Shown piece by piece: positions 1-64,000 of a stretch of 64,000 nt of DNA. The translations under genes and the position numbers were made by a program. The DNA comes from an uncultured bacterium. Lineage in GTDB: Bacteria > Schekmanbacteria > GWA2-38-11 > J061. Below the pieces are notes generated by a model. The model had not been told where the DNA came from and made no database searches. It was given only the letters and a program-made list of their open reading frames with translations. The stretch spans positions 46,164 through 110,163 of the forward strand of contig CAZJVM010000001.1 of NCBI GenBank assembly GCA_964549305.1. Reading direction: 5' to 3'. Within the stretch, counting starts at the first letter, position 1. The number at the start of each line of letters is the position of its first letter.

Positions 1-214
1 GAAAAAAAGTTTTAAAAATATATGGTTGTCGGTTTTGAAACAATATACACGGATTATAAAATCCGATTTGTTCACCTTGAATAAGTCATACGATTGCGAA
101 GAATTTGCTTTCTAACAGTCATATGAATAACTGATTATTTTCTTTTTCTAACTTAGTTTAGGCACTTATACGGTGTCCGGTTTCCCACCTGCATTACTTC
201 CGAGAAGGTTAATT

Positions 215-808
215 TTGAACAAAAAAAGCGTCAGGAAAAAAATGCAGGCATTGAGGAAAAAACTGAATGTAGAAAGAGCTAAGACATATTCTGATATTGC
301 CTGTAATAAACTTCTTTCATTTGCCCCTCTTTTAAGATCCGGCACGGTTTCCTGCTATTCCTCAAAACCTGAAGAATTACAGACAGACAAGCTCATTATC
401 CGCCTTGTTGAAATAGGCAAAAAAGTTGCATTGCCTAAGGTTGACCAAAAAAATAATAAAATGGACTTTTATTATATAAATTCTCCTGAAAAAGACCTGG
501 AGACCGGTTTTATGGGAATAATGGAACCTAAAACGGGTTTGAAAAAGGTAGAAGATGTTACCGAAATTGATTTTACAATCATTCCCGCGCTTTCAGTTGA
601 TGTTGAAGGAAATCGAATCGGTTTCGGAGGCGGTTTTTTTGACAGATATTTTAAAAGCCGGGAGAAAAGAAATATATTGTGCGGATTGGTTTTCGATTTT
701 CAAATTTTAGAATGTATCCCGTATGATTCCCGAGATGTAAAACTTGATTTTGTTATTTCTGAAAAAAGAATCATCTCTTGCGGGAAAGAAATAAGCAGAG
801 TTCATTAA
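215..808 (+). CDS. ygfA: 5-formyltetrahydrofolate cyclo-ligase
   Basis: Motifs K..VRKKM...[38 protein letters not shown]; upstream of rny as commonly seen. ORF track starts at 173; TTG at 215 after GAGAAGG is the more likely start. Confidence 0.92.
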
Positions 809-828
809 ACATAAAAGGAGGAATTTCG

Positions 829-2400
829 TTGGATAATATTAACATATATATTTTTTTAGTCATAGGTATTGTAGCAGGTGCTATCGTTACATACCTTCTG
901 ACTTATACAAACAGAAAGAAAGCGGCGCAAGATATAGAATCAACAAAGAAGGAAGCGGACAGGATAATTAGAGATTCAAAGAAGGAAGCGGAAACATTTA
1001 CTAAAGAAAGCCGTATCGAGGCGAAAGAAACAATTCTGAAAGCAAGGACTGATTTTGAAAAGGATACAAAAGAACAGAAAAAAGAACTTCAGCAACTGGA
1101 AAAACGTCTTGCGCAGAAAGAAGAAAATATAGACAGAAAAATTGATTTTCTTTCCAAGAAAGATCTCGACATACAGAATAAAGAAAAAGAGATGTCACAG
1201 AAAAACGATGACCTGAGAAAGTCGGAAGAGCACCTGAATGAACTAACATTCGAGTGCAAGAGACGCCTTGAAAAAATTTCCGGAATGAGCGGCGATGAAG
1301 CTAAAAAGATATTGATAGACAGCATCAGAGAAGAGGCAGATCACGAAGCGATGAAGTTTATCAGAAAAATCGAAGAAGGGGCAAAGGATACAGCACTGAG
1401 AAAAGCGCGTGAGATAGTCGCCACGGCAATCCAGAAAACGGCGTCAGATTATGTTGCGGAAACAACTGTGTCGGTTGTAGATCTGCCTTCAGATGAAATG
1501 AAAGGCAGAATAATAGGAAGAGAAGGCAGAAATATTCGTGCTTTTGAAATAGCGACCGGTGTAGACCTTATCATTGACGATACTCCGGAAGCGGTTATTC
1601 TTTCAGCGCACGATCCCGTAAAGAGGGAAATCGCGAAACGCACTCTTGAAAAACTTATAAGCGACGGAAGAATTCACCCCGGGAAGATAGAAGAAGTATT
1701 GAATAAAATGGCGACTGAAGTTGAAGAGGATATCAGAGAGGAAGGAAATCAGTGCTGTCTTCTTCTTGGAATTCACGGGCTTCATTCCGAACTCGTTAAA
1801 CATTTAGGTCGTCTTAAATTTCGCACGAGCTATGCTCAAAATGTTCTCGAACACTCAAAGGAAGTGGCTTATTTGTGTTCGATTATGGCATCTGAACTCG
1901 GTGTTGACCCCGTGCTGGCTAAAAGGGCCGGACTTCTTCACGATATCGGAAAGGCAGTCGACCATCAGGTTGAAGGTTCTCATGCGGTTATTGGCGCCGA
2001 TATAGCGCAGAAATTCGGCGAAAAACCAAATGTGGTAAACGCTATCAAAGCTCATCACGAAGAAGAAAGCCCCCTTAGCGTAGAAGCGGTTTTACTTCAG
2101 GCGGGAGACGCGCTTTCAGCGGCAAGACCCGGGGCGAGAAGAGAAATGCTTGAATCCTACATCAAGCGTCTGGAAAAGCTCGAACAGCTTGCCGATTCAT
2201 TTAACGGAGTTGATAAATCCTTCGCGATTCAGGCAGGAAGAGAGATTCGGATTATCGTGAATAACGATGATTTGTCAGATGACCAGACATATTCTCTTGC
2301 AAGGGATATTGCCAAAAAAATTGAAAAGGAGCTTTCATATCCGGGGCAGATTAAAGTAACTGCCATAAGGGAAACGAGAGCCGTTGAATACGCAAAATAA
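829..2400 (+). CDS. rny: Ribonuclease Y
   Basis: N-terminal TM helix, coiled coil, KH domain ([14 protein letters not shown]), HD domain (LLHDIGK), C-terminal [23 protein letters not shown] at 829 follows AAGGAGG. Confidence 0.97.
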
Positions 2401-2429
2401 TTGAATACGCCTGCGCGGGGAAGATGATT

Positions 2430-3236
2430 TTAATCGTTCAGACCGGTAATCTTTTCTTCAATATCTGTCAACGCCCTTGAAAGGTTGTTGAGCGTTCTTC
2501 TCGCGTCCAGTATCTTGTCTTCAAGGTCTGCAATTGACTTTGTAATATATTTGTTGTTGCTGTTTCCATTGCCGTTACCGTTTGCGGGAATGACTTTTGT
2601 AGATTTGTTTGCAGTCGTCTCATAGGCTCGACTTTTGTTTACAATCGGTTTTTTCGACAATTGAACCTGTTCGATTGTTTTTTTGGAGATACATTTCAAG
2701 GTTTCAAATACGCCTTCTCCCCTGATTGCCGAAGACGCGAATGAATCAAGTCCCATAGGGTTTATAATCGCATTCAGCTCATCGATTGACGAAATTTCCT
2801 CGAGGTCTCTCTTGTTGTATTGAAAAACTATGGGGATGCTGTCTATGCTCAGTCCGCTTTCCTGTAAATTGATTTTCAGGTCTTCAAAACTTTCAAGGTT
2901 TGCCTCAACCTGATCCTTCTGAGAGTCTGCGACAAATACAACGGCATCAACGCCTTTAAGGACAAGCTTTCTCGTAGAAGTCAACTGTACCTGACCGGGA
3001 GTTGTGTAAAGTTGAATTTTTATGTTCATCCCTCTGATTTTTCCAAGATTCATCGGCAGCAAATCAAAGAAAAGGGTGCGGTCGGTTTCAGTGCGCATCG
3101 ATAAGAGTTTTCCTCTCGTCTCGGGGTCGCTTTTGTTGTAAATAAATTCGAGATTGGTGGTTTTTCCGCCCCTCGCGGGACCGTAGTACACGATTTTTAT
3201 TATTGCTTCATCTAAAGCAACATTGAATATAGCCAT
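2430..3236 (-). CDS. mglA: MglA-family small GTPase with C-terminal extension
   Basis: KIVYYGP..GGKTTNL, TETDRTLFFD, LYT.PGQV, LVLKGVDAVVFVADSQ, QYNKRDL are MglA signatures. Confidence 0.9.
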   Translation of the reverse strand: MAIFNVALDEAIIKIVYYGPARGGKTTNLEFIYNKSDPETRGKLLSMRTETDRTLFFDLLPMNLGKIRGMNIKIQLYTTPGQVQLTSTRKLVLKGVDAVVFVADSQKDQVEANLESFEDLKINLQESGLSIDSIPIVFQYNKRDLEEISSIDELNAIINPMGLDSFASSAIRGEGVFETLKCISKKTIEQVQLSKKPIVNKSRAYETTANKSTKVIPANGNGNGNSNNKYITKSIADLEDKILDARRTLNNLSRALTDIEEKITGLND

Positions 3237-3572
3237 ACTCGTAAATGGGAAAAGTGTTATATATCAGTTGGTTATATTTTGATTTCGGATTCTCTTATTT
3301 TGCCTGTTAAGTAGATAATTCTATCGGACAAAATTTGAAAAATAAGAAACATTTTTTAAAAAAACACTTGTTTTGGAATTCATTTTTACGCTTTGGGAAA
3401 ATCCTCGTCGAATTACCGCAACGCTTTTTCAAATATATCGGCAATGGGAGAAAAATAAGAAAAAATTCAGGGAGAATCTTGTATTTCGTGAAGAAGAATT
3501 ACACTGTGGAAACGATATTAATACTGCAGGTTTCCTATTAAAGAAACGGTGTAACAGCGATATTGAAAAACA

Positions 3573-3599
3573 TTGACAAATAGTGATTATTTGTATAAT
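3573..3599 (+). promoter_or_regulatory. Candidate sigma70 promoter for the truB-rpsO-pnp operon
   Basis: TTGACA (3573-3578) and TATAAT (3594-3599), both perfect consensus, but the spacer is 15 nt (suboptimal). Confidence 0.5.
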
Positions 3600-3683
3600 T
3601 ATACTCTCCTTTAAATGAAAGTATTAGCATATACCCATTTCACTGAAGCTGATTCGGCGGAAGATGATTTAAGAAGACATCAT

Positions 3684-4610
3684 ATGGATGGTGCAATAAC
3701 CCTTTTTAAACCTTCGGGCATCACATCCTTTAAGGCGACGGAACAGGTTAAACGGATTACAGGGGTAAAGAAATGCGGTCATGGCGGGACTCTTGACCCT
3801 GTAGCGGAAGGAGTGCTTCCCATATTCCTCGGAAAAGCCACAAAAGTCATTCCCTTTATAAAAAATAATGACAAAGCTTATTCCGCGACCATTAAACTCG
3901 GAGTTGAAACGGATACGATGGACTGCGAAGGGAAGGTTGTTTCGGAAAACCCGGCAATAGTGCCTTCCTTTGATGAAGTGGAAAAGGCGGTTTCCTGTTT
4001 TGAGGGAGAGATTAGCCAGAGACCTCCCATCTATTCAGCGCTGAGATACAAGGGGAAACGACTATACGAGTATGCAAGGAAGAATATAGAGATCGAGGTA
4101 AAGAAACGCAAAGTAATTATTGATAAGATTGAAATAGTGTTCTATAAGTATCCTCTTTTAAAAATTAATGTTTACTGTTCTTCCGGCACATATATAAGAA
4201 GCCTTGCCCACGATATCGGGGAAGTGCTTGGATGCGGAGGACACATAGTCGGGTTGCTGAGAACGAAAAGCGGTGATTTCCATATAAAGGAAGCCGTAAA
4301 TATTGATTCCCTGAAGTCAGAATCGTCGCGAAAGGCGCTGAAAAGCCATATAAAGGGAATCGATGAGATACTCGCAGGATACGGAGAAGTGAAAGTTTCA
4401 GATGAAGTGAAACAAAAGGTACTCTGCGGTTCGCCTGTCGAAATGGATGATGTAACTGCAATCGGAGACTGCATTGCCGTCACAAGATTGTTGAAAGTTA
4501 AGGATTCGGACAATAACCTTTTGGCTATTGCCGAGATTGTTTCAGTTAAAGCCGACACTACCGGTTCTGAAAAGAATTTAATTTTAAAAATGAAAAGAGT
4601 ATTTAATTGA
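3684..4610 (+). CDS. truB: tRNA pseudouridine(55) synthase
   Basis: KPSGITS, GHGGTLDP.AEGVL, QRPPIYSALRYKGKRLYEYAR, CSSGTYIRSLAHDIG; MDG at 3684 matches the usual N-terminus (ORF track starts at 3615). Confidence 0.96.
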   Translation: MDGAITLFKPSGITSFKATEQVKRITGVKKCGHGGTLDPVAEGVLPIFLGKATKVIPFIKNNDKAYSATIKLGVETDTMDCEGKVVSENPAIVPSFDEVEKAVSCFEGEISQRPPIYSALRYKGKRLYEYARKNIEIEVKKRKVIIDKIEIVFYKYPLLKINVYCSSGTYIRSLAHDIGEVLGCGGHIVGLLRTKSGDFHIKEAVNIDSLKSESSRKALKSHIKGIDEILAGYGEVKVSDEVKQKVLCGSPVEMDDVTAIGDCIAVTRLLKVKDSDNNLLAIAEIVSVKADTTGSEKNLILKMKRVFN

Positions 4611-4623
4611 AGGAGGTTGAATA

Positions 4624-4893
4624 GTGGTATTGACAAAAGAAAAAAAGGCGGAAGTGAAGGACAAATTCAAACTTCACGAAAAGGATACGGGTTCTCCTGA
4701 AGTGCAGATTGCGCTTCTTACCGAGAGGATTATATACCTCACGGAACATTTCAGAACCCACAAGAAAGACCATCATTCCAGGCGCGGACTTCTCAAGCTC
4801 GTAAGCAGAAGAAGAAAGCTTCTCGAATATTTGAAGAGGCGCAACTATGAAGGATATACGACGATTATTCGCGAACTTGGTTTGAGAAGGTAA
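4624..4893 (+). CDS. rpsO: 30S ribosomal protein S15
   Basis: [28 protein letters not shown]; strong RBS GGAGG. Confidence 0.98.
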
Positions 4894-4922
4894 CCTGAGA
4901 CATTACAAAGGAACAAAATTAA

Positions 4923-7010
4923 ATGGTAAAGAAGCAGATTGATTTAGGGGGCAGCACTTTTTCCATAGAGACAGGAAAAGTCGCAAAACAGGCAAACGGT
5001 TCGGTGGTTGTTTCTCAGGGTGACGTTGTTGTCCTTGTTACTGCCGTAAACTCAAAGAAGGACAGAGAGGGAATTGATTTTCTTCCCTTTATGGTTGAAT
5101 ACAGAGAAAAGACATATGCAGCAGGAAAGATTCCCGGTGGTTTTTTCAAAAGGGAAGGAAGACCCAGTGAAAAGGAAATTTTGACATCACGTATAATTGA
5201 CCGCCCTTTAAGGCCTTTGTTTCCCGACGGTTACCACAAGGATATTCAGGTAATCGCCAATGTACTTTCCACTGATAAGGAATATGATACTGATATAGCG
5301 GCGATGAACGGCGCGTCCGCGGCGCTTCTTATATCGGATATTCCCTTCAGCACACCGGTGGGTGCAGTAAGGGTCGGGCTTATCGATGGTGAGATGGTAA
5401 TCAATCCAAAATTCAGCGAACTTGAAAACAGCGACATTGATATAGTTATCGCAGGCACGAGAGATGCCGTGCTAATGGTTGAAGGCGAAAGCAGGGAAGT
5501 ATCGGAAGAGCAGATGCGTGACGCGATCTTCTTCGGTCACGAGAATCTCATAAAGATGATAGAAATTCAGGAAGAACTTCAGAAGGAAGCGGGAAAGAAG
5601 AAGCAGGAAGTGTCAGTGCCTGAAGTGTCGGAGATTTACACTGCGCTCAAGGAAAAAGCGGCAGGCAAGCTCGCCGAAGCAATTGCAATAAAGGAAAAGA
5701 TGGCGCGTCAGGATGCTGTTGAAAAAGTCTTCGCCGAGGCGTTAGAGGAAATTGCCCCTGATGAGGAAAAGACAGGTGAATTTAAAAGTGCCTTCGAAAA
5801 GATAGAGAAGGAATGCGTCAGAAATATGATACTTGAGAAATCAGTAAGGGCTGACGGCAGGGGCTTAGAGGATATAAGGCCTATTACCTGCGAAGTATCG
5901 GTGCTTCCGAGGCCTCACGGTTCGGCGCTTTTTACGAGAGGCGAAACGCAATCGCTCAGCGTGGTTACTTTGGGTTCGGGAGACGACGAGCAGAGAATTG
6001 ACGCTCTCGAAGGCGAATTCAAAAAATCCTTTATGCTTCACTATAATTTTCCTCCTTTTTCAGTGGGCGAGACCAGTAACCGTCTTGCAACGGGAAGAAG
6101 GGAAATAGGACACGGAAATCTTGCAGAAAGGGCGTTGAAAGCGGTAATGCCTGATTCCGAAGAATATCCATACACGGTGAGAGTAGTTTCGGAGATACTT
6201 GAATCGAACGGCTCATCTTCAATGGCGACTGTTTGCGCGGGTTCTCTTGCTCTGATGGATGCCGGCGTTCCCACAAAAAGCCCTGTTGCGGGAATTGCAA
6301 TGGGACTTGTTAAGGCAGACGACAATGTTGCCATATTATCGGATATTCTCGGGCTTGAAGACCATTGCGGAGATATGGATTTCAAAGTTGCCGGAACGCA
6401 GAAAGGTATTACGGCTTTTCAGATGGATGTGAAGATATCGGGAGTTACCAAAGATATTGTTCAGAATGCGCTTACTCAGGCACACAAAGGAAGAATGCAC
6501 ATTCTCGGAATAATGAACTCTGCTCTTTCGGAACCAAAAGCAGAGATGTCGCAGTATGCTCCAAGGATAATAACCATCCATATCAATCCTTCAAAAATAG
6601 GCGAGGTTATCGGACCGGGCGGAAAGAATATCAGAGGCATTATAGAAACTACGGGTGCTAAAATAGATATAGATGACAGCGGAAGAGTCAATGTCTCAGC
6701 AGTGGAATCTGCCGCGGCAGACAAGGCGGTTGAGATAATCAAAGCTATGACGGAAGAGCCTGAAGTGGGAAAGATTTATAACGGAAAAGTTAAAAAAATA
6801 ATGGACTTCGGAGCTTTTGTTGAAATTATCCCCGGCACGGAAGGGCTTGTGCATATCTCAGAGCTTTGCGAAGAGCGTGTCAAAGCCGTGCGGGATATTT
6901 TGAATGAGGGAGACGAGGTTCCTGTCAAGCTTATAGATATAGACAGGGAAAAAAGACTCAGACTTAGCCGTAAGGAAGCTCTCCGCGCAATTGAAAAAGA
7001 AAAAAAATGA
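4923..7010 (+). CDS. pnp: Polyribonucleotide nucleotidyltransferase (PNPase)
   Basis: YAAGKIPGGFFKREGRP, RREIGHGNLAERAL, ESNGSSSMA, KH and S1 domains; follows rpsO. Confidence 0.98.
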   Translation: MVKKQIDLGGSTFSIETGKVAKQANGSVVVSQGDVVVLVTAVNSKKDREGIDFLPFMVEYREKTYAAGKIPGGFFKREGRPSEKEILTSRIIDRPLRPLFPDGYHKDIQVIANVLSTDKEYDTDIAAMNGASAALLISDIPFSTPVGAVRVGLIDGEMVINPKFSELENSDIDIVIAGTRDAVLMVEGESREVSEEQMRDAIFFGHENLIKMIEIQEELQKEAGKKKQEVSVPEVSEIYTALKEKAAGKLAEAIAIKEKMARQDAVEKVFAEALEEIAPDEEKTGEFKSAFEKIEKECVRNMILEKSVRADGRGLEDIRPITCEVSVLPRPHGSALFTRGETQSLSVVTLGSGDDEQRIDALEGEFKKSFMLHYNFPPFSVGETSNRLATGRREIGHGNLAERALKAVMPDSEEYPYTVRVVSEILESNGSSSMATVCAGSLALMDAGVPTKSPVAGIAMGLVKADDNVAILSDILGLEDHCGDMDFKVAGTQKGITAFQMDVKISGVTKDIVQNALTQAHKGRMHILGIMNSALSEPKAEMSQYAPRIITIHINPSKIGEVIGPGGKNIRGIIETTGAKIDIDDSGRVNVSAVESAAADKAVEIIKAMTEEPEVGKIYNGKVKKIMDFGAFVEIIPGTEGLVHISELCEERVKAVRDILNEGDEVPVKLIDIDREKRLRLSRKEALRAIEKEKK

Positions 7011-8289
7011 TCTCCGCCATGAAATGTTTTTGAAAAAATCCCTTTCCGGGGGAGCGACTCTTGTAGCCGAATATGTTCCGCACGTAAGGTCAGTGTCAGT
7101 GGGCGTGTGGATTAATTTTGGTTCAAGGGACGAACCGCGGGAATTCAACGGAGTTTCTCATTTTATAGAGCATCTGCTTTTCAAGGGCACAGGTAGGCGC
7201 ACGGCAAAGGATATTGCCACTGTCATCGACAGAATAGGCGGATACTGCGATGCCTTTACGAGCAGGGAATATACCTGTGTTTATATTCAGGCAATGGATT
7301 CCCAGCTTGAAACCATTTTTGACCTTCTTTCGGATATTGTCATTCATTCCTCATTCGACCCAGTGGAGTTCAAAAGGGAAAAGGATGTTATATTCGAAGA
7401 GATCAGAATGACTGCCGACATTCCTGACGATGAACTTTTTGACATTTTTTTCAGTTCAATTTACAAAAATCATCCTTTGGGAAATCCCATTCAGGGCACT
7501 ATGAGTTCAGTTAGAAAAATGGATGACGTCAACATAAGAAAAATTTTCAGGAAATATTATACGCCTTCGCTGATGACCCTTTCGGTTGCGGGGAATTTCG
7601 ATAAAAAAAATCTTAATGAATTGTCGGAAAAATATTTTGGATTTGACGGCAAAAAGCCACGCCGAAATCCTCTGAAAAGGCAAACGCCAGTTTTTTCATC
7701 TGAGAACATTTTAAAAAACAGAAAGCTCGAACAAGCGCATCTATGCGTAGCGTTTCCGGGAATAAAGCAGAAAAGCAAATACAGGTATGCCAAATATCTT
7801 CTCAACCTCATATTGGGCGGAACTATAAGTTCGAGATTGTTTCAGAAGGTGCGGGAAGAAAGAGGTCTCGCGTACAATATTTACTCCTATTATTTTTCCT
7901 TTGAAGACACGGGCATTACGGGAATATATGCCGCGTCAAATGCTTCCAACATCTCTGAAATAATAAAACTGTCCATTGCCGAATGCGAGAATATAGTGGC
8001 AAAGGGCGTCGGGGAAGAGGAGTTGTCAATTGCCAAGGAAAACCTCAAGGGGAATTATATGCTTTCCCTTGAAAGTATGAACAGCAGAATGATTAAGCTT
8101 GCAAAGCAGGAGATGTTTTTCGGGAAATTTTACGGACTAGACAATATTCTGAACGAAATCGACTCCGTTACCTCTGAAGATTTGCAGAAATTGATGAAAC
8201 TGATGTATAAGGCGGAAAAACTTTCCGCAGTGGTACTCGGACCCGTAGCAGGGGTGCTTAAAAAGAAGGATTTGATGATAAGCCGTTAA
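6991..8289 (+). CDS. M16 family zinc peptidase
   Basis: Inverted zinc motif HFIEH, AFTSREYT, SSRLFQKVREERGLAY; usual neighbour of pnp. Start may be ATG 7024. Confidence 0.92.
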   Translation: MKKKKNDLRHEMFLKKSLSGGATLVAEYVPHVRSVSVGVWINFGSRDEPREFNGVSHFIEHLLFKGTGRRTAKDIATVIDRIGGYCDAFTSREYTCVYIQAMDSQLETIFDLLSDIVIHSSFDPVEFKREKDVIFEEIRMTADIPDDELFDIFFSSIYKNHPLGNPIQGTMSSVRKMDDVNIRKIFRKYYTPSLMTLSVAGNFDKKNLNELSEKYFGFDGKKPRRNPLKRQTPVFSSENILKNRKLEQAHLCVAFPGIKQKSKYRYAKYLLNLILGGTISSRLFQKVREERGLAYNIYSYYFSFEDTGITGIYAASNASNISEIIKLSIAECENIVAKGVGEEELSIAKENLKGNYMLSLESMNSRMIKLAKQEMFFGKFYGLDNILNEIDSVTSEDLQKLMKLMYKAEKLSAVVLGPVAGVLKKKDLMISR

Positions 8290-8310
8290 AAGATATTAAG
8301 GAGAAATAAG

Positions 8311-9603
8311 GTGATTCCAAGATATTCAAGACCTGAAATGGCGAAGATATGGACAGAAGAGAACAAGTTCAGAAAATTTCTCGATGTGGAAATTATGGTC
8401 TGCGAAGCACTTTGCAAAAAGGGGGAGATTCCGGAAGCATCTTTGAAGGTTATTAAAAAGAAGGCGGCATTTGATGTAACCCGCATCGAGGAAATTGAGA
8501 AAGTAACGAAACACGATGTCATCGCGTTTCTCACCAATGTAGCTGAAAATGTGGGAAAGGATTCACGCTTCATTCATATGGGATTGACTTCGTCGGATAT
8601 TCTCGACACGGGTCTTTCACTTCAGATTAAGGAAGCTTCCGATATAATAATCAGGGATATAAAGGAAGTGATGAAGTCTATCAAGAAACTTGCCCTGAAA
8701 CATAAGAGAAGCATTATGGCAGGGCGCTCTCACGGAATGCACGCGGAACCTGTTACATTCGGACTTAAGATGGCGGTTTGGTACGATGAGATGAAAAGAA
8801 ACCTGAAACGGGTGAAGCAGGCCAGGGAGGTTATATCCTATGGAAAGATATCAGGCGCTGTGGGGACATTCGCTAACATAAGTCCCGATGTGGAGAAATA
8901 TGTATGCAAGGGACTTGGGCTGAAAAACGCTCCTGCCTCGACGCAGATTCTTCAGAGAGACCGTCACGCGGAGTTTCTCACCGCGCTTGCGCTTACGGCA
9001 TCGTCGCTCGAAAAGTTTGCCGTTGAAATAAGGCATCTTCAGAGGACTGAAGTTGCCGAAGCGGAAGAGTTTTTTTCCAAGGGACAGAAGGGTTCTTCGG
9101 CAATGCCTCACAAGAGAAATCCGATAACCTGTGAAAGAATAACCGGACTTGCCCGCCTCATAAGGGGTAACGCGATGGCGGCAATGGAGAATGTAGCGCT
9201 CTGGCACGAAAGAGATATCAGCCATTCGTCTGTTGAGCGCATCATAATGCCTGACAGCACAATACTCCTCGATTATATGCTCGATAAGATGGCAAAGCTT
9301 CTTGCGAACCTTGTGGTTAAGCCGGAAAATATGAAGAAAAATCTCGAGCTTAACGGCGGAGTTATTTTCTCGCAGGCGGTTCTTCTGCGTCTTGTGGACT
9401 GCGGTATAACCAGAGAAGCGGCATATGAAATTGTTCAGAGAAACGCGATGAAAGCCCTCAAAAGTTCCTCTGATTTTAAAAGCTGTCTTCTTTCTGATAA
9501 TGAGATGTTGAAGCATCTCCCGGCTTCTGATATACGGAAAATCTTTGATTACAAATATCACACCAAAAACATAGATAAAATTTTCAGGCGCGTGTTTAAA
9601 TAG
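8311..9603 (+). CDS. purB: Adenylosuccinate lyase
   Basis: MIPRYSR, TKHDVIAF, HMGLTSSD, GSSAMPHKRNP signature. Confidence 0.97.
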   Translation: MIPRYSRPEMAKIWTEENKFRKFLDVEIMVCEALCKKGEIPEASLKVIKKKAAFDVTRIEEIEKVTKHDVIAFLTNVAENVGKDSRFIHMGLTSSDILDTGLSLQIKEASDIIIRDIKEVMKSIKKLALKHKRSIMAGRSHGMHAEPVTFGLKMAVWYDEMKRNLKRVKQAREVISYGKISGAVGTFANISPDVEKYVCKGLGLKNAPASTQILQRDRHAEFLTALALTASSLEKFAVEIRHLQRTEVAEAEEFFSKGQKGSSAMPHKRNPITCERITGLARLIRGNAMAAMENVALWHERDISHSSVERIIMPDSTILLDYMLDKMAKLLANLVVKPENMKKNLELNGGVIFSQAVLLRLVDCGITREAAYEIVQRNAMKALKSSSDFKSCLLSDNEMLKHLPASDIRKIFDYKYHTKNIDKIFRRVFK

Positions 9604-9630
9604 TCTGCCGCTTTAACAGGGAAACGGAAA

Positions 9631-9873
9631 ATGAAAAAAGTAAAAGTTTTTGTAAAATTAAAGGAAGGTGTCCTTGACCCTCAGGGGAAAGCCGTAAAAA
9701 ACTCTCTCGCATCGCTGGGATTTAATTCGGTGACAGATGTTCGAGTAGGAAAGTATATTGAACTAAATATAGACGAAGATGACAGCGGGAGTGTGAAGGA
9801 AGAAGTTGACAAGATGTGTAAAAAACTTCTCGCAAATCCCGTAATAGAAACCTTTGAAGTCAAGATTGACTGA
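9631..9873 (+). CDS. purS: FGAM synthase subunit PurS
   Basis: [26 protein letters not shown]. Confidence 0.96.
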
Positions 9874-10789
9874 TATGAATACCTCTAAAGAATTGTCGAC
9901 TGGCGATGTAGTGCTTGAAACAAATCTTCCCGGCCTTAATCTTGTAAGACAGGGCAAGGTGCGCGATATTTACGACCTTGACGACAAACTTCTCATTGTG
10001 GCGACGGACAGGTTATCGGCATTCGATGTCATAATGGCGGAGGGGATTCCATACAAGGGAAAGGTACTTACTCAGATTTCAAAATTCTGGTTCAGACAGA
10101 TAGGAGATATCGTTCCGAATCATATAATAAGTTTTGACACTGCCGACTTTCCGAGGGAATGCGCTGAATACAGCCATATACTTGAAGGAAGAAGCATGCT
10201 CGTGGAAAAAACCGAGGTTGTGCCTGTTGAGTGTGTCGTGCGGGGATATCTTTCAGGTTCGGCATACGAGGAATATTTAAAAACCGGAGGAGTGGTCTCG
10301 GGGATAAACCTCGGCAAGGGACTTCTTGAATCATCAAAACTCGAAAGGCCTATTTTTACTCCTTCCACAAAAGCCGAAAGCGGACACGACGAGAATATCA
10401 CATTCGAAGAGATGGAAAAAAATGTTGGCAGTGAATTGTCCCGCTCGCTGAGAAAATACAGTATTTCCGTATATGAGAGAGCAAGGTCTGTTGCAGACAA
10501 AAAGGGAATAATAGTTGCCGATACTAAGTTTGAATTCGGACGGAAAAACGGCGAAATAATTCTCATAGACGAGGTGCTGACACCGGATTCTTCCAGATTC
10601 TGGCCCAAAGACGAATATTCTCCGGGGCGTCCGCAGAGCAGTTTTGACAAACAGTTTGTCAGGGATTATCTAAAAAGCACCGGTTGGGACAAGACACCCC
10701 CTCCGCCCGCATTGCCCGATGATATCATTATCAAGACCAGCAATAAATATCTTGACGCTCTTCAAAAACTCACAGGCGTAACAAATTAA
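9854..10789 (+). CDS. purC: SAICAR synthase
   Basis: [45 protein letters not shown]. Start may be ATG 9875. Confidence 0.97.
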
Positions 10790-10804
10790 TGAGGTTTTCT
10801 TTCA

Positions 10805-11500
10805 ATGAAATTTGGAATTGTAGTTTTCCCCGGTTCTAATTGCGACAGAGACTGTTTCAGGGTGGTAAAAGATGTGCTTAAGGAAGAAGCAATCTATATA
10901 TGGCACAAGGACAAGGATTTGTCGGGAGTTGACTGTATAATCCTTCCCGGAGGTTTTTCATACGGCGATTATTTGCGCACCGGTTCCATTGCAAGCTATT
11001 CGCCCGTAATGGAGAATGTCGTGAAATTTGCCTCCAACGGAGGGTATATTATCGGCATTTGCAACGGATTTCAGATTTTGCTCGAATCGGGACTGCTTCC
11101 CGGCGCAATGATAAAGAACAAGTCATTGAAGTTTATCTGCAGAAATGTGAATATCAAAGTGGAAAACACAGGCACTCCCTTTACCCTTAAATACAATTCG
11201 GGCGATGTTCTCACGATACCGATTGCGCATTCCGACGGAAATTACTTCGCTGAGGAAGACACGCTTAAAAATCTTGAAGAAAACGGACAGATAGTTTTCA
11301 AATATTGTTCTTCCGAAGGATCGGTTTCTGAAGATTTTAACCCGAACGGGTCACGCAATAATATCGCGGGAATATGCAGTGAAAATGGCAGGGTGCTCGG
11401 TATGATGCCTCACCCCGAAAGAGTTTCCGAAAGCATTCTCGGAAGCGACGACGGAGTCGGAATCTTTAAATCAATAACAGAAAGCGTTTTGAAAAAATGA
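10805..11500 (+). CDS. purQ: FGAM synthase glutaminase subunit PurQ
   Basis: [36 protein letters not shown]. Confidence 0.97.
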
Positions 11501-13728
11501 AAGAACCTGAAATAACCGATGAGCTTATAGAAAGTCACGGGCTTTCAAAGGAAGACTATTCAAGAATATGTGAAATACTTGGAAGAAAACCCGGTTATAC
11601 GGAGCTTGGAATATTTTCCGTAATGTGGAGTGAGCATTGCAGTTATAAAAGCTCAAAGCCCTATCTCAGAAACTTTCCCACTCAGGCGCCTTGGGTTGTT
11701 CAGGGACCGGGAGAAAATGCGGGAATAATAGACATAGGTGACGGACTGGTTGCCGTATTTAAAATTGAAAGCCATAATCATCCTTCCTTTATAGAGCCAT
11801 ATCAGGGTGCCGCAACGGGAGTAGGAGGAATTTTAAGAGATATTTTCACAATGGGCGCCAGACCGGTGGCTAATCTCAATTCCCTGCGCTTCGGAAATGT
11901 AAATAACCCAAGAACAAAATATATAATAGAGGAAGTCGTGGCGGGAATTGCCGGATACGGCAATTGCATGGGAATACCAACTGTTGGAGGAGAGGTCTAT
12001 TTTGATGATTGTTACGACAGCAATCCGCTCGTGAATGCTTTTACTCTTGGCATAGCGAAGAAGGACAATATTTTTTACGGTGTAGCAACGGGAGTCGGTA
12101 ATCCCGTAATCTACATTGGTTCAAAAACAGGGCGCGATGGAATACACGGTGCCACGATGGCATCGGAGGAGTTTGACGAGGGTTCTGAAGAGAGAAGACC
12201 TACGGTGCAGGTGGGTGACCCCTTTACTGAAAAACTTCTTCTCGAAGCGTGCCTTGAATTAATGTCGAAGAATTGCATTCTCGGTATACAGGATATGGGT
12301 GCAGCGGGATTGACCTGCTCTACGGCGGAAATGGCGGCGCGCGCGGATACAGGGATAGAGATTGAGCTGAACAAAGTGCCTTTGAGAGAAGAGGGAATGA
12401 TTCCCTATGAAATAATGCTTTCCGAATCACAGGAGAGAATGCTTCTTGTGACGGACAAGGGTAGGGAAGGCGAAGTGCTCGAAGTACTCAAAAAATGGGA
12501 CCTCGATGCGGCAGTTATCGGCGAAGTTACGGATACAGGGAAATTTACCGTAAAGCAAAACGGAAAAGTCGTTTCCGATATCCCCGTAAAATCACTGACC
12601 GATGACATTTCCTCGGGAAAAAGAGATGTTGAAAGACCGAAATGGATAGACGAGATGGAGTTGAAAGAGACGGAATATACCTTGAATCCGTCAGACGCGG
12701 AGAGGGTATTTGAAGAGATAATTCTATCACCGGATATTTTGAGCAGGGAATGGATTTATGACCAATATGACCATATGGTTGGAATAAATACAGTCGAGCT
12801 TCCGGGTTCGGATTCCGCAGTCATTCGTGTTGAAGAATCAGGCAAAGGGCTTGCAATCGCTCTTGACGGTAACGGCAGGTATTGCTTTATGAATCCCTAT
12901 GAGGGGGGGAAATCATCAGTCGCGGAATGTGCGAGAAATATATCCTGCACGGGTGCGCAACCTCTTGCCATCACAAATTGCCTTAATTTCGGAAACCCCG
13001 AAAGATCCGATGTGATGTGGCAGTTTTCAGAAGCAGTGCGCGGAATCATAGACGCCTGCAACAAGCTGAATACTCCTGTTACAGGCGGGAATGTGAGTTT
13101 TTACAATGAAACCATAGGCAAGGGAGTTTATCCCACTCCCGTTATAGGCATGGTTGGGGTTATAGACAATACTGAGAACAGATGCACTCAGGGTTTCAAA
13201 AACGAAGGAGATATTATTTTCCTTTTAGGTGAGAACCAAAGGGAAATGGGCGGAAGTCTCTATCAGAAATTTATTTGCAATGAAACGGCAGGTAAACTTC
13301 CTGTATGCAATCTTGATAAAGAAGTATCTCTTCATAACGTCTTAAGAGAGGCAATTTCGTCAAAGTTGATAAATGCCGCGCACGATTGTTCTGACGGAGG
13401 GTTGGCGACAACGCTTGCCGAAATGTGTTTTGCTTCTAAAAAAGGTCTTGGCGCGGAAATTAATATTGCGGAAGATATTCCACCCATTGCCGTACTTTTC
13501 GGCGAGGCGCAGTCGCGCGCCGTTGTGACCTGCCATGAAAATAATATGGAACAGCTCAAGGAATTGCTAAGTAAATTCCCGGTTAAAACGACAATAATCG
13601 GAAAGGTAGCGCGGGATGATTTAAAAATCAGAGTCTCATCTAAAGGAACTGATATCTCAATTGAAAAAAATGTTTCGAAACTCAGGGACAAATGGAAAGG
13701 CGGAGTTAAGAATCTTGTGGCAAAGTGA
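11497..13728 (+). CDS. purL: FGAM synthase subunit PurL (small type)
   Basis: [48 protein letters not shown]. Confidence 0.97.
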
Positions 13729-15124
13729 CAATAAAAAAGATGTCTTTCAGGAAAATTGCGGAGTATTCGGGATCTATAATCATTCCGAAGCGGCAAACCT
13801 CACATACCTTGGACTTTACGCGCTTCAGCACCGCGGTCAGGAAGGCGCCGGAATCTGCACATTCGACGAAACGGGACTTCATCATTCAAAGGCGCGTGGA
13901 CTTGTCGCCGAAATATTTACGGCTGAAAAATTGAGACGCCTCAGAGGCAATAAAGCGATAGGGCACAACCGCTACTCCACAACTGGACAGAGCAAGCTTA
14001 AAAACGTTCAGCCCTTTTACGCTAATTATTCATTCGGCAGCATAGCGATAGGGCACAACGGTAATATAGTAAACGCAAAATTGCTGCGGGAAAAACTTCA
14101 GGACAAAGGCGCTATCTTTCTTTCTTCAACTGACACCGAGGTTATCATTCATCTGATTGCGCAGTCATCGCAAAACAATATAATCGACCGTATCATAGAT
14201 TCTTTAAATCAGGTTACGGGAGCATATTCCCTCGTTATACTTACAAAAAACGAACTTATCGGTGTAAGAGATCCGCGTGGTTTCAGGCCTCTCGTAACCG
14301 GTGTCGTTGACGGCGCTCCTGTGCTTGCTTCGGAAACATGCGCGCTTGATTTGATAGGCGCGCAGGATGTAAGGGAAGTGGAAGCAGGAGAGATGATTAT
14401 TATCAATGACGAGGGTGTTCGCAGTATAAAGCCCTTTGAAAAGCTTAAAAGCTCGTTGTGCATATTCGAATTTATCTATTTTGCCAGACCCGACAGCAAA
14501 ATCTTCGGTCGAAGCGTCTATGATGTGCGAAAAGAATTCGGACGCCAGCTTGCCAGGGTAAATAAAGTGGCTGCGGATGTGGTAATTCCGGTGCCGGATT
14601 CCGGCGTAGTAGCGGCACTCGGTTATTCCGAGGAATCGGGAATCCCTTTTGATACGGGGTTGATACGCAATCACTATGTGGGAAGAACATTTATTGAACC
14701 TAAACAGGCAATAAGGCATTTCGGTGTCAAAATAAAATTAAATCCCGTGGAAAGTGTTATAAGGGGAAAGAGAGTTGTAATAATCGATGACAGCATCGTG
14801 CGCGGAACGACGAGTAAAAAAATTGTCAAGATGATACGTGACGCGGGAGCAAAGGAAGTGCATATGCGCATAAGTTCGCCTCCAACGGAATATCCCTGTT
14901 TTTACGGAATCGATACACCTACGAGGGGAGAATTAATCGCGTCCTTTAATGATATTGACCATATCAGGGATTTTATAAAAGCCGACTCACTTTCATATCT
15001 CGATATGAATGCCATGCAGAATACCGTACAAGATAACGGCGGACAATTCTGCAAGGCGTGTTTTACGGGAAAATATCCCGTTGAGCCGGTTAACGGTGAG
15101 AACAATCAGCTGAGACTGCTTTAA
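13715..15124 (+). CDS. purF: Amidophosphoribosyltransferase
   Basis: Propeptide then ENCGVFG nucleophile, LQHRGQE, PRPP loop [11 protein letters not shown], Fe-S cysteines (CIFE, CFYGID, FCKACF). TTG 13715 after GGAG is the likely start. Confidence 0.97.
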
Positions 15125-15134
15125 CCTTCTTCAA

Positions 15135-15968
15135 CTACGAATGCATTTTTCTTGAATACTCCGAGCAAAACTCCGCCCCGATAATGATGATTGCGCAGGA
15201 TATGTAAATCCATCCCATAGTTGCAATCAAGGTCGCGACCGGTCCGAAAAGAAGCTGATAGTCGGTGAAATAGGTTGTTACGAAGACTATATAGCAGTAA
15301 AGAAAAAATACCCAGATTACAGTTGTGATTATGGTAGTTGTCAGTATTTCCCGGAATGTGACAAAGGTGTTCGGAAGAAATTTATAGAAAGAAAGAAAAA
15401 GAAGAAAAGCTGTTGTGGAAGTAAGTATGATATTGGTCACATCCTGCATTGGAATAATCTTGTAAAGATTGTCTGGCAGAAGAGGAAGCTTGCTTATAAA
15501 TAGAAGTAGCGAAGTTGAAGAAATCGAGACAAGCATTATCACCCCTGTAATAAACATAAGCACCACGGAAAGAAACTTTTTCCGGATGAAATGCCTTTCT
15601 GATTTCACTTTCCACGCTTTATTTACCGCTTCCTCAAGGGCAGTAAAAAAATAAACCGCCGGCCAGATTAAAATTACGAGTCCGATGATTCCGAGCTTTT
15701 GTTTTAATTCCACTGTGTAATCTATGGTTTTAATTATAGATGGCTTTATTGTGGGAAAAACGTCCTGAAAGAAATTCTGGGCATTATTTTTGATTTCCGG
15801 TGAATCGATGATAAACCCCAGTACGGAAAAGAAGATAAGGATTAAGGGGAAAAGTGAAAAAAAAGCGTAAAATGCAAGCGCTGCCGCCCTTGTCGCTCCT
15901 TCATTTTCTATGGTGTTTTTTATTGCAGTTCTATAGATGGATAGAATATTTAAAATCTTTTTGAGCAT
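15135..15968 (-). CDS. YihY/BrkB family membrane protein
   Basis: AAALAFYAFFSLFPL, ALEEAVNKAW, FYKFLP, FGP.....MGWIY, IIGAEF. ORF track extends to 16031. Confidence 0.88.
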   Translation of the reverse strand: MLKKILNILSIYRTAIKNTIENEGATRAAALAFYAFFSLFPLILIFFSVLGFIIDSPEIKNNAQNFFQDVFPTIKPSIIKTIDYTVELKQKLGIIGLVILIWPAVYFFTALEEAVNKAWKVKSERHFIRKKFLSVVLMFITGVIMLVSISSTSLLLFISKLPLLPDNLYKIIPMQDVTNIILTSTTAFLLFLSFYKFLPNTFVTFREILTTTIITTVIWVFFLYCYIVFVTTYFTDYQLLFGPVATLIATMGWIYISCAIIIIGAEFCSEYSRKMHS

Positions 15969-16394
15969 AATAAAATAGATTATGAAATAAAAATAAAAAC
16001 CGGTTTCTGAAACTGTAAAAGCATATATCAAAAAGAATGAAGTTTATGGCAACAGAGTATAATGACTGAAAGTGCAAGTTGTCAATAATCATAAAAATAA
16101 AAACCGGGCAAACAATTTGTAGCTTATAAAAGCATCAGAGGGTGTCAGGAAGAAAGCATATTCTATATCAATCATTTGTTGCTCACAGCGACGATAAATG
16201 GTTTGTAAATACAGCAGGTTAGCTATCATTGCTATGTCCTTTAAATGATTGTTTGCTATGCTATCTAATTGATTTATCAATAAATAAATTGTTTTTTCGC
16301 GGTAAAAAAAATATTTTATTGGATATGAGATTAAAGGTTTTTAAGGAAAGTGGCGACAATATATGGTATAAATGCTGCTAATGGGGGAGGTGGC

Positions 16395-16841
16395 ATGAAA
16401 AAAATATCGCTTAAAAAATCTGAAGACGCGTTTACACTTGTAGAAATTCTTGTTGCCATAGTAATCCTTTCTGTAGGACTTCTCTCAATAGCAAGTTTGG
16501 TTACAACTGTTATCAGGGGTAACGCAAAGAGCAGGCGAATGACTACGGCAATAACTCTTGCGCAAACGAAAATAGAAGAGTTGAAAAATCTGGATTATGA
16601 CGATAGCAAACTCGAAGATTCAAATACGGGCAACAATTCAAGCCTTACAAGCACATCATCCACTGACCACAGCGAAGCGGATATAGACGCGGAAGGGGGA
16701 ACAGGGGGAATTTATACGAGAATATGGAATGTTGCCGATGACACTCCTTCAACGAATATGAAAACTATTACGGTTATCATAAAGTGGGAAGAAAAGGGCA
16801 AGGAAAGAAAGACTGCGTTTACAACTATAATATCGGAATGA
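16395..16841 (+). CDS. pilV: Type IV minor pilin, PilV-like
   Basis: Class III signal A|FTLVEILVAIVILSVGLL, A..LAQ.KIEEL, C-terminal YTRIWNV...K.ITV.I.W; ATG 16395 after GGAGG. Confidence 0.88.
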   Translation: MKKISLKKSEDAFTLVEILVAIVILSVGLLSIASLVTTVIRGNAKSRRMTTAITLAQTKIEELKNLDYDDSKLEDSNTGNNSSLTSTSSTDHSEADIDAEGGTGGIYTRIWNVADDTPSTNMKTITVIIKWEEKGKERKTAFTTIISE

Positions 16842-16850
16842 GGATGAAAA

Positions 16851-17756
16851 GTGCGCGTGAAAAATAACAGGAATGGATTTACGCTTATAGAGTTGATGGT
16901 GTCGATACTTCTCGCATCTATACTTATGGTTACATTTTATACTCTTCTTACCAGTCAGCAGAGAACATACAACAGTCAGGATTTGATTGTTGAAATGCAG
17001 CAAAATGTGAGGACGGCAATGGATACTTTGACGAGGGAATTCAGGTCAATCGGATACGGAGTGCCTACTGCCGACACCCCTTCGGAAATTGCCGTTATAA
17101 GCAGCGCGACGGAAAACACCATAACCTTTCTCGTTGACCTTGATAATGTGAAGGCGACACTTACTGCCGACTACACGGCAGGAAATACTACTCTTTCCGT
17201 TGACACGGTGTCGGAGACATCTTCCGACAGTTATTATGGCAATTTTTCCGCAGGTGATACAATATATATAACTGACGGAAGCAAGTGGGAAGCCACTGAC
17301 GTGTCATCTACTTCCCAGGGGAGTTTGGGTATCGGGGCTTTAACCAATGATTTTTCCCAGGGGTCGGTGCTTCACGTAATCAACACAATTACGTATGCCC
17401 AGAATCCATCCGACCACAAACATTCGACTGATGCGCCAACCATTAAATTGACGCGGTCTGTTGACGGAAGCACGGCACAACCGGTAGTCGATGACATTGA
17501 TTATCTTGAATTCAAATACTATGATGATTCGGACAGTCAGGTCGGTTCAGCGACTCCATACAAGAGTGTAAGTTTATCTTCCGGTGATGTAGGCGACGTA
17601 AGGAAAATAAAAGTTCTTTTTATCGCGCGAACATCGAGAGAAGATCCAAGCTACTCGAGTTCCGGGGTCTATAACTGCGGCGACAAATACAGCGACCAAT
17701 ATCACAGATTAACACTGGAATCGGAAATAAAATTAAGAAATGCAGGATTGGAATGA
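16851..17756 (+). CDS. pilW: Type IV minor pilin, PilW-like
   Basis: G|FTLIELMVS, MQQNVRTAMD.L.REFRSIGY, LEFKYYD, C-terminal IKLRN. Confidence 0.88.
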   Translation: MRVKNNRNGFTLIELMVSILLASILMVTFYTLLTSQQRTYNSQDLIVEMQQNVRTAMDTLTREFRSIGYGVPTADTPSEIAVISSATENTITFLVDLDNVKATLTADYTAGNTTLSVDTVSETSSDSYYGNFSAGDTIYITDGSKWEATDVSSTSQGSLGIGALTNDFSQGSVLHVINTITYAQNPSDHKHSTDAPTIKLTRSVDGSTAQPVVDDIDYLEFKYYDDSDSQVGSATPYKSVSLSSGDVGDVRKIKVLFIARTSREDPSYSSSGVYNCGDKYSDQYHRLTLESEIKLRNAGLE

Positions 17757-17757
17757 T

Positions 17758-18819
17758 ATGAAAAATAACAAAATGTTAAGCAATGAGTCGGGATTTGTCC
17801 TTGCACTTGCAATGTTTCTTCTTGCTATTCTCACTGTGATCGGTCTCGGCGCGATTTTGATTACATCGACAGAGCTTAAGATATCGGGGAATCTCAGAAC
17901 TGCTACCGATGCCCTGTATGTGGCAGAGGGAGGTATGGAAATTACTGAAGGAAAATTGAAGGCAAACGCAGTGAGCAATTTTGCAGGAACAAGCGGGACA
18001 ACAAGCAATACGCAGATTTATGTCGTAGGAAAATCACCTAAAAACACCATTAAAAATCCTTTAAACTGGGTTGACACAAGCTGGTATATAGATTCGGATA
18101 TGACCACGCCCCTGTCCGAGGGCAATGCGGAAACCGTGACTGCTCTTTATAACAAATATACTATTGGTTCCGGGGAAGCCAATATTACACTGCCAAGACC
18201 TCAGTGGTTGTGGGTAAATCCCACGATTGTGGCGTTCAGAAACGTCAGGTCCACATTCTCGGGAACAAATGCCAAAAAAGTGGAAGCGGATATTGAAATA
18301 AGATTTGAAAATAATCTCCTTTCCTTTCAGGTGTTCAAAGACCCTTCTGACGGTGTATCCGATGTTGACAATATTTCCAACAACAATGTTATAATAGGAG
18401 GTACAGGTTATGATTTTGGAATCGATCCTGCATTAAGCAAGATTACGGGAATTTGCACGAACGATAACAGTACGAAAGCTATTATAATTTATAGGGATGG
18501 GGACAACAATTTAGCGACTTCAGACTGGACAATAGTCGGAGAACCGGAGATTAACACGACTAACAGTACATTTTGCCTCAGCAATGCGAGAGGTTACAGA
18601 TATACAGCTTTGGGTGGTGCCGGGTCAAAAGAACCGGTAGCGGTTTTAAGCGCAAGCGAATATATTCCCGATACTACGGGCGCGCCTGTTTTGTCAATCA
18701 GTAACGGGGAAATTTACAAGGTTGAACTTGTCGATATATCTATGCTTTCACGAAGTGCCGGAAATCCGGCGGGTTCATCGGCAGGAAGCTGGGTGTCGAA
18801 TACTTATAATCAATGGTAA
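17758..18819 (+). CDS. pilX: Type IV minor pilin, PilX-like
   Basis: NESG|FVLALAM (no Glu5), ELKISGN....ALYVAEGG, typical of the PilX N-terminal domain; third gene of a V-W-X cluster. Confidence 0.85.
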   Translation: MKNNKMLSNESGFVLALAMFLLAILTVIGLGAILITSTELKISGNLRTATDALYVAEGGMEITEGKLKANAVSNFAGTSGTTSNTQIYVVGKSPKNTIKNPLNWVDTSWYIDSDMTTPLSEGNAETVTALYNKYTIGSGEANITLPRPQWLWVNPTIVAFRNVRSTFSGTNAKKVEADIEIRFENNLLSFQVFKDPSDGVSDVDNISNNNVIIGGTGYDFGIDPALSKITGICTNDNSTKAIIIYRDGDNNLATSDWTIVGEPEINTTNSTFCLSNARGYRYTALGGAGSKEPVAVLSASEYIPDTTGAPVLSISNGEIYKVELVDISMLSRSAGNPAGSSAGSWVSNTYNQW

Positions 18820-18843
18820 ACAAAAATATTAAAGGAGAATAAA

Positions 18844-19041
18844 ATGTTTAAAAATCTGATTTGGGTTTTAATGACTTTTCTGGCATTAGCGGTTGTAATA
18901 ACCTTTTCAACAGTGACAACGCGTGCCGATTCTGATACAAATTCAGCGAGTAATATGAATGCTCCGGTAAACGGCGCGCAGGGGACAGGCACCAATGCCG
19001 AGCCGAACTCGACAATAAAAAACTGGCACGAAGTAAATTAA
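18844..19041 (+). CDS. Small secreted peptide 1 (signal peptide + ~37-aa mature part ending TIKNWHEVN)
   Basis: RBS AAGGAG, Sec-type signal ending TRA, paralogous to the next ORF. Confidence 0.8.
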   Translation: MFKNLIWVLMTFLALAVVITFSTVTTRADSDTNSASNMNAPVNGAQGTGTNAEPNSTIKNWHEVN

Positions 19042-19084
19042 TGATGTATTTGTATAAATAAGATATATAAGAACGGAGGTTAAA

Positions 19085-19267
19085 ATGGCAAAAATAGTTA
19101 AAATGGTTTTGATATTACTCGTGTCAGGATTGATGAGCGCAACATTTACATTTGCAGTTACCACAAATTCAGACAGCAACTCAAACGCGAATGTTAATGG
19201 AGGAGGCGGACAGACTCAGCCATTTACGCCTTCTACTACAATAAAGAACTGGCACGAAGTCAAATAA
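19085..19267 (+). CDS. Small secreted peptide 2 (signal peptide + ~36-aa mature part ending TIKNWHEVK)
   Basis: RBS GGAGGT, Sec-type signal ending TFA; mature part aligns without gaps to peptide 1. Confidence 0.8.
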   Translation: MAKIVKMVLILLVSGLMSATFTFAVTTNSDSNSNANVNGGGGQTQPFTPSTTIKNWHEVK

Positions 19268-19370
19268 TTCAAATATTCCTGCATACATATAAGTAAATTT
19301 TACGTTGCGGACTGTCACTATAGTTGATTATCCCAACCGTTCACTTATTGTTCAGGCAGAGAGTCTAATA

Positions 19371-20291
19371 TTGAAGAAATTCCTTTTTCTTTTATTTCTT
19401 GTCATAGTCACGGCATTTTCAGGGTGTCACCGCATAAGCGATAATGAGCTTAGTGACGTGGAGTCCGCAATAGAGTCAAAAGATTACAATCGTGCTTTGA
19501 CAACTCTTTCACAACTCGCGGAAAAATATAAGGGAGATGCAATTGTCCATTATCTTTCGGGATACTGCTTTTTAAAAAAAGAAGACAACGAAGCGGCACT
19601 CAAAGCATTCAAAAGGACTTTTGATATAAGAAAAAATTACTCCGCAATGGTAGGTGATGTTGATGTGGCGAATTTTCTCGCCGGAAACAGTTTGTCGGCG
19701 GAAAACCCTTTCTTCAAGGGAGCGATGAGAGAACTCGATACGATTATAAGCAAAAACAGCGGGGGCGAAACGGAAGAAAGAATTCGCTATCACAAGGCAT
19801 CGCTTCTTCTTTTAAAAGACAAATATGATAAAGCAATCGATGAACTTGAAAAGATAATTGAAAATAAAGTAGTGTCTCCTTATGATGCAAAAGCATATTT
19901 GAAAATTGGAGAAATCACCGCTCAATATTTACAAAATGAAGATAAGGGACTTAGTATTATCAGCGCGCTTATTGACAAATATCCCAATGACAGGGAAACT
20001 TTGGCAGAGTCAATGATTTGGATTGCAGAATATAAGATTAAACGCGCGAATATGCTTAAAAAGAGGATCGAATCCCTCGAAGATTTTATCGAGTCATGGA
20101 AAGGGATAAAAGGGTTTCAGGAGGATATCAAAGAGGCAGTTGTGCAGATAGGGTCCGATAGTAAAAGCAGAAACAAATGTATTGCTGAAGCAAAGGAATA
20201 TATTGATAAAATCAACAGGGAATATGCGGGAAGCAATTTTGCCGAAAGGACAAAAATGCTTTTAAGTGGCCTAAATGCAGTTAACCGGTAA
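19371..20291 (+). CDS. TPR-repeat lipoprotein
   Basis: Lipobox FSGC after a hydrophobic stretch; TPR-like helices (HYLSGYCFL...AALKAFKR, AYLKIGEI). TTG 19371 is the likely start. Confidence 0.75.
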   Translation: MKKFLFLLFLVIVTAFSGCHRISDNELSDVESAIESKDYNRALTTLSQLAEKYKGDAIVHYLSGYCFLKKEDNEAALKAFKRTFDIRKNYSAMVGDVDVANFLAGNSLSAENPFFKGAMRELDTIISKNSGGETEERIRYHKASLLLLKDKYDKAIDELEKIIENKVVSPYDAKAYLKIGEITAQYLQNEDKGLSIISALIDKYPNDRETLAESMIWIAEYKIKRANMLKKRIESLEDFIESWKGIKGFQEDIKEAVVQIGSDSKSRNKCIAEAKEYIDKINREYAGSNFAERTKMLLSGLNAVNR

Positions 20292-21792
20292 AGGGTTCAC
20301 TGTGAAAGATGCAAATCTGAAAACAAAAATCACAAAATACCTCCTTGTGGCAATGACACTTCTTTTTCTTTTCTTTCTCCTGTTCAACATTCAGTATTCA
20401 TATGAGGGGATAGTAGGTTACGACGGTTATTACCACATTAAAATAGCAAAAAATATGGGAGAGAAAGGAGTTCTATCTCCCGATGCGTCGCTGATGTATC
20501 TTCCGGGAGGTGAGCAATTTGTTGACCATCACTACCTCTATCACATACTGCTTATACCATTCACCTTTTCCAATCTCATTGACGGTGCCAAGAATTCGGC
20601 TATATTTTTTGATATGCTTCTGCTGATGGTTTTATCGTATATTTTGATAAAGCTTGATGTTAAAAATCCATATCTCTGGATTCTTGTACTCTTCTCTTTG
20701 TCTGAAACGTTTATCTTCAGGTTGTCTCTTCCGCGCGCAACTATACCTTCGCTAATAATCCTCATTTTAGCCTGGTATTTTATGATAAAGGAAAAATATA
20801 TTCCTCTGGCAGGATTATCCTTACTTTTCCCGAGTTTCTACGGAGGATATACGGCGATTTTTATACCTCTCTCTGCTGTCATATGTTCTGTATATATAAG
20901 GAATAAACGATTTAATTACAAAGTGGTTATTGCTGTTATATCAGGTGTTACATTAGGTAATATAATTAATCCTTTTTTTCCCGACAACCTGAAATTTATC
21001 TATCTTCAGACTACTTCTGCGGGACTTTTCAGAGTGGCAAGAGGTGGTTCGGAGTGGATGTCATTTGCGCCGGAAGAATTTATAAGGACGCAGTTTGCTT
21101 TTATCTTTCTTTTTTTGGTTACGCTTTATATTGCGGCAATTGACGACAAAAAGATGAATAAGGAGGCATTGTCCCTTTTCTTTATCTCCCTTCCTTTGAT
21201 TGCAATCAGTTTTTTCTGGCGAAGATTTATAGAATTGTCGGTGCCCTTTTCATTGCTCTTTTCGGCAACGGTTTTCAGAGATTGCACTTTGGATAATATT
21301 ACGGGATTTAGTAAGGGGGGTAAAAAAATATCGTCTGCTCTCGTGATATTCCTCACGGTCTTTTTCAGCGCGGGGAGTTATTATACGGCAAAATCGGCAA
21401 CCGAGGAGATTAAATCGGATTTTCGTTCTCCCGGAAGGTACAGTCAGGGAGCAAAATGGATTTACGAAAATGCTCCGGGAATACCTGTGTATCTTACCGA
21501 TTGGGATGACTATCCGGAACTCTATTTTTATAATTCCTTTAATAGGTATCTTATAGGTCTTGACCCCGCGTTTCTCTATATTTATGATAAAGAAATGTAT
21601 AAAATATGGATAGAAATTAATGCCGGAAAATATAAGGGCGATTTAAAGAAGGCGTTTACTGAAGTATTTAAAACCCCGCTAATATTTACTGACAATACTC
21701 ACGGTGATTTTGTAAGATATAGTTCCGGATATGATTGGATTAAATTGCGATACAGCGATTCCTATTGTAAAATATACAGCATTATTCCCTGA
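20275..21792 (+). CDS. Polytopic GT-C fold glycosyltransferase, STT3/AglB-like
   Basis: DGYYH after TM1, many TM segments, SEW loop, soluble C-domain AKWIYEN..VYLTDWDDYP. Confidence 0.6.
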   Translation: MQLTGKGFTVKDANLKTKITKYLLVAMTLLFLFFLLFNIQYSYEGIVGYDGYYHIKIAKNMGEKGVLSPDASLMYLPGGEQFVDHHYLYHILLIPFTFSNLIDGAKNSAIFFDMLLLMVLSYILIKLDVKNPYLWILVLFSLSETFIFRLSLPRATIPSLIILILAWYFMIKEKYIPLAGLSLLFPSFYGGYTAIFIPLSAVICSVYIRNKRFNYKVVIAVISGVTLGNIINPFFPDNLKFIYLQTTSAGLFRVARGGSEWMSFAPEEFIRTQFAFIFLFLVTLYIAAIDDKKMNKEALSLFFISLPLIAISFFWRRFIELSVPFSLLFSATVFRDCTLDNITGFSKGGKKISSALVIFLTVFFSAGSYYTAKSATEEIKSDFRSPGRYSQGAKWIYENAPGIPVYLTDWDDYPELYFYNSFNRYLIGLDPAFLYIYDKEMYKIWIEINAGKYKGDLKKAFTEVFKTPLIFTDNTHGDFVRYSSGYDWIKLRYSDSYCKIYSIIP

Positions 21793-21816
21793 CTATGCCG
21801 TTACGGAGGAAATGAA

Positions 21817-22557
21817 ATGAGAAAGTGTCTTCTTTTAATTCTTGTGTTTGTATTTATAAGCACTCTTCCCGCATTTGCCATTTATAAATGGACCGATTCA
21901 AATGGTGTCGTGCATTTTACGGATTATCCTCCCAAAAACAGCGACAAAGAATACGAAGACGTGGATTTTAACAAAAACCTTTCTGATATGAACGATTCCT
22001 TCGGAGACGGACTCATAGGCAAAGGATGGATTCGTTTTAATATTGACAACTCCGATATTCTCGATGAATCAGGGGATTCGCTAACGATTAACGCTCCCGG
22101 GGACAGCGACATATGGTATGACAGGTTTGATGCTCCGGTTCTTTTCAAAAAAATCAAGAAGGCAGACAAGAATTTTACGGTGGAAGTTAAGCTTCATTTT
22201 GAGACAAACGGTTCAGACAAGGGAGGGGTTGTCATCTGGACTGATAAAAGCGGCAAGGGAGATGTGGTACTTATCTGTAAATCAAAGGATGAGGATATCA
22301 ATTTCAGAAGAATAATCGGTTCCGATTCGCAGAAGGGGACCGAACCTACCTACGACAAGGAAAACGTGATATTCAGGTTAAGCAGGGAAGAGGATAGAAT
22401 CAAAGGGTCATACAGCGAGGACGGAGGCGACTGGACTGACCTTGGCGAAGTCGACTTCCCGATGGAAGGTCCTCTCAATATAGGTATTTTCGGTTGTTCG
22501 TGGAAATCCAATCCAGCGAAGATAATATTCGATTACTTTTCAGTGAGTGAGCAATAG
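21817..22557 (+). CDS. Secreted DUF4124 + concanavalin A-like beta-sandwich protein
   Basis: Signal peptide, IYKWTDSNGVVHFTDYPP (DUF4124 pattern), C-terminal FRLSRE.DRIKGSYSEDGGDW...IGIF...FDYF pattern. Confidence 0.7.
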   Translation: MRKCLLLILVFVFISTLPAFAIYKWTDSNGVVHFTDYPPKNSDKEYEDVDFNKNLSDMNDSFGDGLIGKGWIRFNIDNSDILDESGDSLTINAPGDSDIWYDRFDAPVLFKKIKKADKNFTVEVKLHFETNGSDKGGVVIWTDKSGKGDVVLICKSKDEDINFRRIIGSDSQKGTEPTYDKENVIFRLSREEDRIKGSYSEDGGDWTDLGEVDFPMEGPLNIGIFGCSWKSNPAKIIFDYFSVSEQ

Positions 22558-22564
22558 AAAAGAA

Positions 22565-24553
22565 TCATTGCTCGTTTTGAACCTTTTTCGCAATTACAGC
22601 AAAAAATGGTTTTTGACTCTCATTACTTTCATACATACCTTCCGCTATATGATATCCTTTTCCGAGGACAACTGTTGTTTTAATATACTTCTTTTTCTTC
22701 GATAAACTTTTTGAAATTATTCTGCCGTCAACGGAAAGAGTGAAATTCCCCCTGGAAAAAATATAGAGGCGATAAGCGCCTTTTTCAGTTGTACGAATAA
22801 TCGAATTGAACGTTGCCTGAGAAAAATCACCGATGCTTGCAATTAGCGGGAATATATTATTTCCAGTTTTCTCTTTTTCCGCGAAGGGGTTAAAAGATAT
22901 TACAGTATTCTTCCAAATATCTTTTTGCTTACCGAAGAGGATAAAATCATTTTCCGTTGATTTGTCCAGACTTTTATAAATAGACAGAAGAGGGACACCG
23001 TTATGATTATTTGAAAAAACCGGTATCATCTGCTCCGTATAAAATTCCTCTTCTTCCCCAAGGAGACCTTCTCTGTGGTTTATTATAATGTAATCATAAT
23101 CGTCTTCATCGTAAATCACATCATTTGAAAGAATACCGTAATCGTAATAGTAATCAAAAAGTATGGTGTTGAATAAAGCCCTGCCTGCTATTTTTTTACT
23201 GCGCAGATTATTGTTGATGAATCCGAGGGTATTTTTGTTAAAGGCGTCACCCCAATATGTTGTTTCCATCCCGATTTTTTTCGCGCCTTTCAAACCTCCC
23301 GCGTAAATATTGAAGTATGAAAGCTCGTAAGGGTGAATGCCGTAAAGAGATATGGCGGACGAGAGTATAAGGAGGGAGGAAAGTATATAGGCGCCTGCCG
23401 CGGATTTCCCGCGAAAGCAGAGCATTTTTATTTTCATAAAACCGAATCCCGAAAGAATTGCGAGAAAGGGAAATGCGGGAAGAAAAAGTCTCTCTCCGTC
23501 ATATGAAGGAGCGATACCCGATGAAACAACAATTAAGGGGATAAGCGCGTTGATTAGAATAAATATGGCATATTTCTCATTTGAAATGTTTACTGATTTG
23601 GCGAAAACTTCTTTCAGGCGATTGAAAAGATTTATTGCGATTGCAGTAACTGAAATTACAATGAGCAATATATATGGCGCGGGAATGGTAAAGAATGACA
23701 ATAAAAAAGGATAGTGCCAGGGAAGAGCGTTTGAATTGAATTTTTTGCCGAGGTAATATGTCCGTACCACAAAGTCTTCTGTGTGAGTTGACATTCCGGA
23801 AATAAATTCTGTGAAGTGCGATGTAAAATCCACCCAAAGCCAGGGATTTGTAAAGTAAAAAACCGCTATTGCCCCCATTGTCCCGAAGGTTAAAATGGAA
23901 AATTTTTTTTTGTCGGGAAAAAGAATAAGCCATAAAAAAATCGCAACCGGAATCAGTGCCGATTGTGCTTTTGTGCAAAAAGAAAGCCCGAGAGAAAGAG
24001 CAAAGAGATATTTATAGATTGGCTTTTCGTCACATTTCAGAAAGAAAAAAACTGTTAAGGTCCACATAAAAGTTACAGGTATGTCGAGAGCGAAGATATG
24101 TCCGTGACCGAACATTCGCGGCATAAACAGAAGTCCCAGTGACGCTGTGAAAGCTGATATATAATCGGTAAATCGAAGTGTAATGAGAAATACAAGGGCG
24201 CAGATTATGGAAAACATTATCTCAGGAGAAATTCTCAGCGCTTTGATTTCACCGGCAATATTTCCGAAAAAAATGAGTGATAAGGCGTGCATCATCCTTC
24301 CGAAAGGCGGATGATAATGAAAATGTCCGCCGAAATATTTTTCTATGCTCTCTTTACTTCTGAATGTTGTGAAATCCCCCCTGATGATATCCTTTGCCGT
24401 CATAGACATCCATTGGGCAAAGGAATGGGCGGCGGAATCGTTTATCCACGCTTCATCGCAGGTTATGCCTATATCGCTTGTCGTTGAATAGAGGAGAAGA
24501 AAAGCGAATAAGGCAATAAACACAGCGACAAGTATATTTTTATTTCTGTTCAA
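22565..24553 (-). CDS. ArnT/PMT-family (GT-C) glycosyltransferase with C-terminal PA14-like domain
   Basis: GITCDE, HPPFGR, PRMFGHGH...D, YDGERLFLP, HPYELSYFN, ETTYWG; C-terminal G.YRLY...L.VDG...L.KGYH. Confidence 0.75.
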   Translation of the reverse strand: MNRNKNILVAVFIALFAFLLLYSTTSDIGITCDEAWINDSAAHSFAQWMSMTAKDIIRGDFTTFRSKESIEKYFGGHFHYHPPFGRMMHALSLIFFGNIAGEIKALRISPEIMFSIICALVFLITLRFTDYISAFTASLGLLFMPRMFGHGHIFALDIPVTFMWTLTVFFFLKCDEKPIYKYLFALSLGLSFCTKAQSALIPVAIFLWLILFPDKKKFSILTFGTMGAIAVFYFTNPWLWVDFTSHFTEFISGMSTHTEDFVVRTYYLGKKFNSNALPWHYPFLLSFFTIPAPYILLIVISVTAIAINLFNRLKEVFAKSVNISNEKYAIFILINALIPLIVVSSGIAPSYDGERLFLPAFPFLAILSGFGFMKIKMLCFRGKSAAGAYILSSLLILSSAISLYGIHPYELSYFNIYAGGLKGAKKIGMETTYWGDAFNKNTLGFINNNLRSKKIAGRALFNTILFDYYYDYGILSNDVIYDEDDYDYIIINHREGLLGEEEEFYTEQMIPVFSNNHNGVPLLSIYKSLDKSTENDFILFGKQKDIWKNTVISFNPFAEKEKTGNNIFPLIASIGDFSQATFNSIIRTTEKGAYRLYIFSRGNFTLSVDGRIISKSLSKKKKYIKTTVVLGKGYHIAEGMYESNESQKPFFAVIAKKVQNEQ

Positions 24554-24669
24554 AACTTTCCTAATGCAAAGAGAGGAAATTGAATATCTGTAATCTCTCT
24601 TGTTTTATGGATTGCTCGTAATATGTTATAATATCACTTAGGAAAAGGACAATAAAGATTAAGAATGTT

Positions 24670-25368
24670 ATGGATTATAAAAATATCAGACACAGGAATC
24701 TGTTAAAACCTTATATCCTTTTTAGCGCTATGTATGCGGCGCTTTTGCTCTCCTATCTTTTGAGTGACTCATATTTTCATCATATAGGCAATTCAATTAC
24801 GGCAGACGAGAATCCAATCAATCTCTTTACCGCGATTAATCTTTTTTGCGCATCAGTGGTATCTTTTACGGTTTTACTTGCCCATATCAAAAGGGGTGGC
24901 AGGAGTATTTCTTTTTTTGTGTTGTGGTTTATCATATCGTCGGGGCTTTTTTTTGCCGCCTGTGACGAGCAGTTTGAGATACACGAGGCGATAGGAAAAC
25001 AGCTCGAGATTGCAATAAACGGTACTTCCGCGGAATTACTGTTTTACAGAATATTTGACGAAGGCGAGCAACCGGTGATGATTTCATATTTCGCGGGAGG
25101 ACTCGTAATGGCAGTTTTTTTTATTAAAAAAATGATTTCTTCCCAAAGGACTGCTGCCTTTTTTATATGTGCCCTCGCTTTGCAGGGACTTGCAGCATTG
25201 TGTGACAGTTTCAATGTGGTAACTGCGGTGTCAGGAGCATATTCGCAACAGATTAATTATACCGGATACATCGAAGAGATAAGCGAATTTACTTCCGCAT
25301 TGCTCTTCTGTCTTGCTATGATTTCCGAGTTTATGTGGTTGAGGATAAAACCTTCAAAGAGAAAATAA
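24670..25368 (+). CDS. Hypothetical membrane protein
   Basis: About 6 hydrophobic segments with DE.FEIHE and EE.SE acidic motifs. Confidence 0.6.
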   Translation: MDYKNIRHRNLLKPYILFSAMYAALLLSYLLSDSYFHHIGNSITADENPINLFTAINLFCASVVSFTVLLAHIKRGGRSISFFVLWFIISSGLFFAACDEQFEIHEAIGKQLEIAINGTSAELLFYRIFDEGEQPVMISYFAGGLVMAVFFIKKMISSQRTAAFFICALALQGLAALCDSFNVVTAVSGAYSQQINYTGYIEEISEFTSALLFCLAMISEFMWLRIKPSKRK

Positions 25369-25381
25369 AGACACATCCGGG

Positions 25382-26965
25382 ATGTTTCATTTGAAAAAAT
25401 ATTTAATTCTGCTTTTAATGGCAGTGATAATTCTTGTTTCTCTGGCATTTCCAAACAGGGATTACAGTTACGATTCAATCGAATATGCCATCGAAGCAAA
25501 TAATCAGGCACCTTCAATCCATCCTCATCATCTTCTCTTTTATCCCACAATAAAAGCTGTCAGTTTTTTATTCACATCTTTCGGCGGAGATGAACTGTTT
25601 GGAATGATGCCGGTACAGTTTATGAATATAATTCTTTTCCCATTTGCCGTCCTGTTTTTTTATCTAATAATCCTTAATATCTCAAACAACATAGGGCACT
25701 CGATTATTACTTCCATGATTTTTGGTTTTTCAGGCGGTATATGGACACTTTCTCTTGATAATGAGGTACATACACTGCCTCTTTTATTTTTACTGCTTTC
25801 CATTTACCTCTTTATTTCGAAGTCATCCGTCATCCTTGCTGCAATGGTTTTCGCATTATCAATCCTTTATCATCAGTCTTATATTCTTGCATTGCCGTCT
25901 ATTGCCTATCTTGTATATTCATTCTTGCCGGAGAAAAGAATATTCAGGGCATTTCTGTTTTCAATAACCTCTGTTTTTTTAACGGCAGGCGCTTATATCA
26001 CCGCGGCAATTATAGAGGGAAGGACAAGTCCCGGTGAAATAATAAAATGGATGCTCTTTTACACTGAATCAGGTAAATGGGGTTCACTTTCACTTTCTAA
26101 TTTCTTTTATTCCGGCGCAGGCATCTTTCAGCTGTTTTTCGCGCCGAGACTCATGCGCTTGATTATTTTCGGGGAAAAAATACACGGCACAGAATATCTC
26201 TATTTATTTCTTGAAGTTATAGGCGCAGTGCTTATAGCAGTAATCTATTTTATTCTGTTTAAGAGAAGTCTTAAGGATAATTTTCCGAAAAACAAGCTTC
26301 TGAATTTTTCTATAATCTTTATCATTCCATTTTCGGCGTTTGCTTTTTTCTGGGAACCTCAGAATGTTGAATTCTGGATACCTGTTTTTATTCCTTTACT
26401 GCTTATGATTCCATTATTCGCTTCATCCGGAGGAAGGAACTTCGGGAAAGATTCACCGTCAGGAAATGATGCAGGTATAAAAATTATCCCTCTCCTTTGC
26501 GCGCTGTTATTCATAATAATGTTCACTCATAATCTCTTTTCTGCTGTTATCCCAGCATCGAATATTCAGAACAATGAAACATATCTTTTTGCAGAGAAGA
26601 TTTCTGAGTATATTTCAGATGGCGACCTGCTCATTCATAATAAGAAAAGGCCAGTGTCATATCTGAAGTATTTTTTTAAAAAGGAACCAGACTATACTTC
26701 ATTCGCGGAGTTTCCTCTTTCTAAATGGAAAAACCCGGATGAAATAAAAGAAAATATTAGAGAGCAAATTGATAACCATATTGAAAATCATAAAAAGGTG
26801 GTAATAACATCATCTGAGACAAACCCTCCTGAATATGACCCCGCACTTACGCGGGTAATCAATGGGAAAGATAGAAGCGAGTTCTATAAAAAAATTATTA
26901 CTCAAGAGAAAAAGCAAATTAAGCTTTATTGGAAAGATATGAAGTTGTTAATTATTCAGAAATGA
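25382..26965 (+). CDS. Polytopic membrane protein, probable GT-C glycosyltransferase
   Basis: YDS..YA and HPHHLLF after TM1, EVH, HQ motifs, about 11 TM segments plus C-terminal soluble domain. Confidence 0.6.
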   Translation: MFHLKKYLILLLMAVIILVSLAFPNRDYSYDSIEYAIEANNQAPSIHPHHLLFYPTIKAVSFLFTSFGGDELFGMMPVQFMNIILFPFAVLFFYLIILNISNNIGHSIITSMIFGFSGGIWTLSLDNEVHTLPLLFLLLSIYLFISKSSVILAAMVFALSILYHQSYILALPSIAYLVYSFLPEKRIFRAFLFSITSVFLTAGAYITAAIIEGRTSPGEIIKWMLFYTESGKWGSLSLSNFFYSGAGIFQLFFAPRLMRLIIFGEKIHGTEYLYLFLEVIGAVLIAVIYFILFKRSLKDNFPKNKLLNFSIIFIIPFSAFAFFWEPQNVEFWIPVFIPLLLMIPLFASSGGRNFGKDSPSGNDAGIKIIPLLCALLFIIMFTHNLFSAVIPASNIQNNETYLFAEKISEYISDGDLLIHNKKRPVSYLKYFFKKEPDYTSFAEFPLSKWKNPDEIKENIREQIDNHIENHKKVVITSSETNPPEYDPALTRVINGKDRSEFYKKIITQEKKQIKLYWKDMKLLIIQK

Positions 26966-26967
26966 AA

Positions 26968-28266
26968 TTATGAAAACACTTTTTCGTAACCTTCCTTTAG
27001 TATGTAGATATTACCAGCAAGTCTACCGACAAGTAGGGCAAATGCCGCGCCTGATGCAGAATATTCAGGCACTAAATAAACGGAGAAAATAAAAAGAATT
27101 ACAACAGTTATCATATTCTGTCTGAACACGACTTTTGAATCTCCAAGTGAGAAGAGAGCAAAGACAACAGGTTTGCATATAATCTCTACGATAAGACTGA
27201 TATAGAGAATTATGAAGGGATAAGTTGCCGGCAGGTAGTCTTCGCCGAAAAAGAGGGATATAATTTTACCGGAGAAGGGAAGAATAAAGAGAGTAGGTGT
27301 GAGTATGAGTGAAATAATGGCGATACTTTTTATTGTGAATTTGCGCAATTCTTTTCTATCGTTCAGAGACGACGCTTTCGGAAGAAGAAGAGTGGAAAGA
27401 GTTGTGGATATCAATATTAGCGCTTCCGAAAGCCTGTCAGCGGCATAATAATATCCGAGACTTACGGCAGATGTAAGTTTTATAAGGATGAAGTGATTGA
27501 GCTTTAATCTCATAGCTTCCGTCACATTGGCGAGGTAAATCCATTTGCCGAAACTGAATAGCTCTTTGCCTGAATTCCATAAATCCTTTGATTGAGAAGA
27601 GTACCGCCTGTAGCAGGCAATCATTCCGAAAAATGCGGAAATCAGTGGAATGAAAAAGAGGTAAACGGCAATTGCCGCGGGAAGAGTAAGAAGGTCGTAC
27701 GCCTCAAATGCCAGCACGAGGACAAGAGTTAAAATCGCGGAACCTCCTCTCAGGATGGAGTATATGAAGAACGATTGCTCCATCCTAAGCACTGACACTA
27801 CAACGTCATAAATCATGATACCGGGAATTGAGCAGAACCCGAGAAGAATTGCCGTATCCAAAGATTGATTGTTGAAAAAAAGATTTGCTACAGGTCGTGC
27901 AACAAAAATACCGGCCAAAAGGATTATCACGCTCAATATGAGCTTTATCAACAGATTGGCGCGGACAATGGAAATCATTTTTTCAATGTTTGAGGATGTT
28001 CTCTGTTTTGCGCCTTCAGTTATCGTTGCCGTGTCGAAACCGAATTCGAATAACTCATTCACGATTTCGGTAAATGATACTATAAGGGCGAATATACCCA
28101 ACTCTTTGGCGCCGAGACTTCTTGAAAAAATAATAAATGTGGCAAATCCTGCTCCTAGTTTTACCGCGTTTGAAGTGAGAAGAAGGGTGCTTTCCTTCGC
28201 TATTCTTTTCCCGCTGAAACTTTCATTTTCTAACATTTCAATGGTTTTATCCTGTGAGGCGGTCAT
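26968..28266 (-). CDS. Wzx-type polysaccharide flippase
   Basis: SRSLGAKELGIFAL, LGYYYAA.RL, LLPKAS, FGEDY..A, GAAFA; MOP-family pattern. Confidence 0.85.
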   Translation of the reverse strand: MTASQDKTIEMLENESFSGKRIAKESTLLLTSNAVKLGAGFATFIIFSRSLGAKELGIFALIVSFTEIVNELFEFGFDTATITEGAKQRTSSNIEKMISIVRANLLIKLILSVIILLAGIFVARPVANLFFNNQSLDTAILLGFCSIPGIMIYDVVVSVLRMEQSFFIYSILRGGSAILTLVLVLAFEAYDLLTLPAAIAVYLFFIPLISAFFGMIACYRRYSSQSKDLWNSGKELFSFGKWIYLANVTEAMRLKLNHFILIKLTSAVSLGYYYAADRLSEALILISTTLSTLLLPKASSLNDRKELRKFTIKSIAIISLILTPTLFILPFSGKIISLFFGEDYLPATYPFIILYISLIVEIICKPVVFALFSLGDSKVVFRQNMITVVILFIFSVYLVPEYSASGAAFALLVGRLAGNIYILKEGYEKVFS

Positions 28267-29332
28267 AAATTTTGGTTAGAGCATCGGAACGGTTTAAAAA
28301 CATCCTAAGCTTGACATATGTAAAATACTTTAAAAGGGAAAGAAATCTTTTGTTTTTTATGGTGAGAATATAGAGATTTTCAGAATAGTTGGCAAAATTG
28401 CTTTTATAAGGTTCGTCTCCTTTTAAAAAATTGTATTTTTTAACTCCTTCCGCGGAGAGTTTCTCTATGAGTTTTGCAGTAAGAAGAAGACCCGGCGACG
28501 CGCGATGGTATTCCTCATTGAATGATGTGTTGTATTCCCAAACTTCATCACGCAAAGAAAAGCATATTTTATAAGCTATGGGAATTTCACCGAATGACAG
28601 AAAGGCAATAAAAATATCCTTCTTTATGACGGATTTAATTAATGATGTAAAAAAATCAATATGGTTTTGGTTTTTAAAATAAGGCGATTTTCTTCCCGAT
28701 AAATTTATGGACACAGCGTCGGTAAGAATTTTCTCATTTAAATCGTCTCCTCTATATATTGAAAGTGATACATCTCCGTATTCAGAAGCGATTTTTTCAC
28801 GCCTTCTGAGGTTTGAGCGAAATTTTGGAGTTAGTTCGTTCAGATATATATTCCATCCCTCGTGAAATTCCGCGACGGGGCATTTAGAGTAGGGAATAAT
28901 GTCGGCAGTTATTTTTCCTGTTCTTTGGTTTCGAATGAAATAATTGCAAAGGAGTGAATCTTCCCTGACGGTTTTAATGAATGCAAAATTCCATTCAGAT
29001 GAGTTTTTTGAAAGATATGAGCATAGAGCGTCAAGAAAGGAATTATTGTCGCCATTGACTGAGATAATGTCGATGAAATCACTTTCCGGAAAGCCCGCAG
29101 GATAAATTATGCCTGAATCCAACGCGCAGGGAAATATATGAGTTAGATTTCCCTTTGTTTGCCCCGTTACGATAAAAGGCGAAAGACTGCCTTTGCAGTG
29201 ATTAAACCAGTTGTATACCCATTCATAGGAAAGGAAAATGTTTTTAACGCCGGTTTCGGAAAAAAAAGATTTCCACCGTGCTTCAAGTTTTTGTACGTCT
29301 TCAAGGGAATCGATGATTTCTATATCAATCAT
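28247..29332 (-). CDS. CelD/BcsL-like GNAT acyltransferase
   Basis: FLSYEW...W, KFRSNLRRR, SPGLLL, YNFLKGDEPYK. Confidence 0.8.
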   Translation of the reverse strand: MIDIEIIDSLEDVQKLEARWKSFFSETGVKNIFLSYEWVYNWFNHCKGSLSPFIVTGQTKGNLTHIFPCALDSGIIYPAGFPESDFIDIISVNGDNNSFLDALCSYLSKNSSEWNFAFIKTVREDSLLCNYFIRNQRTGKITADIIPYSKCPVAEFHEGWNIYLNELTPKFRSNLRRREKIASEYGDVSLSIYRGDDLNEKILTDAVSINLSGRKSPYFKNQNHIDFFTSLIKSVIKKDIFIAFLSFGEIPIAYKICFSLRDEVWEYNTSFNEEYHRASPGLLLTAKLIEKLSAEGVKKYNFLKGDEPYKSNFANYSENLYILTIKNKRFLSLLKYFTYVKLRMFLNRSDALTKIYDRLTG

Positions 29333-29577
29333 AATTTAATGAATAGAATGTTTCTAAATAAATAATTCTATCACAGTAGTTGAGATAAAAAAATGTTTGC
29401 CTTTTTTACGGTAATATTTATTACTTTCCGATAGTTGATTTTGATAAAAGAAATCCTGAGAGTCAGAAAGCAATATTTGATAAGTATTTAAAAAATGACT
29501 TTAATTTCGTACAGCGTTAATGTTAACTTTAAAAAATTCTTAGAGTACCAAACAATGATTTATATGAGGAATAATGT

Positions 29578-29880
29578 ATGTCTGAATTAAAGACAAGAAG
29601 CTTTGCGAAGGCAATCAGTTGGAGAATTATTGCGTCTCTGATAACTACGGGACTTGTTTATATTGTTACGGGAAAAATGGCTCTCGCTTTCAGCGTGGGA
29701 GCAATAGATGTTGTTGTAAAACTTCTTGCCTATTATATTCACGAAAGACTCTGGATGGTGATACCTCTGGGGAAAGTACTGCATCCTCTCGAGGATATTA
29801 AAATTTCCAAAGAAATCGATGAAGAGGACAAGGAAATTATACGCAGCAAACTCAAGGAACTTGGATATATAGATGATTGA
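29578..29880 (+). CDS. DUF2061 family membrane protein with C-terminal LKELGY helix
   Basis: RSFAKAISWRIIA, K...YYIHERLW (DUF2061 pattern). Confidence 0.82.
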   Translation: MSELKTRSFAKAISWRIIASLITTGLVYIVTGKMALAFSVGAIDVVVKLLAYYIHERLWMVIPLGKVLHPLEDIKISKEIDEEDKEIIRSKLKELGYIDD

Positions 29881-29908
29881 AAAATCTTATTTAGCGAAAG
29901 GGAATTGT

Positions 29909-30211
29909 ATGAAAATCAATATGCTAACGGCAGTTATTCTTCTTATTTCTCTGTCACTTATGTTTTCGGGATGCGTTTTCCTCAATATACAGACTCCCCT
30001 TGACAAGAATTATGATGAAACGGACCTTGGCACCAAAACAGGCAGGGCGGAAGCGACTATGATAATGGGATTAGTTGCATGGGGTGATGCCGGCACGAAA
30101 GCGGCTGCAGATAACGGCGGCATAAAGATAATAAAACACGCAGACAGAGAGTTGTTCGTAGTATGCTTCGGGCTTTACACGAAGATTACCACGGTGGTCT
30201 ATGGTGATTAA
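29909..30211 (+). CDS. TRL-like family lipoprotein
   Basis: Lipobox FSGC; K.G.A....GLVAWGDAG..AAA..GGI..I.HAD....FGLY....T.VYG. Confidence 0.8.
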   Translation: MKINMLTAVILLISLSLMFSGCVFLNIQTPLDKNYDETDLGTKTGRAEATMIMGLVAWGDAGTKAAADNGGIKIIKHADRELFVVCFGLYTKITTVVYGD

Positions 30212-30539
30212 AAATACTATGTCAATTCTTCTTTTTATCACTCTGATATTCATTCAGGGGTGCGGACTTCTCTATTCGAATGTCGTCATGCCCCAAAGCG
30301 TTGATTTCGACAATACTGTGGTCAGTGAAAAATCCTGTGAATTGAAGTCATATGGCGTAAGAATCCCAATATTCCTGACGGGGGGAAGGTTTAGAATCAG
30401 CGCTAAGTGGAGTACCGATGACATCAGAAAAGCGGCTGAGGAATCGGGCATAAAGAATATAGCATTTACGGAAATGCGCGAATTTTCGCTTTTCTTCGGT
30501 TCCTTTTCAAAAAGCACTCTTGTGATTTACGGCAACTGA
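30201..30539 (+). CDS. TRL-like family lipoprotein (divergent paralog)
   Basis: Lipobox IQGC; AAEESGI..I, FFG.F....LVIYG resembles the preceding gene. Confidence 0.65.
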   Translation: MVIKNTMSILLFITLIFIQGCGLLYSNVVMPQSVDFDNTVVSEKSCELKSYGVRIPIFLTGGRFRISAKWSTDDIRKAAEESGIKNIAFTEMREFSLFFGSFSKSTLVIYGN

Positions 30540-30572
30540 TTTTGTGCCGAAATTTTTCTCCGGTGACTGAAA

Positions 30573-31001
30573 TTGAAAATCGAAATAACTTCCCGCCTGT
30601 ATATCTACGAATATGAGTTGGAGGAGAAATTCGTAAGAGCATCTGGCCCGGGAGGGCAGAAAGTCAATAAAACATCTTCGGCAGTCCACCTTTTCTTTAA
30701 GATCAGTGAGAATTCCACACTTCCCGCATATGTTAAAAAAAACCTTCTCGAAATGAGTGGCAAAAAAGTGAGCAGTGACGGCGTGCTTACAATCAAAGCA
30801 ATGCGCTATAAATCTCTTGATAAAAACAGAGATGACGCGTTGGAAAGACTAAAAAAAATCATAAGAGATGCCGCACGAAAACAAAAAGTCAGAAAAGAAA
30901 CAAAGCCGTCAAAACAATCAAGGGAAAAAAGGATGAAAGAGAAGAAAATGAAATCTGAATTAAAGAAACTGAGGCAGAAGAAGATGCCGGAAGAAATATA
31001 G
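30573..31001 (+). CDS. arfB: Alternative ribosome rescue peptidyl-tRNA hydrolase
   Basis: FVRASGPGGQKVNKTSSAV and basic C-terminal tail RKETKPSK.SREKR. Confidence 0.93.
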   Translation: MKIEITSRLYIYEYELEEKFVRASGPGGQKVNKTSSAVHLFFKISENSTLPAYVKKNLLEMSGKKVSSDGVLTIKAMRYKSLDKNRDDALERLKKIIRDAARKQKVRKETKPSKQSREKRMKEKKMKSELKKLRQKKMPEEI

Positions 31002-31034
31002 AATAGACCATACTCAGACACCTTACCGGATTGT

Positions 31035-31283
31035 TTAATACATAAAATCGATTGCCGCCTCTACGCCTTTTTCGTAGACTGCCCGAAAATACAAGGCGAC
31101 TGCCGAAATCAACGAAAGCCCGCTAAAATGCGCGGTAAAAGCCAGCAGGAAAATTTCGCTTTTCGGAATTAAGAAAACAGAAAGAAACGATATGACAAAT
31201 ATCGTGAATATTATCTTGCTCCAGAATAGCTTAATTTCCCAATATTTTTTAAAACTCTCTGTCTCGGGGTTTTCAACTTTCAT
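31035..31283 (-). CDS. Small hypothetical membrane protein
   Basis: 82-aa ORF with two hydrophobic segments filling an intergenic gap. Confidence 0.45.
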   Translation of the reverse strand: MKVENPETESFKKYWEIKLFWSKIIFTIFVISFLSVFLIPKSEIFLLAFTAHFSGLSLISAVALYFRAVYEKGVEAAIDFMY

Positions 31284-31374
31284 TTATTTCTCAGCTTTTC
31301 AACGTGATTATGTTAGAGCCCTAAAAAGTAAATATTTTGGGTTTTGTCAAGATATTTATCGAAGAAATCTGCCT

Positions 31375-32301
31375 TTATTGAGACAATATTTCAGAAATAA
31401 TATCTTTTGTTCCGTACTTGGGTTTGCCGAGAGTATTAACTGTTTTTGATACATCCCTGAAGAAATCGTAACCGAGGAGTTTTACGAAAAGCGGGGGAAT
31501 AGGGGATAGACCAAGTTTCCAGAGGAGTCCCACCAGAAAAAGTACCGGTTTTTCGGGAAGGTTAATAGGAGATGCTTTTTTACCTCCCATCTCTGCGGCA
31601 TATGAATAAATTTCCGTAAGTGACATACGGTCTTCGGCGCCGATGTCAAAGATTCCGTTTTTGCCTATCGCATTGTAGCACCAGTCGATTACGTCATCCA
31701 CGTGGACAAGTTGAATGGGTGGGTTTTTGCCTCTGAGTTTCATAAATCTGCCGTTTTTTGATGTGCTTTTTATCATATCACCCATACCGGGACCTCCACC
31801 CCTGAAGCAAACAATGGCGAATCTCATTATTGCCACATTGAGTCCTTCCTTCTCTGCCGCGTTGAGAAACATATCTTCCGCTTCAACCTTATCCCTTGCG
31901 TAAGAGTCATCTGCGGGATTCAGATAATTTCTCTCTCTGTCGTAAATCCCCCCTTTTCCGTTTAGGTCGCCGTAAACTCTTTCACTGCTTGCAAATACAA
32001 TGTCCTTGATTCCGCACTTTAGGGCCGAGTTAATGATGTTTTTTGACCCGTTTATATCAATATCCCTTCTGAGAGCGGGTTCCATTTTGGGGTTTGTACA
32101 GAATGCCATATGGATGATTGAATCTACATTTTTCTCTTTCATCAGCTTTTCAACAGCAGTGTCGCGAACATCCATTTTTATAATACCGGGGAGGGCGTCG
32201 GTTTCCTTATAGTCGATTCCTGTAAATTCGATATTTCGTTCAGTAAAAATCTGTGCCATTCTCATTCCTATAAAACCGCCTATACCGGTTATAAGTATCA
32301 T
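31375..32301 (-). CDS. NAD-dependent epimerase/dehydratase (extended SDR)
   Basis: ILITGIGGFIG, VFASS..VYG, YARDK (YxxxK), QLVHVDDV. Confidence 0.85.
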   Translation of the reverse strand: MILITGIGGFIGMRMAQIFTERNIEFTGIDYKETDALPGIIKMDVRDTAVEKLMKEKNVDSIIHMAFCTNPKMEPALRRDIDINGSKNIINSALKCGIKDIVFASSERVYGDLNGKGGIYDRERNYLNPADDSYARDKVEAEDMFLNAAEKEGLNVAIMRFAIVCFRGGGPGMGDMIKSTSKNGRFMKLRGKNPPIQLVHVDDVIDWCYNAIGKNGIFDIGAEDRMSLTEIYSYAAEMGGKKASPINLPEKPVLFLVGLLWKLGLSPIPPLFVKLLGYDFFRDVSKTVNTLGKPKYGTKDIISEILSQ

Positions 32302-32322
32302 TCGTTATCTCCTTTTGAATAT

Positions 32323-33363
32323 TTACGAGGACAAAAAGTCTATATTCCCGGAAAACTTGAGCATCAGTGTTTCAATGTTGTCAAAATCGTTTACAACTAT
32401 TCGTTTAAGCATGAGCGTGTTGTCATTGGGCGAGTTTATTCCAAAAACAGTTGAACAGCAAATATTATAGTCAAGTTCATTTAATATTTCTTTGTTCACG
32501 TATTTGAAATATTTTTTACCTCCGAAAGGCATAGCAAAGGAAGTAACTTCATTGCCCGATACTTTTTCGAGAATGTTTTTTGAAATTTTTAATTCCTTTG
32601 AAATGTCATTTGCGGAAATCAGGGAAAAATCACAGTGCGAATGACTATGGGAGGCAATTTCGAAAAGGGGAATCGCCATACTCTTGACATCCTCTTTCGA
32701 GAGATAATAGTCATTGACATATTCTGCAACGAAATCTTTTCCGGAAAGCTTTTGGAAAATCTTTTTGCGCGCGGCATCAGGAATTGAAAGTATATGATTT
32801 GCAATGTCCTTTGGATTCCACTCTTTTCGGAAAGGTATCATTTTGCTCTCTGAAAGACAGGATATGGCTTTCTCAACCAAATTATCATCTGTGAGAAGCG
32901 CTTCGGTTTTGACAAAATCGGGAATGATACTTCTTTCAAGGATTCCGGTAGTAATGAAAAAAGTTGCAGGTATATCCTTACTGGCGAGATAGGGGATTGC
33001 CGTATCCCTGAGGTTTTTATAACCATCATCGAATGTTATTGCGGCAAGAGGTCTTGCGCTTTTATTGGGGGTACTTCCCCTTATGGCATCGGCGACAGTT
33101 TTTAAGGGAACGATTTTAAAATATTTTCTAATTAGATTGATTTGCTCTTTAAATGATTTCTGAGTAATATTTGTAGAAAAAGCAGTATATTCGGCACTGT
33201 TGCTGTTCTCTTCACATATTCCGTGATAAGCGAGTATGAGAAATGAATCGAAGGGCAGTTTCCTTAGGGAGTTTTCGAGGAATCCGCGTTGAAAATATCC
33301 TTTCAGTAATTTTCCCGTAAATTCAGTAATTCTTTTTTCGTTATTTCTCAGAAATTTGCGCAT
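32323..33363 (-). CDS. Polysaccharide deacetylase (NodB/CE4)
   Basis: ILAYHG, ITFDDGY, PATFFI, IASHSHSH, FAMPFG. Confidence 0.88.
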   Translation of the reverse strand: MRKFLRNNEKRITEFTGKLLKGYFQRGFLENSLRKLPFDSFLILAYHGICEENSNSAEYTAFSTNITQKSFKEQINLIRKYFKIVPLKTVADAIRGSTPNKSARPLAAITFDDGYKNLRDTAIPYLASKDIPATFFITTGILERSIIPDFVKTEALLTDDNLVEKAISCLSESKMIPFRKEWNPKDIANHILSIPDAARKKIFQKLSGKDFVAEYVNDYYLSKEDVKSMAIPLFEIASHSHSHCDFSLISANDISKELKISKNILEKVSGNEVTSFAMPFGGKKYFKYVNKEILNELDYNICCSTVFGINSPNDNTLMLKRIVVNDFDNIETLMLKFSGNIDFLSS

Positions 33364-33369
33364 TTCAGG

Positions 33370-34281
33370 TTAATAATAAATCCTTCCCCATAGTAACTTG
33401 ATTTTTTTGACGGTTTCTTTTGAAAGAGTCTTATTGCTTTTAAGAGATTCCGACACATTTCTTATTCCGTCAAACAATCCGTTTATAAAAAAGATAAAAG
33501 ACCGGTTTTTGACGCTTTCAATAAAAACAAATATCGTCCAGAGGAAACTGTGACAAAACGCGTACCTAAGGGGAAGATATTTGAAGACAAGAGTTATACG
33601 GTTTCTGATGAGATAATATGACCGCTGTTTCTCTCTCTCTTCGTTTTCGGAAAGGTAGTGGTTGATTGTAACTGATGGAGAAAAGATTATCTTCATGTTT
33701 TTTTCCATCATCATAAAGGAGTAATCCAATTCCTCACATCCGAAGAAATATTCTTCAGGAAGAAAGCCGATTATTTCGAATACCTCACGTCTGAATGCGC
33801 TTGCACCTCCGAAAAAATAAGAACATTCGCGCTCCCTTTTCACTGCTTTCCCTCTGCGGAAGGGATATCCCCCGTGATCATAATCTGTATTGGAGTCATT
33901 CAAACTACAGTTTGATATTGCGAAGGTGAATGCGCTTACATCGGGATATCTGTCAAATAATTCCGCGATATCACTGAGAGCGTTGTCTGAGGAAAAATCC
34001 GCATCATCGTCTATGAAAACAACATATTCACCGCTTGCCTTCGATATTCCGAGATTTCTTCCTCCTGCAACTCCCCTGTTGGTGTCGCTGCGCACTACGG
34101 ATGTTTCACGTAAGTCTTCAATCGGCAGATGTCCGTCTATGCCGTTTTTAACGAGGACGATTTCAATATTTGTATATGTCTGCTTTTGCAGATTTTCGGC
34201 GAGATTAGTTATTTCCGTCATCCTTTTTAAAGATGAAACGCTTACTATAATAGAGATAAGAGGTGGTTGGGAACTATTCAT
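33370..34281 (-). CDS. Glycosyltransferase family 2
   Basis: GVAGGRNLG, VFIDDDA, FRREVF...G, EELDY, RN. Confidence 0.88.
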   Translation of the reverse strand: MNSSQPPLISIIVSVSSLKRMTEITNLAENLQKQTYTNIEIVLVKNGIDGHLPIEDLRETSVVRSDTNRGVAGGRNLGISKASGEYVVFIDDDADFSSDNALSDIAELFDRYPDVSAFTFAISNCSLNDSNTDYDHGGYPFRRGKAVKRERECSYFFGGASAFRREVFEIIGFLPEEYFFGCEELDYSFMMMEKNMKIIFSPSVTINHYLSENEEREKQRSYYLIRNRITLVFKYLPLRYAFCHSFLWTIFVFIESVKNRSFIFFINGLFDGIRNVSESLKSNKTLSKETVKKIKLLWGRIYY

Positions 34282-34484
34282 ATTTTTATGTTTTTAAAAG
34301 AATTATTTTATTTCTTCATTTTAAAAAAATAAATTAACAATTGAAAAGGAATTTTGATAAATACCTTCGGACAATCTTATTTTCTGAATATGTTTGGTTA
34401 TCATTAATAATTACGTTATCATCAAAACATACTTGTGCTACACTAAACATTTTACAGATGACGATCTAATTGAATTGAAGAGAT

Positions 34485-36395
34485 TTGACCGATATGGAAG
34501 ATCCAAATATATTTACTGTCTATTTTGAAACAGTAAGGGCATTGGTTACCGGAATGGTATTCCTTTATCTGTTGTGGGTTGACAGAAAGGATGATTTCAG
34601 GGAATGGGACGGATGGTTATATCTGTTAAACGGTTTTTTCTTTCTTACATTTGCCACAGCCATTGACATAACCGACAATTATCAGTCACTGGAAAAATAC
34701 ATCATTATAGGTCCGACACTTGCAGAGTCATTTCTTGAGAAAATATTAGGATATCTTTTGGGAACCGTGCTTCTTGCTGTTGGTTTCTTCAAGTTTATGC
34801 CGGTTATTTCCAACCTCAAAAGAGAAACAAGCGCGAGGGAAAAAGCGGAAGAATTTGCCCAAAGCGTACTTAGCAGTGTGGATGAAGGATTTATCGTTAT
34901 TGACCGGCAATACAGAATACTTTCCGCAAACGATTCTTTTTTGGAACGGGTCAATATGAAATCAGAAGATGTGATGGGAAAAAGGTGTTACGAAATATCG
35001 CATCATATTCAAAGACCCTGTTATGAGGAAGGAGAGGAGTGCGCGGTAAAAAATACATTTAATACCGGGAAACCTCACACAGCGATTCATCAGCATTTTC
35101 AAAATGACGGAAGGACTTTTTACGTGGAGATAAAGTCTTATCCCCTAAAAGTGGAAAACGGAGAGGTGAAGTCTGTAATCGAGGTTTTAAACGACATTAC
35201 AGATAAAAAAAATCTCGAGGAGCAATTGCTCCACGCTCAAAAACTTGAAGCAGTGGGACAGATTTCCGGAGGTATTGCTCACGATTTCAATAATTTTTTA
35301 ACAGCAATTATTGGATATGCAAAAGCGATTAAAACGAAGGGGAAAACCGCCGGGCAGATTGACAGATACGCAGACAATATTATTTTAGCGTCGAAGAAAG
35401 GCGCATCTCTTACAAGAAGTCTTCTTATATTCAGCAGGAAGGGAATTATTGAAACGGCACCCGTATCTCTGAATGATATTGTTTCTGAAATGACTGAACT
35501 TTTCAAGGTTGTCGTGAGCAAAAAGATAAAACTCGAGATAGAATTGCATAATGAGGAAATTATGATAATGGCCGACAAGGGACAGATTGAGCAGGTTGTG
35601 ATGAATCTCGTGACAAACGCAAATGACGCTATGTCTGAGGGAGGAAAACTCACAATAAAGACTGCCTTTGTAAAACTCGGCGAGGAGTTCATTAAGGCAC
35701 ATAATCTTGAACATTCTGACAGATTTGGGCTTCTCACAGTAAAAGACGAAGGCGAGGGTATAGATGAAGAAAGAAAATCAAAAATATTCGAGCCATTTTA
35801 CACAACAAAACCTGTTGGCAAAGGGACGGGATTGGGACTTTCAATGGTCTATGGAATTGTCAAACAGCATAAGGGATATATTAATGTGGAGAGTAAATTG
35901 AATCAGGGGACAAAATTTTATGTATATTTTCCTGAAACGGAACTGAAACCGGATTTACCGGAATCTATCTCTGATAACTCCATAAGCGGAAACGGAGAAA
36001 CAATTCTTTTAGCTGAGGATGACGAGCATATCAGGCGACTTATGCGTAACTGCCTGTGCGAATTTGGTTATGATGTCATCGACGCACCTGACGGAAACAG
36101 AGCGGTGAGCCTGTTTATTCAGAGAAAAGATGATATAAATCTTGTCATAGTCGATTATATGATGCCCGGAAAAACAGGCAATAAGGTTTGCAGTGAAATT
36201 AAAGCGATGAAGAATGATATCAACATTCTTCTGATAAGCGGTTATGCCGCCGATGTGATTGACGGACTCAAGGATGATATAGGCGATGCAAATATAATGT
36301 ATAAGCCTGTTTTTCCTGAAAAACTGCTTGCAAAGGTAAAACAGATTTTGAAGAAAAAGAGGGATACTTCCCCGGTAAGTGAAACCTTCAATTAA
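34485..36395 (+). CDS. Membrane hybrid sensor histidine kinase (PAS-HisKA-HATPase-REC)
   Basis: Three TM helices, PAS, GGIAHDFNNFL H-box, NLVTNANDAM, FEPFYTTK..GKGTGLGL, receiver LAEDD..DYMMP..KP. Confidence 0.93.
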   Translation: MTDMEDPNIFTVYFETVRALVTGMVFLYLLWVDRKDDFREWDGWLYLLNGFFFLTFATAIDITDNYQSLEKYIIIGPTLAESFLEKILGYLLGTVLLAVGFFKFMPVISNLKRETSAREKAEEFAQSVLSSVDEGFIVIDRQYRILSANDSFLERVNMKSEDVMGKRCYEISHHIQRPCYEEGEECAVKNTFNTGKPHTAIHQHFQNDGRTFYVEIKSYPLKVENGEVKSVIEVLNDITDKKNLEEQLLHAQKLEAVGQISGGIAHDFNNFLTAIIGYAKAIKTKGKTAGQIDRYADNIILASKKGASLTRSLLIFSRKGIIETAPVSLNDIVSEMTELFKVVVSKKIKLEIELHNEEIMIMADKGQIEQVVMNLVTNANDAMSEGGKLTIKTAFVKLGEEFIKAHNLEHSDRFGLLTVKDEGEGIDEERKSKIFEPFYTTKPVGKGTGLGLSMVYGIVKQHKGYINVESKLNQGTKFYVYFPETELKPDLPESISDNSISGNGETILLAEDDEHIRRLMRNCLCEFGYDVIDAPDGNRAVSLFIQRKDDINLVIVDYMMPGKTGNKVCSEIKAMKNDINILLISGYAADVIDGLKDDIGDANIMYKPVFPEKLLAKVKQILKKKRDTSPVSETFN

Positions 36396-36396
36396 A

Positions 36397-37791
36397 TTAC
36401 TTGTCCTGCGTCAAAGTCTGAGCATATTTTTTCGGAAGTCTGACTACCTCAAAAAGAGTGGCGATAAGTTCTTTGTTCTTTCCTGCCCTGTTTGGATTGT
36501 AAAACTCCCAGACAATTTCCCCGGAAGAAGTGATTTCAAAGGCACGACCGCTGTTAGATTCCGTAATGAGTGTATTGCCGTTTAAAAGGCGTTGATTCGT
36601 TCCGCAATATTCACTGTAAAAAGGTTGTCCTATATCTTCCCCGTAACTCCATTTTATCTGAAGGGAAAATGGGTCAAATTCTATGATTTGTGAAAAGTCT
36701 TTTTTGCTCATATTGTCAAAAAGAAGAATATTGCCGTTATCGAGAAGTGTCGCTTCGTGTTGTCTGTGCCATTGTCCCGTAAGCGCCCACACAACTTTTT
36801 CCGCCTTGATGTCTATTACGGCGATTATGTCGGTATTGCGCATAGATATGAGGACATTGCCATTGTGAAATACGGAGTTTTCCCTCTCGATACCTGTATT
36901 AATGTATTGAATAGAATTTGTGTGAAACAAGTCGCCGAATAGAGGCAGAGAATTAAGGAAGGGCGAAAATGAAGAATTTTCGAATGCCTCTAAAATAGAT
37001 ATTCTCTTTATTTCTTTTCCGTCGGGATTCAATATTATAATATATTCGTCGAGCACATTTCGAGTCCTGTTGATTCTCTCTATATTTTTTTCCTTTCTTC
37101 CAAGAAGGTATATGTTGCCCTTTTCGTCTATATCAAGATCATGATGAGCGCCGCAATTTAATTTCCATAAAAGCTTCGAGTTCTTATCAATCCTGATGAT
37201 TCCGTACCCTTCGTATATGGCGAGCAGGTCGCCGTTTTCAAAGAGATGTATCCTTCTCCAGTAATCGAGGTCACTTTTGCTTTGCACTTCCAGTTTGGTA
37301 TAGGTTGCGCCGGGAAATGCCTTGTCAAAATCGTAGTGCCATCGGTGGATGACATTGCCATCCATATCAATCATAAACGCTTCGGGGGAATGTCCTGAAT
37401 TGTACAGGTTGACGCCGTCAAACGCCTCTTTCTTGTCATAGACAGTCACATTTATTCTGCTATCGGCTTTCTTGTATCCGCTTAAATATCCGATGCTTTT
37501 CAGATTGTCGAGCGCTTCTCTCTCTTTTTTAGATGTGCCGCTTTCTTCGCCCGGCGAAGTATCCGCCTTTTGCCACCAACCGCCAAGTCCGTATTCGTCG
37601 TTAATCTTTTCTCTCGGAGGAATATAGGGTTTGTAGTTTTTCTTTTTGGGGGTTTCAAAGACTCTCATAAGGAGAGAATAGGGGAACACTTTGTTTTTAT
37701 AACAGATAAATCCGGCAAAAAATGATGCTGATAACGCGATAACTGCAAGAAGCACAGCGATTAGTTTTCCTGTTTTAAGCGATGACGCCAT
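36397..37791 (-). CDS. Arylsulfotransferase (ASST)-like periplasmic beta-propeller protein
   Basis: AHHD, LFHTNSI, LISMRN, QHEA..L.NGNILLFDN, QRL.NGNTLITES..GRAFE; N-terminal membrane anchor. Confidence 0.8.
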   Translation of the reverse strand: MASSLKTGKLIAVLLAVIALSASFFAGFICYKNKVFPYSLLMRVFETPKKKNYKPYIPPREKINDEYGLGGWWQKADTSPGEESGTSKKEREALDNLKSIGYLSGYKKADSRINVTVYDKKEAFDGVNLYNSGHSPEAFMIDMDGNVIHRWHYDFDKAFPGATYTKLEVQSKSDLDYWRRIHLFENGDLLAIYEGYGIIRIDKNSKLLWKLNCGAHHDLDIDEKGNIYLLGRKEKNIERINRTRNVLDEYIIILNPDGKEIKRISILEAFENSSFSPFLNSLPLFGDLFHTNSIQYINTGIERENSVFHNGNVLISMRNTDIIAVIDIKAEKVVWALTGQWHRQHEATLLDNGNILLFDNMSKKDFSQIIEFDPFSLQIKWSYGEDIGQPFYSEYCGTNQRLLNGNTLITESNSGRAFEITSSGEIVWEFYNPNRAGKNKELIATLFEVVRLPKKYAQTLTQDK

Positions 37792-37809
37792 TATTAATTA
37801 TAATTCCCG

Positions 37810-39438
37810 TTAAAGTTGAAATTCAGCTTCTGTAAAATTACTTTTTACTTTATCCCACTTTATTTTTGAAGAGTCTTTTCGAAAAAATATCTGAATATCT
37901 TTGAAGTTATAAATTTTGTAGTCATCCTTTATAAAAGGATATGCTTCCTCACGTTTTCTCCATAATTGCGCAATTGCGTCAGGTTTCAACTTTCCTATGG
38001 AATAGGAATAGTCCCACTTGATATGCCCCGGATAGAAGAATGTGTATTTATTTTCTTTTACCGCCTGCCTCATCCTGATTCTTGATATTACATTGTCGTT
38101 TTTGCCGAGTATGTCAATGGCGTATCTTTGCGTAAAATATGGCATCGCGCCTGCCCTTACAAAGGCGATTCTCGCGTCATCGGTTGTCGATTCCTTTAAA
38201 AGGAGAGATAACCCGATAGTGCGGGCATACTCTTCCGTATGAAGGGGTTTTTCAAGAAGAGTCCATTTCCTGAGAGCGTCGAAATTATTTATTCTGTTGA
38301 ATTGTATCAGACAGATTGCGCAAATAAGAGTGAATACTGCCAGTGAGAGAAGTTTCGGATACTTTTTTCCCCTGCCGAGAACAGAAAACAATTTATCGGT
38401 GATTTGGTAAAGGGCATATGAAAAAAGTATGAAGAAAAGGGGCATTACGATTGAGATATATCTGTTTGACCCTCCCCACCACTCCCAGGCATCACCACCG
38501 ACGTAAACACTGTAGAGAATTTGGACTATAAAGAGATAAAGAAGGAGAAATACCGCCTTGCTTCTGTTGAAGATGAGTGCGGCAAAAGGAAGAAGGAATA
38601 AAACCCATCCCATCCTCGATGCAAACTGCACCATCATGAGAAATCCCCTTGAAATGCGAAGAAATACCGGATATCCGGTCATTTTGAGATAATAGGTATT
38701 GGGCAGGATGTCTCCGTAATAAAAATATCTGAAAAGCGTTTGTGATAAGAGACACAGTAAGACGACAATAATACCGCCAAGCAGAGTCTCTTTCCTTTTT
38801 TTCTTTTCAGTAAATGAAATAAATAAAATGGCCGCAAAATAGGGAACAACCATATCTATTCTCACGAAAGTGCCTATTGCCCCTATTATATGAAGGGGAA
38901 GTATGGAAGAGGCATTATTCAGTTGCCTGATTGCCGACAGAGCAAGCAGTGATGTAATTAGAATGAGCACACTGACTTCCATTCCCTGAAGAGACCAATT
39001 GTTTATTGGAAGATAAAAAGCCGTGAATATGAGTGGCGCGAAAGGTGTTGCACTGTCTTCATCAGTGAAAGAAAGAGACAATTTCCGGATGATAAAGAGT
39101 GAAATAATTATAAATATAGCGCCGCTGATTTGTATTGGCAGACTAATCCTGGAAAGACCTATGGGAAGAAGATTAAACAGGGACATATAGATTACCCACA
39201 GAGGGTTTGTGTATCCTTCCACTCTCTCTCCACCGGGATTCCAGACAAGACCTTCTCCATTGGCAAAATTTTGCGCGTATCGCATCGATATCATCGCGTC
39301 GTCAAAAAGACAGAAATATCTTTTCCCATTTATGATGTTGCTGCTGTTAAAAATAAAAAGGAAAGCATAAATGACGTATATGATTACTATTGCCACTAAA
39401 ACTATTTGTGTCAGCGTGTTTTTATTGTTCATTTTCAA
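37810..39438 (-). CDS. Polytopic GT-C fold glycosyltransferase
   Basis: DDAMISMRYA.N...G.GLVWN.GGERVEGYTNPLW, GME, PNTYY.K, VGGD, AGA.PY, DILG.ND. Confidence 0.72.
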   Translation of the reverse strand: MKMNNKNTLTQIVLVAIVIIYVIYAFLFIFNSSNIINGKRYFCLFDDAMISMRYAQNFANGEGLVWNPGGERVEGYTNPLWVIYMSLFNLLPIGLSRISLPIQISGAIFIIISLFIIRKLSLSFTDEDSATPFAPLIFTAFYLPINNWSLQGMEVSVLILITSLLALSAIRQLNNASSILPLHIIGAIGTFVRIDMVVPYFAAILFISFTEKKKRKETLLGGIIVVLLCLLSQTLFRYFYYGDILPNTYYLKMTGYPVFLRISRGFLMMVQFASRMGWVLFLLPFAALIFNRSKAVFLLLYLFIVQILYSVYVGGDAWEWWGGSNRYISIVMPLFFILFSYALYQITDKLFSVLGRGKKYPKLLSLAVFTLICAICLIQFNRINNFDALRKWTLLEKPLHTEEYARTIGLSLLLKESTTDDARIAFVRAGAMPYFTQRYAIDILGKNDNVISRIRMRQAVKENKYTFFYPGHIKWDYSYSIGKLKPDAIAQLWRKREEAYPFIKDDYKIYNFKDIQIFFRKDSSKIKWDKVKSNFTEAEFQL

Positions 39439-39486
39439 TTATTCGGAAGAGAAAATTAAAAATATACAACGACAATTATACTTATG

Positions 39487-40872
39487 CTACTGCAGATATC
39501 CCAGGGATTTTAAGGACTCGACATCTTTTTTTGAAGGAGTAAGCTTGTTGGCGCCTTTTGACAAACCCCTTTCCCCCTGTTCTCTGATGGGAGATTTTTC
39601 AAGATAAGATTTGAGCTGTTTATAAGTTTCAGTTTTTTCTGTGCTGATATTGGATTTTTCACTTTTGTCGGACGAAATGTCGTATAACTCCCAGACCTCA
39701 TTTGCAATGTCATAGATTAGTTTTTCTTTTCCAAGAAGAACACCGTTTTTAATTGAAAATTTTTGTTTTGCCCGTAAGTTTTTTTCCTCATTTAATGCAA
39801 AGGTAATCTGAAAAAAAACCGGGTTGTCCTTTACGATTTCATTTTCTCCTTTTATCTTGCCTGACAACGATTTTCCGTTGAATACAGATTTGTCGTAACC
39901 GATATCCAGCAATTCGAGAATAGTGGGAACAATATCCGCTACTGAGACATTGCCTTTGATTTTTTTCGGCGTATATTCGTTTCCGGGGATATGAATCAGA
40001 AGGGGAACATGTACTAATTCTTCATAGAGATGGACAGTATGTCCCAACCAACCGTGCTCGTTGAATTCCTCACCGTGGTCTGCGGTTATCACTATAATGC
40101 TTTTATCAAAAAGATTTTCGTCTTTGAGATATTGTATGAGAATACCTATGTTTTTGTCCGTAAAGCTGATTTCCTCATCATATAAATTTTTGAGGAAGGA
40201 AAGGTCTTCGTTGCTCATATTGTCCTTCCGGGAGCGAAGGTCCCATATGTCATCTCCCGCCTTTAACTCGCCCTCATATCCGGTGCTGTAATCAAAATCT
40301 TCATGATGCTCATAGGCATAGTGAGGGTCGAAATAATGCAGCATCAGGAAAAAATCGTTTTTCTTGTTATTGTCAATCCATTTGACCGCGTTGCCTGTAA
40401 CTTTATCTGATGATACTGTAGATTCATCACCCACGTTATCTTCATTGTAGTAATCAAATCCCTGCGCATACCCTAACTTTGATTCAAGAAGTTTATGGCT
40501 TATGACAGCTCCCGTTTTATATCCTTCATCGCGCAAAAGCTCTGCCAATGTAATGTTGTCGGGGGAAAGAATGTCAAAAAGGTCACAGACATTATGGTAA
40601 TAGGGGAGAAGTCCTGTGATTATAGACGCCACAGCCGGTTGAGTCCACGGTGCGGTCGTATAGGCATTCAGGAATTGAATTCCCCCTTTTGCGATTGAAT
40701 CGATTGCGGGAGATGTATTCCTTTCGTAATCGTAACAGCTTAAATGGTCGGCGCGAAGGGTGTCTACAATTATTAATATGACATTGGGCTTTTCCGGCAC
40801 ATTCCCGCCATTACAGGAAAGGGTTAAAAGAAGGATAAATATGAAAAGGAATTTTATTTTCAAGTTCTTCAT
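39487..40872 (-). CDS. Alkaline phosphatase superfamily (sulfatase-like) lipoprotein, Thr nucleophile
   Basis: Lipobox TLSC; NVILIIVDTLRADHL, PWTQPA, HYFDPH, YDEEI, ADHGEEF.EH; ends LKSLGYLQ. Confidence 0.88.
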   Translation of the reverse strand: MKNLKIKFLFIFILLLTLSCNGGNVPEKPNVILIIVDTLRADHLSCYDYERNTSPAIDSIAKGGIQFLNAYTTAPWTQPAVASIITGLLPYYHNVCDLFDILSPDNITLAELLRDEGYKTGAVISHKLLESKLGYAQGFDYYNEDNVGDESTVSSDKVTGNAVKWIDNNKKNDFFLMLHYFDPHYAYEHHEDFDYSTGYEGELKAGDDIWDLRSRKDNMSNEDLSFLKNLYDEEISFTDKNIGILIQYLKDENLFDKSIIVITADHGEEFNEHGWLGHTVHLYEELVHVPLLIHIPGNEYTPKKIKGNVSVADIVPTILELLDIGYDKSVFNGKSLSGKIKGENEIVKDNPVFFQITFALNEEKNLRAKQKFSIKNGVLLGKEKLIYDIANEVWELYDISSDKSEKSNISTEKTETYKQLKSYLEKSPIREQGERGLSKGANKLTPSKKDVESLKSLGYLQ

Positions 40873-41051
40873 CTTTCGGGAAAATTACGGTTAAAAAGCG
40901 CCTGCCGCAATAAAATTATAAATCCTAATCGGGATTATTTACAACATCTTTTTAAGATACCTGCTAAAGTCAAAGAGTCTTGGCAACTCAAGGAGATGAA
41001 ATCGTCTTAAAAGGTAATGCTTCTGAGGAAAAGATATTGATGAATTTTGTT

Positions 41052-41861
41052 TTATTCGGGATTGAATCCGCAAAATTCTTCGTAATCGATGAGCTTGTCT
41101 ATTTTTTTCTCCTCTCCGCAAAGAGGGCATTTCGGGTCTTTTCTGATTTTTACTTCCCTGAAGTCCATTGAAAGGGCATCATACATTAACAGCCGTCCGA
41201 CCAAAGACTCGCCGATATTCAAAATAAGCTTGATTGTCTCGATTGCCTGTATAACGCCGATTATTCCCGGCAACACTCCCAACACGCCTGCTTCCTGACA
41301 ACTTGGCACCGCGCCCGGCGGCGGAGGTTCAGGGTAAAGACAGCGATAGCAGGGACCGTCATTGGGTTTGAATATTGTCGCCTGTCCCTCAAACCTGAAA
41401 ATGCTTCCGTGAACATTCGGTATATTTTTAAAATAACAGGCGTCATTGATTAAATACCTGGTGGGGAAATTGTCGGTGCCGTCCAAAACGACATCAAATC
41501 CGTCGATAATATCGAGTATGTTAGATGACGAAAGTCTCTCTTTGAATGGGATTACCTTTACGTCGCCGTTAAGGTCTTTTATGGTTTTTTCCGCAGAATC
41601 AACCTTATGTTTTCCTAATTCTGCAGTTGAATGTATAATTTGCCTCTGAAGGTTGCTCAATTCCACCACATCTGAGTCGATGATTCCTATTGTTCCGATT
41701 CCTGCCGCGGCGAGGTAGTATATGGACGGTGAACCGAGACCGCCGGCTCCTACGACAAGGACCTTTGATTCGAGCATCTTCTGCTGGCCTTTGCCTCCGA
41801 CTTCAGGCAATATTATATGCCTGCTGTACCTTTCTATTTGTTCTTCAGAAAAATCCGCCAT
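41052..41861 (-). CDS. moeB: MoeB/ThiF family adenylyltransferase (no rhodanese domain)
   Basis: RYSRHIIL, GAGGLGSP, SNLQRQI, DNFPTRY, PCYRC, SCQEAGVLG, CPLC. Confidence 0.9.
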   Translation of the reverse strand: MADFSEEQIERYSRHIILPEVGGKGQQKMLESKVLVVGAGGLGSPSIYYLAAAGIGTIGIIDSDVVELSNLQRQIIHSTAELGKHKVDSAEKTIKDLNGDVKVIPFKERLSSSNILDIIDGFDVVLDGTDNFPTRYLINDACYFKNIPNVHGSIFRFEGQATIFKPNDGPCYRCLYPEPPPPGAVPSCQEAGVLGVLPGIIGVIQAIETIKLILNIGESLVGRLLMYDALSMDFREVKIRKDPKCPLCGEEKKIDKLIDYEEFCGFNPE

Positions 41862-42244
41862 TTAAAATACCTCTTTAATGAATTATCCGCCCTTTTTCTT
41901 TAAAAGAAAAGCTTTAAAAACACAGAGTCTCCTGTTTGTCAAGACAGCATTATGGTCTTTGAGCGGGCAAAGAGGGTAAATAAACAGACAACAAGCATTA
42001 ATAAAATAATAATAACATTATAAAACAAAGACATAAATGTTATTTATTAATGTTGCGAATTATGCAAGATTTTCAGTCAGTATGCTTTGAAGTCAGTGAA
42101 AAAATGCGTAAAAACAGGGCTTGATTTTTTTTAATCGCTTATCATATTGTATAATTTGGACTTTTTTGAATGACCTCAGGAGAGGGCAAAAATAGTATTG
42201 ACAGAGTCTTTGCTAAGATATAAATAGTTTATACTGATTTTAAG

Positions 42245-42502
42245 ATGACAGGGAAGGATATTAAAAAAATGGATGTAACTGCTACTATAGATATTACGAA
42301 GGACACTTGTCCGATAACTTTCGTAAAGACGAAATTAAAGCTTGAGACACTCAGTTCCGGAGATATTCTCGAGGTATTACTCAGAGAGGGAGAACCTGTG
42401 AAGAATGTTCCGAGAAGTGTTAAAGACGAGGGTCATAAGGTTTTATCGCTTGAACCTCAAAACGGCGGTGACGTTTACCGTCTTGTGATAGAGAAGAAGT
42501 AA
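42245..42502 (+). CDS. tusA: TusA/SirA family sulfur carrier
   Basis: DIT...CPITFVKTKLKLE, GEP..NVPRS....GH. Start may be ATG 42269. Confidence 0.88.
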   Translation: MTGKDIKKMDVTATIDITKDTCPITFVKTKLKLETLSSGDILEVLLREGEPVKNVPRSVKDEGHKVLSLEPQNGGDVYRLVIEKK

Positions 42503-42562
42503 CTGTCACATTTTTTAAAATCAATTACATTGGCTATTCTCTCTCACCCGAGAGATTGGTAG

Positions 42563-42594
42563 GGGGCTTAAAGGACTTCGCAGCTTTAAGCCCC
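42563..42594. terminator. Strong hairpin downstream of tusA (probable terminator)
   Basis: GGGGCTTAAAG / CTTTAAGCCCC perfect 11-bp stem, 10-nt loop, followed by pyrimidine-rich TTCCTTGTTTC. Confidence 0.55.
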
Positions 42595-42780
42595 TTCCTT
42601 GTTTCTGCTTTGCCTTTGTATCGCGCCTACCTTTTGGAAAATAAATATCATCAGTTTTATCAATAACATATTTTCTTTAAACACTTTTTTATAAATAATA
42701 TTGTTAAAAGTAATCTCTTTGCTATAATCAAAAAAAATTGCTAATCAAAAAAATACAGTTTAATTGTCAAAAAAGGAGAA

Positions 42781-43332
42781 ATGATGGCGCGTATAAATAT
42801 TCCAAAGGTTTCTGCACCTGAAAAGGCGATGTTTGACAGAAAAGGGATAAACATTAAAACGGATTTAAGCTTAGATAATGTGGAGAAGGAGATAATAGAC
42901 TACATCTCATCGAATAACGTTCTTCATCTTGCTACTTGCAAAGACAATAATCCGCGCTCCACACCTCTTGAATACCACAGCGAAGGAATGAATATTTATA
43001 TTATCTCTGAAGGAGGAGGCAAGTTTGCGAATTTAAGGGAAAACCCGAAGGTTTCCCTTTCTATTGCATCGATTTATAAGCCACTGGAAGATTTTTTCAG
43101 TGCCAGAGGCGCCCAAATATGGGGTGAAGCGCAGGTCTGCACAAAAGAAACTAATCCCGAACTTTTTGAAGAAGGTATCAGGGTTATAAATCCTCTTGAA
43201 GTTTTAAAACAGCTTGGCATCACACAACTTCCGGAAAGTTTTAATTATAAATTGATTAAAATCATTCCCGAAAAGATTGCATATAACTATTTAAGAGGCG
43301 GTTACAGAATGGTAACCTGGTACAGAGACTAA
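42781..43332 (+). CDS. Pyridoxamine 5'-phosphate oxidase-like FMN-binding protein
   Basis: LHLATC...PRSTPLEY, GG.K..NL..NP.VSL.I, GAQIWG.A, I.PEKI. Confidence 0.82.
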   Translation: MMARINIPKVSAPEKAMFDRKGINIKTDLSLDNVEKEIIDYISSNNVLHLATCKDNNPRSTPLEYHSEGMNIYIISEGGGKFANLRENPKVSLSIASIYKPLEDFFSARGAQIWGEAQVCTKETNPELFEEGIRVINPLEVLKQLGITQLPESFNYKLIKIIPEKIAYNYLRGGYRMVTWYRD

Positions 43333-43335
43333 AAA

Positions 43336-44361
43336 ATGAAAACGAAATTCAATATTTGCTTATTTGTTTTGCTTTTTGTCCTGTTTTGTATTTTTTCTTC
43401 AGGCGCTAAAGCGAAAAAGAAAACGCTGCTGATTAAAAGTTCATCGTCAAATGTCAAGGTCGGCGGCAATCAGCAATTTAAAGCGAAGGTAAAACCTCCG
43501 GGGAAAACATTCAGTAAAGTCGAATGGAGCATCAGCGGGATATCAGGAATAGACAACGGTATAATCGATAACACAGGCGTTTATACTGCGCCGTCGTCAA
43601 TTACTTATACAGGAGTTATAACTAATTCCGACGGCACAAAAGAAGCAAAAGCTATTGATGTCAAAATTAAAGCCAAAAGCCTGAAATCAGGGGTTAAAAA
43701 TGCAAGGAAGACAATTACAGTATACACACCTCCCGCAGTGATTGGTTTGGCTATAAATCCCTCAAAATTCGATATAGTTGTGGGGAAGAAAAAGAAACTT
43801 TCATTGAAGGTCAAGAAGAAGGGTAAGGGCGCCACATCTGATGTAACGTGGCATCTCTTTGTTGACGGAAGCGAAGTGACTGACGGAAGCGCGGGAAAAA
43901 TCAAAAAAACAGGAGGCAAGATTTTCTATAAAGCGCCTTCAAAGAAAAAAGATATAACGGTGTTTATAGTTGCAAGAAGTGAATTTGACCCAACAAAAAT
44001 ATCTTCAGCAAAAGCGGTTGTAACCAAGAAAAAGCCGAAACTTGTTATTTCCGGTATTTCTCCTGTGATAGATTTCGGCACGGTTCAAATCGGAGAAGAT
44101 GTTACCGGAAGGGAAAGAACATTCTCAATAACAACATCTACGGATGAAGGTGTTGAATGGCAGGTCAGTAATCTTCCCAGTTGGTTGACTCTGGAACCTT
44201 TGCGCGATAAAACTCCTTCGACAGTAGTTTTGCGAATTTCCAGCACTACGAGTCTTAAACCGGGACCCAATCGGGGTACAGTTGTTTTTAAAAGCCAAAA
44301 GGGCGGATATAAAAAGGTAAAACTGAGGGCTTTTATCAATGCAACAGAGCCTTCCGCATAA
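43336..44361 (+). CDS. Secreted Lys-rich protein with two Ig-like domains and a BACON-like domain
   Basis: Signal peptide; QQFKAKV...VEWS...G.ID.TGVYTAP and a second copy VTW...G.I....YKAP; C-terminal W.VS..PSWLTL. Confidence 0.7.
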   Translation: MKTKFNICLFVLLFVLFCIFSSGAKAKKKTLLIKSSSSNVKVGGNQQFKAKVKPPGKTFSKVEWSISGISGIDNGIIDNTGVYTAPSSITYTGVITNSDGTKEAKAIDVKIKAKSLKSGVKNARKTITVYTPPAVIGLAINPSKFDIVVGKKKKLSLKVKKKGKGATSDVTWHLFVDGSEVTDGSAGKIKKTGGKIFYKAPSKKKDITVFIVARSEFDPTKISSAKAVVTKKKPKLVISGISPVIDFGTVQIGEDVTGRERTFSITTSTDEGVEWQVSNLPSWLTLEPLRDKTPSTVVLRISSTTSLKPGPNRGTVVFKSQKGGYKKVKLRAFINATEPSA

Positions 44362-44382
44362 TGGAAGGAGTCTTCAAGATTG

Positions 44383-45390
44383 CTATTCTTTTGATTTATC
44401 CGATTTGTGATTAAAAAATTCAGCAATAGTGCCCAAAAGGCGGTAAAACCTTAGGTTGTAAAAAAATCTTTTTTCGGCGTTGATAGAAAAAACAAGCCAG
44501 AAAGCCGGTTTTATGAATTTTTTGAACATCCATCTCGGTATTCCCCAGTAGCGCGCATATTCCTGTCTGTCGTAGTAACTGTGTTTCATTTTTGTAAATG
44601 ACGCGCCTGACTTGAAATACCATTGCTTGATATATGCCTTTGATGAACGTGATTCAGGTACGAAGTGAGATACAATCGCTTTCGGGTAATAAAGAGCTTT
44701 TTCTCCCTCTGCAAGCATCCGCCAGATGAATTCGGTGTCTTCGTGAAGTCCTCCCGTTTTCAATGACGCGCCTGATACCCCCAAATCGATGCGAAAATTT
44801 CCGTATTTTTCAAAAGCGCTTCTTCTCAGCATCATGCAGGCGCCCATGGGGTTTTTTTGTGTTCGAACAGGATAGGGTTTTACTTCTTCTCCATAATCGT
44901 GGGAGGGAAAAACCGCCTGAATAATCGCGTAACTTCCCTCAAAAACAGCCCAGAGAGGCTTCTTTTTTTCCCATATAGGTATAACTTTGCCTCCCATAGC
45001 GATAAATTCCGGATATTCATGAACGAGTTTTTTTACCATCGTCAACCATTGCTTATCCACGATTACGTCATCGTCTATGAAAGCGAGAATTTGTCCTCTC
45101 GCATTTTTAACGGATGTGTTTCTCGCAAAGGATAATCCCTGTTGAGTTTCCCGTATATATCGTACCTGAATCTTTTTGCTGTCGAGATATTTTTTGCAAA
45201 CATCGGGAGTTTCATCAGTTGAATTATTGTCAACAAGAAGAAATTCACAGTCGGGAAAACTGCCTTCCTGAGAGAAAAAAGACTCGAGGAATTTTTTAAA
45301 GCTTTCCGCCCTGTTATAAGTGCATACTATTACACTTACCGAAATACTGTCGTCGGAAGATTTATTGCCGTTAGATGTCTGCATCGTCAC
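44383..45390 (-). CDS. Glycosyltransferase family 2
   Basis: SVIVCTYNRA, VDNNSTD, GLSFARN, AFIDDD, EDTE. Confidence 0.9.
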   Translation of the reverse strand: MTMQTSNGNKSSDDSISVSVIVCTYNRAESFKKFLESFFSQEGSFPDCEFLLVDNNSTDETPDVCKKYLDSKKIQVRYIRETQQGLSFARNTSVKNARGQILAFIDDDVIVDKQWLTMVKKLVHEYPEFIAMGGKVIPIWEKKKPLWAVFEGSYAIIQAVFPSHDYGEEVKPYPVRTQKNPMGACMMLRRSAFEKYGNFRIDLGVSGASLKTGGLHEDTEFIWRMLAEGEKALYYPKAIVSHFVPESRSSKAYIKQWYFKSGASFTKMKHSYYDRQEYARYWGIPRWMFKKFIKPAFWLVFSINAEKRFFYNLRFYRLLGTIAEFFNHKSDKSKE

Positions 45391-46186
45391 CGGGAGAGCT
45401 GAAAAGTTTGGGAGGTCTCACTATTTTAGTGCTGAAATCAATAGTTTTGAAGACTGTCAGAAAAGCCCACAATGCCAATCCGGCTTTAAGCCCCAAAACA
45501 GGAGCCGAAAATATGGGAAATACGAGAAAAACCAAAGTATCTATTTCCACCGAAGAGTATCTTGCAAGCAGTCTGTGCCTGAATGCGAACATACCGATAG
45601 CGTTTCTCAATCCCTTGGGTTTCTTGTTGGATTTAACAGCTTCTTTTTTTGCGTTGAGTTCCATTTCCCAGTCATACTCGATATTGTATTTTTCCAGTCT
45701 TATCCTGTTCGATTTTCCCCATATATTCCAAAGGGCAAACCAGAAAAAATGGAAGATAATATACACCAGACCCATAATCAGAATGTTGTAATCACCGTTT
45801 AAGCGAAACTGTCCGTATGCGATTCCCATTGTAACGAGAAGCATTCTGCCCTGGTCAAGAAGAAGTTCGAAAAAAGCGCCTCCCGGAGAGCTTTTTCCCG
45901 TAAGGCGGGCAAGTTTTCCGTCTATGCAGTCGCACCAGAAAGCAAGCTCGAAAAGAATTCCGCCTGCGATAAGATATGGCTGGACTCCCTGCAGAAAACA
46001 GATAAACGAAGCGATAGAAAGACACATTCCAAAGCCCGTAAAAAAAGAAGGCGATAGTTTGGTGTAATTTGCTGACAAATAAATCAGAGGTGTTACGAAA
46101 GGATCAACTCCGAAAACCGTCCAAAATGCGTCAACATCCTTGTATGTCGATTTAACATCTTTATAGGAATATTTTATTTCAGCCAT
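45371..46186 (-). CDS. CDP-alcohol phosphotransferase family protein
   Basis: DCIDGKLARL...GAFFELLLD (family motif with third Asp replaced by Glu); several TM helices. Confidence 0.85.
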   Translation of the reverse strand: MAEIKYSYKDVKSTYKDVDAFWTVFGVDPFVTPLIYLSANYTKLSPSFFTGFGMCLSIASFICFLQGVQPYLIAGGILFELAFWCDCIDGKLARLTGKSSPGGAFFELLLDQGRMLLVTMGIAYGQFRLNGDYNILIMGLVYIIFHFFWFALWNIWGKSNRIRLEKYNIEYDWEMELNAKKEAVKSNKKPKGLRNAIGMFAFRHRLLARYSSVEIDTLVFLVFPIFSAPVLGLKAGLALWAFLTVFKTIDFSTKIVRPPKLFSSPGDDADI

Positions 46187-46187
46187 T

Positions 46188-47639
46188 TTAGTTCATATAT
46201 CCAAGACTTTTAAGTGCTTCCAAGTCCTTTTGAGTAATTTCAGGTTCGGGATTTTTGCTTTCCTTCTTTTCCAGCCATCCTAAAAACTTTCCAAATATGT
46301 TATCTTTTTCTTTTTCAATATTTTTAAGAAGAATAGATTTTAATTTACTTTCTGTTTTGTCCATTGTGCTGCCCGCGAGATTCCTTTCTTCAGAATAATC
46401 TTTCCCTATGTTATATAATTCCTTACTTAAAATTTTGCCGTATTTATCAAATGAGAGAATGAATTTCCAGTCTTTGTTTCTGATTGCCTTGAAAGAATAA
46501 ACATTTTTTGGAACGGTTTTTGGTTTGTACTGATTGAGCACCTCAGGGAAAAGATATTCTCTTGTGTATTTGTTCTTATTGGTCATAAGAGGCAAAAGTG
46601 ATTCACCGTCGAGTTTGTTTGCCACCTTTATATTGAGAATGTCGAGAATAGTGGGTGTAATGTCGATAATTGCCACCTGATTCTTGTCATTGACTATGTT
46701 TTTTGGAATTTCAGCATCGAGATTAATCGCAAGGGGAATCCTGAGGCAGGTATCATAAACTCGCCTTCCGTGCTCAAAATAATCATTATGCTCGCCGAGG
46801 CTTTCTCCGTGGTCTGCCGTAAAAATGATGAGATTTTTTCTTTTTGTGACATTTTTTTCGATTGCAGCAAGGAGTTTTCCCACATTTTCATCCATAAAGG
46901 CAATTTCTCCGTCGTAGAAATCGATGTACCGGTTAGCATTGTGTATATTTTTGAGACGCTGATATGTGGATATAAGCTCTATGTCTATATTATTCTTTAT
47001 TTTCGATTTGAACTTTTTATCATAAGGTTTTGGTGGTGTATAGGGGCCGTGAGGGTCTATAAAGTGAATCCATAGAAAGAATTTTTTTTCGCTGTTGTAT
47101 CTAATCCATTTAATAGCGGGTTTTACAAGGTTGCTTGCGCTTCTTTCTCTTAAATTTCTGTTAAGTTCCTTTTCTTCGAGTTTTTCGTCATAGACATCAA
47201 ACCCCTGATTAAGCCCAAGAAGCTTTGATTTCAGAACAACATTACTTATAAATGCAGCAGTTGTATAGCCGTAAGAATGTAGAATTTCAGGCAGTGTTTT
47301 TATGTTTTTGCTGAGTTTGTCCTTTGCATTGCGCCTTACCTTGTGGTGTGACGGATACAAACCCGTAAGCATAGATGTCATACTCGATGCCGTTTTCGGA
47401 TAAACGGTGACTGCGTGCTTGAACACAATGGATTTTTTGAAAAACTCATCGATATTCGGGGTAGTTTCCCTTTCGTATCCGTATGCCGACATATGGTCGG
47501 GGCGAAGGGCGTCTATGCTTATAATTATTACATTGTAATCATTCGCCGCCTTTTTATTTTCTTTTTTATCGGTACAGGCAAACTGGATAGCTACGAATAT
47601 AAAAACGAATGCCAATAAGTATATTTTAAAATTCTTCAC
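46188..47639 (-). CDS. Alkaline phosphatase superfamily (sulfatase-like) lipoprotein, Thr nucleophile
   Basis: GTG 47639 overlaps the upstream TGA; lipobox QFAC; ISIDALRPDH, PKTASS, HFIDPH, YDGEI, ADHGE; ends LKSLGYMN. Confidence 0.87.
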   Translation of the reverse strand: MKNFKIYLLAFVFIFVAIQFACTDKKENKKAANDYNVIIISIDALRPDHMSAYGYERETTPNIDEFFKKSIVFKHAVTVYPKTASSMTSMLTGLYPSHHKVRRNAKDKLSKNIKTLPEILHSYGYTTAAFISNVVLKSKLLGLNQGFDVYDEKLEEKELNRNLRERSASNLVKPAIKWIRYNSEKKFFLWIHFIDPHGPYTPPKPYDKKFKSKIKNNIDIELISTYQRLKNIHNANRYIDFYDGEIAFMDENVGKLLAAIEKNVTKRKNLIIFTADHGESLGEHNDYFEHGRRVYDTCLRIPLAINLDAEIPKNIVNDKNQVAIIDITPTILDILNIKVANKLDGESLLPLMTNKNKYTREYLFPEVLNQYKPKTVPKNVYSFKAIRNKDWKFILSFDKYGKILSKELYNIGKDYSEERNLAGSTMDKTESKLKSILLKNIEKEKDNIFGKFLGWLEKKESKNPEPEITQKDLEALKSLGYMN

Positions 47640-49780
47640 TGAATATAACCAAGAGACTTTAAAAGTTTTGCGCTTTCGCCGGTCATCGCGCTTTCCTTGA
47701 TTTTTGTTTCGGGAAATTCTTTTTTCCATGCTTCAAGGGTTTCAAGAAGTCCTTTTACGATTTCCGTTTTATCATTGTAAAGATTATTCTCTTCAAGGGG
47801 GTCCTTCGAAATATCGTAAAGCTCGTTTCCCCGGACATCATTTATCCTCAGACACCATTTATCTTTTATTACAGCGTATTCACGTGCATTGAGAAATTTG
47901 TATTTTGATGGTGTCTCTTTATCTATGAGTCTTCTTTGAGAAACAATATAATTCCTGCTAAATTCGCTGTCATCGCTGCCTGTTAAAATATTTTTCAGAC
48001 TGACTCCATCCGAAGAGAACTGATTTTTCTCATTTACGAGTTCAGCGATAGTAGGCGCTATGTCAACCAATCCTACGATGTTGTCAATCTGTCTGCCTGC
48101 GGGGATAACACCTTCCCACAGGAAAAACAAAGGTACGTGCATCTGACTGTAGGTAAGAATTTTTCCGTGGTCAAAAGCATATCCTCTCTGTTCCTGTATT
48201 TCTCCGAGAGTTTCTCCGTGGTCTGAAGTTACGATAAAAAAAGGCCTTTCGAGATTTGCCGGAATTTTGTCGTCAATATAATCAATAAGTTTTGAAACAT
48301 AAACATCTGTAAATCCGATTTCACCGTCATAAAGGGAAGTGATGTATTCGATTTCACTTTGAGTATAGCGTTCTTCTCTGAATTTCGCGAAACCGGGAAA
48401 GATTTCCTTGTAATATCGGTATCGCCCTTTATATCCCTCATTGAATTTTGAATTATAGGGCGCGGGAGGCACATATGAACCGTGAGGGTCCCAAAAATGA
48501 ACCCATAGAAATATATCTTTGTCAAGGTTGCGGTCTATCCAAAACTTCGCTCTTTTATAAGTGCCTGTGGCAATGTCATATTTAAACTTCTTGCCTCTCT
48601 TTGTCTTGAATTTTGAATTTGGAACACTTTTGTAATCAAAAGCGGGGAGTCCCATAAAATCCGGATCGAGAAATGCCCTGCTTGTAATTGCCCCTGTAGT
48701 ATACCCCTGTTTTTTAAACCAACTTTGCAGAAAATCAATATCTCCGTTGCTCAGCGGCATACCGTTTTTTAACAGTCCGTGAGTGCGAGGATATACGCCG
48801 GAAAGAATTGTTGTGTGACTTGGGTCCGTTGTTGTCATCTGTGAGTATGCTCGCAGGAAAACAACGCCTTTATCGGCCTGTTTCTGAAGCAAAGGGGTTG
48901 TGTCTTTCTGATAGCCATAAATTCCGAGATGGTCTGCTCTTGTTGTATCTATGGTAATTAGAATAACCCGCCTGTGGGGTTTTTCCATTTCTTCGGCATA
49001 TTTATCATTGGAAAGATATTCCGGAAAGATATACAAACCGGATAATACCACGGCGACAAGAAGCGGAATTACCGCTTTCGATGGCTTCTTCCGTAAAATG
49101 GCTTTTGGAATAAAATAAAACAGAATAAATGAGAAAATAACATACGAAATGCAGTCAAACAGCGTTAAAGGCCCGAAATGTTCGGGGGAAAGAAGGTTTA
49201 GCGCGCTTTTTGAAGACAAAAGAATACTGATAGCGATTGCCCCCGACACATAGAAGGCAAAGCTTATGGGATTTGCGGGGAGACTCTGCTTTAACTTATT
49301 TTTTAAAATCGAGATAAAAAATGCCAGTGTAATTGCCGACAATAAACTTCCAAATCCATAAGATATGATGAGAGTGCCTATCCTTGAAATTCTTTCCATT
49401 CCCGTTGCAGGCAATGGTGTGGAAAGAGTTTGTATGAGTTTAAGCGGTTCGAACAATCCGTCGCAGATACCGAGAATGACACCCCACAATGCAAAGGTAA
49501 AAAGCACGAAAAGAAATGGAAAGCTTTTCTCATTGTCACTGCGGTCAAAAAAAGACGATACATTTTTCAAAATTCCTTCAAGAGGGGATGACTTTCCGTT
49601 GAATAAAGCTTTCACAATAAAAAGAATTAAAAAAATATTAATAATTCTCGGCACGGAATTGATATTGAAGCGAACTGACAACAGAGAGAATTTCCATCCT
49701 CCCGTAAAATAGACGGCGACTGCCGCAACGGGAAGAAGGACAATAAATATATTCAAAATCTTTACAAAAATTTTCCGCAT
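47636..49780 (-). CDS. Multi-TM + sulfatase-like domain protein, Thr nucleophile (paralog 1)
   Basis: About 7 N-terminal TMs; ITIDTTRADHL, TTTDPSH, HFWDPH, YDGEI, SDHGE; ends LKSLGYIQ. Confidence 0.87.
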   Translation of the reverse strand: MRKIFVKILNIFIVLLPVAAVAVYFTGGWKFSLLSVRFNINSVPRIINIFLILFIVKALFNGKSSPLEGILKNVSSFFDRSDNEKSFPFLFVLFTFALWGVILGICDGLFEPLKLIQTLSTPLPATGMERISRIGTLIISYGFGSLLSAITLAFFISILKNKLKQSLPANPISFAFYVSGAIAISILLSSKSALNLLSPEHFGPLTLFDCISYVIFSFILFYFIPKAILRKKPSKAVIPLLVAVVLSGLYIFPEYLSNDKYAEEMEKPHRRVILITIDTTRADHLGIYGYQKDTTPLLQKQADKGVVFLRAYSQMTTTDPSHTTILSGVYPRTHGLLKNGMPLSNGDIDFLQSWFKKQGYTTGAITSRAFLDPDFMGLPAFDYKSVPNSKFKTKRGKKFKYDIATGTYKRAKFWIDRNLDKDIFLWVHFWDPHGSYVPPAPYNSKFNEGYKGRYRYYKEIFPGFAKFREERYTQSEIEYITSLYDGEIGFTDVYVSKLIDYIDDKIPANLERPFFIVTSDHGETLGEIQEQRGYAFDHGKILTYSQMHVPLFFLWEGVIPAGRQIDNIVGLVDIAPTIAELVNEKNQFSSDGVSLKNILTGSDDSEFSRNYIVSQRRLIDKETPSKYKFLNAREYAVIKDKWCLRINDVRGNELYDISKDPLEENNLYNDKTEIVKGLLETLEAWKKEFPETKIKESAMTGESAKLLKSLGYIQ

Positions 49781-49890
49781 ATCGTTAATTACTCCGAAGA
49801 GGAAAAAAAATATTGAAGGAGTGAATATTCAAGAAAAAATAAAGTGATGTCAACATAAATGTAATGGCGACCTGCACGGCAAACATATTA

Positions 49891-52008
49891 TCACAAATAC
49901 CCCAGGGATTTTAAAGCTTTTGTTTTTTCCTTTGATATTTCTCCGGTGAATGGTTTTATCTCGGGAAATTCTTTTTTCCATTCTTCGAGTCTTTTAATAA
50001 GGTCAGCTACGACATTTTTGTTTTTTGAAGATATGTCATTCTGCTCAAGAGGGTCATCCTTTATATTATAAAGTTCTGTCCCGAGCATCTCATTTGTTAC
50101 AAGAAACCATTTGTCAGTCATAACTCCGTATTCTCTTGCGTTAAGGAATTCGGTGCCTTTCATCGGTTCGGTATATAATCTCCTCTGTGCAAATGCAGTA
50201 TCTCTTTTCCAGTCAGACTGACCGAGAAGAAGTCCCGCAAAGCTTTTTCCGTCGGTTTTAAAATTTTCTGCGCCATTTGATGCGAGACTCATTATGGTAG
50301 GCGCAATGTCAACGGATTCCACTACCTGATTTAAGTCCTGTCCTTCGGGAATAACTCCTTCCCATTTCATTATTAAAGGCACGTGAATAGATCCGTATCG
50401 TACGAGTTTAGCGTGCCTGAAAGCATAGTGGTGAGTGTCCTGAATTTCACCAAGGGTTTCTCCGTGATCACCAGTTATGACAAACAGAGGTTTTTCAACT
50501 CCGTCGGGAATATTTTCCTCAAAAAAATTAAAAAGTTTTTCAATGTAAGTATCAACATAGGCAATTTCTCCGTCATAAAGCGAAGTGATGTATTTAACTT
50601 CCTCATCTGAATACCTTACGTTTTTGTCGGCGAAGAATCCGTGCTTGTCCTTTGTTCTTATGTATTTTCCCTTGTAACCGTCATTGAATTTTCTGTTATA
50701 AGGTGCAACGGGTTCATACTCGTCGTGAGGGTCCCAAAAATGCACCCAAAGAAAAATGTCTTTGTAGTAATTTTGCTTCAGCCATTTCATTACGCGTTTG
50801 TAAGTGAAATCGGCTCTCCTTGTGTTTTCTTTTCTCGGAGTAGGAACATTCACATAATCAAATCCAGGCATTCCCATTCGTCCCGGATCAAGAAACACTC
50901 TGCTGGTAACCGCGGCAGTTGCATATCCCTGTTTTTTGAACCATTCCTGAAGCGAGGGGATTCCCTTTTGCGGAAGGACTGCCGCATTCATTAGAAGTCC
51001 GTGCGTTCTCGGATATTTTCCCGTCAGTATGGATGTGTGTGAAGGGTCAGTCGTCGGTATTTGGGAATAGGCATTGATAAAACGGGCGCCTTTTTTTGCT
51101 ACCGAATCAATAAAGGGCGTTGTTTCGTAAGAGTAATCATAAGAGGACAAGTGATCCGCGCGAGTTGTGTCGATAGTTATCAGAATAACGCGCCTGTGGT
51201 TTTTATTGAGTTCGTTATTTATTGATTTTACACTCAGGTATCCGAGCGAAGGATAAATCAAAAAGACAATTAGCGATAAAAAGACAGACAACGCTGTTTT
51301 TGACATATCCCTCTTTGCTGAAAAAAGCGGTATGCAGTAAAAAATGAGAAATATCAGCACCGTAAAAACAACAATATCCCAATTCGATGGGATGATTTCC
51401 GATTTTGATTTTATTATTTTAAATACATCGGGCGCGTTGTTTAAGACAACCGTTGAAACAAGGGCGGATAATGAAAATAAAAGAAGAAGGGGGTTTTTAA
51501 ATCCTTCACGGAAGAAATATTTCTCTCCCAATATGAAAATAAAATACGCGAGCACTCCTGCTAAAAATGAGAAAGTGCCGTAAAAAAGAACCAGCACTTC
51601 TATATTCGAAAGGCGTTCGCCGTATGACTGCGATGCTGTTTTGAAATCTGTTATGTGTTGGGAAACGATTGATGAAGTTCCGTAGTTGTTCACTCCCAAA
51701 AAAATCCCCGCGAGCAAAAATATAATTACGGCATAGAAAAATATTTTTTTCGACTCCGAGTCTTTTACACAGAGATTTGCGATTGTTTCGGCAAAACCAT
51801 CGAAAGTTGACCTTGAGGGCTTAACAATAGCATAAAGAAAAAGGCAAAGCGCCGCATAGGTAAGGGGTGAAATAACCGTAGTCAAGGATATCTTTATGCC
51901 GCCTATGATGTATTTTCCCCCTCCGGAAAAATATACGTAAATTGCCGATGCAAGCAGAATAATAATGGCGGTGCTGAGTATGCCGGAAAAAACTTTTCTG
52001 AAATTCAT
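49891..52008 (-). CDS. Multi-TM + sulfatase-like domain protein, Thr nucleophile (paralog 2)
   Basis: Same architecture; PTTDPSH, HFWDPH, GDHGE; ends LKSLGYL. Confidence 0.87.
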   Translation of the reverse strand: MNFRKVFSGILSTAIIILLASAIYVYFSGGGKYIIGGIKISLTTVISPLTYAALCLFLYAIVKPSRSTFDGFAETIANLCVKDSESKKIFFYAVIIFLLAGIFLGVNNYGTSSIVSQHITDFKTASQSYGERLSNIEVLVLFYGTFSFLAGVLAYFIFILGEKYFFREGFKNPLLLLFSLSALVSTVVLNNAPDVFKIIKSKSEIIPSNWDIVVFTVLIFLIFYCIPLFSAKRDMSKTALSVFLSLIVFLIYPSLGYLSVKSINNELNKNHRRVILITIDTTRADHLSSYDYSYETTPFIDSVAKKGARFINAYSQIPTTDPSHTSILTGKYPRTHGLLMNAAVLPQKGIPSLQEWFKKQGYATAAVTSRVFLDPGRMGMPGFDYVNVPTPRKENTRRADFTYKRVMKWLKQNYYKDIFLWVHFWDPHDEYEPVAPYNRKFNDGYKGKYIRTKDKHGFFADKNVRYSDEEVKYITSLYDGEIAYVDTYIEKLFNFFEENIPDGVEKPLFVITGDHGETLGEIQDTHHYAFRHAKLVRYGSIHVPLIMKWEGVIPEGQDLNQVVESVDIAPTIMSLASNGAENFKTDGKSFAGLLLGQSDWKRDTAFAQRRLYTEPMKGTEFLNAREYGVMTDKWFLVTNEMLGTELYNIKDDPLEQNDISSKNKNVVADLIKRLEEWKKEFPEIKPFTGEISKEKTKALKSLGYL

Positions 52009-52225
52009 AAAAACTCCTCAATAACATTCTGGTTAAAAAATTCCTTTATTCTTAAAACGCAATATTGCTCCAATGTCAAGGAAGCCCCATGTTGCGCTGA
52101 GCGGCGCAACAGATATAAAAAGCGTATTGCTTTTAAATTTTATTCAGAGTATTTTAGCAATCTTAAATTTCCCTTTAAGGTCAATTAAGACAGGTTGTTT
52201 TGCTTTATAATTAAGGAATAATCAG

Positions 52226-54313
52226 GTGAAGAAAATACCGGGCGCTCTTTTTGCCGTCGTGCTTCTTTTGCTGGCAGTTGTGCTGTTATACACGGTTTTA
52301 GAGGGAAAAACGGTAGTCAGACTATTCGGAATGCGGATAGTTATAACTGCAGCTTTACTGCTCAAATCTATTGCGATTGTTCTCTTTGCCGGAAATATGT
52401 CTGTCTGGAGAGGGAAAGTCGCATCGCTTATAGCCGAAAAGCTCTTCTTTTTTCCAAAAGATACCCTTGAAAATAAAATATCTTTCCTATTTACCGGAGC
52501 ATCGATTTTTCTTTGCGCCGGCATTATTCTCGGGCTTTATGACGCGTTTTTTGATCCCGAAACATTGAGACTTACTGTCTTTACTCCAATAACTGCGTCC
52601 TGGAATGAGCGGGGAGCGAGAATATTGACGCTTATCCTTTACTATTCTCTTCCCTCTTTTCTCATAGGTTTTTCAATGTCGGCATTGTCTTCTTTTGTCG
52701 TAAAAACGGAAAAAATTTCCGCATTCCTGATTTGCGGAGCATTTCTCGGATTCGCTCTTGTATTCAGGAATGTTTCTTTTATAAGAATCGAGCCAATCGG
52801 CTCGATTTCCGTGACAGATGCTATATTATATGTCGTCGTATCGCTATTTGTTCTGCTAATTGTTCCGCGTCTTCTAATAAGAGGAAGTTACTATCCTGCC
52901 GTGGTGTTGTTTTTCATCTCTGTATTTTCATTGTCTGCATTTTTTGCCGCGGAGCATTTTGAAAATAAAAAAATTGTGGAAAACGCGTCGAAAAATCACA
53001 GGAGAATTCTTTTAATTACAATGGATACGACAAGGGCGGACCATCTGAGCGTTGGTGGGTATGACTATGAAAAAAATACATCTCCCGGATTGAGGGAAAT
53101 CGGAAAAGAAGGGGTGGTTTTCAGCAGAACTTACAGTGAAGTATCTACTACGGAACCATCACACACATCTATCCTCACAGGCACGTATCCGAGGACGCAC
53201 GGACTTTTAAAAAACGGTGATAAGATAACAAATCCTAATCTTGATTTTTTGCAGTCTATTTTAAAAAGAAATGGATTTACCACTGCCGCAATTACGAGCA
53301 GAACCCTTTTTGCCGCGGAAGAACTGGGATGGCCGGAGTTCGATTATGAAAGTTATCCGAGAACGAGAAAACACAGGGCAAAAAGGCGCGAAATATTTGT
53401 CGCGGATTACGCCTTCAAAAGGGCAAAGGATTGGATAGACAAAAACTACGACAAGGATTTTTTCCTCTTTGTTCACTTTTGGGACCCGCACTGGCCATAT
53501 ATACCTCCGGCACCTTACCGGAAGAAGTTCAATTCAGGATTCAAGGGATATGAGACAAGACCTACCAAAAGGTCATTTATAAAGGAGAAGAATAAATATA
53601 AGCCCGATGAACTTGCTTATACAGTTTCCATGTATGACGGTGAAATTTCATATACGGACAAATATGTTACGAAACTTGTCAGATATCTCGAGAATAAGAT
53701 ACCCGATTCCTCTGAACGACCTCTGATAATAATCACCGCGGACCACGGTGATGTTATGGGGGAGTTGCAGGAAAAATACAGCTTTGTGTTCGACCATGGC
53801 GAAACCCTTAACTTCGGTGAGACCTATATACCGCTCATAATTAAGTGGGAAGGGCAAATAAAGGGAAATGACGTATTCGATGATTTAGTGGAAAGCGTTG
53901 ATATCGCTCCAACGGTACTTGAATTGTTAGGAATCAGGGGTAAGTATAAGTTTGACGGAAGAAGTTTTGCGTCGCTTCTCAGGGACGAAGAATATGCTCC
54001 GAAACAAGCCCTCTTTGCCCAAAAAAGGCCTTATTCCGGTCATCCCGTTGCATTCGTCAATGCTCCGGAATATGCGGTCACCACAAAAGACTGGCGCCTC
54101 ATAATAAACGAGGTAAAGGGTAATGAACTTTACGATTCGGCAAATGACATATTTGAAGAAAAGAATGTGGCCAGTGAGCATCCTGATGTGGTAGAAGAAC
54201 TTTTGGGTTTGTTCGATGAATGGAAGGATAATCATCCTCCCGCAAAGCTTTTCGAAGGAAAAATGTCAAAGAAAAAAACAGATGTACTAAAATCCCTCGG
54301 ATACATCCAGTAA
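52226..54313 (+). CDS. Multi-TM + sulfatase-like domain protein, Thr nucleophile (paralog 3)
   Basis: Same architecture; STTEPSH, HFWDPH, ADHGD; ends LKSLGYIQ. Confidence 0.87.
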   Translation: MKKIPGALFAVVLLLLAVVLLYTVLEGKTVVRLFGMRIVITAALLLKSIAIVLFAGNMSVWRGKVASLIAEKLFFFPKDTLENKISFLFTGASIFLCAGIILGLYDAFFDPETLRLTVFTPITASWNERGARILTLILYYSLPSFLIGFSMSALSSFVVKTEKISAFLICGAFLGFALVFRNVSFIRIEPIGSISVTDAILYVVVSLFVLLIVPRLLIRGSYYPAVVLFFISVFSLSAFFAAEHFENKKIVENASKNHRRILLITMDTTRADHLSVGGYDYEKNTSPGLREIGKEGVVFSRTYSEVSTTEPSHTSILTGTYPRTHGLLKNGDKITNPNLDFLQSILKRNGFTTAAITSRTLFAAEELGWPEFDYESYPRTRKHRAKRREIFVADYAFKRAKDWIDKNYDKDFFLFVHFWDPHWPYIPPAPYRKKFNSGFKGYETRPTKRSFIKEKNKYKPDELAYTVSMYDGEISYTDKYVTKLVRYLENKIPDSSERPLIIITADHGDVMGELQEKYSFVFDHGETLNFGETYIPLIIKWEGQIKGNDVFDDLVESVDIAPTVLELLGIRGKYKFDGRSFASLLRDEEYAPKQALFAQKRPYSGHPVAFVNAPEYAVTTKDWRLIINEVKGNELYDSANDIFEEKNVASEHPDVVEELLGLFDEWKDNHPPAKLFEGKMSKKKTDVLKSLGYIQ

Positions 54314-54449
54314 ATGATTGTACATTCCCCTTGTTTTTAAAACTGCTTTGACTGTAAAGAGAATTGCTGTTATAAAATTCAGTTATATATTTTGAATCCG
54401 CCTTTTCCGGAACTATAATAAAGATAATCAATTTTTGGCAGGATAGATA

Positions 54450-55238
54450 TTGGAAGACAGGATATTTCATAGAATTAAGATGATGTCCAGGTACAGGGAC
54501 TTGCTTCGCATAATAGTTGTATCCAACCTTAAAGAAAAATATATGGGTTCCGTGCTCGGTTACTTCTGGTCGCTTTTGGAACCTTTGCTTACGATGCTCA
54601 TTTACCTTTTTGTTTTTTCCATTGTAGTTAGATTTAAAGTTGAAAACTATCCGGTTTTTCTTTTAACGGGAATTCTCGCCTGGAATTTTCTTCAGATGTC
54701 CACGACTACCGCTGTTTCATCTCTCACGAGGAACTATAACCTTATTAGAAAAGTGAAAATGCCGCGGGAGTTATTTCCACTTGCGGATGTTCTGTCGAGA
54801 ATGATTGAGTATATACTGAGTCTTGCCATTTTACTCGTATTCATAATCTATTATAAAATACATCTTACGGCGAATATCATCTTTTTCCCTCTTGTGCTTG
54901 TGCTTCACTTCTTTTTTATATACGGACTGAATTTGTTTATTTCAAACCTTAATGTTCTTTTTAGAGATGTTCAGCGACTGCAGTCAGTTTTTATGAGATT
55001 CTGGTTTTATGCCACTCCCGTGATTTATCCGTCTTCAAAAGTCCCGGAGTCAATCCGCGATTATTATATGTTAAATCCAATGGCAGTAATAATAGAATCA
55101 TACCGCGCTGTGCTCCTCGGCAAACCTTTTCCCCACGCTATATACATTGTTTTCGCTTTTTTTATGGTGGGGGCAATATATATATTCGGATTGCTCTTCT
55201 TTTTGAAGAACGAAAGACTTATGCTTAAATTTATATAA
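54450..55238 (+). CDS. wzm: Polysaccharide ABC exporter permease (Wzm/TagG-like)
   Basis: KY.GSVLGYFWSLLEPL, FRDV, WFYATPVIY, LNPM. Start may be ATG 54480. Confidence 0.92.
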   Translation: MEDRIFHRIKMMSRYRDLLRIIVVSNLKEKYMGSVLGYFWSLLEPLLTMLIYLFVFSIVVRFKVENYPVFLLTGILAWNFLQMSTTTAVSSLTRNYNLIRKVKMPRELFPLADVLSRMIEYILSLAILLVFIIYYKIHLTANIIFFPLVLVLHFFFIYGLNLFISNLNVLFRDVQRLQSVFMRFWFYATPVIYPSSKVPESIRDYYMLNPMAVIIESYRAVLLGKPFPHAIYIVFAFFMVGAIYIFGLLFFLKNERLMLKFI

Positions 55239-55242
55239 AACT

Positions 55243-55989
55243 ATGGATAACAATATTGCAATCAAGACAGATGGGTTGGGGGTTAAATTTATTCTAAACC
55301 ATAAGATAAAGCAGAAAGCGGGTTCTGTGCGCTCTCTTGTTTTGACCCTGTTCAGATTCAATGACAGGAAAGAAGATTTCTGGGCGCTGAGGAATGTATC
55401 GTTTTCTGTTAAAAAGGGCGAAATCGTTGGATTAATAGGAAGAAACGGAGCCGGAAAGAGCACTCTGTTAAAGATGATAGCCGGAACTCTCATACCCGAT
55501 GAGGGTGAAATAACCACCAAAGGTTCTGTTTCGGCGCTTCTTGAGCTGGGTGCGGGATTCAGGTCGGAACTTTCCGGGAGGGAAAATATCTTTCTCAACG
55601 GCGCGATTTTGGGACTGAAACTTCATCAGATTCGGGAACGCTTTGACGACATAGTGGAGTTTGCCGGACTTGACAAATTTCTGGACCTTCAGGTTAAAAA
55701 CTATTCGTCGGGAATGAAAGCGCGTCTTGGTTTTGCCATTGCGGCGCATGTTGACGCGGACGTGCTTATAGTGGATGAAGTGCTTTCCGTTGGAGATGCT
55801 GAGTTCAGAAAAAAGTGTATGGATAAAGTAAAGGTTTTTGTTGAAGAGGGGAAAACCATAGTGTTTGTAACACACGATATGGAAATGATTAAGGAATTCT
55901 GCAGCAGGGCGATTTGGCTTGAAAAGGGAGAGGTAAAAGAAATAGACGCGCCCGATAAAATAGTTGAGAGTTATCTCGGCTCTTCCTGA
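55243..55989 (+). CDS. wzt: Polysaccharide ABC exporter ATPase (Wzt/TagH-like, no C-terminal domain)
   Basis: FWAL.NVSF, GRNGAGKSTL, YSSGMKARLGF, VDEVLSVGD.EF. Confidence 0.93.
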   Translation: MDNNIAIKTDGLGVKFILNHKIKQKAGSVRSLVLTLFRFNDRKEDFWALRNVSFSVKKGEIVGLIGRNGAGKSTLLKMIAGTLIPDEGEITTKGSVSALLELGAGFRSELSGRENIFLNGAILGLKLHQIRERFDDIVEFAGLDKFLDLQVKNYSSGMKARLGFAIAAHVDADVLIVDEVLSVGDAEFRKKCMDKVKVFVEEGKTIVFVTHDMEMIKEFCSRAIWLEKGEVKEIDAPDKIVESYLGSS

Positions 55990-56061
55990 GCGAAATTCGG
56001 CAAGGGAAGTATTTTGAGAATATTCGTTAACAATTTAGAATTTGAAGGGAGACTGTAAGGA

Positions 56062-56535
56062 ATGAGAAATCCTATAACACGCAGGGGTTATGATGAGCTT
56101 TTAAAAAAACTTGAGCAGTTAGAAAAAGTCGAAAGACCTCAAAATGTCAAAGATATAGCCGAGGCAAGAGCGCATGGCGATATAAGTGAGAACGCGGAAT
56201 TTGCCGCCGCAAAAGAGAAACAGTCATTTATAGAGGGGAAAATGGCGGAATTAAAAACAGCCATAAGCAGCGCGCAGATTATCGATGTGGGGGAAGTAGA
56301 TTCAGATGCAGTGCTTTTCGGCGCCACTGTAAACCTTGTAAATGTGGAAACCGACGAAAAACGAACTTATACTCTTGTTGGAGAGTATGAAACAAATATC
56401 GAAGAGGGGAGAATCTCAATCAACTCTCCTATTGCCAGGGCGCTTCTCAAAAAGGAGGAAGGTGATGTAGTTGAAGTCAACGCGCCCGGTGGCAAATATG
56501 AATATGAAATTCTGAAAATAGGATATAAGGGATAG
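56062..56535 (+). CDS. greA: Transcription elongation factor GreA
   Basis: ARAHGDISENAEF.AAKE.Q, ISINSPIARALL.K.EGD.V.V.APGG. Confidence 0.96.
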   Translation: MRNPITRRGYDELLKKLEQLEKVERPQNVKDIAEARAHGDISENAEFAAAKEKQSFIEGKMAELKTAISSAQIIDVGEVDSDAVLFGATVNLVNVETDEKRTYTLVGEYETNIEEGRISINSPIARALLKKEEGDVVEVNAPGGKYEYEILKIGYKG

Positions 56536-56744
56536 AAATTTATCAGGAATTCATTATTGTTTTTTTGTCATTAATACGCTTCTTTAAACGCGGATTACAA
56601 CTGTCGGAAATCTGAACATTTTTTCCTTCGATAAATCAATGAGTTGCTTTTATTTCCTGAAAAATGTCGAAAAAATAAACACTTTTTGAATACGCTTTTT
56701 ATTGTATTGCCGATAATAGCTCGAAAAATCAAAAGGTTGCACTT

Positions 56745-56761
56745 TTGGCATAAAAATTGCA
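56745..56761 (+). promoter_or_regulatory. sigma54 (-24/-12) promoter upstream of the AraC-family gene
   Basis: TTGGCATAAAAATTGCA: GG-N10-GC, close to the TGGCAC-N5-TTGC consensus, in intergenic DNA. Confidence 0.7.
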
Positions 56762-56894
56762 AGATGTTACACAAGAGAGAAAATATGAAATATTCCCGTT
56801 CCCATTCAGCTACAATCTAAAAGAAGATATTCCTGTTTTTCCATTCATTGCGCCGTTGAAAACAGATAATTCATATCTTTTCGGCAGGGAAAAA

Positions 56895-57698
56895 ATGAGA
56901 AAGGAAAACAAACTAAATATTCTTGTCCTTGGAGAATGCTTTAACCGTTTCACCCCTCAGATTAACGCCTTAAAAGACAAATGCGTCTTTCATTTTTATG
57001 AAAAGCGGTCAGATTTTCTCAGGGATAAAACTGACAATGAATATTCTATCGTCATTTTTCATTTCAGAAAAATAAGCGATAAAAATGTTGCCTTTATAAG
57101 AAGATGCACCGGTATCTTCTCCGGTGAAACAATCATCGTGTTGTGTGAAAAGATTTCCAAGATAGATATGTGCCTGCTATTCAGATTGGGTGTCAGAGAT
57201 ATTCTTGAGCAGTCTTTCAGAAAGGATATAAACCTTAAAGAGGTAGTAGAGAGAATTAATCTGATTCACCTACGGCAAAAGAAAGAAAACGAATTCAGGG
57301 GCAATTCCGCTGATTCATTCCTGCGGAGATATTTGCAGTCCCGTAAAGACTTTCCCGTTGACGAAAGGATAGATAACGCCAAGGAATACATAGAAAAGAA
57401 TTACGATACTGAAATCAATCTTGAAACCGCGGCGCAGGTTGCCTGTATGAGTAAATACCATTTTTGCCGCACATTCAAAAAAATCGAGAGCGTTTCATTC
57501 AGCAACTATGTTAACCACCTTCGAATAAAGAAGGCAAAAAAACTTCTGAGCGGAACAAAAACTTCAATATCGGATATTGCCTTTGAGGTCGGTTTTCTAT
57601 CACTTTCGCATTTTACAAATCTTTTCAAGGAATCCGAACATATATCCCCCGGAAAATATAGAAAAAAGGCCCTGTCGGGCAATTTTCTCCCCTTTTAG
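56895..57698 (+). CDS. AraC-family regulator with degenerate receiver-like N-domain
   Basis: C-terminal YIEKNY...LE.AA..ACMSKYHFCRTFK...RIKKAK.LL...ISDIAFEVGF...HF...FK.....P..YR. ATG 56895 chosen because the ORF-track start 56757 lies inside the sigma54 site. Confidence 0.88.
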   Translation: MRKENKLNILVLGECFNRFTPQINALKDKCVFHFYEKRSDFLRDKTDNEYSIVIFHFRKISDKNVAFIRRCTGIFSGETIIVLCEKISKIDMCLLFRLGVRDILEQSFRKDINLKEVVERINLIHLRQKKENEFRGNSADSFLRRYLQSRKDFPVDERIDNAKEYIEKNYDTEINLETAAQVACMSKYHFCRTFKKIESVSFSNYVNHLRIKKAKKLLSGTKTSISDIAFEVGFLSLSHFTNLFKESEHISPGKYRKKALSGNFLPF

Positions 57699-57775
57699 GT
57701 CTTGGCAGTCTTCTTGTGACAAATAATTAATATCAGGTTTTTAATCGTTTATCCCTTTCCCCGGCTTTTTCTGAA

Positions 57776-57839
57776 AGCAATATTCAGCAAAAAAAATAGC
57801 AATATTCTGGTTGAATACGCCTTCTTTCAAGAGCATATT
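57776..57839 (+). promoter_or_regulatory. Direct repeat operator plus sigma70-like promoter upstream of the Kelch-cytochrome gene
   Basis: AGCAATATTC at 57776 and 57798 (22-bp period), directly upstream of TTGAAT-N17-CATATT. Confidence 0.55.
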
Positions 57840-57973
57840 TATCACGTATATGACTGCCAATAGACAGCTATTCAAGTCTTTAAATCAGGAGGGAGGTGAT
57901 AACAATTTAAACTGGATTATGCGCTAATCTTTAACGCAGTTAACTTTAAAGATTAAAGGAGCGGGAAACAGAC

Positions 57974-60322
57974 ATGAAAAGAATTATTTTTAACAAAACG
58001 CTATGGATGTATTTTTGCTGTATCATCATTATTGGCGCCGGGGGAATACTCGCGAACATCTATATGAGTGATGCAGTATGCCGTGCTCCCTCCGCGTGTG
58101 TGGAATGCCACGACATCATAGGAAACACTCCGGATATTATAGGTAACGCCGCGGGTTCCTGCGAACGGGGCGATTTCATTTTAGGTCCCGCGCTGACGAG
58201 CAACAGATTCATACACAGACCCGCAAAGCTGAATGACGGCAGAGTGCTGCTCACCGGAGGCGCCCATTTTCTTGGCGGAGTAACAGACACAGCGGATATA
58301 TACAATCCCGCAGCAAACACAATGACACCTGCCGCGCCTATGAACAGTGTAAGATGGTCTCATACGGCAACTACTCTGAATAACGGGAAGGTACTTGTTG
58401 CAGGCGGAAGAATTAAATGGGGCGGACCGTTCCCGGTATTGACCAGCGCCGAACTTTATGACCCTTCAACGGACACGTGGACATTGACAGGTTCTATGAA
58501 TGTTCCCAGGAGAAGCCATACGGCAACTCTTCTTCCAGACGGCAGGGTGTTTATAGCTGGCGGCGGCGACGCGACGAGCACGAGTGCCGAGATGCCCATC
58601 GACTCCTGTGAGATTTACGATCCTTCAACAGGAACATTTTCCCTTGTGGGTAATATGACAACTCCGAGACTTGCCCATACAAACACGCTTCTTGATAACG
58701 GAACGGTTCTCATCACCGGAGGTTCAAACGGTTTGAGTACCCGTTATCCCACCAACCTTGCGGAGATATATGACCCATCTGACGACAGCTTTACAGCCGT
58801 GGGACCTATGAACTTCTCTCATCTCGCGCAGGCGGCAACAAAAATGAGAGATGGAAGGGTACTTATTGCGGCAGGATACTACAACCCGACACATGCCGCG
58901 CAGGGAGGCGGAATCATTACGACTGAATGTGAAATTTACGACCCCGTAACGCAAACGTTCACTCCTACGGCATCGATGTTCAAACAGCGCATCGATATCG
59001 GCGGTCAGCTTCTTCTTGACGGGACCGTACTTATTGCCGGCGGTGTTTCCACAAGCGCCGTGCATCAGACATTTTTCCAGCCAACCACTGAAATATTCAA
59101 TCCCGACACGGAAGAGTGGAAACTCTCCGGAATTATGAATGACGGAAGAGATGAATTCAGCGGAGTGCTTCTCAATGACGGCAGAGCCCTGATTACGGGC
59201 GGCTTTAACCTTTCGCCGGGACCGACTCTTCTTAATACAGTGGAAATCTATACACCGGGTATGGAAGAGCAGGTTAACGGTCTGAGAAACGTCATTAATG
59301 ACATTCCCTCATCATCTCTTAAAGGTAATAAAAGCAGGAAAACGCTTCTCAAACTTCTCGACAAGACAGGAAAGAAATTAAGGCACAAGGAAAAAGAAGC
59401 AGATGATGACGATGATGAAGAAGATGATGATGACAATGTGGGCGGAGGAATACCGGGAGGCGCCGACGGGCATCATACGGTAAGCAATGACGGCTTTTAC
59501 CATAGGCCTGAAATGTTTTATGCCGAAGAAGTTTGCGCTGCATGCCACGGCGCGGACCTTACGGGAGACTTAGGTCCTTCCTGCTACAGCTGTCACGGAG
59601 CTAAGTGGACCAAGGACGATGTAAAAACAAAGGACCTTTTAAAAGCGCTTCAAAATGCCAATAAGCTTTTGGAGAAAGTTAATGAAGAGATAACTGACGA
59701 AGCTTCAAAAGCAAATACGGCAGACATAGTTCAGATACTCATCAATACATTGACACTTGCGACAACACCGAACAGTCTTCCAACGGTAACTGCAACGGCA
59801 ACGCCTTCAACGGGTACCGAACCTCTTTCGGTAAGCTTTGCGGCAACTGCTTCGGACAGCGACGGCACCGTCGATTTTTACAAGTGGAGTTTCGGTGACG
59901 GCAAGACAAGCAACGCGGCAAATCCGACGCATTCATACAATTGCGACGGAACATACCTTGCAACAGTAAAAGTGTGGGATAACAGAGGCGCAACGGCAGA
60001 GGCAACTGTGCAGATAGATGTTGCCTCGGCAGGTGGCGGCCTGAGTTATGCCTGTGACGTGCAGCTGGTTTTCGATAAATTCTGCGTTGGCTGTCACGGT
60101 TCATCTGCAGGATTGAATTTGCAGAACTGCAATAACCTTCAGGCAGGAAGCGATTTCGGGCCGGTTATCGTTCCGGGAAATTCCGCGGCAAGCACCCTTT
60201 ATCAGGAAATATCTACAGGCGCTATGCCTCCGGGACCTACAAATGTCCCTGCGCAGGATGTAGCTAACATAGCGGCGTGGATTGACAGTTTAAATCCTCT
60301 TGACCCTAATTTCTGCGACTGA
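57974..60322 (+). CDS. Exported seven-bladed Kelch propeller / tetraheme c-type cytochrome / PKD protein
   Basis: N-terminal hydrophobic anchor; 7 Kelch repeats (R..H....L.DG.V...GG...EIYDP); CXXCH x4 (CVECH, CAACH, CYSCH, CVGCH); PKD motif WSFGDG. Confidence 0.85.
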   Translation: MKRIIFNKTLWMYFCCIIIIGAGGILANIYMSDAVCRAPSACVECHDIIGNTPDIIGNAAGSCERGDFILGPALTSNRFIHRPAKLNDGRVLLTGGAHFLGGVTDTADIYNPAANTMTPAAPMNSVRWSHTATTLNNGKVLVAGGRIKWGGPFPVLTSAELYDPSTDTWTLTGSMNVPRRSHTATLLPDGRVFIAGGGDATSTSAEMPIDSCEIYDPSTGTFSLVGNMTTPRLAHTNTLLDNGTVLITGGSNGLSTRYPTNLAEIYDPSDDSFTAVGPMNFSHLAQAATKMRDGRVLIAAGYYNPTHAAQGGGIITTECEIYDPVTQTFTPTASMFKQRIDIGGQLLLDGTVLIAGGVSTSAVHQTFFQPTTEIFNPDTEEWKLSGIMNDGRDEFSGVLLNDGRALITGGFNLSPGPTLLNTVEIYTPGMEEQVNGLRNVINDIPSSSLKGNKSRKTLLKLLDKTGKKLRHKEKEADDDDDEEDDDDNVGGGIPGGADGHHTVSNDGFYHRPEMFYAEEVCAACHGADLTGDLGPSCYSCHGAKWTKDDVKTKDLLKALQNANKLLEKVNEEITDEASKANTADIVQILINTLTLATTPNSLPTVTATATPSTGTEPLSVSFAATASDSDGTVDFYKWSFGDGKTSNAANPTHSYNCDGTYLATVKVWDNRGATAEATVQIDVASAGGGLSYACDVQLVFDKFCVGCHGSSAGLNLQNCNNLQAGSDFGPVIVPGNSAASTLYQEISTGAMPPGPTNVPAQDVANIAAWIDSLNPLDPNFCD

Positions 60323-60348
60323 GATTAGGAGTTTTTATCAGGCAGTTC

Positions 60349-60379
60349 AAAGCCGGGGCTTAACACCCCGGCTTTTTTT
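60349..60379 (+). terminator. Rho-independent terminator
   Basis: AAAGCCGGGG-cttaaca-CCCCGGCTTT stem-loop followed by a T tract, just after the stop at 60322. Confidence 0.9.
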
Positions 60380-60497
60380 ATTGAGTCGAAGATCGAAACG
60401 CTGTCTTTTTATCCTCTTTTTCTAAAACTTTCTTGACACAAAAGCCCCGCGCAAACTATACCTTGTGAATTAATCAAAAGATAAAGGACTCAATATT

Positions 60498-61268
60498 ATG
60501 AAAAATGCTCTTATCCTTGCCGCGGGTCTGGGCAAGCGCCTTATGCCACTCACGGAAAGCAAACCAAAATGCCTTGTGGACGTTGGAGGAAAGCCTCTGC
60601 TTTATTATTCCATCGAGCAGCTTTTAGAAACCGACGTAAATCAGATAACAATTGTGACAGGATACAGAGAGGAAACGATTCAACCGTTTATCATAGAAAA
60701 TTTCGGCCAAAGCGCTGGTGTCTTCAGTTTCATTTACAATGAGGAGTATGCGTCTAAAAATAACCTTCATTCCGTTTTTATAGCCAGGGAGATGTTTGAT
60801 GATGAAACTATTCTGTTAAACTCGGACATTCTTTATCATCCGTCGATTTTAAGGAACGCCGTAAATGCTCTCAATGGTCTTCCGGACTCCTTTCTTGTTG
60901 TTGATAATTTCAAAGCGCTCGCGCAAGAGGAGATGAAAATCCGCCTCGATAAGAATAGTGACGGCAAAATCGCTGAAATCGGCAAATGGCTTCTTCCCGA
61001 AGAAAGTTACGGCGAATACATAGGTATTCTTCATTTAAAGGGGGAGGGAAGGGAGATTTTTTTTGATGAAGCCGATAGAATGCTTTATAATGGAGAAACT
61101 GACAAATATTACGAAGATGCCCTACACAAGGTGTGTGACAGAATATCGCTTCTCACCGTTTCCACAGGGAACAAACCCTGGACGGAAATCGATGATTTTA
61201 AAGACCTTGAAAAGGCAAAAATCATTATTAAAGAAATAAAGGGAAATAATCAGAAAGATGTATCTTAG
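60498..61268 (+). CDS. Nucleotidyltransferase (LicC / polyol-phosphate cytidylyltransferase-like)
   Basis: ALILAAGLGKRL.PLT...PKCL, NNLHS, LNSD, EEMK, GEYIG, WTEIDD..DL. Confidence 0.88.
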   Translation: MKNALILAAGLGKRLMPLTESKPKCLVDVGGKPLLYYSIEQLLETDVNQITIVTGYREETIQPFIIENFGQSAGVFSFIYNEEYASKNNLHSVFIAREMFDDETILLNSDILYHPSILRNAVNALNGLPDSFLVVDNFKALAQEEMKIRLDKNSDGKIAEIGKWLLPEESYGEYIGILHLKGEGREIFFDEADRMLYNGETDKYYEDALHKVCDRISLLTVSTGNKPWTEIDDFKDLEKAKIIIKEIKGNNQKDVS

Positions 61269-62325
61269 AAAAATTTCTGTTCCCTCTCACCTGAAATTTG
61301 CATCTAATTTTTCTGAACTCGCAAATGAGCTCAGAGATGTATTGAACGAGCATTCTCACCGCCGTTTTCTTCTTGTTTCGGGGAAGGGGAGTTTGAACAG
61401 AATTGCAAGGCGCCTTTTCCCGGCATTGTCAACGGGAAGGAAAGGCGATATTGCGGTTTATGAAGACAATTCAAAGGATACTGTCAACGACCTTGTTTCC
61501 CTGTCAAAAAAATTCAAGCCTGATGTCATATTGGGCACAGGTGGCGGAAAGATTCTCGATGTGGCAAAACTCGCCGCGTCAATGGCGAGGATTCCCTTTT
61601 TCAGTATTCCCACTCAGATATCTCATGACGGTATCTCATCGCCTGTTTCAATAATAAGGGAAGGCGACATGACATTGAGTTTAGGCGCGTCCATTCCAAT
61701 GGGAGTTTTTGTTCCACTTTATATTGTTAAAAAAGCTTCCAGGCGAAGCACATCTTCAGGTGTAGGTGACCTCCTTTCCAATATCCCGGCAGTCAACGAC
61801 TGGAAAAGGGCAGCGGAAAGAAAAGGTGAAAAGTATGACGACTACGCGGCAATAGTTGCCCATACTGCCGCAAATTCAATATATACTCTTTATAACAACA
61901 ATTCACCGTCAGCAATAAAATTTACCGATGAGTTCATTATGCGCCTTGTGGAAGGACTCATATTGAGTGGTGTGGCAATGGAAATTTCCGGAAACAGCAG
62001 ACCCTGCAGCGGTTCGGAGCATAAAATAAGCCACGCCATAGACGCGTTATTCAACTCACCCGCTCTTCACGGCGAACAGGTGGCATTGGGAATAATTGTT
62101 TCGCTCTGTCTTCAGGGAGAAGACTATAAAAAAATGATTAAGTTTTTCGGTCAAGTCGGGCTCCCCGTTCACCCCAAAGAGATAAATCTGAGTTGCGAAC
62201 AGATGATAGAGGCAATATGTTACGCGCCGAAGACGCGTCCGGGAAGATATACTGTATTGGAAAGAAGAAGAGTGGGAAAGAAGCTTGCTACGGAAACAGT
62301 GAAAAAACTCTGGAGCGGAAAATAA
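61258..62325 (+). CDS. Glycerol-1-phosphate dehydrogenase (EgsA)-like metal-dependent dehydrogenase
   Basis: GGGKILDVAK, PT..SHDGISSP, GVGDLLSN, SRPCSGSEHKISHAID, HGEQV, RPGRYTVL. Confidence 0.85.
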   Translation: MYLRKISVPSHLKFASNFSELANELRDVLNEHSHRRFLLVSGKGSLNRIARRLFPALSTGRKGDIAVYEDNSKDTVNDLVSLSKKFKPDVILGTGGGKILDVAKLAASMARIPFFSIPTQISHDGISSPVSIIREGDMTLSLGASIPMGVFVPLYIVKKASRRSTSSGVGDLLSNIPAVNDWKRAAERKGEKYDDYAAIVAHTAANSIYTLYNNNSPSAIKFTDEFIMRLVEGLILSGVAMEISGNSRPCSGSEHKISHAIDALFNSPALHGEQVALGIIVSLCLQGEDYKKMIKFFGQVGLPVHPKEINLSCEQMIEAICYAPKTRPGRYTVLERRRVGKKLATETVKKLWSGK

Positions 62326-62327
62326 AT

Positions 62328-63182
62328 ATGTCATATACGGCGAAGCATATCAGGGAAAACTGCCAGAAAAAAAAGGAAGAAGAGCAGTTTTACGCGTGGT
62401 TTGTTATGCGCCGCATATCTCCCTATTTTTCATCGCTTCTTTTAAAAACTTCAATCAGCGCCAATACTGTGACCCTGACAGGTATAATTCTCGGTGTGGC
62501 AGGAGGCATACTCTATATAATCCCGTCTATGACAGGCGCTCTTTTCGGAAGTTTGCTTGTCCAAATCTGGTATTTATCAGACTGTGTTGACGGAGAAATG
62601 GCAAGGTGCAGAAAGGTATTTTCCGACGAGGGAATTTATCTCGACGCCCTCGGTCATCATGTCGTAAGTTTTTCTGCTATGGGAGGATTCGTTGCCGGGC
62701 TTTACATTGAAAAAGGAAATACCGCGATGCTAATCGCGGGAATACTCTTTGTTACATTTTACCATTTTAATAAAATGATTTTTACCGCCGCAGAGCAGAC
62801 TGTTTACGGAAAATATAAAGGCGAAGATGTTAAATTGCGGTTTCCCGGAAGTGAAAAGGATTTTTTCAACAGATACAGCAACAAAGAATATCCGGCGCCG
62901 GTAAGATTATTTTTGTGGGCATTTCGCCTCTGGCCCTCTACGGGCGCGTCGATAAACGAGATAGGAATACTGGTTGCGATGATGCTTACATCAGTTGCTG
63001 ACTATCTGATAATAAAGCCCTTTGTTGGTGAAGGAATCTATCCCGACTCAAGAACGATAATAGTCTATTTTTACGCCCTTATGCTCCCTCTTTCTTTTTT
63101 GGCGAGGTTTGCAACGGTGATAAGACGCTCCTATGTTACGAAATGGTTAGCCGGCAACGGTAAAGAGCGGGATGAAAAATAA
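62328..63182 (+). CDS. CDP-alcohol phosphotransferase family protein
   Basis: SANTVT, DCVDGEMAR...GIYLDALGH (fourth Asp replaced by His); ATG 62328 directly after the upstream stop. Confidence 0.85.
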   Translation: MSYTAKHIRENCQKKKEEEQFYAWFVMRRISPYFSSLLLKTSISANTVTLTGIILGVAGGILYIIPSMTGALFGSLLVQIWYLSDCVDGEMARCRKVFSDEGIYLDALGHHVVSFSAMGGFVAGLYIEKGNTAMLIAGILFVTFYHFNKMIFTAAEQTVYGKYKGEDVKLRFPGSEKDFFNRYSNKEYPAPVRLFLWAFRLWPSTGASINEIGILVAMMLTSVADYLIIKPFVGEGIYPDSRTIIVYFYALMLPLSFLARFATVIRRSYVTKWLAGNGKERDEK

Positions 63183-63194
63183 ATAAATCCTTAT

Positions 63195-64000
63195 ATGGCC
63201 TTTATGAAAATTATATTCTGGCTTTCCGTATTTCTTATTATTCATTCATACATACTTTATCCTCTTCTTCTTTTTTTAACAGGCAAAAACTATATCCCCG
63301 CAGACGATATTGAAGAGGAAGAGTTGCCACGGGTAACGGTAATTATACCCGCGCGAAACGAAGAAAAACATATAGCCCTGAAAGTAAAAAATACTCTTGG
63401 TATTGATTATCCAAAGGATAAAGTCGAAATTATCGTGGCATCGGACAATTCCGGTGATAAAACCGTTGAGAGGGCAAGAGAAGCAGGTGGAAACAGAGTG
63501 AAAATTATCGAATTTACCGAAAGGAAAGGGAAACTGGGAGTAATTAACAGATGCGTAAGAGAGGCAGAGGGGGATTTCGTCGTCCTTACCGATGCCAATG
63601 CGATGTTTTCACCCTATTCGGTCAGGCGTCTTGTAAGGCATTTTAAGAACAGGAATGTGGGATGCGCCGGAGGGGCAAAAATAATTCTTAAGCAAGGGGG
63701 AAGCACATCGGCAAACGAAGGACTTTACTGGAAGTACGAATCTTTGGTCAAAAAACTTGAAACGAATCTTTCTTCCTGTACAGGGCTTGACGGAGCGATT
63801 TATATGGTCAGAAAATCCGTGTTCCCCTTTCACAGGGAAGACAAGCTGTTTATGGATGACCTTGCCACGTCTCTTGCTATTGTAAAAGGGGGATACCGCT
63901 GTGTATATGACGAAATGGCAATGGCATCGGAACAAAGTTCGGATTCTTTGAACACAGAATACAAAAGGAAGGAAAGAATTGCCGCAGGCGCCCTGAATGT
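63195..64000 (+). CDS. Membrane-anchored glycosyltransferase family 2 (3'-truncated by window edge)
   Basis: Absent from the ORF track because it has no stop. Manual translation from ATG 63195: MAFMKIIFW...YILYP...LPRVTVIIPARNEE...DYPKDK.EIIVASDNSGD...TDANA...EGLYWKYE...GAIY..R...DD. Confidence 0.88.
   Translation, partial: MAFMKIIFWLSVFLIIHSYILYPLLLFLTGKNYIPADDIEEEELPRVTVIIPARNEEKHIALKVKNTLGIDYPKDKVEIIVASDNSGDKTVERAREAGGNRVKIIEFTERKGKLGVINRCVREAEGDFVVLTDANAMFSPYSVRRLVRHFKNRNVGCAGGAKIILKQGGSTSANEGLYWKYESLVKKLETNLSSCTGLDGAIYMVRKSVFPFHREDKLFMDDLATSLAIVKGGYRCVYDEMAMASEQSSDSLNTEYKRKERIAAGALN

Follow-up and report, generated by a model that had tools for sequence, protein, structure and literature searches.

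Two micro-proteins encoded directly after pilX are candidate stand-alone donors of the C-beta strand of type IV pili in Candidatus Schekmanbacteria

In the window (the whole stretch of 64,000 nucleotides that was analysed), the minor pilin genes pilV-pilW-pilX are directly followed, at the gene position of PilY1/PilC, by two very small genes, A and B (Table 1). The locus raises the question of what two such products do in the place of a tip adhesin. The first-pass annotation had reported two tiny ORFs at this position, each preceded by a ribosome-binding site (RBS), and this description was found to be accurate. Our answer is that each of the two micro-proteins probably acts on its own as a donor of what has been published as the "C-beta" licensing strand for type IV pili.

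Table 1. Coordinates of the genes and gene parts in the pilV-pilW-pilX region of the window
Feature	Coordinates	Strand	Remarks
pilV-like minor pilin (PilI equivalent)	16395-16841	+	N_methyl motif; TIGR02523 E 7.6e-10, below cut-off; start set from RBS and ATG (locus L001)
pilW-like minor pilin (PilJ equivalent)	16851-17756	+	N_methyl; PF16074 E 1.9e-5, just below cut-off
pilX (PilK equivalent)	17740-18819	+	PF14341 above cut-off; ~342 aa mature
PilX 162-173, predicted acceptor edge strand	18274-18309	+	Predicted complex interface; strand E162-171 in monomer model
Micro-protein A (ORF A)	18844-19041	+	65 aa; AAGGAG ahead of ATG
Micro-protein A, tail strand	19006-19038	+	Preceded by presumed signal peptide (1-28) and N/S/T/G-rich linker
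Micro-protein B (ORF B)	19085-19267	+	60 aa; GGAGG ahead of ATG
Micro-protein B, predicted interface	19220-19261	+	Other parts: presumed signal peptide (1-24), linker, tail strand
TPR protein	19305-20291	+	Invariant lipobox-like Cys after hydrophobic start
505-aa polytopic membrane protein	20275-21792	+	GT-C fold (STT3/DPY19-like) predicted; syntenic in G000-G003

A and B were identical at 20 of their last 36 residues in an ungapped alignment, and 21 codons including the stop codon were shared, 11 of them as synonymous variants. The mature proteins would comprise 36-37 residues, about half of which are N, S, T or G, contain no Cys and end in the common tail T-I-K-N-W-H-E-V. The gapless match of the mature parts noted earlier holds for the A/B pair but not across the orthologues, in which the linker carries indels and only the tail and an S-x-x-N-x-N element are fixed; K-N-W-H-E was invariant in all eight aligned peptide rows. 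In the 11 tail codons, the pooled pS was 0.74 versus a pN of 0.10, and pN was 0.39 in the rest of the peptide gene (12 pairs, which are not independent). The peptide genes are thus under protein-level purifying selection, with near-saturated synonymous sites. The variation at third codon positions led us to reject an element acting at the level of DNA or RNA. Four sequencing runs aligned to this contig showed only shallow DNA variants, with an in-frame loss of 6 bases in ORF B. Scans for promoters and terminators yielded no signal that clearly exceeded chance, and between pilX and the peptide genes no terminator was found. No Pfam match was obtained for A or B, and NCBIfam gave only two weak, below-cut-off matches on the hydrophobic start of B. 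It was confirmed that A and B are real small genes.

The distribution of this arrangement was followed with PilX as the query, which matched 16 of 61 genomes and gave a full-length match only in four (G000-G003, of which G000 is the genome of the window). Small ORFs were located directly after pilX in all four, with two copies in G001, two in G002 and one in G003; one further copy was present at a metagenome locus (L029). G001-G003 are assigned to Ca. Schekmanbacteria by the database names of their relatives. The peptide genes have been kept across two families with RBS, start and stop intact. A profile search of the kind suggested by the first-pass annotation recovered 11 proteins out of 583 candidates, all with the K-N-W-H-E tail and two named Ca. 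Schekmanbacteria, and every homologue of known context was linked to pilX; all of these context data stem from a single small lineage of relatives. The genome of the window, which is split over 169 contigs and 100% complete by markers, contains only one PilX_N match, next to a distinct type II secretion system whose gene cluster includes a GspK of its own. Its fimU/gspH-like gene (L149:445-1059, contig C5 of G000) is unlinked from pilV-pilW-pilX, whereas it is linked in G003 and G004. G002 also has a second pilX, of 555 aa, followed by a 91-aa ORF (L025:8057-8332) with a signal-like segment, a Pro-rich end and no W tail.

The pilin sheet of PilK/PilX in Neisseria and Acinetobacter is completed by the C-terminal ~10 residues of PilC/PilY1, which are necessary, the same C-terminal strand fused to PilK/PilX is partly sufficient, giving partial rescue, and systems without an adhesin supply the strand in cis, according to the accessible text of PMC13533445. 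The published motif consists of W, a charged residue or a pair of them, and next a hydrophobic residue, and in Kingella the Trp and the hydrophobic residue matter (accessible text of PMC13711793). The peptides end in W-H-E-V, that is, in Trp, a charged residue and a terminal hydrophobic residue, with an atypical His at W+1, where R (36) and K (19) are the common residues among 76 tails.

The frequency of W-x-E within the last 16 residues was examined with 83 complete PilX proteins out of 85 from other bacteria (82 of 90 places, the eight places of the own order being left out, plus three). The motif was present in 26 of 65 long PilX and in none of the 18 short ones, in five of 10 large genes after a short PilX and in 20 of 2039 background ORFs. 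Among the 65 long PilX, 30 had no W motif even in a loose form; therefore, an absent motif is no proof of an absent strand. A matrix built from 76 distinct, unrelated PilX/PilY1 tails, with no peptide in the training set, placed B (9.07) first and A (6.31) second among 1353 signal-like ORFs of the genome, 159 of which have a late W, and the next ORF scored 3.33. Since the training tails were selected for the W motif, this ranking shows likeness of the flanks and of W+2 given a Trp, and not necessity of the motif. B and A fell at the 67th and 42nd percentiles of the leave-one-out training scores, and the tails of the peptide-linked PilX proteins themselves scored −2.4 to −12.7, at or below the 13th percentile. 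A smaller matrix of 41 tails gave the peptides scores of just 1.25 and 3.31, which most training tails exceeded and which were reached by 10 and 4, respectively, of 254 background ORFs with a W tail. Taken as sequences, the A and B tails are best described as donor-type tails.

A donor needs an acceptor, and we therefore turned to PilX. The AF2 model (15 rows; mean pLDDT 79) consists of a pilin head, a beta-rich accessory domain and a low-confidence tail, the blocks of which have pLDDT values of 55, 59 and 47 without a continuous strand. PilX 34-176 matched ComZ (6QVI, chain residues 8-129; Z 7.5, 96 aligned residues at rmsd 3.0) as well as GspK (3CI0; Z 7.2, 94 aligned residues at rmsd 3.3); these Z values below 8 are modest, yet all of the top seven structure rows were pilins. 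Foldseek gave no PilX match at E up to 0.001, the accessory domain received only scores below 0.8 in the structure atlas, and a PDB sequence search gave no match for PilX, the peptides or the GspK of this genome. A PilY1 query of the PDB returned only the isolated 3HX6.

The complex of PilX 28-342 and mature peptide B was then predicted with the PilX tail included as a competitor. The score was 0.70 (runs of 0.70, 0.72 and 0.69) versus 0.02 for the best of three controls, and it may reflect likeness to the solved cis structures of GspK and ComZ, in which case any W-x-E strand might dock. The score mark is reached by 116 of 157 solved complexes and two of 215 mismatched pairs, counts that are rough with our own alignments. 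Contact agreement in the runs was at least 55%, with a low partner pLDDT of 51-53. In the prediction, peptide B residues 22-35 contact PilX 162-173 and helix 42-65, residues 26-34 run antiparallel to PilX 171-164 in the last pilin strand, and the invariant peptide Glu would lie near PilX Lys162/163. The predicted site on the pilin sheet of PilX corresponds to the place of the published C-beta strand. The prediction supports peptide-PilX binding without demonstrating it.

It is unlikely that the PilX tail itself completes the sheet and that the peptides are unrelated secreted factors, such as ligands or clients of the TPR protein or acceptors of the GT-C protein, although the tail pattern W-x-S...W/F is conserved in seven close homologues and a W-x-S...W tail is kept in the peptide-linked ones. 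The first-pass annotation had itself raised the point that the PilX C terminus might already fill the groove; the tail is of low confidence in the monomer (pLDDT 47-59), is not of the W-x-E form, ranks poorly as a donor as described above and is located outside the listed interface when peptide B is present in the prediction. The downstream genes are as syntenic as pilX, the TPR gene being retained in all five peptide loci that reach that far, and TPR domains bind C-terminal peptides, which would fit a client relationship. The 505-aa protein gave STT3 and DPY19 as top Foldseek matches (E about 5e-5 to 1e-4, TMq 0.45-0.54, model pLDDT 59), PMT_2, Dpy19 and STT3 as neighbors in the atlas within a Pfam-less bacterial cluster set, and no Pfam, NCBIfam or PDB sequence match. 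It carries invariant G-Y-D-G-Y-Y-H and D-W-D-D motifs, the latter of which we take to resemble the WWDYG motif of STT3. On this modelled fold it is possibly a glycosyltransferase. Against a role of the peptides as its acceptors, N-x-S/T sequons occur in only four of eight peptides at positions that are not conserved, and its homologues were found in nine of 251 genomes, five of which are other genomes with no pilin gene within ~1.5 kb. Other glycosylation-type genes in the window encode a PMT_2 protein (22565-24553, − strand), a weakly TMEM260-like protein (25382-26965, + strand) and a polysaccharide flippase (26968-28266, − strand).

The absence of PilY1 bears on a second alternative. PF05567 was detected in none of five genomes of the order versus all 10 control genomes, which had been chosen for a short pilX and a large next gene, so that the search for a full pilY1 recommended in the first-pass annotation came back empty. 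An HMM of 10 donor C-termini detected only BamB/PQQ-type propellers in the genome of the window (best E 3.3e-7), and left-out donors were recovered with the same HMM at 1e-19 to 1e-86. pilT, pilQ and pilM were above cut-off in all five genomes, indicating that type IVa pilus machinery is present. As no PilY1 was found, there is no support for the earlier suggestion of competition between the peptides and real adhesins. It is conceivable that the peptides bind PilX as placeholders, chaperones or inhibitors and are later displaced by an unlinked non-PilY1 adhesin: complex prediction is blind to permanent versus transient caps, non-PilY1 donors such as MshQ exist (accessible text of PMC13533445), and the genome is in many contigs. 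We regard this as decidedly improbable, given that the next-best tail among the signal-bearing ORFs scored 3.3 versus 9.1 and 6.3 for the peptides and that PilY1 is absent from five genomes, including one complete by its markers.

The mode of export separates a third alternative from the preferred reading. In all eight peptides, the best 13-mer had a Kyte-Doolittle (KD) value of 2.05-3.31 with one to three K/R within the first seven residues, and an Ala read by eye stood at the presumed −1 site before the polar linker in all eight aligned rows; no N_methyl or pilin match, which would indicate a class III signal peptide, was found in A or B. From charge, hydropathy and this Ala, Sec export and removal of the signal peptide are presumed. 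The strongly hydrophobic h-regions (KD up to 3.3) would also suit an uncleaved N-terminal membrane anchor, making the strand an inner-membrane-tethered licensing factor and not a tip-borne one, a highly improbable arrangement considering that the Ala fits signal peptidase I and that a buried strand could hardly leave PilX, as argued in the accessible text of PMC13533445. A last reading, in which the ORFs would be relics of a lost pilY1 in decay or a functionless duplicated DNA element, as their short, low-complexity sequences without a family match might suggest, is scarcely credible and largely refuted by purifying selection with near-saturated synonymous sites and by their retention in two families as intact genes.

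Stand-alone strand donation can be outlined as a series of putative steps. Each micro-protein would be exported by Sec and lose its signal peptide, and its last ~10 residues (S/T-T-I-K-N-W-H-E-V) would join the open edge of the PilX pilin sheet as an antiparallel beta-strand packed on helix alpha1C of PilX. By analogy with the mechanism in Neisseria, Acinetobacter and Kingella, the completed PilX would be recognised by PilV-PilW and prime type IV pilus assembly. The other ~25 residues would form a flexible N/S/T/G-rich stub, the micro-proteins presumably being carried on the pilus tip, and the PilX accessory beta domain probably takes the adhesive or cap role of PilY1. The two copies may be redundant or alternative caps, one being enough in the sister family. 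The earlier proposal of a docking strand alone on a flexible linker is thus supported by synteny, by the lack of PilY1 with positive controls, by the tail ranking and by the complex at PilX 162-173. A pilus tip glycosylated by the 505-aa putative enzyme is possible. It is rather unlikely that all parts form a dedicated capping pathway, in which a split tip pilin receives a TPR-handled 36-residue peptide, the stub is glycosylated by the STT3/DPY19-like enzyme, and two interchangeable peptides yield different tips and a piliation switch via a tiny gene.

The micro-donors look confined to this lineage since none was found after PilX at the other loci examined, namely at the 83 complete PilX described above and at 55 complete PilX of 60 loci in two other phyla. 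The latter survey included 30 loci for each phylum, drawn from 50 (of 201) and 47 (of 301) matching genomes, and covered the downstream genes for the 23 PilX without a W tail, with up to ~1.3 kb of room. A contig search with PilX gave no related loci, and one with a Nitrospinota homologue gave only two N-terminal matches. Eight distant PilX proteins of the same subfamily (P0019, P0020, P0026, P0028, P0029, P0030, P0031 and P0041), two of them named Nitrospinota, likewise have no terminal W-x-E and would be expected to depend on a donor in trans; tail-less homologues from Nitrospinota include MBI3599119.1 and MBF0275865.1. At L082 (G169), an apparent micro-gene behind pilX was rejected as the last piece, with a W-x tail, of a frameshifted long PilX. 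Secreted ORFs of 107-151 aa after short PilX (L181, L189, L191, L194 and L219) were not accepted as replacements, as they precede large proteins with a terminal W-R tail. A conserved secreted protein of 127-151 aa with two Cys and no Pfam match (L181:2043-2498, L189:1997-2389, L191:2127-2528 and L194:2060-2443) is encoded in four genomes from the G401 phylum, with a short pilX on one side and a large PilY1-like gene on the other. Swappable tip pilins are suggested by loci at which a single pilV-pilW set is followed by at least two long pilX paralogues in tandem (L024:7202-10204 in G004, L067 in G250, L098 in G138 and L114 in G247).

Two natural forms have been recognised so far in the strand-addition model of 2026, the tail of a large adhesin in trans and the PilX tail in cis, and the myxobacterial models in the accessible text of PMC13190605 agree with strand addition. 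A lineage with a bare 36-residue donor, if true, would add a third to these forms and amount to a minimal experiment made by nature. Fusions of the tail to PilK/PilX rescued only partly, so that the model does not settle whether efficient initiation requires the propeller, and licensing of pilus assembly by a free trans peptide becomes testable. No report of a natural free-standing donor was found in the accessible literature searched. The micro-proteins suggest a tiny tag for pilus-tip cargo, may represent a stage lying between cis PilX and trans PilY1, and are a warning for annotation, sub-70-aa tip subunits being easily missed.

As for their origin, PilX proteins with a large trans donor comprise 147-233 aa (12 cases) and W-tailed cis PilX at least 305 aa (35 cases); the PilX described here, with 342 aa, an accessory C-terminal beta domain and no W-x-E tail of its own, falls within the cis-type size range. 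A small or polar residue precedes the Trp in 60 of 71 cis tails and in two of 14 trans tails; in the peptides this residue is Asn. Some trans donors have Ser before the Trp. This pattern is only a hint of fission because it was spotted after the fact, kin are not independent and such trans donors occur. In G004, orthologues of fimU, pilV and pilW (the last two 81% and 59% identical to those of G003) precede two long PilX, of which the second has a W-x-E end. This genome, which is 70% complete and in which an N run covers the end of the first PilX, gave no peptide match (best E 0.72), and its apparent 1000-aa PilX was rejected as a reading through N runs that joins two genes. In G003, a peptide-linked PilX occurs alongside a cis PilX that is unlinked. 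Fission of a long cis-type PilX, with the last strand gaining its own signal peptide, is weakly supported as the likeliest origin over shrinkage of PilY1.

Compared with known systems, the micro-proteins share with the PilC/PilY1 C-beta of N. gonorrhoeae PilC, A. baylyi PilY1 and K. kingae PilC1/2, as presented in the accessible text of PMC13533445 and PMC13711793, a gene after pilX, presumed Sec-type export and a terminal W-x-E-hydrophobic strand that would be added in trans to PilX/PilK. Unlike PilC/PilY1, they have no propeller, large N-terminal adhesin domain or Cys and comprise 36-37 mature residues versus about 680-1840 in the donors examined; with 60-65 aa they are too small for a PF05567 propeller and, having none, are not members of the PilY1 family. 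They also differ from the published minimal constructs, in which the strand is fused in cis to PilK/PilX and among which the accessible text of these two papers includes no free trans peptide. A head followed by an accessory domain in a genome without PilY1 is found likewise in cis-type PilX/PilK proteins (T. thermophilus ComZ, cyanobacterial PilX, C. crescentus CpaL and T2SS GspK), the cyanobacterial PilX having an inserted domain before the last strand (accessible text of PMC13759059). Here, unlike in those proteins, the final strand would be encoded apart from PilX, by one gene or two, and exported with a signal peptide of its own. V. cholerae MshQ is similarly a non-PilY1 protein in the pilY1 slot and a predicted strand donor (accessible text of PMC13533445). 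It differs in size, with ~1200 residues versus ~60 here. The split pilin PilA-N/PilA-C of Geobacter is a heterodimer and resembles the present case in that a pilin fold is completed by a second, separately encoded chain. Unlike here, where a tip pilin would receive a single strand, that pair forms the major pilin and its second chain is a whole head domain. The names PilA-N and PilA-C are confirmed in the accessible text of PMC9207759, which disputes the relevance of the heterodimer. The idea of a "micro-PilY1" therefore stands as a role and not as a family: the micro-proteins would work like the tail of PilY1, and their tail pattern and the size of their PilX hint at a cis-type PilX cut in two.
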